Positions 1 through 64,000 of a stretch of 64,000 bases of DNA are shown piece by piece. Position 1 is the stretch's first letter, and the number at the start of each line of letters is the position of its first letter. The notes beneath the pieces were generated by a model, which saw only the letters and a program-made list of their open reading frames with translations, did not search any database and had not been told where the DNA came from. The position numbers and the translations under genes were made by a program. The stretch is from positions 207,824,001 to 207,888,000 of the forward strand of contig NW_027362767.1 in the NCBI RefSeq assembly GCF_046119375.1, given 5' to 3'. Source of the stretch: Phyllobates terribilis. Taxonomy: Eukaryota.

Positions 1-360
1 TTTTTGTGTTCATGTTTGCATACAGAGCGGTGACCCCCAGATCTGCCTCTGTACAGACGATCGTCGCTCATTAATGGTGCAGAGATCAGCGGGGACGTGA
101 GCTCCGAGTCTGCAGGAGACATAATGCCTCCGGGATGACACCGGTCCCGCGGCACACCGCCCCGCACCACACCAGCCATTACCGATCACTGCACCCTTAC
201 ACTTGGCCGTTGTCGCTGTACTCCGTCATTATTCGTTTCTTATAATAACCAATAGAAAACAAGAGCAAAGCTCGTACATGCAAAGGGTTAATCAGCGCTA
301 GATGGCAACGACCTGATCATGAATACGCTGCACCTCCCGAATCATTAAAGGTCTGAACGG

Positions 361-2647
361 CCCACAGATAACGGGAGAGGGGGGGACACAGCGCCCACAG
401 ATAACGGGAGAGGGGGGGGGGGGACGTACAGCGCCCACAGATAACGGGAGAGGGGGGGGGGGGCCACAGCGCCCACAGATAACGGGAGAGGGGGGGGGGG
501 GAGGTACAGCGCCCACAGATAACGGGAGGGGGGGGGGGGAGGTACAGCGCCCACAGATAACGGGAGAGGGGGGGGGAGGTACAGCGCCCACAGATAACGG
601 GAGAGGGGGGGGGGGAGGTACAGCGCCCACAGATAATGGGAGAGGGGGGGGGGGAGGTACAGCGCCCACAGATAACGGGAGAGGGGGGGGGGGGAGGTAC
701 AGCGCCCACAGATAACGGGAGGGGGGGGGGGGGAGGTACAGCGCCCACAGATAACGGGAGAGGGGGGTACAGCGCCCACAGATAACGGCAGGGGGAGGGG
801 GGGGGGAGGTACAGCGCCCACAGATAACGGGAGAGGGGGGGGTACAGCGCCCACAGATAACGGGAGGGAGGGGGACACAGCGCGCACAGATAACGGCAGG
901 GGGAGGGGGGGGGGGTACAGCGCCCACAGATAACGGGAGAGGGGGGGACACAGCGCGCACAGATAACGGCAGGGGGAGGGGGGAGGTACAGCGCCCACAG
1001 ATAACGGGAGAGGGGGGGACACAGCGCGCACAGATAACGGGAGAGGGGGGGACACAGCGCGCACAGATAACGGGAGAAGGGGGGACACAGCGCGCACAGA
1101 TAACGGGAGGGGGGGAGGTACAGCGCCCACAGATAACGGGAGAGGGGGGGCCACAGCGCCCACAGATAACGGGAGAGGGGGGGCCACAGCGCCCACAGAT
1201 AACGGGAGAGGGGGGGCCACAGCGCCCACAGATAACGGGAGAGGGGGGGGTACAGCGCCCACAGATAACGGGAGAGGGGGGGGGGAGAGGTACAGCACCC
1301 ACAGATAACGGGAGAGGGGGGGACACAGCGCGCACAGATGCCGGGAGAGGGGGGGGGGGACACAGCGCGCACAGATGCCGGGAGAGGGGGGGGGGGGGAC
1401 ACAGCGCGCACAGATGCCGGGAGAGGGGGGGGGACACAGCGCGCACAGATGCCGGGAGAGGGGGGGGGACACAGCGCGCACAGATGCCGGGAGAGGGGGG
1501 GGGGGGGGGACACAGCGCGCACAGATGCCGGGAGAGGGGGGGGGGGGGGACACAGCGCGCACAGATGCCGGGAGAGGGGGGGGGGGGACACAGCGCGCAC
1601 AGATGCCGGGAGAGGGGGGGGGGGGGACACAGCGCGCACAGATGCCGGGAGAGGGGGGGGGGGGGACACAGCGCGCACAGATGCCGGGAGAGGGGGGGGG
1701 GGGGGACACAGCGCGCACAGATGCCGGGAGAGGGGGGGGGGGGACACAGCGCGCACAGATGCCGGGAGAGGGGGGGGGGGACACAGCGCGCACAGATGCC
1801 GGGAGAGGGGGGGGGACACAGCGCGCACAGATGCCGGGAGAGGGGGGGGACGGGACACAGCGCGCACAGATGCCGGGAGAGGGGGGGGACGGGACACAGC
1901 GCGCACAGATGCCGGGAGAGGGGGGGGACGGGACACAGCGCGCACAGATGCCGGGAGAGGGGGGGGACGGGACACAGCGCGCACAGATGCCGGGAGAGGG
2001 GGGGGACGGGACACAGCGCGCACAGATGCCGGGAGAGGGGGGGGACGGGACACAGCGCGCACAGATGCCGGGAGAGGGGGGGGGGGACACAGCGCGCACA
2101 GATAACGGGAGAGGGGGGGGACACAGCGCGCACAGATAACGGGAGAGGGGGGGGACACAGCGCGCACAGATAACGGGAGAGGGGGGGACACAGCGCGCAC
2201 AGATGCCGGGAGAGGGGGGGGACACAGCGCGCACAGATGCCGGGAGAGGGGGGGACACAGCGCGCACAGATGCCGGGAGAGGGGGGGACACAGCGCGCAC
2301 AGATGCCGGGAGAGGGGGGGGACACAGCACGCACAGATGCCGGGAGAGGGGGGGACACAGCGCGCACAGATGCCGGGAGAGGGGGGGGACACAGCACGCA
2401 CAGATGCCGGGAGAGGGGGGGACACAGCACGCACAGATAACGGGAGAGGGGGGGGACACAGCGCGCACAGATAACGGGAGAGGGGGGGGGGACACAGCGC
2501 GCACAGATGCCGGGAGAGGGGGGGACACAGCACGCACAGATGCCGGGAGAGGGGGGGACACAGCGCGCACAGATAACGGGAGAGGGGGGGACACAGCGCG
2601 CACAGATGCCGGGAGAGGGGGGGGGGACACAGCGCGCACAGATGCCG
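361..2647. repeat. GC-rich minisatellite (VNTR) in mpp1 intron 1, unit ~31-40 bp, roughly 65-70 copies
   Basis: Units CAGCGC(C/G)CACAGAT(AAC/GCC)GGGAGAG(G)n(GTA/ACA) with a variable-length G run. This array explains the 710-824 aa ORFs in the track. Confidence 0.97.
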
Positions 2648-2665
2648 GCTGTCCTCCCCCTGTAC

Positions 2666-2791
2666 CTGGGTCGCCGCCCGGTTCTGCAGCAGGGTCTCCA
2701 GGTAGAGATCGGACAGAGCGGACCTCATGCTCGGGCTGTCGCAGCGGCTGATTTCTCGGCTGATTTCTGAGCGCTCGAACTTCAGCGTCAT
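2666..2791 (-). CDS. mpp1: MPP1 (p55, MAGUK scaffold protein 1) first coding exon, 42 codons, phase-0 donor
   Basis: Translates [42 protein letters not shown], matching the recalled human MPP1 N-terminus MTLK...[22 protein letters not shown]. It is followed by the donor CAG|GTACAG at 2665, at the position where I recall human exon 1 ending. Kozak context GAGACATG. Confidence 0.85.
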
Positions 2792-3350
2792 GTCTCCGCC
2801 GTGTCCTCAGGAAGCTGCTCTCCCTCTGTCCGGTCCCGGCTCCTTCCTTCCCGTCTTCCTCTCCTCCTCCTCAGCCTCCTGCCCTCTCCCCTCTTTATCT
2901 CCGCAGAACAGGCTGACTCAGGAAAGCAGGGCAATAGCGATAATGCCTCTGCGCGGCCGGCACACTGCGCAGGTCAGGGAGTCCCCGCGCTCAGCCCCGC
3001 TCCCTGCCCCCGCACATTGCGTCTTTCCGCACACACGTCTCCGTGTCGCTATACCCCGCGCTGCGGTATCACGCCGCCCTCCGCAGAGCCGCCGGGACGG
3101 ATAATGCCGGGGCTCAGCACGTCACAGCGCCGTTATCACACCCCCGGGATGTGAGATGGTACGGCCGGGGTCACATGACCGTCCCTGGAAACGGTCATGT
3201 GATGACAGAGCTCTTGGTGGAAACACGGTCATGTGACGCAGGGGGAGGGGTTGTGTGAGTGACGTCAGCAGCTGGTCTGCGATAAACAAGGGGGTGTGAG
3301 AGTGACCAGCACAGTGCGGCCGCTCCTCACACTGCTGCGCCTCCACAGAC
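2792..3350 (-). promoter_or_regulatory. CpG-rich 5'UTR and promoter of mpp1
   Basis: High CpG density directly upstream of the ATG. GTCACATGAC at 3170, GTCATGTGA at 3194 and 3228, TGACGTCA at 3260, AGATAA (minus strand) near 2894. Confidence 0.7.
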
Positions 3351-3356
3351 CTTACT

Positions 3357-3798
3357 TAAAGGGGTTGTCCATGTTTTCTTACTTTTTTATTTTATTCCAC
3401 AGGCTTATTCTATATGAAGTGAGTGTCCCCAAAAAAGCACTAGTAAGAAAAGTGCAGCACTAGAAGTATAACATTGTCCTGGACCGGCTTAAAGGGGCCG
3501 TCTGTCCAAAACCAAGAGGCATTAGAGCAGCCCCATCCTCTGTGTGCCCAGGCAGGAAGCCATGATGTCACTGTCCCACTAGCCTGTGATTGTCTGCAGT
3601 GGTCAGACGACTACATCAGTATGAAACATCCGATGACACACTGCTCAAGTCATCTGACCGCTGCAGCCAGTCACAGGCTAGTGGGACAGTGACATCACCA
3701 CTTCCTGTCCAGACCACGGAGCTGCCGGTGGGTGACTACGGCATTTTACATTTCTCGTCCTGTGGGCAGTTTTGTGGTTTTCCCTGGTGTCCCCCTAA
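3357..3798. mobile_element. Degenerate TTAA-type (T2/Kolobok-like) MITE with internal hairpin
   Basis: Left end TTAA-AGGGGTTGTCC; ~50-bp inverted arms at 3564-3611 and 3649-3696; right end CCCCCTAA. Confidence 0.45.
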
Positions 3799-4324
3799 AG
3801 GGTTTTACGTCTAATTGTAACATGTTCCGGTCTCACAGTGACGCTAAGAAAACGTTCAATAAAATCTGTAAAAAATATAAATGAAAAACATTCACTTAAT
3901 TAGTGTCGCCCCCTTCTGACCGGCCTGTGCTATAAAACGGTCACACTAACCAGTGTGGTGAACGGCATGCAGAAAACTAAAAACTAAAACCCACCCCTGG
4001 AATACTTTATTTTCTCATTATACTACCGCATATATTTTTTTATAAAAAGCAATTAAAAAGCCGTGTGTAAAGAAAGACGGCATCGCTGAGAACAAGTCAT
4101 CCTGCAAGAAACCGCTCTCAGCAGACAAATCTAACAGTTACAGCTCTCAAAATATCATGAAAACGTTTTTTTTTTTTAGCGTGAAAAGTAGCAAAACATA
4201 AATCTGCTGTCTATAATCGTACAGATCCGAAGAATAAAGTCGCCTTATCACTTATATCGCATGGTGTTCAGAAAAGCAACAAACAAAAAAACTTTTGCTC
4301 ATTCTGCCGCCCACAAGTCAGTCG

Positions 4325-4647
4325 GGGCTCATTCAGACGTCCGTTTTTTTCATAAAACCGGTCGAAGTTTCATCAGTTTTTCTCTGATAGGAAACAACAA
4401 ATAAAAAGGTTTATCTGTCTGCTTTCTCCTATCCAGCAGTGTGTGAATAACGGACGGCGTCCGAGTGCTGTCTGTTCTTTATTTTTCCCCGGACCCATAG
4501 ACCTGCATTGCCCCTTTTTATCTGACACTCAGATCAATATCAGACATGTGAACAGCCCCATAGACCGCTGCCACTAATACCAGGTACGATTTCTTGCCTT
4601 GAAAAACACAGAATTTGTACGTGAAAAACGGATGTGTGAACGAGCCC
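4325..4647. mobile_element. PIF/Harbinger-like MITE
   Basis: TIRs GGGCTCATTCAGACGTCCGTTTTT and AAAAACGGATGTGTGAACGAGCCC, right flank TTA. Confidence 0.6.
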
Positions 4648-6001
4648 TTAGGTTCACATTCATCTGGTGCTCTACGCTAAACATTCACATCACAGTTTCT
4701 ATCTGAATCCATCAGGCCCTTGTCCATTTTATTTACGCATGCCCAGCAGTGGGGTCAACAACTGTTTTGCACATGCCTAAAAAGATGGGACAGTGCCAGA
4801 ACAGAGGCCACATGGAGTCCATAGTGATTCCACCTGCCTCAGAGCCAATGGTATTGTCGGGGGATCCAGAAACCCCGAAGTGCTGAGCATAGAACACGAG
4901 ATAAATGTGAATCTAGACTTAAATGCATTCCAGAATGTTATATGCTCCAAAATAAGAACTTCAACTCGTCTTCCAAAGAACAAGCCTCCACTCAGGTCCG
5001 TCACCTGTCAACTTAAAAATACAGGGTCTCCGTGTTACCAGTAGCTCACAGGCCATGGGAAAGCATCAGTGTCTCCCAAAAATAAGTCCAGCAAAATCCG
5101 TGCTTCCAAAGCCAAATGCTCTTCTTTCCTCTGTTCTGAAACCCACTGTGCCAAAACAGCAGTTGGCATCCACATGTAGCGGGAGAATCCTCTTAACTGG
5201 TTTCTGGGTTCATGTCTCAAATATTCAAGCTAATTCCCTGGCCATTCCGATGGCTGGTCATTTAGGGATCAATAAGACCAAGGCCAGGCTAGCCCAGCAT
5301 TTCTACTGGCCACGGATGGGGGCCGGTAGGTGGCTGCCTGTCATGTGACACCTGTTAGAGGGTGTGGAAGGTCGGGCGGCATCCCAAAGCCCCACTGGTA
5401 ACTCTGCCCATCATTGAAGAGCTTTTCAGGAGGGTGGCTGTGGATTTGGTGGGCCCGATAGTCACTCCCAGCAGCTCTGGGAAACGTTTCATACTGACGG
5501 TAGTAGACTATGCCACCCGGTACCCGGAAGCTGTAGTCTTGTCGTCCATTCGGGCCGACAAGGTGGCCATCGCCTTACTGGAGATTTTCTCCTGAGTGGG
5601 TTTTCCCCAGGAAATGCTCACCAACCGGGGAACCCAGTTCATGTCACAGCTGATGGAGTCCCTCTGTAAGCAAATACAGGTGCAACATCTGGTGACCAGC
5701 CCGTTCCACCCACAGACCAACCGCCTGTGCAAACGGTTCAATGGCACCCTGAAGCAGATGCTTAAGATGTTGGTAGACTCCCACGGGCGCGACTGGGAAC
5801 GGTACCTCCCATACCTGCTACCTGCCTACCGGGAGGTTCCGTCGGCCTCAACGGTGTTCTCCCACTTTGAGCTCCTGTACGGCCGGCGTGCATGGGGCCC
5901 CCTGGCTCTGGAGAAGGAGGTCTGGGAAGGGGACTTAGCCAGCCCTGGAGTGTTGGTCATTGAATATGTTGTGCGCTTCCGTGACAAAATGCAGGCCTTG
6001 G

Positions 6002-8318
6002 TGACGCGCCCCCTGGGCCGTGGGGTACTCGGCAGCCGGGCCTCTGGTTGCTGGGGGATATCACGGTAGCTGGCCCGGTCCGTGACCCAGGACGGTCAGT
6101 AAAAGGGGGAATATTTATAAGGGATTAGGAAAGTTCGTGACGCCACCCATGGAATGCGGCTAAAGGGAGCCGCCGCTGCTGTGGCGCCCCTGAGGGTTCA
6201 GTCGCCACAGGGGTACTGCACCTCAGAACGAGGTGTGGTATCTCCTCTCCAAGGTAAGGATGGAGCACCACACAGGACCCCAACCACACACTCAACACTA
6301 CACCACTCCAGTTCTGAAGGGCGCCTAAAAGCACCATAGTCCTGCCCCGGGCCTGAATGGAGGAGTTGGGGGGAACCAAAGTTAGGGGGAACCATGTAGT
6401 GAGTGAGGGTGGAGGAAGCACTTTACTTTAGCACTTAATTGAATCATATATAACTGGAGGCCATTTTAAGAACCGGGTCTTTAGTCGTGGGTCTTTGGGT
6501 CGCCTCAGGGTCCACGGTTCCCGGTCTCAGGCCTCGAGACAGGGGACTAGGGGAGAGTTAAAACCGGCTCTGTCCCCGGTCAGAGTCCAGCCAAGAAGGC
6601 CCAGGAGGGGAGCAGAGGAGTTAGGCTCCACAGGCGAAAGGATCTCAGGGGGTGCGGACGGAGCGGAGTCGCCACCTGCATACCTTATTCTGGCCCAGCC
6701 AGAGAGACCCTGCCGCAAGAGGGGGTACCGGTCCCCGATTATCTGACTTTGCACTTCACGTCTCTGTCAGAAAAGTCCGGAGGCTTATGTGGATCCCAGG
6801 GGGATACGGACGGAGCGGAGTCGCCACCTGTATTCCCTAATCTGAGTTCATCCAGAGGGACCCGACCTTACGCCACGTTCTCACCACTAGTAACCAAGAA
6901 GGGCACCCAGTCGGTCTGGGAGCTACACGCTACCCATCAAGGACATCGCAGTACCCGTGCGGGACACAGTGGTGGGACACAAGGCGGGAGAAGTTCACCA
7001 TGAGAGGAACACTTTAGAGCAGGGGTCCTGTCGAGCGCTCCTGAACAACCTGGAGGGTGCTGAACCCCACCCTGGCGGCCGCAGCTCGCCGTGTGACAGC
7101 GGAGAGAAGCTCTGAGCTGAGAAAGCACCACCGTGAGTAAAGACTTGGATGACTTCAACTACTGCCTCTGTCTGTTCTTTCCTCCGCAGCTCTGCACCCG
7201 CCAATGCTCTATTCTGCATCCCTTCTCCTCCGCTGCCCTGAGGCCCCGCTCCACCTGTGGGGAGCCGCACCAACTAAGCTGCCTGAACACTGGCCTCAGA
7301 GGACTGTCGCAGCTCTGGTGATCCTCACCAGACACCACAGGTGGCGTCACAAACAATTTCCCCTTTCCCATACACCTTTCCCCCCATTCCTTGTTTTTAA
7401 GAGTGACTCCAGGGTACGGGCCCGGGAGCCGGCCACCGCGTCACTGTGGAGCAGTCCCCTGTAGCTGGTATTACGGCAGCAGGGATGGTGTGGCTCTCCA
7501 CAGGTAGAGCAAGCTCCAGGGCAGTGTAGGGGTAGATGGTGGATGCGGGGAGAGACGGCAGGACGGTCCCGGAGGAAAAGATGGACACTCACACGGGGGT
7601 AAGCTTCAGTACCTTTACTGGTGTGATGTTGCAGGCATGGTCCAGGGTACTCCGGGCGAAGGGCGCACTTCTGGACTTTCCCCAGTGAGCGGGTATAGGG
7701 CCTCCTGATCCGTGGCTTTACTCACTAAGCTTCTGGCCTGCCTGGAACTAGGCCTAGCTTGGTTACTGTCTCTCTTTGCTCCTGCTGACCTGGTGGTAGG
7801 GCCTTCTTTTGGAGATCACTCTTCCTGTACGCTGGGGCCTCCGTGACTCCTAGCCCTGGTACTGTAGTCAGCGTTAGGTAAACCTGGGACCTGTAGTCCT
7901 CCAGGGGTTCCGGTGGTTCCTACTGGGTATAAATGGCCCTGTAGGTGCAGACCCGGTGTCTGGTATATATCTCGGGGTGAGCCTGGTATGCTCCTCTGCC
8001 CCCTCGCTACTTCTTCCTTCTCCTCTCGCCTTTGGCCCACTCAAGGCCCTCACTAGGCCTTCACACGTGCTGTAGGCCTTGGCTCGCCTAAGCACAGCAG
8101 CCAGCGCTGCTCTCTTTGATCGTCAGCATGCTCTCTGCTCAACTCTGAGCTCTGACTCCAAACTCTAACTGCAACTGAACTGAGCTGCCTGGCTCCACCC
8201 TCCCTATGGTCTGAGGTGGTAGGGTGGAGGTGTGTGAATGTGTGAGGGCCTCTTGTGGAGAAGTCCATCCGTGCACCCTTCTGGGTTCTGTGGCACCAAT
8301 GCGCAGCAGGGCGCCACA
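6002..8318 (-). mobile_element. LTR-like element family A (solo-LTR-like), interrupted by a second copy
   Basis: TG...CA ends; 4-bp TSD TTGG at 5998-6001 and 8319-8322; similar to copies at 39556, 42517 and 50653. Confidence 0.8.
6180..7443 (+). mobile_element. LTR-like element family A nested in the previous copy
   Basis: Starts TGTGGCGCCCC, ends GCGTCA; TSD CTGC/CTGT with 1 mismatch; 7200-7440 is nearly identical to 42230-42450. Confidence 0.75.
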
Positions 8319-9186
8319 TTGGCGCAGCTGGTGCACGACAACATGACGCAAGCCCAGGCCGACCAGAAGCGATGATACGACCAGAATGCTTGTAAAAGGA
8401 CCTACCAGGTTGGTCAAAAGGTGTGGGTACTGGTGCCCGTACCCCAGGACAAGCTTCAGGTGGCCTGGGAAGGCCCGTACCTCGTGCACCAGCAGCTCAA
8501 TGCCGTAACGTACCTGGTCACCCTGGACCACGCCCCGGGGGAGGCGGAAAGCCTTCCACGTAAATATGATGAAGGCACATTATGAGTGGGAGGCCTGCGC
8601 CCTTCCCGTGAGCAACCTGCCAGAAGAGGGAGAGGCGGAAACCCTCCCAGACATGCTCGCCCAGGCTAGGGCTGGTGGGACCATCGAGGAAGTGGAGGCT
8701 TGCCACCAGCTGTTGTCGAACCAATGGTCCCAGCTGTAGGCAACCCTGCACCCCTTCCAGGATTTGTTCAGCAACAAGCTGGGAAGGACAGAGTCAGCCG
8801 TCCATCATGTGGACACCGGGGATCACCCCCCAATCCGGTGTTCAGCATATCGGGTCTCCCTGGAAGTGCAGCAGCACATGTGCCAGGAGATTGACGAGAT
8901 GCTGCAGCTGGGGGTCATCCAACCCTCCAGCAACGTTTGGGCCTCTCTTGTGGTCCTTGTGCCAAAGAAGGACCGGACAACCCAGTTCTGCGTGGACTAC
9001 AGGGGTCTGAACGCTGTCACGGTCACCGATGCGTTCCCAATGCTTTGGGGAGGTCGTGACGTCAAGTCGTGTGGGAAAAGTCTTGCAACAACAAAGAGAA
9101 GGCCCGCACACCTACCATGTGGCAGCCCTTTCCCCGACAGCCAGATTTTTCATACAACCGGTAACTGACTCTTAATAACTGCTTTA

Positions 9187-9982
9187 GGCTATGTGCCCAC
9201 GATGCAGAAATGCTCAGGATTTTTTCCTGAGCGTTTCGGCATCTCCCTGGCAGAAAAAAATGCATGCGGATTGTACATGCGGATTGTACATGCGGATTGT
9301 ACATGCGTTTTCCTGCCAGGGACATGCGGAAGTGAAGCGTTCTTCACTTGCATTTCCGCATGCGGGTTGACAAGCCCTTTCCAAGTGATTTTAGCATCAC
9401 TTGGAAAGTGCTTGACAACTTGGTCACACTATATAAATCCATGCAAACAGCTGCCGACAGCAGTGGATTGAAGGACCTGCCGACGTCAGCGTCGCGTGAC
9501 CCGTCACATGACTCTGACGTCAGCGCAGGTCCTTCATTCCATCGCGAAGTGCCGGGAAGCAAAGAGGAGCGCAGCGCGGGCCGCCAGAAGGTAAGTATAG
9601 ATTTATTTTTTATTTTAGTCTTTTTTTACAGCTTTTTTAATGGTACCTGGGTGTGGATGAGACTCTCCTCTCCTCTACAACCGGATACCATCCGCACATT
9701 AGAACGCGCCAATTACGCAAGTACAGATGCAGTCTTGCGGAATTGGCGCATTCTAATGCAAGTCAATGGCGGCAAAAACGCAGCACTTCCGCAAAATAAT
9801 TGGTAGGGCTGCGTTTTTTTCCGCAATGATAATCCGCAGCGGAAATTTCCCAGCATGTGCACAGCACATGCGGATTATCATTGGGGGACATGGCAGACCT
9901 TCTACCATGCGTTTTTTAAGCGTTTCTGCAACATTTTTGCCGCTGCGGAAAGGCTTAAAAAATGCATCGTGGGCACACAGCC
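9187..9982 (+). mobile_element. PIF/Harbinger-like MITE (family H) with internal 13-bp repeats
   Basis: TIRs GGCTATGTGCCCACGATGC and GCATCGTGGGCACACAGCC, TTA TSD; about 3 copies of CATGCGGATTGTA near 9262-9305. Confidence 0.85.
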
Positions 9983-10559
9983 TTATACCTTTTGTACCCC
10001 GGCTATTGTATTTGTAACTCTGACCACTGTGTATGTATAACCCGTATGTATAGAGCATATTGTTTAGTGTGCCCCTAAGGCAATTAAATATATAATTTAA
10101 CCTGGGGCTGTTCTTTTATCCCTATCCACTAACCTCACGTCTGTTGTTCGGTCTAACGAATACGCTATCGGGCAGGTTTCTAGCCCGATATAAGTCCGTT
10201 ATATCTAATAGAAACTGGTGGCAGCTCTCCCAGGCTGACTAGGCTCTGCTTCACTGGAGCTAGTGAAAGAGCCTTTCAGCCTGTCAGGGGGTGTGAGCGA
10301 GTGTGGGGCCACGTCATTGACTGAGTGGGCCTCCTCTTCTCACTCCCTAGTGCCTTCCTGTACCCATGTGGACAGGGGGTGTTTGTGCAGAAGTGTACCA
10401 ATCTGACCTTACGCGTCCTCGAGGGGGTGTGGAATGTCACATAGGTTCAGAGGGCAGGTCATGCTCCATCTGACTTAACTGTGACGTCAGGCGGGAGGCG
10501 GAGTGTGGATCAATCATAAGTGGTGGCAACAGCGAGATTTGCAGGGTCTCCCTGCTGCC

Positions 10560-11319
10560 ATTTCATCACACTGGGCCCAAAATATTTCCGCTAAAATGCC
10601 ATATTTACAATTTTGGGGCTAAAGCAACATTTTAGGGTAAAAAATAATTACATTTTTCATTCCATTCTTTCCACTTTGCATTAATTTTTGGGAGGCACAG
10701 TACATTATGTGGTTTAATGAATGGTGTCAATCAAAAAAACCAAACAAACAAAAAAAAAACAGCACAGTGTGCTTTAGTGCATATAAAAGGGTGTGGCCGC
10801 CCTTTGTCTGAGCTGAGACGCTCATTCTGCCTCGGGTCTATGCTTATACTAGGGATCCAGTCTCTCTGCCCTTGTCCATATGTATGTCACTTGACAAATG
10901 GTAAGGTTTTTAATATTAGAGTTAGGACTGTCCCATAAGGGTTGCCGTGACGTGGCGGGATGGCTTTTACATTATTTTGATCAAAATTATGTTAACTAAA
11001 TACCCTTTATTATTTATTATTATTTTTGCACTGTGCGATCTACCCATTTACTTCCAGTTATTTGGGTATTTTTCTTGTCTTTGGTTTTTCTCTGTCTAAT
11101 GGCCTTGTGTGAACATGCATTTACATTTTGCATGCACATCAATTTACGTTTCAGTTCAGACCTCCAGGTTTCGGTGTCAATCAAAAGTACAACTCGTCCT
11201 GCATAAAACAAGCCCTCATAAGCCTGGATGGGAAAATAAAAAAGTTATGGTTCTTCGAAGAAGGGGAGGAAAAAACGGAAATGCAAAAATGGAAATTGTT
11301 GGTGTTGGGAAGGGGTTAA
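10560..11319. mobile_element. Probable piggyBac-like non-autonomous fragment (right end)
   Basis: AT-rich body of the same style as 32640-32870 and 37340-38527; ends GGAAGGGGTTAA. Confidence 0.35.
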
Positions 11320-11746
11320 TGTCCCTTCACATGTTTTCTTTGGTGTGAGGTCTGTAATTAGGAGAGGACAGCGGCAGAATAACCATTTCTGCAGACAAGT
11401 GAGATTTTATTACATATATTATATGAAAGGATGTGCATTACATGGTCACAAAGGTTCTTATCGGAAAGATTGAAATAGCGTAAAAGTTCTGGGGTTCTTT
11501 ACCACCTAATAGTGTGAAAGATTTTTCCTGAGTCCTTTACATATTAGGAAAATGATGAGAGAGAACAAAGTAAATTTCTTGCCCTTTCAGCGAGATACCA
11601 AGGTCTCTTTCCCAGGAGATAAGGACGGGGGCTTAGAGACTTGCATCAGAGATCAGTTTGTTGTATAAGTTGGAGGTTATTTTGGGTGTAGGTCTCAGCT
11701 TATAATTACAATGTTTAGTCAAGAGGTTTATAGGTTTATGATTTAA

Positions 11747-12786
11747 AGGGAACCTGTCACTAGGTTTGACCGATATGAGATACAACCTCCACCTTTCAGC
11801 CCTGATATACAGCATTCTATAATACTGTATATAAGCCCCCGATCCGATCTGCAAGAGCAGAAAAAGAGCATTTATTATACTCACCTGGAGGGCGGTGCAG
11901 TCCAAAGGGGCGTCGCTCTTCTTGGTCTGGCACCTCCCATCTTCTTGCAATGCCGTCCTCCTTCTTGTTTCGTGTGGAAGACACATCCCTACGTCATCCA
12001 CACAGTCTCCCCGGCATCGCGCTCCTGTGCAGGCGTACTTCTCAGCAAAGTAGTGTAGTGCGGGAAAGGTCAAAGACCCCCGACACATGCGCACTGCAGT
12101 ACTTTACTCTGCCAGTAGTGTAGTGCGGGAAAGGTCAAAGACCCTCGGCACATGCGCACTGCAGTACTTTACTCTGCCAGTAGTGTAGTGCGGGAAAGGT
12201 CAAAGACCCCCGGCACATGCGCACTGCAGTACTTTACTCTGCCAGTAGTGTAGTGCGGGAAAGGTCAAAGACCCCCGGCACATGCGCACTGCAGTACTTT
12301 ACTCTGCCAGTAGTGTAGTGCGGGAAAGGTCAAAGACCACCGGCACATGCGCACTGCAGTACTTTACTCTGCCAGTAGTGTAGTGCGGGAAAGGTCAAAG
12401 ACCCCCGGCACATGCGCACTGCAGTACTTTACTCTGCCAGTAGTGTAGTGCGTGAAAGGTCAAAGACCCCCGGCACATGCTCACTGCAGTACTTTACTCT
12501 GCCCTGGTCAGGGCAGAGAAGTATGCCTGCACAGGAGCGCGATGCCGGGGACACTGTGTGGATGACGTAGGGACGCATCATCCACACGAAACAAGAAGGA
12601 GGACGGCATTGCAAGAAGATGGGAGGCGTCGGACCGGACCACCCCGCAGGTTAGTATAATAAAAGTTCTTTTTCTTTTCTTGCAGGTCAGATCGAGGCTT
12701 ATATACAGCATTATAGAATGCTGTATATCAGGGCTGAAAGGTGGTGGCCATGTCTCATATTTGTCAAACCTGGTAACAGGTTCGCT
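11747..12786. mobile_element. T2/Kolobok-like MITE with central 65-bp tandem array
   Basis: TTAA-AGGGAACCTGTCACTAGGTTTGAC and GTCAAACCTGGTAACAGGTTCGCT-ATAA ends; long inverted arms. Confidence 0.85.
12049..12503. repeat. 7 x 65-bp tandem repeat
   Basis: Unit AGTAGTGTAGTGCGGGAAAGGTCAAAGACCCCCGGCACATGCGCACTGCAGTACTTTACTCTGCC; near-identical copies with no spacers. Confidence 0.95.
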
Positions 12787-13043
12787 ATAAGCTCTTATTA
12801 GGAAATAAGGAGATCCATGATGCATCGGTAGGAGAATTACTGTTGTGAAAAAAAGTCGTTAGATGTGGAGCAGACATTTCTTCCCATAAGCCAAATGGGT
12901 CTTTGAAGTTAGAATGAAAGTGAGATGGAATAGTACGTGCTGGAGTACGAGGGGAAGGCGTTGGCGCATGGTTTGCTTTAGAGTTGATGGAGTATCAAGA
13001 CTTAAGAGGGGCTTTGGTGCATAAGCTTTTTTGAGCTCTGTAA

Positions 13044-13673
13044 AGAGAACCTGCCACCAGGATCATGGATGCTAAACTAAAGGTATGGGCATAAAGGCGC
13101 TGTTATACTGATTTAACAGATACCTCCAGTGTAGAAATCCACAGCCTGGTTGTTGTTTAATTATCACTAGAAGTTTGAGTTTCCTAAGCTTTGTGCATCG
13201 GGGTGGGACTGTGAGGCAGGACTGTAGGTAGGGTCTTCAGCTCTGTCACAGTTCCCCTGCTGCCTCTGGTGTCCATATCTTCCTACTGTTATAATTGTTG
13301 CGGTGCTTGCCCGCATTGATCTCACAGTGGTCTTCAGGAAAATGGCGCCAGTGTCGGTGCATGTGCAGATTTAGATCTCGGCTCCATGACAAGCCAAGAT
13401 CTCAATCTGCACAAGTGCTGCCCATGGTTGGGACGATACTTGCACGAAATTTAAAACAGTAAGAAGATATGGACACCAGAGGCAGCGTGGGGGCCGGGGG
13501 AGAGCCGAACTTAAAGTCCCACCCCGATGTACCAAGCTTAGGAAATCCAACTTTCCAATGATTAAACAGCCAGGCTGCAGATTCCTACTCTGAAGGATAA
13601 GGAATCTCGGATAAGAGCGCCTTTATGCTCATACCTTTAGTATAACATGCATGATCCTGGTAACAATCTTCAC
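13044..13673. mobile_element. T2/Kolobok-like MITE
   Basis: Inverted arms CCAGGATCATG..CTAAAGGTATGGGCATAAAGGCGCT and AGCGCCTTTATGCTCATACCTTTAG..CATGATCCTGG; (G/T)TAA flanks. Confidence 0.75.
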
Positions 13674-13897
13674 TTAAAGAGAATCTGTGTCCACAAGAAG
13701 TGATGGTTTTCATGGCCTTAACAATAAAGCTCTACTTATTTCTACAGAGATGTCGAAGATCTATCTCCTAAGTTTAGCCATCTATTCAGAAAAATACCAT
13801 TATACTTCACTTGTACTTTATATCGGGGAGGGCTAACCCTCCATTAGATATGGTTAGTAGCCGACAAGCTAGTCCAGGAGGTTTAGAGTGCCATAAA

Positions 13898-14183
13898 GGC
13901 CCCCATACACATTAGACTAATGTCTGCTCAACTCGCCGATATTGACGTGTAATTGTCTAATGTGTATGGGGGCGCAGGCTGACTGATGGTCGGGAGAGAT
14001 GTCAACCAGACATGTCTGATTTCGGACTGCCGATCGCATTGTTCTAATTAAGATAAGCTGTCGGCTGACGTGTCAGTCTGCGGATTTCTCAAAGAGAACA
14101 TAGGTGCACCGGACTGAACGAGCAGTCGACCGAGGGAGCTCTGAAACATCGTTCGGCCAACAGCCATCTAATGTGTACGGCCA
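13898..14183. mobile_element. PIF/Harbinger-like MITE
   Basis: GGCCCCCATACACATTAGA and TCTAATGTGTACGGCC inverted ends. Confidence 0.55.
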
Positions 14184-14331
14184 GTGCGTTAGAAAAGCTT
14201 CTTAACTTGTTTAAAGAGAGACAAACATCTGCTCGTTGGTATGGAGTGCCATATGAGCCAGACGGAGGCTGAAAGAACACACTTTTGGCCTCCGTCTGGT
14301 GAATGGTTGCCGAAGGCAAAGTAACAGTATA

Positions 14332-14540
14332 CAGTGGGTAAGGAAAGTATTCAGACCCCTTTACATTTTTCACTCTTTGGTTCATTGCAGCCATTTGGTA
14401 AATTCTAAAAAGTTCATTTTTTCCTCATTAAAGTACACTCTGCACCCCATCTTGACTGAAAAAACAGAAATGTAGAAATTTTTGCAAATTTATTAAAAAA
14501 GAAAAACTGAAATATCACATGGTCATAAGTATTCAGACCC
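14332..14540 (+). mobile_element. Isolated left IR/DR terminal repeat of a Tc1 element
   Basis: TA|CAGTGGGTAAGGAAAGTATTCAGACCC with the inner direct repeat AAGTATTCAGACCC ending at 14540. Confidence 0.75.
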
Positions 14541-15137
14541 ACCCACGCTCCAACAGTGCAGAGGGAATCCCCCCCCCCCACCTCCTGACTGCCCAGCCAG
14601 GGGTCACATTGTCATCTCCAATGACTTTTGCACCCCAGTCGCAGACGTGCAGACTAGGCGACGGTGTAGTTTTTAGTGTGCTGCATTGATCTCTCGTTAT
14701 TGCAGTCTGTGACTCCTCTGTTGTGTCTTCTGTGCCTGCTGTTGCTACTGCTGCTGATGGTACTAACAATCTTTTGAAATGTGGAGACTCCAAGTTGGGT
14801 CTCCATGTGGTGGGTTGCCTGAATTTGGCAGGGCTTACGCCTGTCACTCATCCACCCGTTACTGATCAATGTGTAAGCTAGAAATGTTTCTCCAAGCCCT
14901 GTCCCATTCATCCATGCTGCGCAAGTATACTATTTGTACTCTGGGTCAATTTATGCCACTTTTCCTTGTGTCTGCCCATAATTTGAGCTATTTTGGCAGC
15001 TTTTGGTCCCCCCCTGAAGGTGTTGTCTATGCGTTTGGTTTTGCCTCCCATTGAATTCAATGGGGTTCGGATATGTTCGGCAAACATCGGGAGGTTCACC
15101 GATCCGAACCAAACCTTGAAATGTTCGCTCATCTCTA
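14541..15137. mobile_element. hAT-like remnant with one terminal repeat
   Basis: Ends GTTCGCTCATCTCTA, the same TIR type as at 17327 and 21179; CCATTGAATTCAATGG palindrome. Confidence 0.45.
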
Positions 15138-16105
15138 GTCTGGAACACCTAGTCTACAGTATAGGTCTGGGACATCTAGCCTACAGCATACGTCAGGAGC
15201 TTTTTTTCCACCATTTACTGTAACAACACCATAGTCAACCATTCTCCAGACAAAAGCTGAAAGTAGGTCCTTTCGGCCTCCATCTGGTTGGTGGTAGGTG
15301 ACTGCATTCCAATTGTTTACCTACATAGGAAAGCGCAGCAGTCTGTGAACCGAGCCTTATTGCCAAAGTTTTTTTGTGCCATTAATAAAGGTACGTTCAG
15401 ATATTCTTTTACTTTCAAGAAGGAAGACACACTTGTTTCACTTGTCACCGCGTGCGTAGAACTTTTGTTTGGCGAGAAGATAAGCTTCAGCTGAGTTGAC
15501 ATTCCAGAGATCTTGTAGTTAGTTCTGGAGATGAGTTATGTGGGCAGCCAGGGCTAAGCTGGTGTTAGATATCTTCTGAATGCGCTCTAGTGGCGGCTAT
15601 CTGACGTAGTCATGTGTACACCTCCTTTGTGCTCGGTTTCTTCAGGTGGGAGCCCGTAGCTTTAGACGTCCTTCTCATTGTTGCCCTATGTGCTTTCAAA
15701 ACAATAGAGGGAATAATGGGAGGAACACACTCTTGGAAGAATACTGACCTGGAATTATTGTTTAATAAGGGTTTCATTTAAGTGCCATTAGACTTCTTTT
15801 TGGTGGGAATTTAATAAATTTGTTAATCAATAGACATGGGAGCATGAACTGAGATCCTAATATACATACGAGGATTTATGGGCTTTAGATAACATATTGC
15901 AAGTGGTAAATAAATAGCCGAGTTACTGATAGGAGGAGTGCACTTTGGAATAATAGGAATAGTCTTTGCCAGAAAGGTTTTGCAACCTCCACACATCAAA
16001 AAGATCTAAGTCAGCGAGGTCTCACTTAATTTTTCTGACAGATCAAAAAGATAAAGCAGATTTCCCTTGAGAATAAACAAGAAGAGAGTCTAACGTTGCA
16101 TTTAA

Positions 16106-16552
16106 AGGGAACCTGTCATTTCTCCAAACCTTGTTAGCCTGCAGATATGGTGTTAATCTGGAGGTTAATAGCGTTACAGTGCTGTCCAGATGAGTTAGTA
16201 AAAACACAGCTACGGTGAAAAAATGAACTTCATTCCTCCTGGGAGCCGCCAGCTTTCAGTCATAGAGGTGCGGCCAGAGTGGCTACAATCATCGCTCAGT
16301 ACACAGTAAGCAGCAGCTTTAAGCACATCCTGGCATATTGATTCACAGCAGAGCTGTACTGTACCCCGAGCTGTCAATCAAAGGGCTGGGGCGTGTGCAC
16401 TGTGTACTGAGCGATGACTGTAGCTGCATCGGGCACGCCACTATGTCTGAAAGCCGGAGGTTCCAGGAGGAATAAAGTTCATTTTCTCCTCGTAGCCGCA
16501 CTTTCAGCAAGGCGGCTGGACAGCATTGTAATGCGATTAACCTGCAGATTAC
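16106..16552. mobile_element. Truncated T2/Kolobok-like MITE
   Basis: TTAA-AGGGAACCTGTCA left end and inverted arms; right end lost. Confidence 0.65.
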
Positions 16553-17265
16553 AGTAGTGTGACCAAGTTGTCAAGCACTTTCCAAGTGATGCTAAAATCG
16601 CTTGGAAAGCACATGTCAATCCGCATGCGGAAATGCATGTGAAGAACGCTTCACATCCGCATGTCCCTGGCAGAAAAACGCATGTACAATCTGCATGTAC
16701 AATCCGCATGTACAATCCGCATACACAATCCACATGTACAATCCACATGTACAATCCACATGTACAATCCGCATATACAATCCACATGTACAATCCTCAT
16801 GTACAATCCACATGTACAATCCACATGTACAATCCGCATGTACAATCCACATGTACAATCCTCATGTACAATCCACATGTACAATCCGCATGTACAATCC
16901 ACATGTACAATCCGCATGTACAATCCACATGTACAATCCACATGTACAATCCACATGTACAATCCGCATGTACAATCCACATGTACAATCCACATGTACA
17001 ATCCGCATGTACAATCCGCATGTACAATCCGCATGTACAATCCACATGTACAATCCACATGTACAATCCACATGTACAATCCACATGTACAATCCGCATG
17101 TACAATCCACATGTACAATCCTCATGTACAATCCACATGTACAATCCGCATGTACAATCCACATGTACAATCCTCATGTACAATCCTCATGCGTTTTTTC
17201 TGCCAGGGAGATGCAGAAACACTCAGGAAAAATCCGGAGCATTTCTGCATCGTGGGCACTTAGCC
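16553..17265 (-). mobile_element. Family H Harbinger-like MITE (one end) with expanded 13-bp minisatellite
   Basis: Reverse complement of 9187-9430; TIR GCATCGTGGGCACTTAGCC|TAA. Confidence 0.85.
16681..17190. repeat. ~39 x 13-bp minisatellite CATGTACAATCC(A/G/T)
   Basis: Direct reading; source of the HMYNPHVQSTCT ORFs. Confidence 0.97.
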
Positions 17266-17326
17266 TAAAGGTTACAGATTGTAATAGGCATGTTGGGCAG
17301 TGCCCCTTTAACAAAAATATAACTAT

Positions 17327-17637
17327 TAGTGATGAGTGAGTGTGTTTATTTAACCTTTTAACCAAGCATGCTCGGGTGCTTATCGAGTATCTTTGGCATG
17401 CTCGTATGCTATGTTCGAGTCCCTGCGTCTGCATGATTTATTGCTGTTACTCAGCCTAAACGCATGCAGGGATTGCCTATTTGTTAGGGAATTCTCACAT
17501 ATCTTCAGGCTGTCTTACAGCAATAAATCATGCAGATGCAGGGACTCGAACATAATATACAAGCATGCCGAATATACTCGGTAAGCACCTGAGCATGCTC
17601 GGTTAAAGGGTTAAATGAGCACACTCGCTCATCACTA
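17327..17637. mobile_element. hAT MITE
   Basis: TIR TAGTGATGAG / CTCATCACTA; 8-bp TSD ATAACTAT/ATGACTAT. Confidence 0.85.
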
Positions 17638-17756
17638 ATGACTATCATATGACCCCTACAGTGTCTGTCTCAAAACGGTATTATGAATGGCAACACTTAG
17701 ACTACACTACACATGTCCAGTAATCATCAGTTAGAACGGCAGCAGCAATCAGTTAA

Positions 17757-19095
17757 AGGGAACCTGTCACGTCATTTGTATCATGTAAACTGCCCCCAGG
17801 TTGTTGTTAGTGATGCAATGTGCATCACTGACACACTTTTTTCAGGAAAATTGACGCTATAATCATTTTCAAAAAGCACTTTATATACTTATATCTTACT
17901 TGCTCGTTTAGTCATAGGGCTGTTCTTCACTGCATTCAGTCATGGTGTTCTCCGCCCACTCAATTTGAATTACGTCACATGAATATTCGCGTCCAAATTC
18001 AGAATCCGCGCTTGCGCAATGTATATTTTGAAGCCGCACTTGTGCATTGTCCAAGTGCATACGCATGCATGCGCAGTGAAGCTGTGTTTAGTTCCCAGCA
18101 TCTGACTGTGTGCGCATGCGTTCCCAATTGCGTGCAGTGCTCATAGACTTGACATGCAGCGGCTCTGGCGCATGCACTCACAGTCAGTGAAGCTGGGAAC
18201 TAAACACAGCTTCACTGCGCACGTGCGGGGAGCCGCTCATCATGGCGCATGTGAGGTACGCCGATGGACATTGCGTAAGCACGGCTTCAAAATACACATT
18301 GCGCAAGTGCGGATACTGGCACACACTGCGCAAGCGCGGCTCACACAACACACTGAAGACTGAGAGGAGACTTAATAGCTGTCTACAAATATGTCAAGGG
18401 CTGTCACATTGTAGAAGGATCATCTTTATTCTCATTTGCACAAGGAAAGACTAGAAGCAATGGGATGAAACTAAATGGGAGGAGACACAGATTAGATATT
18501 AGAAAAAACTTTTTGACAGTTAGGGTGATTAATGAGTGGAACAGGCTGCCACGAGAGGTGGTGAGTTCCCCTTCAATGGACGTCTTCAAACAGAGGCTGG
18601 ACAGACATCTGTCTGAGATGATCTAGTGAATCCTGCTTTGAGCAGGGGGTTGGACCAGATGACCCAGGAGGTCCCTTCCAACTCTACCATTCTATGATTC
18701 TATGATTCTACTGCGCAAGCGCGGCTCACACAACACACTGCGCAAGCGCGACTCACACAACACACTGCGCAAGCGCGGCTCACACAACACACTGCGCAAG
18801 CGCGGCTCACACAACACACTGCGCAAGCTAGGAATTTCGACGCAAATATTCAAGTGATGTCGCCGCAAACCCGGGGACATAATTTAAATTGAGTGGGCGG
18901 CAACCACCATGACTGAATGCAGTGAAGAGCAGCCCTATGACTAAACGAGCAAGTAAGATATATCCATAAAAAGTGTTTTTTGCAAATGATTATAGCTCTG
19001 ATTTTCATGAAAAAAGCATGCTAGTGATGCTCATTGCATCACTGACGACAACCTGGGGACAGTTTTCATTATGCAAATGACTTGACGGGTTCCCT
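17757..19095. mobile_element. T2/Kolobok-like MITE with 27-bp internal repeats
   Basis: TTAA|AGGGAACCTGTCA ... TGACGGGTTCCCT|TTAA; repeat unit CACACAACACACTGCGCAAGCGCGGCT. Confidence 0.85.
18356..18710 (+). mobile_element. CR1 LINE 3' end (5'-truncated)
   Basis: Open frame RGDLIAVYKYVKG..RLDIRKNFLTVRVINEWNRLPREVVSSPSMDVFKQRLDRHL*, followed by the (ATTCTATG)n tail diagnostic of CR1. Confidence 0.95.
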
Positions 19096-19269
19096 TTAAC
19101 AAAAAGTTGTGCAGACACAACTTTTTTTTGTCCAGCTAAGAAAAACTGATTTCAACTGGATCCTTTTTTTTTTTTAACATTGAAGTCTAAGGAAAAAGGA
19201 TCCGTTAAATAGTCATCAGTTTTTCTTTCAAAAGTGATCCAGTAAGCAAAAAAACGGATCCTTTTCAAA

Positions 19270-19910
19270 CTCTCGCACCCCTCCAATCTATCCTAAACTC
19301 TGCTGCCCGACTAATCCACCTGTCCCCCCGCTATTCCCCGGCCTCTCCTCTCTGTCAATCTCTTCACTGGCTCCCCATTGCCCAGAGACTCCAGTTCAAA
19401 ACCCTTACCACAGCATACAAAGCCAACCACAACCTGTCTCCTCCATACATCTGTGACCTAGGCTCCCAGTACTTACCTGCACGCAACCTCCGATCCTCAC
19501 AAGATCTCCTGCTCTACTCCCCTCTTATCTCCTCCTCCCACAATCGCATACAAGATTTCTCCCGTGCATCCCCCCTACTCTGGAACTCTCTACCCCAACA
19601 CATCAGACTCTCGCCTACCGTGAAAAACTTCAAAAGGAGCCTGAAGACCCACCTCTTCCGACAAGCCTACAACCTGCAGTAACCACCGCTCCACCATACC
19701 GCTGCACGACCAGCTCTACCCTCACCTACTGTATCCTCACCCATCCCTTGTAGATTGTGAGCCCTCGCGGGCAGGGTCCTCGCTCCTCCTGTACCAGTCG
19801 CCGACTCGTTTTTGTTCAAATTATTCTACTTGTTGTTTGCTATGTATATCCCCTTTTAAACATGTAAAGCACCATGGAATTAATGGCGCTATAATAATAA
19901 ATAATAATAA
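19270..19910 (+). mobile_element. L2 LINE 3' end (5'-truncated)
   Basis: Open frame LQSILNSAARLIHLS..LHWLPIAQRLQFK..DFSRASPLLWNSLP..FKRSLKTHLF*, 3'UTR TAGATTGTGAGCCC..GGGCAGGG, (AAT)n tail. Confidence 0.92.
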
Positions 19911-22051
19911 TGAAACAAAAACTGTCTATTTAATCTTTTTCCATAGATTTCAATGTTAAAAAAAAACCTAATACAGTTCAAATCAGCTTTTTAGCTGGAT
20001 AAAAAAAGTTGTGTCCGCACAACTTTTTTATTACCTGATTGCTGCTGGATCCGTTCTAACTGACGATTACTGGACATGTGAACATGGCCTAACTCCTTTC
20101 GAGTTGAAGTTGGTGAAAGCTGTGGTGTCATTTAGAGTATTTTAAGTTGGATAGATTGGGTAACTGACATCTTCAAATTGGGTTTCTTGGAACAGGATGA
20201 TTGCAGGGTTATTCTTACTTAATAAGGAAAGATAACTTGCCTGTATTTGTTAAAATAATTTAGTCCTTTTATCATTAAATGATCTGTTCTATACAGCAGT
20301 ATGTTTAGTTTGAGAAAAGCCTTGATGTCTGTGGAGGAGGGAAGGCTAAAACCAATATGTACAAATCACATAGTGATAAAACCTTTAGTATAAACATTGT
20401 AAGATTAACATCATAAGAAAATAGAAGCTATAATGCAAGGCCAGCGCCCAATCTGGGCAAGCCAGGGGGTTGTGTTCATCGACTGTGTGGCAACATCCGC
20501 ACATGACAAGGGATGAATATGTAATGAATCAAAACTAAACTTTCAAAGGTTTGCGAAAATAATAGGTATTGAGGGATCTGAACATGTAAAGCCTAATTCA
20601 TTGAAATAAACAATTCACTGAATTGCATGAAATTTGGTGGTGAAAATGAAAAATTACTGTAATGGTAATATCTGCTGTACACCAGTGCTCTGCAGACCAT
20701 ATATTGTGTACTGTACAGGTTCTCACCAGTGCATTCTTGCTGATTGTAGACATTAATTTTCCCTTTTCTTTTTCATAGACCGCTATGACCCCTTCTTCCA
20801 TCCATAACTCGTCCCTGCAAAATGTAACACCGAGACATGTTTGGCTTACTGCCTTCAAACCCCCTCCTCACATTCTTCCACCTCTACACAAACCATATAG
20901 CAGTATAACCAATGCCCTAGACAGTAATAATGCCTCACTGTGCCCTACAGAGTAATATTGCTCTCCTTTTGTGGCCCACATAATAGCAGTGCTCCCTCCA
21001 TGCCTCTACACCGTAATGATGTTCCCTCTGTACATAGTACAGTACATAGTAACAATCCTCCCCTGTGCCTCCTTACAGTTATATATCATCATTACAATAA
21101 TAATCCCCCTTGACCGTTCATAATAATGACCACGAACCCACATGTAGTACAAACTCCCCGATGCATTATTATAATAATTAGTGATGAGCGAGCATGCTCG
21201 CTACTTCTCGGTGCTTGCCTGAGCATCTCACTGCTCGAGATGCTCGCCGAATATTTCCGGGGTTGCTCGGCGGGAGCTCGGGTCTCCTCCCTGCATGTTT
21301 GGCACTCTTTACAGAGCCAATCAACATGCAGGGATTGTCTACCACACACTGTAATGTCGTAGCCATGTTGGTTGTGGCATTACAGTGATTGGCTGGCCGC
21401 ACAGCGTCATCAGGTCTATATCAGACCTGGCGCAGCCATGCTCGTCACAGTCACTCCAGAATCAGACAGTGTAGGGAGAGCTGCTGCTGAGCTAGGGAGG
21501 GATTTGCTTGTTTCTAGTTAGTGTAGGTGTACCAAACTATATAAGAGACACATATTATCCATCTCAACAAACAGTCCTTCTGAGGACTATTCCATCTGCA
21601 GAGATATCAGTGCTAGGCAGACAGGGTATATAGGCGGAAAGGCAGGGAGTGTATGTGGCAGACTGCAGTGCACATAGCAAGAGGACCCATTCCAGTTCTG
21701 TCTGCTGGTGCTTTTGAGGTCGGCACTGTTAAAAATAGTTACCTACTGTGGTTTGTCCGTCACACAGTTCACATATAAGTTCGCTCCAAATTCAGCCATT
21801 TGCAGTGAGCGTGGAAGATATTGTCCTCCATTTAAAATGGGCAAGGCACGTGGCAAGGCATGGGGAACTGGACGTGATGGTTATGGTGCATGCAGAGGCC
21901 GAGGCTGTGGGCAAGCTGAAATTGTGCCACAACAAACACCCACATCTTCTCGCTCGACCTTCCTGTCCCAATTAAGAGGGGACGGCAGCACACCACTATT
22001 GAACACAGAGCAGTGTGAAAAGGTTATTGGTTGGATAGCAGATAATGCTTC

Positions 22052-23071
22052 TGTGTCACCCTGGCCTGGATGCCACAAATATAATAAAGCTGTGTCTGAG
22101 AGCAAGGGGGAGGTCCTCTAGTCAAGGACCATTAGCATGCAGCACCTCCTGTCCCAGACCAGTAGGGGGAGCAGGCTGCCCCTATAAAAGCTGGAGCTGG
22201 GGGCAGGGTTAGGGAGAACTGGACAACCTGTCTCTGGATTGAGAGGTGTCCCAGAGCAGGGACAGACAGTTGTGTTGCAGCCTAAGAGGACGTGTGGCAG
22301 TAGGAGAGCCACGAGCCAGGGACAAAAGGCGAAGTGAGCCTGTCCTGGCAGATAAAGAAACTAATCTACCAGACTTTGGTGTCTGAGGCTGGGAGGATTC
22401 CAGGTCCTACAGCAGATAACCAGTCCGCAGGGGACTGTATGTTCCTTGGCCTAAGAAGCACGGAGGCTCCGCCACAGCAGAAGGGACCAGCAAAGCCGTA
22501 CCAGGCCGGGAGTAGAAAGGGACCCAAGTTGCAAGCCATACGGGCGAGAGGACACGGTGAGTTCGGGAACGTGGGCTGTTACACTACAAGGAGGGAACTA
22601 GCCAGAAGGAGCACAGAGAGCACGGTAGGCCTACACCCTCACCCTGACCAGGGCCGGCTTCCCACTTGTTCTCAGACATCCAGGCCCCCTCCTAGCCAGG
22701 CCTGTTTCTGGGTCATATTACCTGTTCTAATAAAGACCCTGAACTGTTTAAGAGGCCTCCGTATCCTGGCTATCGCGGTCGGAATCGTCCCCTCCATCAT
22801 CCATCATATATACTGCCCTGGGGCCATACTCCTCCCGTGGGGAGTTGTACTATTCAGTGCTGCACATTTACATCAGCCCCAGCGGTCTGCAATGCAGAGG
22901 CGGTTAGCCCTGACCGCAATCCAAGGGTGGCGTAGTCGGACATTACCTACAGCACATCGTAGACTACCACTGGTCTGATCACCCTGAGCCACGGAACCGG
23001 GTCGCCACCTCTACTCCCAGCATTGCCCTGAAGCCCGGTTCCGAGTGCCCCACGGCCCAGGGGGCGAGTCA
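22052..23071 (+). mobile_element. LTR-like element (family A relative) in hAT transposase
   Basis: TG...CA; perfect 4-bp TSD CTTC; removal restores DNAS|SHLAT. Confidence 0.88.
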
Positions 23072-24079
23072 CTTCCAGTCACTTAGCCACCACCACCACC
23101 ACCACCTTGTCTTCCACACGGTCAAGTCTCAGTAGTCGTGAGTCTGGACTGCATATTCCTCAACCTGATCCTCTTTCCTCCCACCATGCCGAGTGCCCGG
23201 AGACAACTGATCCCACACTTGGACACTCCGAAGAGCTGTTCACTTTTCCATTTATAGATTCGGGCCTCTCGCCCCGTCCACTTTTAAGCGGGGCAAGAGG
23301 AGATCGCATGTAGCGATGCCCAAATATTTGAGCAGCCACGGTCATATGAAGGCGATGGTGGGAAAGTGTCACAAGATGTGGACGATGATGAGACCCAATT
23401 GTCAGAAAGTCAGGAGGAGGACCAGGGTCCGGAAGTGGAAGACGAGGTGGTGGATGATATGGTAACTGACCCAACCTGGCAGGAAGACATGCTGAGCGAG
23501 GACAGCAGCACACAGGGGGAGGGAGGCAGAGCACATTAAAAGGCAGGAAGAAGCAGTGTGGTGGCCGCAGACAGAGGGCGGGCAACCGTTCCCCGTAACA
23601 CCAACACGACATACGTTGCCAGTACAACTGTTAGGTCTTCCCGAGTCTGGTTGTTTTTTAAAGACTCTGCCGATAACCCAAAAAAGACCATTTGCAGGTC
23701 AGCATCAGCAGGGGTAGCAAAACTACCAGCCTGACCACCACCAGCATGATCAGGCACATGGCAGCAAAGCACCCGACTTTGTGGGCCAAACCCGAGGGTC
23801 CAGGAACAGTGTCTGCGGGTGACACCACTGCTTCTTCCGCTGTTGTGCGTGCAAGCCAATCCCCTGTCCAGAGTGCATGCGAAGATGCCTCCTGCCCTGC
23901 ACCTGTCGTTGCACACTCTCAACTACAGTAGCATCAGCAAGCACGTCCTGGTCCCAGCGGAGCGTTCAGTTGTCCATACCCCAGTCCTTGGAACGCAAGT
24001 GCAAATACGCAGCCAACGCCCCACAGGCCACACTACTAAAATTCCCACATTTCGCGACTGCTTGCGCTCGAAATATTGC

Positions 24080-25007
24080 TGTAGCATCGGCGTCTCTGCC
24101 TCCTGCCGGGTAGGAACGGTCCCGGTCCGGCGTTTTCCTGCTCCTCCCCTGTTGCTGTGGCGCACACCGCGCGCAGCTTCCCGGGCACTGTGCTCAGGGT
24201 GCTCGCGCTCACTCCCTCTTAAAGGGGCCGCACGCGCCGTCCTAAAGAGTGCCCGGCCAATGGCCGGAGAACTTCCCCTACAGTATATAAGGCACCTCCT
24301 CCAAAATGGAGGTGCCTGTGCAAAGTTGTTGTTTTGTGTGCTAACACTTTCCTCAGCCCTCAGGTCCTGCTGCCTGTCAGTCCTGCCCGCCAGTCTGTCT
24401 AACAGTCCTGCCCGCCAGTCTGTCTAACAGTCCTGCCTGCCAGTCTGTCTATCAGCCATACCCGCTAGCCTGCCTACCCGGAGCACCCACCAGTTACCTG
24501 CAGTGCCAGCCAGCCTGCCTACCTGGAGCAACTGCCAGTTACCTGCCGTGCCCGCGAGCCTGCCTACCTGGAGCACCTGCCAGTAACCTGCCGTGCCCGT
24601 GAGCCTGCCTACCTGGAGCACCTGCCAGTAACCTGCTGTGCCCGCCAGCCTGCCTACCTGGAGCACCTGCCAGTAACCTGCCGTGCCCGTCAGCTTGCCT
24701 ACCCGGAGCACCTGTCTGGCTATCTGCTGTACCTGCCTGCTTATCTACCCGGACCACCTGCCAGCCTTCCTGCCGTGCTCATCCGGTGTACCGGTCTTCT
24801 CCTGTCATCTGACCCATGGGAGTCACCTGCTCTCACACAAGGTCGGTCCCAGAGTGGCACCTGGTTCACCTGCCCGGTCCCTCCCTGGTTCATGGAGTCG
24901 ACAAAGCCGCCATGTGGCCTGGGTCGGTCCGAGTAGGCACTTAGTTACGCCCCTCTGGTCCCTCCTTGCACCGAAGCACAGAGGTTCCACCACCCGGACC
25001 CTTAACA
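24080..25007 (+). mobile_element. Solo LTR in hAT transposase, with 45-bp tandem repeats at 24468-24715
   Basis: TG...CA; 5-bp TSD ATTGC/GTTGC; removal restores ALE(M)LPFRLVE; TATATAA at 24284. Confidence 0.85.
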
Positions 25008-27124
25008 GTTGCCCTTTAGACTCGTGGAGACGGAAGGTTTCCGCAACCTGATGGCAACGGCCATCCCTCGGTACTCGGTCCCCAGCCGCCACTATTTCTC
25101 CCGGTGTGCCGTCCTCGCATTAAACAAGCTCGTGTGCCACAACATTAGCCGTGTCCTCAACAATGCAGTTACAGGGAGAGTCCACCTAACCATGGACACG
25201 TGGACAAGTGCTTGTGGGCAGGGACGGTACATCTCGCTGACGGCACACTGGGTTAACATAGTGGAAGCTGGGACCCAGTTGGACTTTGGGACGGAACACA
25301 TCCTCCCGACGCCGAGCATTGTGGGCCCTAGGTAAATCAGGGTTGCCCCCACATTCTACAGCTCCTGAACCTCAGCCTACCCCTCCTCTTCAGCTTCCAT
25401 CTCCGAAATGACCACATCACAAGCTGGAAGCACTGCCTCGGCCAAGCGCAAACAGGCTGTGCTGAAGCTAATATGCTTAGGTGACAAACTGCACAATGCT
25501 GAAGAGTTGTGGACAGCCCTGAAAGAGCAGGCAGATCTGTGGCTGACACCGCTGAACCTATAGCCAGGCATGGTCGTGTGTGAAAATGGCCGGAACCTTG
25601 TGGCGACTCTGAGGCGAGGCAAGCTCACACATGTACCATGCCTGGCCCATGTGCTTAACCTCGTGGTTCAGTGGTTTCTCAAAAGCTACCCGGAGCTTCC
25701 GGATCTGCTTGTCAAAGTATGCCGCCTGTGTGCCCATTTTAGAAAGTCAGCTACAGCTTCTGCCGCCCTTGCCGTGCTTCAGCAGCGTTTGCAGCTTCCG
25801 GCTCACCGACTGGTGTGTGATGTCCCCACGCGTTGGAACTCTACACTGCAGATGTTGGGAAGGATTTATGAGGAGAAGAGGGCAGTTGTTGACTACCAGC
25901 ATCAACAAGGCTGTCGGTATTCAGTTCAGACTCCACACATAAAACCTCAGGAGTGGACATGGATGTCAGACATATGTACCATCCTCCAAAACTTTGAGGA
26001 CTCCACCAAGATGGTGAGCGGCGATGACGCCATAATTAGCATCACCATCCCACTTCTCTGTCTTCTGAAATGCTCTCTGCTCACAATCAAAGAGGATGCA
26101 TTGCAGGCAGAGCACGATGAGATGGAGCAAGGAACCATACAGCGTGATTACACACAGCCCAGCCTCATCTCATCCCAATGTGGATTGTGTGACAATGAGG
26201 AAGAGGAGGAGGAGGAAGAACAGGAGCTAGTTTCATGCTCTGTAGACGGTAGTACCTTCACAACTGTCATACCGTATGTTCAGCGTGGATGGCCTGAGGA
26301 CAGGGAGGAGGAGGACACGGAAGTTTTTCCTGTTAGCAGTCTGGCACGCATGGCTGAGTTTGTGTTACGCTGCCTTTCCTCTGACCCTCGCGCTCTCCAA
26401 ATTTTGGGTGACAGTCATTACTGGTTGGTGACACTTCTAGACCCACGCTACAAGGAGAACTTTATATCTCTTATTCCTGAGGTGGACAGGTCTACAAAAA
26501 TGGGGCAGTACTAGAAGGCCCTAGTTGTGGAACTATTAAAAAAATTCCCATCTGAAAATGCTGGTGGCAGATTTCACAGTTCGTTGGACAACCAAGGAGT
26601 ACAGCCGAGAGAGAGACAACTCCAATCCAGCAGAGGCAGAGGAACACTGTCAAAGTTCTGGGATAGATTTTTCAGCCCCTCCAATGGCACAGGCCCTGAG
26701 GCGCGGGGTACTCACAAGGAGTGCAAAGTTTGGGAACATGCTGAGGGAGTATCTAGCCGACAGTACCAATGTCCTCCGTGATTCCTCTGTGTCTTATAAT
26801 TATTGGGTATCCAAGCTGGACACGTGGAATGAACTGGCTCTCTACGCCTTGAAGGTCTTGGCCTGCCCTGCCGCTAGCGTTTTTTCACACCCACACATGG
26901 GTATACGCTTCCTGATTTTGGCTATTTGCTCTTGTCCTCCTCCTTCTCCTCTTCCTCATCCTCCACCACCATATCACCAGGGTGACCGTGTTCCGTGATA
27001 CAACACCCACATAATTTTTTTAAATGGTGTTTATGATGCCCGTTAAAAAATGTTTTTTTATACAGTATGTTACCCCCAGGGGTAAATGTTTGTCAGCCCA
27101 TACACATAGTGCATGGGCATTACA

Positions 27125-27700
27125 AGTATAGGAGACCCGCTCGTTTCTAATGGGAACATTTTTTTATGAGGCCCTCCTCCACGTCTTTTCCAAGGTGCAT
27201 TGGAGTGCCTCCCAATTTTTGGCAGCCCTTGCATTCACTGCATAGGTCAACACTATGGGAGACCCACTTCCTAATAATGGGAACATTTTTTCATGAGGCC
27301 CTCTACGTCTCTCCCAAGGGTCATTGGAGTGTCTCCAAATTTTTGGCAACCCTTGCATTCACTGCATAGGCCAACACTATGGGAGACCCACTTCCTAATA
27401 ATGGGAACATTGTTTTCAGGAAGCCCTCTGACCTCCACGTCTCTTACAAGGTGCATTGGAGTGCCTTCAAATTTTTGGCAACCCTTGCATTCACTGCACA
27501 GGCAAACACAATGGGAGACCCACTTCCTAATAATGGGAACATTTTTTTCAGGAGGCCCTCCTCTAAGTCTCTTCAAAGGGGTATGGGGTGCGTTCAAATT
27601 TTCAAAGGGGTATTGGGGTGCGTCCAAACTTTGGGCAGACTTGCCACTCACTGCATACGGAATAACAGTATAGGAGACCCAATCTTTAGTAATGGGAACA
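27125..27700. repeat. Imperfect ~125-160 bp subterminal repeats of the hAT element
   Basis: GGAGACCC..TAATGGGAAC recurs at about 27131, 27258, 27382, 27514 and 27673. Confidence 0.8.
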
Positions 27701-28453
27701 ACAAAGCATAGCCGGCTGATGGCTCTCTAAGAATAGTGAGGGCCCACTGCTAGCCCTTTAAGAATAGTAAAGGCCGCCTGATGGCCCTATAAAAATAGGC
27801 TTTGTGACTTTCAGAGTCCCTCCTTCATAAATGAAACAGGATGTGTCTTATGATGTGTCACACACCACATGGCCAGATAAGGTTGTAAAATGTTAAAATG
27901 ACATTTCCCAGTGAATGCATTTGTCACGGTTGAAAGCAATGCAAAAGTGCAAAAACGCATCAAAAACCCTACGTGTGAACATAGCCCAAGGTGTGGAGGA
28001 GCATTTTTGTTTTTGGCTATTTGTTTTGCCTTATATACAAGTCATTACCCTGGAAAGGATGTTCCTTAACATATTTCCCAGGAAAATCCATTTTGGTTTA
28101 GTTTTTGTATGTTTTATTGTGAATCTGTAAAAGTGGCATAATACTCTTACAACCTTGTTGACAGCAGTGACCTGGGAGTCAGAGATGCTTCCAGGGGTCT
28201 TCCCCATGCTGTCCCCATGTCATTTGAGCACTGTTCCCATCGATTTGGGCAATTTTTAGGCCCTCTGCAGACCGCCGGGTGGAGCCGCCTGAAAATGCTC
28301 GAGTTTCCCATAGACTTACTTTGGACTCGTTGCTTGGGTCGAGCACCCGAGTATTCCAATTTGCTCAACCCGAGCATCGAGTACCCGAGAATTTTAGTGC
28401 TCGTCCATCACTAATAATAATAATCATAATGCCCCCTTTTGCTCTCACTTTAA

Positions 28454-29268
28454 AGGGAATCTGTCACCACTTTGGAGTTATCAGACCTCTACTATGGCCA
28501 TACAAGGTATAGAAAAGTAAATCTATACTTACCTGTATGGCCCATAGCAGAGGTCTGATTACAGAGGAAAGCGCATTAATCAATTCCATTTTTTACAAGC
28601 TTGGTGTCCGGGGGACTCCAAGCAATCCCCGCCTATGTGCTTATTATTCCCCCATATCCCCGCCTATATGCTTAATTATCATAATCTCCCCCCCTCCCCT
28701 GCACATCACAGGGCCCTGTGACATGCACTGTGCTCCCTGACTTCCCGGGCATGCGCAAAACGCCGCTCACATAGATATCACATAGAGCGCGCTTTGCTTC
28801 ATCCCTGTCCGTCTCTCTGCACTGCGCCGCAGGTTTTTATTGCGCAGGCGCCGGGAAGTGACAGTGACTCCCCGGCGCCTGCGCAATAGAAACCTGCGGT
28901 GCAGTGCACAGAGAGACGGGTCGGGATGAAGCAAAGAACCCTCTATGTGATATCTATGTGAGAGGTGCTTTGCGCATGCCTGGGAAGTCAGGGAGCACAG
29001 TCACAGGACCCTGTGATGTGCAGGGGAGGGGGGGGGATATGATAATTAAGCATATAGGTGGGGATTTGGGGGGAATAATAAGCACATAGGCGGGGATTTC
29101 TTCCCGTCCCCCGGATGCCAAGCTTGTGCAAAATAGAATTGATTAAAGCGCTTTCCTCTGCAATCAGACCTCTGCTATGGGCCATACAGGTATGTATAGA
29201 TTTACTTTTCTATATCCTGTATGGCCATAGTAGTGGTCTGATAACTCCAAAGTGGTTACAGATTCCCT
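28454..29268. mobile_element. T2/Kolobok-like MITE, almost wholly palindromic
   Basis: TTAA|AGGGAATCTGTCACCACTTTGGAG ... CTCCAAAGTGGTTACAGATTCCCT|TTAA. Confidence 0.9.
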
Positions 29269-29479
29269 TTAATCATAATGCTTCCCTAGTGCACCCCCTA
29301 ATAACACCTCCCGCTGTTCCTCCTTATAATAATGCCCCTGTGCAGGGGCTTACATAGAAATTACTGTATCCCTTTGCAAAATTCCCATCGCGGCATATAG
29401 GCGCAGTCACAGGTCATACCTCCAAACTCTTAAGACATGGAGAAGGATATGTGTTGCAGGACGTACAGTTATAACACCC

Positions 29480-30290
29480 CTATTGAAGCCCCATGGTGTT
29501 CTCGCTCACTGTGATACCCCTTCCATGGCCCACATAGAGTACGATGCCCCTATACAGAATGATGTTCCCACATTCTTCCACCTATGCAGCATGATGACCT
29601 CACACAATAAGATGGTCACCCCAGCCCCCCACACATTATAATTGCCACCACAGAACCACTACACAGAATAATGTCCTCCAAGGCTCCCAACAAAGTATGA
29701 TGGTCCCTCCACAGCATGATGGTATCCACAACCCCCACACAGTATGATGGTTCTCACACAGTCCCTCACACAGTATAATGGTTACCCCACGGCCCCACAC
29801 ACAGTATTATGTTCCTCCCCCCCACAGCCTCAGTACAGCATTTTGGAGTTCTCCATATTATATGTTGGTTCCCTAAAGCCCCAATACTGTGTGATGGCCC
29901 CCCACAATGATAGTCACCACTGCCCCCCACACAGAATGATGGTTCGCCCCACAGCATGATGGTCTCCACAGCTCCCCACAGTATGATGGTGCCCCCACAC
30001 AGTATGATGGTTCCCAAAGATAGTATGATGGTCTCCCACAGCCCCAATGCAGTATGACGGTCCCCCACAGCTCCAATATAGTGTGATGGGACCCCACAGC
30101 CTCCATTTAGTGTGAGGGTCCCCCTAAAAGCACCAATACAGTATAATGGTCCCACTCACAGCCCCAATCCAGTATGACGGTCACCCACAGCCCCCATACA
30201 ATATGATGGATTCCTTCACAGCCCCAATACTATATGATGGTGCCGCTCACAGCCCCAATACTGTATACTGGCCCCAACAGTATTATAGGC
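29480..30290. repeat. Degenerate minisatellite (CAGTATGATGG..CCCCCACA-like)
   Basis: Recurrent ATGATGG(T)CCCC(A)CACAG motifs. Confidence 0.7.
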
Positions 30291-30503
30291 ACAACAGCTC
30301 ACAAAAAAACCCACAAAAAAAATTATACTCACCTAATCCAGCCTAAGCAGAGTCGCAGTTTAAGTGGCCCATGGATGGACCAGCCCATCTGGCGTTAGCC
30401 AGAATCGCCAGATGGCCAGTCCGGCAATGTTTCAGTATATGGTTCCTTCAGGGGTTTTGTCTGTATTCTCCTTTCCAGAGATTTAGGCAGAAACCCAGAG
30501 GTG

Positions 30504-32093
30504 CAGTGGGGAAAATAAGCATTTGATACACTGCCGATTTTGCAAGTTTTCCCACCTACAAAGAATGGAGAGATCTGTAATTTTTATAGTGCGTTCACTT
30601 CAACTGTGAGAGACAGAATCTAAAAATAAGATTTAGAAAATCACATTGTAAGATTTTTTCATAACTAAATTGCATTTTATTGTATGAAATCAGTATTTCA
30701 TCACCTACCAACCAGCAAGAATTTTGGCTCTCACAGACCTGTTAGGTTTTCTTTAAGAAACCCTCCTACTCTACACTAATTAACTGTAATAATTGTACCT
30801 GTTTGAACTCTTTACCTGTATAAAAGACACCTGTCCACACACTCAATCAATCACACTCAAACCTCTTCACCATGGCCAAGACCAAAGAGCTGTCTAAGGA
30901 CACCATGGACAAAATTGTAGACCTGCACAGGGGTGGGATGGGCTACAGGACAATAGGCAAGCAGCTTGGTGAGAAGGCAACAACTGTTGTCACAATTATT
31001 AGAAAATGGAAAAAACACAATATGACCATCAATCTTCCTCGGTTTGGGGCTCCATGCAAGATCTCTCCTTGTGGGGTAAGGATGATTCTGGAAATGGTCA
31101 GGAATCAGCCCAGAACTACATGGGAGGACCTGGTAAATGACCTGAAGAGAGCTGGGACCACGGTCTCAAACATTACTGTTAGTAACACACTACGCCGTCA
31201 TGGATTAAAATCCTGCAGGGCACGCAAGTTCCCCCTACTCATGCCAGCACATGTCCAGGCCTGTTTGAAGTTCGCCAATGACTATCCATCAAAGGAGGCA
31301 TGAGAGAAGGTCATGTGGTCGGATGAGACCAAAATAGAACTTTTTGGTATCAAGTCCACTCGCCGTATTTGGAGGAAGAAGGATGAGTACAACCCCAAGA
31401 ACACCATCCAAACCATGAAACATGGTGGGGGAAATATCATTCTTTGTGGGTGCTTTTCTGCAAAGGGGACAAGATGACTGCACCGTATTGAAGGGAGAAT
31501 GGATGGGGTCATGTATCGCGAGATTTTGGCCAACAACCTCCTTCCCTCAGTAAGAGCATTGAAGATGTGTCATGGTTGGGTTTTCCAGCATAACAATGAC
31601 CCGAAACACACAGCCAGGGCAGCTAAGGAGTGGCTACGTAAGAAGTATTCCAAGGTCCTGGAGTAGCCTAGCCAGTCTCCAGACCTGAACCCAGTAGAAA
31701 ATCTTTGGAGGGAGCTGAAACTCCATGTTGCCCAGTGACAGCCTCAAAACCTGAAAGATCTGGAGAAGATCTGTATGGAGGAGTGGGCCAAAATCCCTGC
31801 TGCAGTGTGTGCAAACCTGGTCAAGAGATACAGGAAACGTCTGACCTCTGTAATTGCAAACAAAGGTTTCTGGACCAAATATTAAGTTCTGTTTTTCTAT
31901 TGTATCAAATACTTATTTTATGAAATAAAATGCAAATTAATTATGTAAAAATCATACAATGGGATTTTCTGGATTTTATTTTTAGATTCTGTCTCTCACA
32001 GGTGAAGTGACCTACGACAAAAATTACAGATCTCTCCATTCTTTGTAGGTGGGAAAACTTTCAAAATACATCAAATACTGATTTTCCCCACTG
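30504..32093 (+). mobile_element. Full-length Tc1 element, ~200-bp TIRs, dead DD34E transposase (30872-31885)
   Basis: CAGTGGGGAAAAT ... TTTTCCCCACTG|TA; MAKTKELS.., [15 protein letters not shown](N)NDPKH, SPDLNPVENLW; several in-frame stops. Confidence 0.95.
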
Positions 32094-32189
32094 TACAGCC
32101 AGACACTGCACAGTTAAAGTATATAAATTGAGGTACTATCAAAAACATACAATTGTACACCCACAAAGGACAAAGTATGCAGATATACA

Positions 32190-32410
32190 AAAAGTACTCA
32201 TATGGGTGCACTTACTGAACAGACTACGCCGAGCCTGGGGCACAGAATCCCAATATCCGGAATAGAATTCTTTTGAAATTGATACCCATTCCCAGTCAAT
32301 TACATTTCCGTTATGGTATACCTCCGACCTGTTATCCCACAATTCGGGATGCTCCTCCATCAAGGATATCATGCTCTCAGCAATCAAGGATGGCCTGGTG
32401 AGGTGACGTG
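32190..32410 (-). pseudogene. Myb/SANT (MADF-like) fragment, probably Harbinger ORF2
   Basis: MISLMEEHPELWDNRSEVYHN..WVSI..WD pattern. Confidence 0.55.
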
Positions 32411-33529
32411 TACTTGCTCCCAGATGAGGCCTAGTACTGCTCACCAACAATCAAGCTATTTTCAAAAAGTTATATCAAGTGCCGTCTAGCAACCAAATCG
32501 AAAAACGGACCGTACTCAGATGACATCTGGGTGCTTTCTTTTTTTTTTTTTCTTCTTTTATAGCCCCATAGATTTGGACTGGCGATTTTCATTCAACACG
32601 CTGATCAAAATCGGACATGTGGACTTTTTAAAATGTGGATGTAAAAACGAATATTACATTTTCTTTTCCGCTAAAATGTTGTTTTAGCCCCACATTTGTA
32701 ATTTTAACAATGGATGTTGGGAGAAAACAGTGCCCATAATGTGTTATGCAATTTCTCCCGAACACGATGATACCCCTTATGTGGTTAAAAAATACTTTTT
32801 GGCACATGGCGAGGCTAGGAATGGAAAGAGCATTATTTGATTTTTGGAGCGTAAATTTGTCTGGAACTGGTGTCAAAGGACCAGCCTTCATTAATGGAAG
32901 AGATTTAAAGGGATGGTTTGGCAGGAAATTCAGTCTTCCCTAGCCTCCTCTCCCCAATCCGTATCCCTGGCCCCTGGCATTTACAACAAAATGCAGACTC
33001 AGACTCACAAGAAGGTTTTGTGTCTATCTCTGGAGAGTTGCTAGAAGAAGGCAAATTAGTCTTGACTCCAGACCTGTCCCATGGGGACTAGAAATATTAT
33101 TTTCATCCGAAGATGTGGAAGAGCTCCTTACAGCAGTAAGGAGTACTATGGAAGTGGAAGAGGTGAAAACTACTTGCTCGGTCAAGAACAAAATGTTTGG
33201 ATGACTCAGATCAAGAAAGAAGATGGTGTTCCCTATACATGAGAACATTCAGAGTCTGATTTTGGATGAGTGGGAATTCCCAGGGAGACAGAGGGTATTC
33301 CTGTTGGACTGAAAGATAGATTTCTTTTAGATGAAGAGATATCCAGATGCTGGTCTGAGGTACCAAAGGTCAACATCCAGGTGGCTAGAATTGCAAAGAA
33401 GACAACTTTGCCATTTGAAGATTTTTCACAGCTTACGGAGCCAATGGATAGTATAATGAGGAAAACCTGGGAGACTTCGACAGCTCTACTAAGAACAAAT
33501 GTTGTTTCTATGTGAGTCATGACTGGTGG

Positions 33530-34229
33530 TTATGGAACCACAGTGTCAGTGTCCAGGGAGAGCCTGGATGTTGTAATTAAGTGACTACCTGGTTCTTCGC
33601 TAAAGCCCCAGAGCCCCTGATGGTGTGGTTAGACTTGAGCCACATGTGGACGCCAAGTGCTACTCCACAACAGACCCTGGAGCTGCAGCAGCTGATCCCA
33701 AAGGGCAGGGAAGCAGGGATGGACTCAGAGAATCAGGTCAGCCAGGAACTGGTTAATAGGAGGATACCAGAACTGGAGCAGACAGAATAGGTTCAGGAAA
33801 GCGGGATGGACTCATGTATAGGATCAGGTGCACGTTCAGACTGGACAAGAAACGGTAGCAGTGCAGGAGCAGACTAGGCGGATCAGGACTAGGTACTGGC
33901 AGGACTGGTTTAGGATGAGGTTCATATAGGATTGTTAGGTTCAGAGAGCACAAATACGGGGACCTTACAACTAAGACAGCAGTGAACACACTAAAGTTTC
34001 TCAGGCACCTCCCTTTAGAAGAGGGTGCCTTAAATATCTGATGTCTCCCAGCTATTAGCTGGGGGACATTACACAAGTGCGTGCTCTGCCCCTTTGAGAA
34101 GCGGGGAGTGCTTGCCCTAAGCACACTCCCAGGAGATATGCGCACTATGCGCAGGTCCTGGGAGGAAGCAGATGCGGTGGGGACCGGAGCAGAGTGGGTG
34201 AGTGAATGGACACAACTGCATCCCTGACA
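33530..34229 (-). mobile_element. Solo LTR in DIRS gag (left boundary approximate)
   Basis: Minus strand begins TGTCAGGGATG; TATTTAA-GGCACC..GGAGGTGCCTG module; candidate TSD GGTG. Confidence 0.6.
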
Positions 34230-34939
34230 GGTGAAGGAAGAGGGATCGTGAAGGCACGTGAAGATCATCTGACTATTGGCACTCCCAGAGAATATTTATT
34301 AGCTTCACTGCCCCTCCATCAGAAAGCCATGAGATTCCTGGCAGATACCTTGGCAGAATCAGCAAAAATAGCTGCAAGATCATCAGGTTTGTCAAACTCA
34401 ATGAGATGATCTCTTTGGCTTAAGTCATGGAATGAGGATGTGAATTCTAAAGTCAAGCTTTACTCCATTACTTTCCAATGAGAATATATGTTTGGTCCAG
34501 TAGATGATTTACTGGAGAAAGCACCGGATAAGAAGAAATCCTTGCCTGAACCAAGTGTTTTCAGAAGAAAAGCCTTTAGTCACTCACAAAATCAACCTCT
34601 CCAGTACATGGGAAAAGGGAAATCGGTAGACTGGAGTTACCCCAAAGGTGGAAAGGGCAGAAACATTTTACTGGGTCCGAACCAGCTACAAGACAGACAA
34701 TGATGCCAGAGCGATAGGAGGATGTATCTTAAGATTCCTTTCCCAATGGTGGAAAATTTTCTCAGATCGGATGGTCTTGGAATCCATCAAACAGGGAATA
34801 AAAATAGAGTTCTTCTACTCCCCTACAGTGCCTTAAGGTACCTTGCCTTTCATCCCATAAGTTACAAAACGCCCTAATATTCGGTCTCCAGGATAGCCTA
34901 TCTTCAGGAGAAATATCTCCAGTTTCAGAGAGAGAATGC

Positions 34940-35240
34940 CCAGGAAAGATGGTGGTCAGCAGCACTTACTGCAAGGGGCGCACGTCCATAATCCTCAAGG
35001 AACCCACTCGAGGAAATATCAGCATACAAAAGTAAAAGTCAGCGTCCATACCAGGGTGTTCAATTGCAAAAGAGATGTTTATTCCACCATCCCAAAACAC
35101 ACAACATTTCGACCCTGTGTAGGTCTTTGTCAAGTACTTGACAAAGACCCACACAGGGTCAAAACGTTGTGTGTTTTGGGATGGCGGAATAAACACCTCT
35201 TTTGCAATTGAACACCCTGGCATGGACGCTGTCTTTTATG
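34940..35240. mobile_element. 301-bp insert with fold-back, probable Penelope-like terminal remnant
   Basis: 15-bp TSD TCAGAGAGAGAATGC at 34925-34939 and 35241-35255; palindrome at 35033-35238. Confidence 0.7.
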
Positions 35241-36262
35241 TCAGAGAGAGAATGCGTCAGAAGTCATTATTCTTGCCTGTTTCTTGCAAAGAAACCAAGC
35301 GGATCTTACAGGATAATCATAAACCTAAAACCTCTAAACCATCACATCCCCTACAGAAGGTTCAAACTGGAGTCCATAAAATCTACCACCCCACTGATAG
35401 CGAAAAACTTTGTCATGGCAACCATCGACTTGCAGGGCGCATATTATCATGTCCCCATTCATCCAGTGTACCGAAAATTCTTGAGATTTGTAGTTACCCA
35501 GGGACAAGAAATGCTGCACTTCCAGTTCAATGTCATGTCCTTTGGAATTTCATCAGCACTGCAGGTGTTTAAGAAAATCATGGCAGAAGTAATGGCATTC
35601 ATCAGGAAACAGAAAATCATCATTCCTTATTTTGACGATTTCCTGTTTATGGCTACTTCTGTATCGTTGCTCAGAGAACACCCACAGAGAACTCTTCAAA
35701 TTCTAACATCCCTAGGATGGCTGGTGAATCCTCAGAAATTGGACTTAGGTCTTCCTGGTAGAAGAGACTTTCTAGATATCTTATTGGACTCTTAAAAACA
35801 GACATACTTTTTACCAAAAGACAAATTCAGATAAGATCCAGAATAGATGTTCTACAAAATCAGAAGACCTTGCCCTTAAGGTTCGCGATGTTGGTCCTAG
35901 GGTCTATGACTTCATGCATTCGAGCAGTAGTCTGGACTCAGGCCCATTCAAGAGTTCTACAGACATTCGCCCTCTCCTATTGGGACAGATCCCCCAAATC
36001 CATGAACAGGAGAGTTTCCTAGACCGGTCGGGTGAAGACTTCACTCACCTTGTGGCTAAGTCCAGGGAAATTAGAGAAAGGAATGCCCTGGGTACAGAAT
36101 CCTCTGACAACTGTTACAATGGACATGCCATGGTCTCCCAGATTTATTTCCAAGAGATCTGAGCTCAGGACGTAAGTCTTCGATCATCCAATTTCAGGGA
36201 ATTGAAGGCAATAGAGGAGACCCTCAGAGCTGCAATGACCTTAATACAAACGACTCATGTAA

Positions 36263-37120
36263 GGGTATGTGCACACGATGCAGAAATGCTCCGGATTTTT
36301 TCCTGAGCATTTCTGCATCTCCCTGGCAGGAAAAAACACATGCGGATTGTACATGCGGATTGTACATGCGGTTTCCTGCCAGGGACATGCGGAAATGAAG
36401 CGGTCTTCACTTTCATCTCCACATGCGGGTTGACAAGCGATTTTAGCATCACTTGGAAAGTGCTTGTCAACTTCACACTATATAAATCCATGCAACCAGC
36501 ATGGATTTATATAGTGTGTGAATGTCAAAAAATAAAAAATAAATATATACTTTACCCTCTGATGGCCCCCGGTATCCTGCTTCGCTTGGTCCCGGCTACC
36601 GGCAGTGAAGACTGAAGGACCTGCCGACGTCAGCGTCACGTGACCTGTCACATGACTCTGACGTCAGCAAAGGTCCTTCTTCATTCAACCGAGAAGTGCC
36701 GGGAACCAAGCAGGAGCTCTGCGCGGGCCGTCAGAAGGTGAGTATATATATATTTTTTATTTTATTCTTTTTTTTTTAATGGTACCTGGGTCTGGATGAG
36801 AGTCCTCTCCTCCACACCCGGGTACCATCCGCACATTAGACCACATGAAAAACGCATCAACATATACAGTGATGCGGATTCCATGCGGTCTAATGCAAGT
36901 CAATGGCGCCAAAAAAGCAGCGTTTCCGCAAAATTAATTGACATGCTGCGGATTTTTGAGCGCAGCGTTTACGCTGCGGAAAAATCCGCATCATGGGCAC
37001 AGCACATGCGGATTTTAATTGGGGAACATTGCTGCCCTTCTACCATGCGTTTTTCATGCGTTTCCGCAACTGCAAAAACGCAGCGGAAACGCATTAAAAA
37101 CGCATCGTGTGAACTCAGCC
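36263..37120 (+). mobile_element. Family H Harbinger-like MITE in DIRS RNase H
   Basis: TAA|GGGTATGTGCACACGATGC ... GCATCGTGTGAACTCAGCC|TAA; highly similar to 9187-9982; removal restores TTHV|KVYS. Confidence 0.9.
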
Positions 37121-37339
37121 TAAAGGTGTATTCCGCCAACATAACCACAATAGATCTTCTTCTTCATCAAGGAAGCACGAAAAACGAGGATCTAAAGGTG
37201 ATTTCATCAAGAATTTTCTATTGGGCAGAGCGGTATCTCATCTCTCTATCGGCACTCCTTCCGAAGAGCCCCGCCAACATTCAGGCAGACTCTCTGAGCA
37301 GAAAGGATGTACATCCAGGAGAACAGAGTCTAGATATAA

Positions 37340-38527
37340 ATATCATATCATATTGCTTTTTGGTCGCTTTTTTTATTCAGATTTTTCAGACGCAGAATGA
37401 ACAAAAAACAGCAATTCAGTTATTGTGATTTTTTTTTTTTTGGTTCATCGCGCGGTAAAAAAGACCGATTTTATTCTTTGTGTCAGTACGATTACAGCGA
37501 TACCAGATTTATATAGTTTTTTTAATGTTTTTTTGCTACTTTTACACACTAAAAACAATATTTTACAAAAATGAAGTTGGTTTTGCATCACAATATTCTG
37601 AGAGCTGGAACATTTTTATTTTTTTTCCCCAAATGAGTCATATTAGGGCTTGTTTTTTTGCCAGATGGTGTAACGTTTTTTATTTATCCAATTTTTTTTT
37701 TTTTTTTTTTACATTTGACTCCTTGATAGTTTCTTTTTATTACATTTTTTGTGTCAGTTTTTTTTTTTATGTTTTCCTATGGCGTTCGCCGTACAGAATA
37801 AGTTACATGACAGTTTTATAGTTTGGGTTGTTCTGGAAATGGCAATAACAATTATGTGTACGTTTTTTTTTTGTTTTAATGGAAATGGTGTGTTTTTGGT
37901 GGCGAAACTTTTTTTGTGTTTTTTGTGCACTTTTTATGTGTTTTACATATTTTATTCCTCTTTTTTTCACTTAGTCCCACTGTGTATAATTTTCACTTTG
38001 ATCTCTGCTTTCGTGTTCTGCAGTGCCAGAGACCAGTCCGTGAGTCACTGACAGAGCCTGTGAATCCCTGTTTGTAGCAGGATCTTACAGGCCACAACCC
38101 TGGGGTCATCAGATGACCTCAGGGTACCATGGCAACGATTGTCACCCCCGATTATGATCACTGGGTCGATTCTGTCAAAGGGCTTTTTTAACCCCCTTTT
38201 AACCACTTATATGCCGCTATAGCGATTGACAGCAGTATTTATAATAATAATCTTTATTTTTTATAATAATCTTTATTTTTATATAGCGCTAACATGTTCC
38301 ACAGCGCTTTATTTAAGAGGTTAATCTGCTCTGATCGGTTCCAAAACTGGTTGGGGCTGATGTCGCAGGGTGTCAGCTCTCATATACAGCTGTCACCCAC
38401 GGGACTTGTGCTTGCTGTGGGGTGCTATTCAATTATTTTGGAGTGCCGTGAAAAAGCGGTGTTGAGGAATAAGGACCCTTAACTTCCACCATTAAAAAAG
38501 CGTATCGGCAGTCTTTAACAGGTTAAA
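37340..38527. mobile_element. Probable piggyBac-like non-autonomous right part, containing a very short L2 tail (38228-38311, minus strand)
   Basis: T-rich body ending CAGGTTAA. The tail reads AAGCGCTGTGGAACATGTTAGCGCTATATAAAAATAAAGATTATTAT on the minus strand. Confidence 0.4.
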
Positions 38528-39448
38528 AAAAGGTCAACTGACATGTCCTCCAAAACCTATGACCTTAGAGCCATATACTGTATGTATATGTAAAAATATT
38601 GTTTGGCCACCTCCAAGTGTCTATTATTATGTGACACTGATGGGAGCACGTGCATACAAGATTTTCGACTGTTCCCTTTGCCATATTAAATTTCAATGCT
38701 AGTGTACATTGTGCATGTGCCTGTGTAATGTTGTAAGAGCCACAACCACAGCTCTCAGCAATAAATTAATATTCATTGTGGCAATTCGGTCAGGTGTGGT
38801 CAGAATCTGCAGCGCCACCCAGCCATTATCACATTCTACCTGCATATGGCCACCCCTATCCTCAACATCCTCCTCCCCAGCCACATACTACAAAAAGCAA
38901 GGGTCCACACCCTTGATTATGGGCACTATACCCAGCAACTGCCTTATTATGGCCACCATGGAAGCTATTATCCTGGTGATCGTGCCCCTCCCCCTCCTCA
39001 ACATACTTATCCCCAACCCTCATGCCACCAGAAACCACCCAAGTGTCCTGTGCTGAGCAGTTGAGTGGAAGTGGGTCCACTTTCCCTCACAGGAGGACTA
39101 TGGGCATCTTTAGCTTGTTTAATATTTACTGTTTTTTTCTTTTGGGAGGAGCACAAAGTGTCCTGGGAGGAGTGTTTAAATTGTATATACTGTATTTTAT
39201 GTTTATATGTTACTAAAGTTTATTCTTGTAAAATTTGTTGGCTTCTCTATCAATATTAAAGTGGTTAGTACGTTTGTCCAAAGGGCGCTTCACACAAAGG
39301 GGGTGGAAGCAGGGGTGTAATAACAACGGGCCCAGAGGGTGCGATCACTACCAGGCCCAACTAGGGGGCCCGCTGACACCAGCGCCTATTGCACCTGCAT
39401 GTGCGTCCTCGGCTGGACATTCAGCTGAAATGTATCACGGTTCGTAAA

Positions 39449-41157
39449 TGTTATGATCTGCAACATAAACTAAGGAAAGATAGGAGAAAGCTATCCCTAC
39501 AGTAAGACTAAGCTGAATCCCTACGATGTAGTGGGCTGCCTGTTCCTTGTGAACATGTGACGCTCGCAGCCCTACCCTGGGAAGATGAGGGGATTACTCG
39601 TAACCGGGTCAGATGTTTTTGATGGGTTGAAGCTGTGGCCTGGACCCGTTCCGTGCCCAGGGCCGTCACATTAAAAAGGATGTAATGGGCTATCAGGGTT
39701 GAGTGGTTGCTATCGACTACGCCACCTGTGGTACCTGGTGAAGACCACCAGCGCTGCGGCAGTCCTCTGAGGCGGGATGTTGTGGCAGTCGACCTTGATA
39801 CTACTCCCCACAGGCGGAGCAGGGCCTCAGGGCAGAGACGAGGATGGCAGGGGTTGTAGTGTAGGAGGTCTGGTGCTATGTGGTGCGGTGAAGTGCAGAA
39901 ATAAGAGTCCGGAGGCCATAGGGGTTGACTTCCAGGGTTTTTACTCACGGTGGAGAGTACAGCTGCAAGGCTTCTCCCTGCTCCTCGTGGAGTTCTGCGG
40001 TTACCAAGGACGGGGGTCCGACAACCTCCGAGAAATTCAAGTGCTCAATCAGGACCCCGCACCCGAGTGTTCCTAGACTTCAAACCGGGTCCTTTCCTGT
40101 CTGTGTGTGTGTAGATAGGCCGGGTCTCCCTCTGGACTTCGCTCAGAAAAAGGGTACAGGTGGCAGCTCCGCTCCGTCCGTTACCCAGTGGGATCCTCTG
40201 GGCCTGCCGGGCTTCCCTGACTAGGACGTAAAGTAGCAAAGTTAGGTGTCGGGGGCCGGTACCCCTCTTGCAGCCAGAATCCCTCTGACTAGGCCAGAAT
40301 AGCGAGGACAGGTGGCGTATACCGCTCCGTCTGCATCTCCCTGGGATCCTTTTGCAGTGGAGCTATACTCCTAAGCTCCAGGCCTTCTTGGTTATGGTCG
40401 TTGACCGGGTTGAGACATACGTTAACTCCAACCTTCCCCTCGATCCAAGGCCAGGGTACGAGGGCCGTGTCTCCATCCGCTGCAGGTTCACCCAGAAGCC
40501 ACGTTCAGGGATGGAGATCACAATCAAAGAACCAAGAGCCCAAGATGGCTGTTTATTAAATATGAAATATTAAGTGTAAACTAGATGTTTGTCCTCCACC
40601 CTCACCCACTAAATGGTTCCCCCTATCTTTTGGCTCCCCAGTCTCCCATTTCCCAGTAGGGGCAGCACTCTAGTGCCTACTAGCCCCCTCTGGTGGGAGA
40701 AGTGTGGTGTTGGATGTGGAGGTGGGGTCCTGACCATTGCACCGTTCTTACCTAGAAGGAGGAACATCACACCCCATTGAAGAGGTGCAGCATCCCTGTG
40801 GCGGTCGAACCCTCAGGGGCGCCACAAACAGACCCGCCTTAGTCCTCGGCTAGTCTGAACGAAGACCTATAGAGTTAAGGGAGGGGTCCCTAAAAGAACT
40901 AAGGACTGGGACAAAAATGGGACACCTCCTAAACAGAAGTAGATGCAGAGCACAAAAGACAAAAAGACAAAACGTACTAGAGGTCCCAGAGGACCAAGCG
41001 AACTAGACAGAGATAGGCACAGAAGCACCTGGCTAGAGAGACAGTCAAACAACACTGAAGTCCAGCAAGGCCAGAAGGGCGGAGCTGGAATATATACGCA
41101 GATGGTCATGTGACCCCAAAACACAAGATAGAAAAAACTAACAGGAGGGTTCTAACA
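39449..41157 (-). mobile_element. Solo LTR related to the LTRs of the 56400-61393 element, split by a family A insertion
   Basis: TGTTATGATCTGC...CTAACA; perfect 5-bp TSD GTAAA; colinear with 56400-56821. Confidence 0.9.
39556..40826 (-). mobile_element. LTR-like element family A
   Basis: TGTGACGC...GGGGCGCCACA; perfect 4-bp TSD AACA. Confidence 0.88.
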
Positions 41158-41469
41158 GTAAACCTGCCAGCTCCTTGCACCTCGATGGCCAATCACAGTC
41201 CAGCAGTTAACATTGGCTTGCCTGTCATGGCCTGTATATTGCGGTGACATCATGCGCTGCATGTGACGGGTGGGCAGAGGTCAGCTGCCGAATTCTTTGC
41301 CGCACATAGAATAGGACGCCACACATTGTGGAAGCGGGCTAAGGTAAGAACAATTGTTTGTTTATTTGCAAAATGTGTTGACCAACAACGGAAGGGTCCC
41401 AAGATGGTGACATTATTCCATGGCGGGCGAAGACACGTCTCTCTAGTATGGAGAACACTACAAGGGCAA

Positions 41470-41690
41470 CTGACCAACATGCAGGTGAGGTCCCGCATGC
41501 ACGTGTCAGTGTACTGGATGTGTGGCCGCTACTCCTCCAATGGGCGGTGAAATTTTCCAGTGGACAGATGGGAAAATGTTATAGACTTCGCCAAGTGTTG
41601 AGGAAGTTCCATATAGAAAGCCAGTATGGAAGTGGCCATAGGATGAGTACTGGAAGACAATGGGATAAACCCATAGCCTTCGACACCTCT
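41470..41690 (-). pseudogene. Harbinger-like transposase N-terminal fragment
   Basis: FYMELPQHLAKSITFSHLSTGKFHRPLEE*RPHIQYTDTCMR resembles the LY.EL..F..YFRMS..FD.LL..I...DT.MR pattern. Confidence 0.5.
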
Positions 41691-41759
41691 GAGGCTCTTC
41701 CGTAAGCATGTGACATCACCATCAAAAACTGCGAGACACCAGCCAAAAGGCGAGTGGAG

Positions 41760-42516
41760 TAAGCAAGCAACATAGGGGGCAGAGGAGCTTAACCAGCTCA
41801 CCCCAAAACCATTTACCGGACACCGGGTCCGCGCCTACAGGGGGCCTATATCCCCAGCAGGAATAACCGGAACCCCTGGAGAACTTTACATCCCAGGTTC
41901 ACCAGAAGCTGACTGTTGTACCAGGGCCAGGAGTCACGGAGGCCCAAGAGACCAGGGAGTGTGATCTCCAACAGAAGGCCCTACCACCAGGTCAGCAGGT
42001 GCAAGACAGAGACCAAGTTAGGCCTAGCTCCAGGCAGGTCAGAAACTTATGAAGGAAAGGCAAGGAACAGGAGGCCCCACACCCACTTACTGGGGAGAGT
42101 CCTGATATGCACCCTTCACCCTGAATTACCCTGGGCTGTGCCAGAAACACCACCAGTAAAGGTACTGAAGTGAACTCCGGTGTGTGTGCCTATTCTTCTA
42201 TTCTTCCTCTGACCCGGCTGGGTCCCCTCTGTCCTGCATCCTTCTCCTACACTGCCCTGAGGCCCGGCTCCACCTGTGGGGAGTCGTACCAACTAAGCTG
42301 CCTAAACACCGGCCTCAGAGGACTGTCGCAGCGCTGGTGATCCTCACCAGACACCACAGGTGGCGTCACGAACATTCCCTATCCCATATAACTTCCCCCC
42401 TTCTTTTAAGAGTGACCCCAGGGTACGGGCCTGGGAGCCGACCACCGCGACATCCCCCAAGATCAGGCAACAACAAGGCCCGAGCGCCGAGTCGTCCCCA
42501 TCCCCTGGGCGCGTCA
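41760..42516 (+). mobile_element. 5'-truncated family A LTR-like element
   Basis: Reverse complement of 7700-7990; ends GGGCGCGTCA. Confidence 0.75.
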
Positions 42517-43501
42517 CTAGCTCCAGGGAAGTGTAGATGTTGTAGCTTGTGCTGGGCGTTGTAGTGCAGGGAGTGATGGCGCAGCAAGAAACACAGAGAC
42601 AAGGTAGTACAGTCCCAGAGTCTTTACTCACAGTTGTTGCAGTCCAGATTACAGGGATCCATGTAACTGCCCTCGTCGTCCTGTGTTTACTCAGGGAGGG
42701 GTCCGGTCTACCGCCAGTTAACTCTGGAGTACTTAGCAAGACCCCCTTCTGTGTGTCCTCGCTCTCTGGCCTTCTTCCTGCACCTCACGCCTAGTGTCTT
42801 TTATCCGGTACCCACGGGCCTTGGCGGGCGACGTCTGTTCCGTCCCCTGGGCCCTATATGGCTACTTTCTCGGTGAGACTGGCGTGGACTTGTGGCTACA
42901 GGACATAAAGTACTGCAGCCTCCGGTTTCTAGTTGGGCATAAAGTCCTCCGCTAGTTGAGGGACTGGTTCCCTTTTGATGGCCTGACCCCTCCACCGCCT
43001 GGCAGATGCGGGCGTACGGGTGGCCTTCTGCACGGACCGTACCCCTAGGGTCCTTTCTTGATTCTTGGAGCCTTTCTCCTGCTCCCTCTCCTCTCTTCTC
43101 TCCTTCTCTTCAGACTTGGGCCTCACTGGCTAGGCCCACCTCTGGAGCAGAGCTCCTGCAGAGCCTCTGCTCCCCTCACTTTCCTCCTCTGACTGAACTG
43201 ATCTGAACCCTCTAAGATGGCTTCTCATTTTATACCTCCTTCTCATGTGCTCCCCTAAGCTACTTTCTCCACCCACACCCACTACATGGTTCCCCCTCAC
43301 TAGGCTCCCCTCCACTCCAGCCAGGGACCAGGGACTGTGCTCTCCCTTAGGAGCAATCTCGCCCTGCCCTGCTGAAGTGGACGTGTTGGATGCAGGTGTT
43401 AGGGTCCTGGGCTGTACTCCTTCCTTACCTGAGAGTGAGATGCCACACCTCTGGCTGAGATGCAACACCTCTGTGGCGACCAAACCCTCAGGGGTGCCAC
43501 A
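42517..43501 (-). mobile_element. 3'-truncated family A LTR-like element
   Basis: Right end CAAACCCTCAGGGGTGCCACA, as at 40808-40826 and (reverse) 6180. Confidence 0.7.
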
Positions 43502-43559
43502 GAAGCAACGGATGACAATCTGACATCTGAATGTGGAGAGAGATTGTCTTCCTGGCTAA

Positions 43560-43960
43560 GAATAAAGTTTCTCTGGGAAAGATTTGGGTACGATACTGCC
43601 ATTGTTTCTCGCCAAACAAAGCCAGCTTAGGTTCACACAGCATAGGACTCGACAATAGGGAGGACAGTGTCCCAAAAACATTAAGCCAAAAGGAGGCAAT
43701 GGGGACAAGTCCATATCAAATGCCAGAAGTCAGCATTCAGAGAGGGACAACGATGGCACTCTACAGAGGGGGTCCTGCCCATCTCGTGCAGCCAAACAGG
43801 GGTCAGGTATGTATGATAAATAATATAAATCCATGTCAGCTTGTTATTAATTGCCGGCGAGACTGTAAGATGCGAACACATCACATCCTGCCAATCCTCT
43901 GCTAACAGGGAGGAGAATAAATCTTCCCACTTGCCTCCACCGGCATTGAGGAGGAGCCAA
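43560..43960 (-). pseudogene. L1 ORF2 C-terminal (CCHC) fragment
   Basis: WQDV..IIYHTYLTPVWLHEMG..CHRC..HLIWTCP. Confidence 0.75.
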
Positions 43961-44865
43961 CCTTTGCCAACCAAAGATATGTATATAGAGCAAGAATCAG
44001 CCCCTCAGGGCCGTGGGATCTAAGAATACCAGTAAGAGGTTATGAGGAGAGGGGCAGTAAGTGGAGTGAACCGTGCATTTTTCTATTCCCTTTTTTGGGA
44101 GGCAGAATGAACAGTTAAGACTAAGTTTAAATCAGAAGGTATTAGTTTTGATTTAACAATGAGTCTAGATCTAAACAATGCTTTAATAAATTGTGAGACC
44201 CAGTAATTTGCTGCCAAGTCATAGGCAAATAAGGCACCAAGTGCTGAGACCTGAACCTTCAGGGTACCAGTAAACATTCCGAACTCCAGTCCTTTTTGTA
44301 GGAATTCTAAAATCTTCCCGATAGGTGCACCCTCTTCTACTCTAACACCTGAAAAGGCAAAGAACTTCTTCCAAGTTCTGGCATAAATGCATGTAGCAAC
44401 TGGCTTTCTACTACCTAAAAGAGTGTTTATGAGGTTTGAAGAGAAACCTTTATTTTTCATTAACGCCCTTTCAAATTTCACACAGTCAGATGTAGTCCTG
44501 GCGCTAGAGGATGAACAATCGGCCCCTGCGAGAGGAGGTTCAAGATCTCTGAAAAGATCCAAGGGTCTGTTACCGACATCTCCCTTAGACAGGAGAACCA
44601 TGGCCTCTTGGGCCGGAAGGGAGCTATGAGCACGACCCGTGCTCTATCTACCCTGATTTTCCTTATGACAACTGGGAGTAGGGATGCAGGAGGAAACGCA
44701 TAAGCCAGGCTGAACTTCCAGGGAATTAGTAGAGACCACCATCAGATGATTCTCCCTGGGATTTAGGGAACAGAATTCTCTCACCTTCCGATTCTGTTTT
44801 GTGGCAAACAGATCCACCACCAGAAGACCCCAGATTAGAACTATCTGAGAAAACATCTGTGAATT

Positions 44866-45535
44866 TGTAAGGGGGAAGACCGGGGTGTAAGTACTTTCAG
44901 AACAAGGGATCCGGAACTGCCGAGGCCGTGACTCTGGTTGCAGGCGGAAGACAGACTGCGAGCACAGGAGTCAGGTGACCGGGAAGCTGGGGGCATGTCC
45001 AGAGCCAGAGCTCAGGGGTCAGGGGACCGGGGAGCTGGGGGGCGTGTCTAGGAAGAGGAAGAAAAAGGAGTTTTGCGCAGGAAAGCAGGGAGTTGACAGT
45101 TGGGGTCAAGCCCGACTAGAGGGAGAAGAGACGCAGGGTCCGTGGAGCCAAGCAAGTGAGATGCAGTGTTATGGACTAGGGGCTCAGCGGGTCAAACCGG
45201 AGACCGCTCGCTGCCGCCAGAAGACGGAGCATTGTTTAGGCGGGGAAGCCAGAAGAAAACAACACCGGCATCAGCCGGCAACTGCCTTGTGGGGAACAAG
45301 AGTCAGCTAAGTGTAAAAACTGCCGATTACAACTGTGTCGACTCTGCTACATCTAGCCAAACTGTGAATTGTCATTTATAGTCTGTTACCTGCTACTCCC
45401 CTTTTTGTCCCCATATTTCCCCTGTTACTTCCTGCGTGGAGATTGACCCTGTTACAATAAATCCCCCCTGTTTATTAACCCTGTACTGGCTGCTCTGTGT
45501 TTCTGTGTCACTGCATCTAAAGTACCTGTGTTACA
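44866..45535 (+). mobile_element. Solo LTR-like insertion between DIRS RNase H and MT-like domain
   Basis: TGTAAG...GTTACA, AATAAA near 45455; TSD imperfect. Confidence 0.65.
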
Positions 45536-46235
45536 TTTTCAGCACCTATTCTCCCTCCTTTGAAGTATTACGGCTCAGGAAGTCTGACTTGATGTTTTCC
45601 TTTCCTTTTAAGTGTAAGGTAGTAAGGGAGAGTAAATGACTTTCTGCCTTCTGTAACAGCTTGTCCACAACTTTCATAAGATTTTTTTGACTTGGTACCC
45701 CCTTGGTGATTTATATAAGCCACGGAAACCCGGTTGTCCGATAGCACCCTGACGTCCTGGCCCTGTAGAGATAGAAGGAACCCGCTTACTGCCTGATCCA
45801 CTGCCAACAGTTCTTTAACATTAGAGGGGAATTTTTTCTCTTCCTCCGTCCAAACTCCCTGGACTATTTTACTGTCTAGATGGGCTCCCCAACCCGTGGG
45901 ACTTGCGTCTGTGGTTAAAACATGGGTTGGATTTACCTCCCAGGTGACCCCCCTGGACAGGTTCTCTCTATCCAGACACCATCGATGGGATTGTGTCGAG
46001 CGAGGGGATAAGGTTAATTTACCTTCAAGATGCACACCCAGGGTTGACTCATTATATAGCACTTCCCACTGAAGAGCTCTAGGGTGGAACTGGGTCCATA
46101 AGACTGAGGGGAAACGGAACATTAAGGTGCCTAATAAAGACATTGTCTTTCGAAGAATCATGGAGGGTTTATGTATGGCTTCGTTCACCTGATGCTGAAT
46201 CATTTTAACTTTCAAGGCTGGCAGCTGTTACACCT

Positions 46236-49200
46236 TGTTATGCTTACGCCTGGACTGTTTGACGTGAGCGTGGTTAGTGGTCCCACTGGTCCACGAACCG
46301 AGGAGTGCCTGGAGGGGCGTGACTAGGGGCCTCGCCAGATCTGATCACGGGCGCACAGTGGCTTAATCGACTCCGTGGTCCGAGGAGGGACGTGAGAGGT
46401 GGCCCAGGTGCTACTCCAAGTCAGATCCTGTTCACACAGCTGTTGACCCACACCGGGGAATGCAGGAACGGGCAGGTTTGACTGGTATGCAGATAGGCGG
46501 GTACTGGCAGGCACGACTGGTATGCAGACAGGCGGGTACTGGCAGGCATGACTGGTATGCAGACAGGCGGGTACTGGCAGGCACGGCTGGTATGCAGACA
46601 GACGGGTACTGGCAGGCATGACTGGTATGCAGACAGGTGGGTACTGGCAGGCACGGCTGGTATGCAGACAGGCGGGTACTGGCAGGCACGGCTGGTATAC
46701 AGACAGGCGGGTACTGGCAGGCAGGTAAACAGGCTGGATAGGGACCAGTACAGACTGGGATAGAGGAACAGAGCCGCAGGTGCGGAGAGGAAGCGGAGCA
46801 GGGCAGAGTAGAGCAGAGCCGCAGGAGTGGAGGGGAAGCGGAGCAGAGCAGAGCAGAAGCGCCGGTGCAGAGGGGAAGTGGAGCAGGGCAGAGCAGAGCC
46901 GCAGGTGCGGAGGGGAAGTGAAGCAGGGCAGAGCAGAGCAGAGCCGCAGGTGCGGAGGGTATGCGGAGCAGGGCAGAGCAGAACCGCAGGTGCGGAGGGG
47001 AAGCGGAGCATGGCAGAGCAGAGCAAAGCCGCAGGTGCAGAGGGGAAGCGGAGCAGGGCAGAGCAGTGCCGCAGGTGCAGAGGGGAAGCGGAGCAGGGCA
47101 GAGCAGAGCAGAGCCGCAGGTGCGGAGGGGAAGCGGAGCAGGGCAGAGCAGAGCAGAGCCGCAGGTGCGCAGGGGAAGCGGGGAAGAGCAGAGCCGCAGA
47201 TGCGGAGGGGAAGCAGAGCAGAGCCGCAGGTGCAGAGGGGAAGCGGAGCAGGGCAGAGCAGAGCCTCAGGTGCAGAGGGAAAGCGGAGCAGGGCAGAGCA
47301 GAGCCTCAGGTGTGGAGGGGAAGCAGAGCAGGGCAGAGCAGAGCCGCAGGTGCGGATGGGAAGCGGAGCAGAGCAGTGCTGCAGGAGCGGAGAGACAGGA
47401 CAGTGCTCTGTTCACATGGAACAGACAGGGACAGCGAAACACAGGAAGATAGCTAGAACACAGGAGGTAGATACAGAGGAAGGGAAACGGGACAAGCAGA
47501 ACCAGATACACACAAGGTACTTGCTATGAAGTAGCGAGTAGACACAAAACTCACAAACAGAAGTACAGAGACGAGTAGGAGTTAGGTACTGGTTCAGACA
47601 GTACAGGAAAAGGGAAGAATCGGACATAGAGACAAACAGGTAACGGGCTAGGACACAGTTCAGACAGGAGCTGACACAGGAACGAGATACAGGAACGAGC
47701 CTGGGCATTCAGCCCCCAGGGTGGCGGAATAGACTAGAAGTCACAGATACAGGTAACGGGCCGGTGCAGAGGGGAAGTGGAGCAGGGCAGAGCAGAGCCG
47801 CAGGTGCGGAGGGGAAGTGAAGCAGGGCAGAGCAGAGCCGCAGGTGCGGAGGGTATGCGGAGCAGGGCAGAGCAGAGCAGAACCGCAGGTGCGGAGGGGA
47901 AGCGGAGCAGAGCAGAGCAGAAGCGCAGGTGCAGAGGGGAAGTGGAGCAGGGCAGAGCAGAGCAGAGCCGCAGGTGCGGAGGGGAAGCGGAGCAGGCAGA
48001 GCAGAGCTGCATGTGCGGAGGAGAAGCGGAGCAGGGCAGAGCAGAGCAGAGGCGCAGGTGCGGAGGGGAAGCGGAGCAGGGCAGAGCAGAGCCGCAGGTG
48101 CGCAGGGGAAGCGGGGAAGAGCAGAGCCGCAGATGCGGAGGGGAAGCAGAGCAGAGCCGCAGGTGCAGAGGGGAAGCGGAGCAGGGCAGAGCAGAGCCTC
48201 AGGTGCAGAGGGAAAGCGGAGCAGGGCAGAGCAGAGCCTCAGGTGTGGAGGGGAAGCAGAGCAGGGCAGAGCAGAAGCGCCGGTGCAGAGGGGAAGTGGA
48301 GCAGGGCAGAGCAGAGCCGCAGGTGCGGAGGGGAAGCGTAGCAGGGCAGAGCAGAGCCGCAGGTGTGGAGGGGAAGCGGAGCAGGGCAGAGCAGAGCCAC
48401 AGATGTGGAGGGGAAGCGGAGCAGGGCAGAGCAGAGCTGCAGGTGCGGAGAGGAAGCGGAGCATGGCAGAGCAGAGCAAAGCCGCAGGTGCAGAGGGGAA
48501 GCGGAGCAGGGCAGAGCAGTGCCGCAGGTGCAGAGGGGAAGCGGAGCAGGGCAGAGCAGAGCAGAGCCGCAGGTGCGAAGGGGAAGCGGAGCAGGGCAGA
48601 GCAGAGCAGAGCCGCAGGTGCGCAGGGGAAGCGGGGAAGAGCAGAGCCGCAGATGCGGAGGGGAAGCAGAGCAGAGCCGCAGGTGCAGAGGGGAAGCGGA
48701 GCAGGGCAGAGCAGAGCCTCAGGTGCAGAGGGAAAGCGGAGCAGGGCAGAGCAGAGCCTCAGGTGTGGAGGGGAAGCAGAGCAGGGCAGAGCAGAGCCGC
48801 AGGTGCGGATGGGAAGCGGAGCAGAGCAGTGCTGCAGGAGCGGAGAGACAGGACAGTGCTCTGTTCACATGGAACAGACAGGGACAGCGAAACACAGGAA
48901 GATAGCTAGAACACAGGAGGTAGATACAGAGGAAGGGAAACGGGACAAGCAGAACCAGATACACACAAGGTACTTGCTATGAAGTAGCGAGTAGACACAA
49001 AACTCACAAACAGAAGTACAGAGACGAGTAGGAGTTAGGTACTGGTTCAGACAGTACAGGAAAAGGGAAGAATCAGACATAGAGACAAACAGGTAACGGG
49101 CTAGGACACAGTTCAGACAGGAGCTGACACAGGAACGAGATACAGGAACGAGCCTGGGCATTCAGCCCCCAGGGTGGCGGAATAGACTAGAAGTCACAGA

Positions 49201-49516
49201 TACAGGTAACGGGCCTGGGAACTCACAGTTGCACAGAACACACTGTAAGAAAGTGTTGCTCAGGCACCTCCTACTGGGTGGAGGAGGTTTAAGTATCCAG
49301 TGACTCACAGCAATAGGCTGGGGATGCATTAGGACTGCGCACACTGTAACTTTAAGAATCAGGAAGTTCCAGCGCCGCCGCCCTAAGCCAGCATTCAAGA
49401 GACATGCACACAGCAAGTAGAGGAGCCTAATGCACAGCCAGGACTGGTAGGTAAGTTGGCGGTCTTGCATGGTGGGAGATGGTAAGCCATGCCAGCACGC
49501 CACCAGGGCTGTTACA
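46236..49516 (-). mobile_element. Solo LTR inflated by tandem repeats and a 1453-bp duplication, inserted in DIRS RT
   Basis: TGTTATG...GTTACA; perfect 5-bp TSD CACCT; 35-bp repeats at 46480-46724; ~40-bp GCAGAGCAGAGCCGCAGGTGCGGAGGGGAAGCGGAGCAGG repeats at 46765-47390 and 47763-48845. Confidence 0.85.
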
Positions 49517-50652
49517 CACCTGTCTTTCTGAATCTAGTATAACTCCCAGAAACTGTTGGGCTTTCATGGGTACTAGCTTAAATTTTGGTAAATTTAATAA
49601 CCAACCCAGGGTCTCTAAGATGGACATTACTTCCACTAAATGGACTTCACACTGATGGAAGGAACAACCCACTATGAGGAAATTGGCTGCCGCCCCCACC
49701 TTAGTGCTACGGCTAGACCAAAGGGAAGGGACGTGTATTGGAAATGTTTAATAACACCCTCTATCTCTATTGCCACTCTTAGTTATTTTTGATAATCCTC
49801 GTGAATAGGAACATGATAGTACGCATCTTTAAGATCCAAGACTACCATGTAACAATCGGGAAAAATACATTTTATTGCTACGTTCAAAGACTCCATTTTA
49901 AACGTATGCACTTTCAGGTATTTATTCAGGAACTTCAGATTAATTATTGTTCTTAAGGAACCGTCAGGTTTAGGAACTAAGAAGAGGGGGGGGGGGGAGT
50001 AAAACGCCTTTCCTCTCTCTGCCTCCGGGACTTCAATCAGAACTGATTTTCCGATTAGGTTCTGGACCTCCAACTAAAGGGGTAAGTGTTGTTCTGAGAA
50101 AGAGCAGGAAGGAGTAACCAGAAACCTTCTCTGGGGTAGCAATTGAAACTCCAATTTTAGTCCCGATTTCACTAAGCTGAGGATCCAGCTGCTTGCTGTA
50201 ATTTGTTCCCAGGATGTGAAAAAGGAGGACAGTCCTCCCCCCACCTGGGCTTGGCGTCATTGTCCCAATTTCGTGGTGCCCTGAGAAGAAGACCCGAATA
50301 GCAGACCTCTACCTTTCTGCCTGCGGTCTTCATACTTGTTCTGTTCTTTTGTTGGTCTTCTACGGATACATTTATTTTTCCGGAAAGGTAGGTAACTACA
50401 CTGAAGGAAAACCTTTTTTAGAATCCCCTAACTTTTCCAGGATCTCATCCATGGCAGGACCAAACAGGTACTCTCCTTCACAATCTGGATCTGGCTTGTA
50501 TGTCTCCCTGCCAACATTTGAGCCATAAAGTCCGACTGGCAGTATTTGACAGGGCGGCCGACCTTGCTGCCAATCTTACCGAGTCGGCAGATGCATCGGC
50601 CAGGAAGGCTGCAGCACCCTGTTCGAGAGGAATGGTAGACAGGATCTGTTTT

Positions 50653-51821
50653 TGACTCGCCCAGGGGAATGGGGACGACTCGGTACCCGGGCCTTTACCT
50701 TAGGGATGTCGCGGTGGTCGGCTCCCGGGCCCGTACTCTGGGTCACTCCTTAAAAAGGCGTTGACAGATGTTAAGTTTATAAAAGAGTTTGTGACGCCAC
50801 CTGTGGCTTCTGGTGAGGATCACCAGTGCTGCGCAGTCCACTGAGGCTGGTGATAAGGCAGCTTGATGGTATAGCTCCCCACAGGTGGAGCTAGGCCTCA
50901 GGGCAGTGTATGACGGGGGATGAAGGACAGGCGAGACCGAGCCGGGTCAGAGCAAGAACGGGGACAGACACGATAGTCACTTCAGTACCTTTTACTGATG
51001 GAAATTCAGGCCCGTCCCGGAGCACTGTAGGGTGAAGGGTGCATATCAGGATCCTCCCCAAAGAGCAGGTGTTAGGCCTCCTGTTTCTTGCTCTGCGTAG
51101 AAGTTTCTGACCTGCCTGGAGCTAGGCCTAACTTTATCTCTGTCCTGCGCTGACTGACCTTGTGGTAGGGCCTTTTCTTGGAGTGCACGCTCCCGACTTA
51201 CGGGGCCTATGTGTCTCCTGGCTCTGTTACGTATCAGCACTTTAGCGATCCTGGGACTTGTAGTTCTCCAGGGATTCCGGTTTATCTTACTGGGTCATGG
51301 AGCTCCCGGTAAGCTTTGGACCCGGTGTCCGGTAACTTCTTCGGGGTGAGCCAATTAAGCTCCTCTGTCCCCTATTACTAACTCTCCTCTTGCCTTCGGC
51401 CTACTCGGGCCCTCACTAGGCTACTCACACTAACGGCAGCTTGCCGCGCTTCACCGATCTTATGGCGCCGGCACACCTAAAGCTCACTGCTCTGAGCTAC
51501 AACTGAGTCTGGACTGTGCTCCACCGCAGACTAACCTCTCTCAGGCTTCTACTGCAGGAACTCTCTCAACAGGTTTGCTCTCTGTCGACTCCAGTCTAGA
51601 CTAACTGAGCTCGACTCTGCATTCAGGTTTGTACTTGCTGAACTCTCCAGAGGAACTGAACTGCCTGGCTCCACCTTCCCTATTTATATCCCTTACGGGC
51701 TCCCTCTGGTGGTCTGAGGTGGAAGGTGGAGATGTGTGAATGGTTATGGGGGCCTCTTGTGGAGGAATCCTTCAATACACCCTTCTAGGATCTGTGATAC
51801 CAAGCGCAGCTGGGCGTCACA
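50653..51821 (-). mobile_element. LTR-like element family A in DIRS gag
   Basis: TG...CA; 4-bp TSD TTTT; removal restores GVSRK|QILSTIPL. Confidence 0.85.
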
Positions 51822-52644
51822 TTTTCTTGACACCCCGTCTTTTAACGGAGTTCCTAACTGCTCTAACCAAATCATTAAAGACATGGAAGTTCAGGTAGCT
51901 GCCGCCGCTGGCTTCAAGGTGCCTGCTGTAGTCTTCTAGGTAACTTTTGGAAAGGTATCAGCTCTCCAATCCAATGGGTCTTTCAATGCCCCCTTGTCAT
52001 CAAATGGCAAGGAGGATTTTCTGGAGGCTTTAGTTATGGCCAAATCTAGCTTAGCAGCTTTGGGCCAGGAGGATAATGAAGTATCTTCAAAGGGATACTT
52101 CCTTTTGAATGAGGGTGGCATATAACCTTTTCTTTCTGGTTTCTTCCACTCTTTATTAATTAATCCTTGTACTTTACTATTCAAAGGAAAGCACTTTTTC
52201 TTTTTATGGTCTAAGCCCCTGAACATCACATCCTCCACTGATCTTTCTGATTTAGTGTCTACAATGCCCATGGTGGCACGGACGACCTTGGCTAGTGCGT
52301 CCACTTCATTCAAGGGAAAGCAATGACGATCCAAGTCACTATCTGAAGAAGAAGATGACTGAGAGTGATCATCCGAATTTTCAGTATCAGTGGAGAAGGA
52401 GGAGTTTACGGACACTGGAGAAGGCTCCCTTTCTCACCTACTCTTTTTAGAAAGGGCCTTGCCTATTTCATCCTTAATCAGGGATCTCAACCCAGAAGAA
52501 AAACAAGGGGTCTCTTAAGCCACTGTTTGGTCAATACAGGATTGACAGTTTTTTTTAGATAGGAGTCAGGCAGAGGGATTTTACATAAAGTACACTCCTT
52601 GTGCTTTGATTTGGTGTTACACTTCTTACTCTGAAAAACATTTA

Positions 52645-53233
52645 GGGTATGCGCCCACGATGCAGATTTTAAACAGAAGTTTCCTGAGCGTTTTTTCCTC
52701 TCCCTGGCAGAAAAAATGCATGCAGATTTTATATGCGTTTTTTCTGCCAGGGAGAAGCGTTTTTTAAGCGTTTTTACATGCAATTTTGAGCATCACTTGG
52801 AAAAGGGCTTGACAAGTTGGTCACACAATATAAATCCATGCAACTGACCATGCATCCTGATCACGGGCAGGACTGTAGGTTGGGGATTATCCTGGTGCTC
52901 TAGACCAGATCAGCAAGATAAGACCTGCCCACAGGCCGCCCCGAAGCACAAGGATGATCCTCATCATCCAGACAGACAGAGAGAGACAGATTGGGGCGGG
53001 CCTGCAGGCAGGTCTTTTCTTGCTGATCTGGCCTTGAGCACCAGGATAAGATCCGGCCTACAGTCCGCCCCGAAGCACGAGCATCTCATTAACTCAAAGC
53101 TGCAAACACTGATTACACAAGACCCACAAGATGGATTTCTTCAACTCAGGTGTCATATTAATCAGTGCAGCAGCCCCACCATGACACTGCCTGTAGTTTA
53201 CTTAACAAAATCCTGCTGAGAGGTTCCCTTTAA
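52645..53233. mobile_element. Left end of a family H MITE (to ~52845) fused to the right part of a T2-like MITE
   Basis: TTA|GGGTATGCGCCCACGATGCAG; right end GAGAGGTTCCCT|TTAA. Confidence 0.6.
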
Positions 53234-53236
53234 GTC

Positions 53237-53672
53237 TTGTACTGCCTGGTGAGGAGTGGAGGTGTTGGTGTTCGGTAGAGGCGTTTCAGGAGAGTTGTTC
53301 TGTGACTATTGCTTGGAGTTTTGGCTGTGTGCATAGTCCATTCCTCTTCTATTATTGTTTACCCTCCTAATACTTGCGGTGTTTCCTTCTGTTGTCTGTT
53401 AGAGCTTATTTTGTATGCTTGGTGTTTTCATTTGTCCCTGTACGTCCTTCCTTGCTTGTCTTGTTTGTGTATTTACATACACTATTCCTCCCCACTTCCC
53501 TGGGTGGGTGAGGGGACAGATAAGGGCTGATTCAGGAGAACAGCAAGGTACATGGCCCCAGCATCTTCGCCATCTGAAGTAACCTGGGAACAGGGATAGA
53601 TAGGGCAACCCTAGTGTTAGGGAGAGAGTAAGAGCGCCTGATCCCGGGTTGTCAGACAACAGCATCGTGACA
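53237..53672 (+). mobile_element. 3' part of a solo LTR (probable)
   Basis: T-rich body, ends CATCGTGACA; no TSD resolved. Confidence 0.4.
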
Positions 53673-53689
53673 AAGGGTGTGCAATAAAA

Positions 53690-53917
53690 TATATAGTTGA
53701 GGGTGCCAACAATTTTGTCCAGACCATTTTTAGGGTTTTGTGTGATATTATGTCTAATTTGCCTTTTTTTTCTGTTTTTTCTGTTGTTCCAATAAACACA
53801 AAGGAAATAAACTTGTGTATAACAAAACATGTGTAATTGCAATAATTTTCTGGGAGAAATACCGTACTTCATTTTCTGGAACAATTTCAAGGGTGAAAAC
53901 ACTTTTGGTCATGACTA
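53690..53917 (+). mobile_element. Isolated right terminal region of a Tc1 element
   Basis: GAGGGTGCCAACAATTTTGTCC ... ACACTTTTGGTCATGACT(A)|TA IR/DR-like pattern. Confidence 0.55.
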
Positions 53918-53919
53918 TA

Positions 53920-55850
53920 TTCCAGGATGGGAACATATATACCAGGATGAGGGACATATATACCACGATTGGGAACATATATACACGGATAGGGAACATA
54001 TATACCAAGATGGGGAACATATATACTAGGAAGTGGCCCAGAATGGGGGATATATATGACAAGAAGGGGCCCATAATGGGGATCATACAGTATATAGCAG
54101 GATGGTGGACATATAGGTGCTTCTCACAAAAGTAGAATATCATCAAAAATTTAGTTTATTTCAGTTCTTCTATACAAAAAGTGAAACTCCTATATTATAT
54201 AGAGTCATTACAAACAGAGTGATCTATTTCAAGTGTTTATTTCTGTTAATGTTGATGATTATGGCTTACAGCCAATGAAAACACAAAAGTCATTATCTCA
54301 GTAAATTAGAATACTTTATAACAACAGCTTGAAAAATGTTTTTAAAATCCAAAATGTTAGCCTACTGAAATGTATGTTCAGTAAATGCCCTCAATACTTG
54401 GTCGGGGCTCCTTTTGCATCAAATACTGCATCAATGCGGCAATGTGGCATGGAGGCGTTCAGCCTGTGGCACCGCTGAGGTGTTATGGAAGCCCAGGTGG
54501 CTTTGATAGCAGCCTTCAGCTCGTCTGCATTGTTGGGTCTGGTGTCTCTCGTCTTCCTCTTGACAATACCCCATAGATTCTGTATGGGGTTAAGGTCAGG
54601 CGAGTTTGCTGGCCGATCAAGCACAGTGATACTGTTGTTTTTAAACCAGGTATTGGCACCTGTCCACACTGCCAAAAGTACCAAGTCCTTCTGGAGAATA
54701 AAATTTCCATCTCCAAAAAGCTTGTCGGCAGAGGGAAGCCTGAAGTACTCTAACATTTCCTGGTAGACGGCTGCGCTGACTTTGGTCTTGATAAAACGCA
54801 GTGGACCTACACCAGCAGATGACATGGCTCCCCAAACCATCACTGATTGTGGAAACTTCACACTAGACCTCAAGCAGCTTGGATTGTGGCCTCTCCACTC
54901 TTCCTCCAGACTCTGGGACCTTGATTTCCAAAATAAATGCAAAATTTATTTTTATCTGAAAACAACACCTTGGACCACTGAGATCAGTCCAGGACTTTTT
55001 CTCCTTGACCCAGGTAAGACGCTTCTGGCGTTGTCTATTGGTCATGAGTGGCTTGATACAAGGAATGCGACACTTGTAGCCCATGTCCTGGATACGTCTG
55101 TGTGTGGTGGCTCTTGAAGCAATGACTCCAGCAGCAGTCCACTCCTTGTGAATCTCCCCCAAATTTTTGAATGGCCTTTTCTTAACAATCCTTTCAAGGC
55201 TGCGGTTATCCCGGTGGCTTGTGCACATTTTTCTACCACACTTTTTCCTTCCACGTCCATTAATATGCTTGGATACAGCACTCTGCGAACCGCCAGCTTC
55301 TTTAGCAATGACCTTTTGTGGCTTACCCTCCTTGTGGAGTGTGTCAATGACTGCCTTCTGGACATCTGTCAAGTCAGCAGTCTTCCCCATGATTGTGGAG
55401 CCTACTGAAAGGAACCTTTTTAAACACTTAGGAAGCCTTTGCTGTTGTTTTTTGTTAATTATTCTAATTTACTGAGATAATGACTTTTGTGTTTTCATTG
55501 GCTGTAAGCCATAATCATCAACATTAACAGAAATAAACACATGAAATAGATCACTCTGTGTGTAATGACTCTCTATAATATATGAGTTTCACTTTTTGTA
55601 TTGAAGAACTGAAATAAATTAAATTTGTGATGATATTCTAATTTTGGGAGAAGCACCTGTATATACTGTACCAGGATGGGGGAGATTTATACTAGGATTG
55701 AGAACATATACTGTATACCAGGATGGGTAACATCTTTACCAGAATGGGGAACATATATACCAGGATGGGTCTATAATGGGGACATTTTAACCAGGAAGGG
55801 ACCCGGGATGAGGTACATTAATACAGGATGGGGGACATTACTACATAATG
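53920..55850. repeat. ~21-bp minisatellite TATACCAGGATGGGGAACATA, split by a Tc1 insertion
   Basis: Units at 53920-54113 and 55660-55850. Confidence 0.8.
54114..55659 (-). mobile_element. Full-length Tc1 element, dead transposase (55390 down to 54391)
   Basis: TA|(C>T)AGGTGCTTCTCACAAAA ... TTTTGGGAGAAGCACCTG|TA; MGKTADLT.., VMVWGAMS, NSPDLNPIQNLW; frameshifted. Confidence 0.95.
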
Positions 55851-56399
55851 GATAATGGGGGAAGGCGGCAACACGTATGTCCTTATAGGATTTAGAACGC
55901 TACAAGAGCCCATACATCTGACCAACATGCGGGGGGACAGGTCAAAATTTTGCACCGGGGCTCATCAGACTCTAGTTACGCCACTGCCTCTGAATGCTGA
56001 GGTCACTATTGATTGCAGCATCTAGAGGGTTAAACAGTTAGATACAGTGCTGGCACTAGCCATGGCTGATACTGCAGGAGCTTGACTGTTAGTTAAGCCG
56101 AGCTCCCAGCGGCGATTGTGCGTGCACAGCTCCTGTGCTCTCATAGTCACCATGATATGCCTGTACATCAATTTGCAGGAACACTTTCACTTGATCATGA
56201 TGCAGACGTGTTTAGGAAAATAAACTCTTGTTTGCTGGCTCTTAAAACAACAGTTAGAAGGAAATACGCTTGAAGTCTTCATCTGTAATACATGACAGAG
56301 GCACAAACTTAAATATGGCGGACAGCAGCACATTATTTGTAAAGTACGTTGCAGACAAACAGCAGGCTGCACTGAAGGCCTCCATTTTCCCAGTGCCGG

Positions 56400-59300
56400 T
56401 GTTATGATCTGCTACAGAGACTAAGGAAAGGCAGGAGATCTGTCCCTACAATAGAACTAAACTAGATCCCTACGATGTAACGGGGAACCTGATCCTGCGA
56501 TCAGACCCGCTAAAGTCCTCGGCTAGTCTGAACGCAGACCTATAGATGTGGGGGAGGGATCCCTACAAGATCTAGGGACTGGGACAAGTTGGACACCTCC
56601 TAGCAGAAATAGTAGCAGTCAAAGACAAACACACAACAAAAAGCATAGAGGTCCGAAGACCTAGCAAAACTAACAGAGAACGGCAATAGAGCAACAAGCT
56701 AGCTCAACAGTAGTAAATACAAATGAAGTCCAGCAATGCCAGGAGGGCGGAGCCGGATTAAATAGGCAAAATGGTCATGTGACCAGCAAACTAAAAAAAA
56801 CCTAACAGGAGAGTTGTAACAGTACCCCCTCTTCTAAGAGGATCCTCCGGATCCCCTAGGCCCAGGCTTACCAGGAAACCTCCTGTGAAACGCTCGGACA
56901 AGTCTAGGGGCAGAAACATCATCCGCCCTCACCCATGAGTTATCCTCAGGTCCGAAACCCTTCCAAGCGACGAGATACTGCAAACTCCCTCTATACCGTC
57001 TAGAATTTAGGATGCGGGAAATTTCATATTCCCCGTCCTCCACCACCGGAGGAACAGTGGCAGAGGCGTCACCATCCGACACATCAGCTTTTTTCAACAG
57101 AGAAACATGAAACACCGGATTAATCCTCCAGGACGTAGGAACCTCCAGCCTAACAGCAGATTGGTTAACTATCTGAAGTACCTTAAAGGGCCCTACGAAC
57201 TTGGGACCCAATTTTTTAGAAGGAATCCTCAATCGCAGATTCTTAGAGGACAACCAAACCATGTCACCAACAGTAAACAAAACCTCTTGCCGTTTCCTAT
57301 CAAAGTACCTCTTAGATTTTTTGTTAGCCTCTTGAAGATTACCACGCACATCCGTCCAAACTCTCTCCAAATCACCGGAAAAACTCTCCTCCTCAGGCAC
57401 AGCCGAAACCAATTTGGAGAATGACCCAAAAGACGGATGTCTCCCAGAACAACAAAAAAAAGGCGAACACCCAGCAGAAGAGGATGTATGGTTGTTAAGA
57501 GCAAATTCAGCAAGTGGCAGAAACTCAGACCACCCCTCTTGATTGTCTGCCACAAAACAACGCAAGAACTGCTCAACATCCTGGTTCTTCCTTTCTGTCT
57601 GGCCATTAGACTCAGGATGATATCCGGATGAAAACGACAAATGAACTCCCAACCTGTCACAAAAGGCACGCCAAAAACGAGCCACAAACTGAGGTCCCCT
57701 ATCAGAAACAATGTCAGTAGGAACACCATGTAGTCTGACAATTTCCTTGACAAAGGCCTTGGCGAGTGTCTTAGCGCAAGGTAGTTTGATGAAGGGAACC
57801 AAGTGACACATTTTGCTAAAACGGTCCACGACCACCCAGATGACCGTGAAACCTTCAGAGGGAGGAAGGTCAGTAATAAAGTCCATAGCCAGATGTGTCC
57901 AAGGTGCACTAGGAACCTCCAGAGGGCAAAGCAACCCCGCAGCAGGAGCATGCGAAGACTTGGATCTAGCACACACAGTACATTGGCACACCCACTTAAT
58001 GACTTCCTTCTGCCATCCAGGCCACCAAAAACTGCGACCCACAAGTCTCTTGGTCTCAGAAATTCCTGGATGACCTGCCAACCGAGACTCATGACACTCA
58101 ACAAACAAATCTCTCCTAAAGGTCCTAGGCACAAACAACCTCCCATGGGGAGTGTTAGATGGGGCATTCTCCTGAGCTTTAAGAATCTCATCCTCCAAAA
58201 CGGAGTCCAAAGCAGCAATCACAACACCTTCTTGTAAAATGCTCTCCTCTTCCTCCTCAACACCGACCATGGGAGAAAAGCTGCGAGACAAAGCATCCGC
58301 TTTAACATTCTTGGTACCCGGGATGTAAGTAACGGAAAAATTAAACCGCGAAAAAAAAAGTGCCCACCTAGCCTGACGGGCATTCAAGCGCTTGGCAGCA
58401 TCAAGATAGATCAGATTTTTATGATCAGTGAAAACCTGAACGGGAAATTCAGCACCTTCCAAGAGATGACGCCAGTGTTCAAATGCGAGTTTAATCGCCA
58501 GCAATTCCCGATTACCAATATCGTAATTAAGTTCAGTCTCGGAAAATTTTTTTGAAAAAAAGGCACAGGGATGTACTCCATCCTTGTTTTCCTGAGACAA
58601 CACCGCACCAACCCCCACCGAAGAAGCATCAACCTCAACCAAAAACGGCTTAGTCACATCAGGCTGCATAAGGATGGGAGCAGAGGTGAACCTCTCCTTT
58701 AGAAACACAAAAGCTTCAGTGGCCTCAGAAGACCACTGAACCGCATTAGCACCTTTCCTGGTGAGATCGGTCAGCGGTTTGACAATAATAGAAATTTTTT
58801 TATGAATTTTCTGTAATAATTGGCGAAACCCAAAAACCTCTGTATCGATTTCAAACCAATAGGCCCAGGCCATTCCTGCACAGCTTGAACTTTAACCGGG
58901 TCCATCTCCAAACCCTCACTGGAGACAATGTAGCCCAAAAAACTAATTCTCTGTACAGCGAACTCACATTTCTCCAGCTTAGCAAAAAGCGAATTGTCCA
59001 TTAATAACTGTAATACCTCACGTACGCTCCGCCAATGAGACTCCAGATCCGGCGAATAAATCAAAATGTCATCCAAATACACCACCACATCTTTGCCGAT
59101 TAAAGGTCTAAGGATGTCATTAATCAGATTCTGAAAAAATGCTGGAGCATTAGTAAGACCAAAAGGCATAACCAGATTCTCAAAATGACCCACAGGAGTG
59201 TTAAAAGCAGTCTTCCATTCATCACCCTCCTTCATGCGCAATAAATTGTATGCCCCCCGGAGATCAATTTTAGAGAACCACTTGCCCCCACTAACTGGTT

Positions 59301-61393
59301 AAATAAATCGGGAATCAATGGCAGTGGGTAAGGATTGCGTACAGTAATTTTATTAATCTCACGAAAGTCCAGACAAGGACGTAAACCGCCATCTTTTTTT
59401 TTCACAAAAAAAAAAACCAACAGCCACAGGAGACTTAGAAGGCCTAATGTGACCAGCGGCCAAGCTTGTCTGTATGTATTCCTCCAAAGCCTTTCTCTCA
59501 GGAATAGTAAGATTAAATAAACGACTCTTAGGAAGAGTCGCTCCAGGGACAAATTCAATGGTACAATCATAGTCTCTATGGGGAGGCAAAATTTGTGACT
59601 CCTCCTCAGAAAAAACTCTCCAAAAATCCTGAATAGGTACAGGCAATTCCCCTTTACCCACAGCAGCAATACGTCCGTTACAACACTTGTCATAACACTT
59701 AGGGCTCCAGGACTTAATTTCATTGGTAGACCAATCCAGTACAGGATTGTGCAATTTCAACCAGGGTAACCCCAATATTACTGGAGAAGGCAAATTATCC
59801 AATACCACCAAATCCAAATTCTCTTGGTGAATACCATTAATAGTGAGGGGAAATTCACAGACCTTGTGAGTAACACTCTTCAAGGGAGAGCCATCGACAG
59901 AAACCACAGCAATAGGGGATGACAAAGTTTTAGGTTCTAATCTAAGTTTTTCCAAGAATCCCCCATCAATCACATTCAGAGTAGATCCACAATCCACAAA
60001 TACCCGAAATTCAATTAATTCATCCTGAGTAGTGGCAGATAGGAATACCCCCTTAGAATTTAAACAGGCAATACGGGCATGACTGACCATTTTTTTTTCT
60101 TTCTTCTTACGAAGCACACAGCTCTTAATAAAATGACCAGAGCTTCCGCAATAGAAACACAAGCCTTCAGAAAGTCGGCAGTCTTTTTCCTGAGAGCGGG
60201 GTGCCATCGCCCCAATTTCCATCGGCTCTCCATTGTCAGCACAGAACCTCTCAGGACTCGAAGCTGACATAGCAGAGGATTTGCTCTCATTAACCCTTGC
60301 ACGCAGTCTCCTGTCCACCCGTATAGCTAATTGCATTGCCTCCTGCAAGTTTCCAGGTGTGGGATAAGCAATCAGTAAATCCTTAACCCTTTCACCTAGC
60401 CCTGCCAGAAACAAGCTTTTCAAAGCTGAATCGTTCCACCCTACCTGGGCAGACCACCGACGGAAGTGAGAACAATATTTTTCCACCTTACCTGATCCCT
60501 GCCTCAAACGTCTTAATTCAGACTCAGCAGATGAGACACGATCAGGATCATCGTACAACAAACCCAAAGCAGAAAAAAAACTATCCACTGATCTAAAGCA
60601 CGGATCACTAGGTTGGAGAGAGAAGGCCCATCCCTGAGGATCTTTGCGCAAAAGTGAGATTATGAACCCTATGCGCTGTGATTCATCACCAGAGGATCCG
60701 GGTCTCAAATGAAAATATAATAGACAAGCATTTTTAAAAGAAAAAAAATCTTGTTGTTCGCCAAAAAATAGATCAGACAGACGTACCTTTGGTTCCACAA
60801 AATGCGCTCCAGAACAGCTACTCACGTGTTGTTGGAGCTTGGTCACCTCCAGAGAGAGTCCCTGCAAGCTTTGAGCCAAATCTTGCACCGAGATCATGAT
60901 GGAAAACTGGAGCTGGAGGTCTTTCCCCAGAGAAAATCCTTTCCTTTTTTTTTTTTTATGGCTGGACTTACTGTTATGATCTGCTACAGAGACTAAGGAA
61001 AGGCAGGAGATCTGTCCCTACAATAGAACTAAACTAGATCCCTACGATGTAACGGGGAACCTGATCCTGCGATCAGACCCGCTAAAGTCCTCGGCTAGTC
61101 TGAACGCAGACCTATAGATGTGGGGGAGGGATCCCTACAAGATCTAGGGACTGGGAAAAGTTGGACACCTCCTAGCAGAAATAGTAGCAGTCAAAGACAA
61201 ACACACAGCAAAAAGCATAGAGGTCCGAAGACCTAGCAAAACTAACAGAGAATGGCAACAGAGCACCAAGCTAGCTCAAGAGTAGTAAATACAAATGAAG
61301 TCCAGCAAAGCCAGGAGGGAGGAGCCGGATTAAATAGGCAAAATGGTCATGTGACCAGCAAACTAAAAAAAACCTAACAGGAGAGTTGTAACA
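56400..61393 (-). mobile_element. Full-length chromodomain Gypsy (Tf1/sushi-like) LTR retrotransposon
   Basis: 422-bp LTRs at 56400-56821 and 60972-61393 with about 8 substitutions; TG...CA; perfect 5-bp TSD GCCGG; PPT AGAAGAGGGGG. Confidence 0.97.
56834..60897 (-). CDS. Gag-Pol polyprotein (Gag, CCHC, protease, RT, RNase H, integrase, chromodomain) broken by three single-base indels
   Basis: [14 protein letters not shown]; FVDCGS; YLDDILIYS; [12 protein letters not shown]; [14 protein letters not shown]; [22 protein letters not shown]; KFVGPF; [25 protein letters not shown]. Confidence 0.93.
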
Positions 61394-61459
61394 GCCGGGG
61401 CACACAGGTCATTGTGTTTCGCTGTGACCTCTGCATCCAACAAAACGTTCTGTGAACTG

Positions 61460-64000
61460 TGTAAGGACCGCTCTTCAAGCTGCTATTCCTTATTAACGTG
61501 TCCCAGCCTGGCTGATCCTGTATTTATGCACTGTGGTAGATCGCTCACTCAGCTGTACACAGAGGTAAACACAGATACGCTGTCTCTTTAAATCTCTAGT
61601 TGGTTTATTAGAATGTGGCATAAACCAACATTGAGTCCATAAAAATAAACACAGCCCTTTGGGCAAAACGGGAAAACAAACAAAACAATGTGGTCACGCA
61701 CAACACAGTCCTTATGTTAGCTGGGGTCTACCTGCTCAGAGTTAGCAACTCCACTTGGTTCAGGTCAGCACAAAACACACATCACTTGTCTGGAGTATGC
61801 CTCTCCAGATTCACTGAACACTGAATGCCTCAGCAGGCCTGGTATTTAAACCCCAGACCACACCCTCAGGTGGAGATATGGAGAACAACCTCCCGCCTGC
61901 TCTCGGTTGTTCTCATAAAAACATGCCCTTTACAAATGGTGACTTAACCCCTCCTTGCACATAATATGCTGGAGGAAACTTAACGGTTTTAATTCACTGA
62001 AGCTAATAGCCTCAGGGAAACATATCTCCCCTCCAGCACTTTACCAGTGACTGTCACATATCCTCCTCCCCTGGGGTTTTGGCACCTTCACTTGCTAAAC
62101 AGGGAAGTCTGGACAGGGCATCTGCATTACTATGTAGTTTCCTGGGCCTGTGCTCCACATGAAAATTAAAGTCCTGGAGCTCTAGAAACCACCTGGTCAC
62201 CCGGGCATTCTTCCCCTTCTTTTCCCTCATCCATCTCAGGGGCGCATGATCAGATACTAGCGTGAACTTTCAGCTTAACAGGTAGTATCTGTTACACGCA
62301 CGCCGCTAGGTTAAAATAAGACAAGATGGGTTTCTTGAATTCTTTGGAATCCTGGGGGAACCGTTACTCAGGGCGACCATAGGCTGCAGCTTCTCACACA
62401 ATAGATTCAATTGCTGACCAGACACATCTGACAAGAGTCTCTTTCAACAGTTTAACAGTGGAATTTAATCTGAAGCACGGCCAGTGCAATTCAGGGATAT
62501 TACAGCAACAATCTTCATTACAGTACAGTCTGAGTTTCTTGAGCAACTGGCTCCAGTAACAATACAGTAGTTTCTTCACAAGACACAGTATTACAGTCTC
62601 TTCAGTAGCATAATTCAGCATAGATTGGATCTCTTAGCAGCACACTTCTATGCATACACAACCACAGGCTTTTCCTTCACAAAGACACAATAGTACCCAG
62701 CATTCTTTATCCTGCATGGAGATGGAGGGGGGGGGAGGGTTTGATGAGGGAGATGATCCATGTGACACAATTCCTTACAGTCCTTATCTTCCTGCCCGAT
62801 AATACTCTGCACTGTTAGTTCAGGGAGTTTATCTGACCTGTGTTTAGTTTCTCTCCTGATCTGAATCCTGTTCCCTTGCTTTCTGTGAGATACAGATCAC
62901 ACACACCACCTTTCTCTTCTGCTACTACCAGACAGTAAAAAGCTTCCCCACAATCCCCATGGGGCTCTGCTAAACATTGCCTATCTCCTGTGACTGTGTT
63001 AACCCCTCTAGTTGCTGGATGCTTCTGAAGTACAACACTTCCTGTTTCTTGTGACTGTATTAACTCTTATAGATGCTGGATGCTTTTGAAGCAACAGCAC
63101 TACTTTTGCATGTCACATATCTTAGTGTCTCAATTGCCCATTTGATGGCCAAGCACTCCTTCTCTAGGATGGCATAGTTCTTTTCACAGGAAGAGAGTTT
63201 TCTACTCAGGAATAGGACTGGATGTTCGTCCCCATCTATTTCCTGGGACAACACAGCTCCCAAACAGACCTTGGAGGCGTCAGTTTGAACCACAAACTTC
63301 TTAGTGAAGTCAGGTGCTACTAAGACTGGCTGTTTACATAGGGCGAGCTTCAACTCCTGGAATGCCATCTCCGCTTCATGGACCACTTGGCCATCGATGT
63401 CTTCGTGCCCTTAAGAAGATCAGTCAGGGGGCTGGTATTCTGGTGAAATTCAGGATAAATCGCCGAGAATACCCCACAATTCCTAGAAACGCCCGAACTT
63501 GCTCCTTGGCGTTCGGTTGCAGATAATTTTGGATAGCCTCCACCTTATTTACTTGCGCCTTTATTTCGCCCCTTCCGCACTTCTTTGGGTTTATTGTAAA
63601 CCCTGCCTTCCTTAGCGCATCCAGTACTGCCTGGACCTTCTGTTAATGACTTCCCCAATCTGGGCTGAATATTACGATGTCACCCAAGTAAGCTGCAGTG
63701 TACTTCTTGTGAGAGACTAGGATCCGGTCCATGGTCCTCTGGAAGGTAGCTGGGGCTCCCTGCAGACCGAACAACATCCTGGTGTGCTGAAAGCACCCAT
63801 CAGGTGTAGAGAAGGCCGCCTTCTCCTTGGCACTTGGGGACAAGATAATCTGCCAGTACCCTTTAGTTAGGTCCAGGATGGTGATATATCTGGCTGACCC
63901 TAGCCTCTCAATAAGCTCATCGACGTGGGGCATCGGATACGTATCGAACTTTGACACCTCTTTTAGCTTCCTGTAGTCATTATAGAACTGCCATTCTCCA
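61460..64000 (-). mobile_element. Decayed Gypsy element (RT, RNase H, PPT, 3' LTR at ~61460-62058), probably Gmr1-like; runs off the window
   Basis: DYRKL..FDTYPMP, LDLTKGYWQ, FGLQGAPATFQR, YL(G)DIV, TDAS..GAVLSQ, EKECLAIKWAI, SDHAPL, NADALSR. PPT GGGGAGGAGGATA then TGTGACAG. No integrase between RNase H and the LTR. Confidence 0.88.
62290..63117. mobile_element. Solo LTR in RNase H of the last element
   Basis: TG...CA; perfect 4-bp TSD TATC; removal restores TLRY|YLL. Confidence 0.88.

What the first reader, a model, noticed from the sequence alone, without database searches (positions are those of the whole stretch)
34925..35255. Fold-back of two hammerhead-like cores inserted with a 15-bp TSD
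Seen: a 301-bp insert in DIRS RT flanked by a perfect 15-bp duplication. It contains a loop-less 206-bp palindrome (35033-35238, centre CAAGT|ACTTG). Each arm reads TTGACAA-A-GACC(C/T)-ACACA-GGGTC-(G/A)AAA-(C/T)GTT, then AATAAA about 20 nt later. The arms differ at CpG-type changes, so the consensus is TTGACAAAGACCCACACAGGGTCGAAACGTT. Established: the hammerhead core is CUGANGA-stemII-GAAA, with U3:A8 as the compensatory variant. Minimal type-I hammerheads with a palindromic helix III occur in Penelope-like element terminal repeats, and those elements often have inverted terminal segments. Inference: a small, possibly independently mobile ribozyme-bearing unit (retrozyme-like) inserted by target-primed reverse transcription. 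The + arm has G12A and is predicted inactive.
Basis: partly seen in the sequence, partly recalled or inferred. Interest (0 to 1): 0.7.

Follow-up and report, generated by a model that had tools for sequence, protein, structure and literature searches.

The report
Dead fold-back Penelope-type hammerhead repeat copy
A 301-base piece of a very abundant frog repeat, carrying the mini hammerhead ribozyme motif typical of Penelope-like jumping genes, landed inside another dead retroelement and folded back on itself; it is a real but ordinary, inert relic of a known kind.

Summary
A 301-bp insert (34940-35240) is flanked by a perfect 15-bp duplication and contains a spacer-less 206-bp palindrome. Removing 316 nt puts the host reverse-transcriptase reading frame back in phase. 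Two paralogous host copies in public runs lack the insert.

The insert belongs to a high-copy family. Contig depth is about 12-40 in the flanks and 500-5000 in the insert, changing exactly at its borders.

Each arm matches the published descriptor of the Penelope-like-element (PLE) minimal hammerhead, in its U3-A8 core variant (PMC4209133), with one deviation per arm. These were the only two matches in the window, against none in 38 Mb of shuffles. The family's majority letters restore G12 and a stem II pair.

- Insertion by target-primed reverse transcription of a PLE-type unit fits.
- "Retrozyme-like" is untested: there is no tandem copy, no RNA evidence and no PLE gene in the window.
- The two cores lie on opposite strands, so they cannot dimerise in one transcript. 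A 100-bp hairpin out-competes the ribozyme fold.
- Rfam finds no hammerhead.

Unchecked earlier notes of this scan report the same kind of motif and fold-back elsewhere in this genome. It is a new member of a known kind and of low interest.

The parts
34925..34939 (.). Left copy of the 15-bp target-site duplication. In the host frame it reads S-E-R-E-C.
34940..35135 (-). Long arm: 196 nt of the repeat unit in minus orientation. Its 3' end is at 34940 and its 5' end is at the palindrome centre.
   Evidence: depth rises at 34940, and 5 contigs with unrelated flanks end there..
35103..35133 (-). Minimal hammerhead motif on the minus strand. It has core UUGACAA (U3-A8), a bulged A, a 5-bp stem II with one U-G pair, GAAA, then UGU-U. 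All core bases are present, and 15.2/16.2 is a U-G wobble.
35136..35238 (+). Short inverted arm: unit positions 1-103 in plus orientation, joined head to head to the long arm with no spacer.
35138..35168 (+). Minimal hammerhead motif on the plus strand, with G12 changed to A at 35161. The family majority there is G.
35239..35240 (.). Two filler bases (TG) between the short arm and the target.
35241..35255 (.). Right copy of the 15-bp target-site duplication, in the same codon phase as the left copy.
34808..34924 (+). Host retroelement open frame running up to the left TSD copy and the insertion point.
35256..35792 (+). Host retroelement reverse-transcriptase domain (RVT_1), continuing the interrupted frame.

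Best explanation
The insert is one dead copy of a high-copy, non-coding frog repeat whose 5' part carries a Penelope-like-element (PLE) type minimal hammerhead motif with the U3-A8 core pair.

An RNA of this family, in the sense of the window's minus strand, was copied into a staggered break inside the RT gene of another, already decaying retroelement. The mechanism was target-primed reverse transcription. It left a 15-bp target-site duplication, no poly(A), and the family's usual 3' terminus at 34940.

At the 5' end of the copy, 2 nt upstream of the hammerhead core, a second, inverted 103-nt copy of the same 5' part was attached head to head. This happened in one of two ways. Either the reverse transcriptase switched onto its own nascent cDNA, or a second cDNA was primed from the other target strand, as the Anolis PLE protein can do in vitro.

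This produced the spacer-less palindrome. The two arms have since diverged by 7 substitutions.

At this locus the element does nothing as a ribozyme. Each strand has only one sense motif, the + one has lost G12, and any transcript across the centre folds into a roughly 100-bp hairpin.

Shown: the insertion, the TSD, the repeat family, the motif match and the hairpin. Inferred: PLE machinery as the mobiliser, the way the fold-back arose, and ribozyme activity of the family's source copies.
For: - TSD and palindrome.
- Empty sites: paralogous host contigs go from 34823 to 35242 with 101 letters between, and from 34813 to 35280 with 153 between. A single TSD copy and no insert predicts 102 and 150.
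- Host frame: the SEREC codons are in phase on both sides, and RVT_1 lies just downstream.
- Repeat family: depth is about 12-40 in the flanks and 500-5000 in the insert, with sharp borders, in three DNA runs from two studies. Loose ends with unrelated flanks lie at 34940.
- Motif: with one deviation allowed, my descriptor hits only the two arms in the window and nothing in 300 dinucleotide shuffles, 38.4 Mb in all.
- Published hallmarks that are present: a bulged base between positions 9 and 10.1, the G10.1-C11.1 pair, palindromic 15.2-16.2, and the U3-A8 covariant (PMC4209133).
- Family majority letters at 35161 and 35121 restore G12 and the stem II C-G pair.
- Several single-copy contigs join inverted unit pieces head to head at other, unequal truncation points, for example 35010|35205 and 34992|35208 with short fillers. 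This fits the PLE habit of an inverted truncated copy at the 5' end and a variable TSD length (PMC8557442).
- The Anolis PLE protein cleaves and extends both target strands and initiates reverse transcription internally (PMC11167929).
- Hairpin: -183.8 kcal/mol, z -20.6.
Against: - Rfam hammerhead models do not match, even at E up to 10. However, they model a real helix III, which minimal motifs lack.
- Helix I is poor: 2 Watson-Crick and 2 G-U pairs, and only in the palindrome context.
- H17 is U (GUU), not the usual C.
- Nearest-neighbour energies prefer another fold over the hammerhead-type dimer: -26.8 against -20.1 kcal/mol for the + arm, and -21.7 against -11.2 for the - arm.
- There is no PLE RT/GIY-YIG gene in the window.
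- No other copy could be fetched, so stem covariation across copies was not tested.
- The inverted arm is truncated at its 3' side (it stops at unit position 103), whereas the literature describes 5'-truncated inverted copies.
- The head-to-head joints in other contigs rest on short sides of 26-39 nt at 80% likeness.
Confidence: 0.75

Rival explanations
1. The family is an ordinary SINE-like or LINE-mobilised repeat. The hammerhead resemblance is fortuitous, and the fold-back is a generic snap-back of reverse transcription.
For: No Rfam hammerhead hit. Helix I is weak and the fold energy of a single arm is unremarkable (z -0.25 and -1.0). An alternative fold is more stable. A 15-bp TSD also fits L1-type insertion.
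Against: The descriptor match is far beyond chance: 0 hits in 38.4 Mb of shuffles and none elsewhere in the window. It includes features not forced by the core boxes, namely the bulge, G10.1-C11.1 and palindromic 15.2-16.2. The family majority restores the motif. There is no poly(A) or 3' microsatellite, and no tRNA-like part.
Confidence: 0.12
2. The family is a true non-LTR retrozyme: tandem units that self-cleave, circularise and are copied by PLE enzymes. This insert would be a solo offspring of such circles.
For: Vertebrate retrozymes, Xenopus included, are reported as non-autonomous derivatives of PLE pseudo-LTRs with many solo monomers (bioRxiv 10.64898/2026.07.22.740005). The family here is short, non-coding and high-copy.
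Against: There is no tandem direct repeat at this locus. No head-to-tail joint appears among the joints listed. The RNA-labelled run has no contig on the insert. The copy's 5' end is not at the predicted cleavage site.
Confidence: 0.1
3. The insert is a DNA transposon of the fold-back or MITE type, or an assembly artefact.
For: It contains a long palindrome, and palindromes are a known source of mis-assembly.
Against: The insert's own termini are not inverted repeats of each other. A 15-bp TSD is atypical for cut-and-paste elements. Both junctions are crossed by zero-mismatch contigs from independent runs.
Confidence: 0.03

Closest known systems
Minimal hammerhead motifs of Penelope-like elements (Cervera and De la Pena 2014, PMC4209133)
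   Same: Both are type I with no real helix III. Both have a palindromic 15.2-16.2 (A-CG-U), a bulged base before stem II, and the G10.1-C11.1 pair. The U3-A8 covariant is the one described for Schistosoma Cercyon. Both occur massively as lone or oppositely oriented pairs 100-700 bp apart. About 9000 such motifs are reported in Xenopus tropicalis.
   Different: Stem II here is 5 bp, against 7-8 bp in the Schistosoma families. H17 is U. Helix I is only 2+2 pairs at this locus. No link to a PLE ORF or pseudo-LTR could be shown here.
PLE insertion architecture (Craig et al. 2021, PMC8557442; Anolis PAc in vitro, PMC11167929)
   Same: Variable-length TSD, no poly(A), heavy truncation, and an inverted copy abutting the 5' end of the main copy. 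The PLE enzyme nicks and extends both target strands.
   Different: Here the inverted copy reaches the same 5' end as the main copy and stops at unit position 103. This gives a perfect spacer-less palindrome rather than a 5'-truncated inverted copy. No 30-40-bp tail was recognised.
Non-LTR retrozymes of animals (PMC7229834; bioRxiv 10.64898/2026.07.22.740005)
   Same: Short non-coding units with a type I hammerhead, related to PLE pseudo-LTRs, with many dispersed monomers.
   Different: The defining tandem direct arrangement and circular RNA were not seen. This copy is inverted, not tandem.
L1 5' inversions by twin priming
   Same: An inverted 5' segment next to a forward 3' segment, within one TSD-flanked insertion.
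   Different: Twin priming gives adjacent, non-overlapping segments of one RNA (from my own knowledge of the model). Here the two arms are the same 103 nt.

Membership tests
PLE-type minimal hammerhead (min-HHR) | Core boxes CUGANGA (or the U3-A8 covariant), then GAAA, then U16.1 and H17 | tested here: met
   UUGACAA ... GAAA ... GU-U on the minus arm. The plus arm has AAAA (G12A), but the family majority there is G.
PLE-type minimal hammerhead (min-HHR) | Unpaired base between positions 9 and 10.1, and a G10.1-C11.1 pair closing stem II | tested here: met
   Bulged A, then GACCC/GGGUC, 5 bp. Criteria from PMC4209133.
PLE-type minimal hammerhead (min-HHR) | Palindromic 15.2-16.2 that allows a dimeric helix III | tested here: met
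   ACGU on the plus arm. AUGU (wobble) on the minus arm.
PLE-type minimal hammerhead (min-HHR) | Helix I of about 4-5 bp flanking the core and the cut site | tested here: inconclusive
   2 Watson-Crick and 2 G-U pairs, formed with the other arm. The upstream sequence of other copies is known only as a 30-nt loose-end consensus.
PLE-type minimal hammerhead (min-HHR) | Compensatory changes in the stems across family copies | not testable with these tools
   There is no other copy in the window or in the searchable collections. The contig sequences behind one search are not returned.
PLE-type minimal hammerhead (min-HHR) | Location in the pseudo-LTR of an element encoding RT plus GIY-YIG | not testable with these tools
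   No such ORF among the ten largest ORFs of the window that were scanned against Pfam.
PLE-type minimal hammerhead (min-HHR) | Self-cleavage (as a dimer) | not testable with these tools
   This needs a bench assay. In silico, the hammerhead-type dimer is less stable than the minimum-free-energy fold.
Rfam hammerhead families (canonical type I, II, III, HH9, HH10) | Match to a covariance model | tested here: not met
   No hammerhead hit at E up to 10 in 34600-35600, and none at gathering score in the window.
Non-LTR retrozyme | Two or more tandem direct units, each with a hammerhead | tested here: not met
   Only an inverted pair is present and there is no direct repeat of the unit. No head-to-tail joint is listed.
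Non-LTR retrozyme | Unit-length circular RNA | tested here: inconclusive
   The one RNA-labelled run (X9) has no contig on the insert. Contigs lose small RNAs.
DIRS retroelement (host of the insertion) | RT/RNase H together with a tyrosine recombinase and DIRS-type terminal repeats | tested here: inconclusive
   RVT_1 was found, with an RNase H-like lead. No recombinase domain was found in the scanned + strand segments between 32944 and 37821. The homology search was blank.

The most novel reading that the evidence does not exclude
Both arms stop at the same base, 2 nt upstream of the hammerhead core. This may mark the true 5' end of the family's template RNA. The spacer-less palindrome would then be the footprint of two cDNAs primed from both target strands by a dimeric PLE particle holding two RNAs, perhaps paired through their hammerheads. 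A genome-wide catalogue of such head-to-head junctions would then give a direct readout of the still unknown way PLEs make their inverted repeats. The resulting 100-bp hairpins could also be a steady source of small RNAs against the family.
Probability: 0.12. Interest if true: 0.55.

Novelty: new member of a known kind. Interest (0 to 1): 0.22.

Why it matters
It matters little on its own. It is one more decayed copy of the hammerhead-bearing repeats that Penelope-like elements have spread through amphibian genomes, and the U3-A8 core swap was published in 2014.

Its modest value is as a clean, well-bounded example of a PLE-type head-to-head insertion. It has a TSD, empty-site paralogs, a restored host frame and an exact palindrome. 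With many such cases, it could help to work out how these elements build their inverted repeats. It is also a reminder that such palindromes will read as miRNA-like hairpins in RNA-family scans.

Tried and rejected
- Rfam, by E-value on the 1-kb region and by gathering score on the whole window: only hairpin-driven miRNA and snoRNA look-alikes below threshold, and no hammerhead.
- Other copies in the window: none.
- Pattern scans for other copies: the core pattern was scanned in metagenome and viral contigs, and a 20-mer of the unit in metagenome and prokaryote-genome contigs. The core pattern gave nothing. The 20-mer gave 7 loci that share only those 20-23 bases, so they are chance matches.
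- Literature search for the motif sequence: none found. The supplements of two papers had no matching sequence or were not held. Lunse et al. 2017 is not held.
- tRNA-derived SINE: no tRNA-like part.
- Host classification as DIRS: Pfam on nine further frame pieces, a homology search and two atlas searches gave only RT and an RNase H-like lead.
- The "opposite strands" joints 35101|35177 and 35035|35232 looked at first like other fold-backs. I rejected this. Arm A on the + strand and arm B on the - strand are the same sequence, so these are alignment switches between the arms.
- The loose ends at 35235 are the unit's own continuation, not a second shared terminus.
- I built no consensus of the element. 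Only the majority letters reported at single positions are used.

Full report
**What is there**

- The 15-mer TCAGAGAGAGAATGC stands at 34925-34939 and again at 35241-35255. It is the only direct repeat that the repeat finder reports in 34500-35700.
- Between the two copies lie 301 bp (34940-35240).
- Inside them, 35033-35135 and 35136-35238 are reverse complements of each other: 103 nt each, 93% complementary, with no base between the arms.
- The left arm continues outward as unique sequence to 34940. The right arm is followed by two bases (TG) and then the second 15-mer.
- The arms differ at 7 positions. Six are transitions and one is a transversion.

**It is a genuine insertion**

Three independent lines support this.
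- Host reading frame. The frame arriving at the left 15-mer and the frame leaving the right 15-mer both read it as the codons S-E-R-E-C. Taking out 316 nt therefore puts the two halves back in phase. The downstream half then runs into a reverse-transcriptase domain (RVT_1, E 6.7e-18).
- Empty sites in paralogs. Contigs of public DNA runs of the same species were laid on 34500-35700. They include diverged paralogs of the host element that pass from 34823 to 35242 with 101 letters between, and from 34813 to 35280 with 153 between. An empty site with a single 15-mer predicts 102 and 150.
- Junction support. Zero-mismatch contigs from two different studies cross the left junction (34500-34969) and the right junction (35209-35700). 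The structure is therefore not an assembly artefact.

I could not confirm that the host is a DIRS element. Only the RT and an RNase H-like lead were found.

**It belongs to a high-copy family**

- In three DNA runs the summed contig depth is about 12-40 over the host flanks and 500-5000 over the insert. The change falls exactly at 34940 and at about 35238. This figure is not a copy number, but it shows a family repeated very many times.
- Five contigs with unrelated flanks stop exactly at 34940, so that is a family terminus.
- Where this copy differs from the family majority, the majority letter is the one found in the other arm (35039, 35075, 35121, 35161). The arm differences are therefore private mutations.
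- Several single-copy contigs join inverted pieces of the unit head to head at other, unequal positions with short fillers. Examples are 35010|35205, 34992|35208 and 35046|35136.
- A fixed end at 34940 and variable inner ends are what target-primed reverse transcription with 5' truncation gives. This sets the RNA sense to the minus strand for the long arm, which is the sense of the hammerhead-like motif.
- No other copy lies in the window. None could be fetched from the metagenome, viral or prokaryote collections.

**The hammerhead reading**

Cervera and De la Pena (PMC4209133) defined the minimal hammerhead of Penelope-like elements (PLEs). It has the core boxes and no real helix III. It has a palindromic 15.2-16.2 for dimer formation, a conserved extra base between positions 9 and 10.1, a G10.1-C11.1 pair and a helix I of 4-5 bp. 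They also report a natural U3-A8 covariant, about 9000 motifs in Xenopus tropicalis, and pairs on opposite strands 100-700 bp apart.

Both arms here read:
- UUGACAA (U3-A8), then a bulged A;
- a 5-bp stem II closed by G-C;
- GAAA (AAAA in the + arm);
- then N-G-U-U (CGUU in the + arm, UGUU in the - arm).

I wrote that descriptor as a script.
- The strict form finds nothing in the window or in shuffles.
- With one deviation allowed, it finds exactly the two arms (35138-35168 on +, 35103-35133 on -). It finds nothing in 300 dinucleotide-preserving shuffles of the window, 38.4 Mb in all.
- The family majority restores G12 (35161) and the C-G pair in stem II (35121). The source sequence therefore fitted the strict descriptor at those positions.

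This goes well beyond chance and matches a published kind.

**What speaks against an active ribozyme**

- Rfam's hammerhead models give no match, even at E up to 10. Those models expect a real helix III.
- Helix I is only two Watson-Crick and two G-U pairs, and it is formed with the opposite arm.
- The cleavage triplet is GUU, not GUC.
- Secondary-structure energies prefer another fold, in which the loop II bases (ACACA) pair with the UGUGU run after the cut site. That fold beats a hammerhead-type dimer by -26.8 against -20.1 kcal/mol for the + arm and -21.7 against -11.2 for the - arm.
- Single arms do not fold better than shuffles.
- At this locus activity is excluded for simpler reasons.
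 - The two motifs are on opposite strands, so a transcript carries one sense motif and one antisense copy.
 - The + motif has lost G12.
 - As soon as the other arm is present, the core and stem II are absorbed into the long hairpin. The whole insert folds at -183.8 kcal/mol, z -20.6.
- The miRNA-like Rfam scores below threshold come from that hairpin.

**How the fold-back arose (inference)**

PLE insertions are known for variable TSD length, heavy truncation, partial tandems and an inverted copy abutting the 5' end (PMC8557442). The purified Anolis PLE protein nicks and extends both target strands and starts reverse transcription internally (PMC11167929). Two routes fit the structure here.
- Route 1: the first cDNA, primed at 34939, reached the template's end at 35135. 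It then switched onto itself or onto another cDNA and copied back 103 nt.
- Route 2: a second cDNA was primed from the other target strand at unit position 103 of a second RNA. It ran to the same 5' end, and the two were joined.

The unequal head-to-head joints seen in other contigs favour route 2 as a general habit of the family. The exact symmetry here fits either route.

One difference from the textbook picture is that the inverted copy here is cut at its 3' side, not its 5' side.

**Unresolved**

Eleven to thirteen contigs per run leave the reference just left of the centre. They share a loose 30-nt consensus with agreement of about 0.6. This may be the parent element's sequence upstream of the hammerhead, and it would offer a 5-bp helix I. 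I could not check it.

**Comparison and verdict**

The element works like, and most probably is, a member of the PLE minimal-hammerhead repeats.
- The sequence-level defining features were tested and met.
- Helix I is inconclusive.
- Linkage to a PLE gene, covariation across copies and cleavage could not be tested.
- It is not shown to be a retrozyme. There are no tandem units, and the one RNA-labelled run has no contig on the insert.

Unchecked notes from this scan report the same kind of thing elsewhere in this genome, which one of them calls a poison frog. They describe many U3-A8 Penelope-type hammerheads and several TSD-flanked fold-backs with back-to-back motifs. My tests agree with those notes but did not examine their loci.

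It is an ordinary relic: a new member of a known kind.

Noticed in passing
window 56834-60897 (- strand): Two long open frames of a chromovirus-type LTR retrotransposon. One is 512 aa with gag and aspartyl protease. The other is 679 aa with RNase H, integrase and a chromodomain. Both look largely intact.
   Followed up: partly
window 30501-32096: A fragment of a Tc1/mariner (Sleeping Beauty-like) transposase with its HTH domains at 30872-31303. It is flanked by an inverted pair, 30501-30701 and 31904-32096, at 84% identity, which are probably its terminal inverted repeats.
   Followed up: no
window 16555-17266: A long tandem array with a 13-bp period, seen as a ladder of BLAST hits. It shares a 37-bp stretch with host-element sequence near 36340. 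The ORFs across it give spurious repeat-domain hits.
   Followed up: no
window 298-2791 (- strand): Three overlapping ORFs of 710-824 aa in all three frames of one strand, with a proline-rich FH1-like hit below threshold. This looks like low-complexity sequence and not a gene.
   Followed up: no
window 35033-35238: At five of the seven arm differences the minus-sense copy of the left arm has T where the right arm has C. At 35039, 35075, 35121 and 35161 the family majority letter shows three private changes in the left arm and one in the right. The skew is too small to test.
   Followed up: partly
window 35135/35136 (contigs): Eleven to thirteen contigs per run diverge from the reference just left of the palindrome centre. 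They share a partly conserved 30-nt upstream sequence. It may be the parent element's leader, and it would give the hammerhead a 5-bp helix I.
   Followed up: no
window 54391-54942 and 45568-46215 (- strand): Further transposable-element debris: a DDE_3 transposase fragment and an RT-RNase H fragment. The whole window is a nest of dead mobile elements.
   Followed up: no
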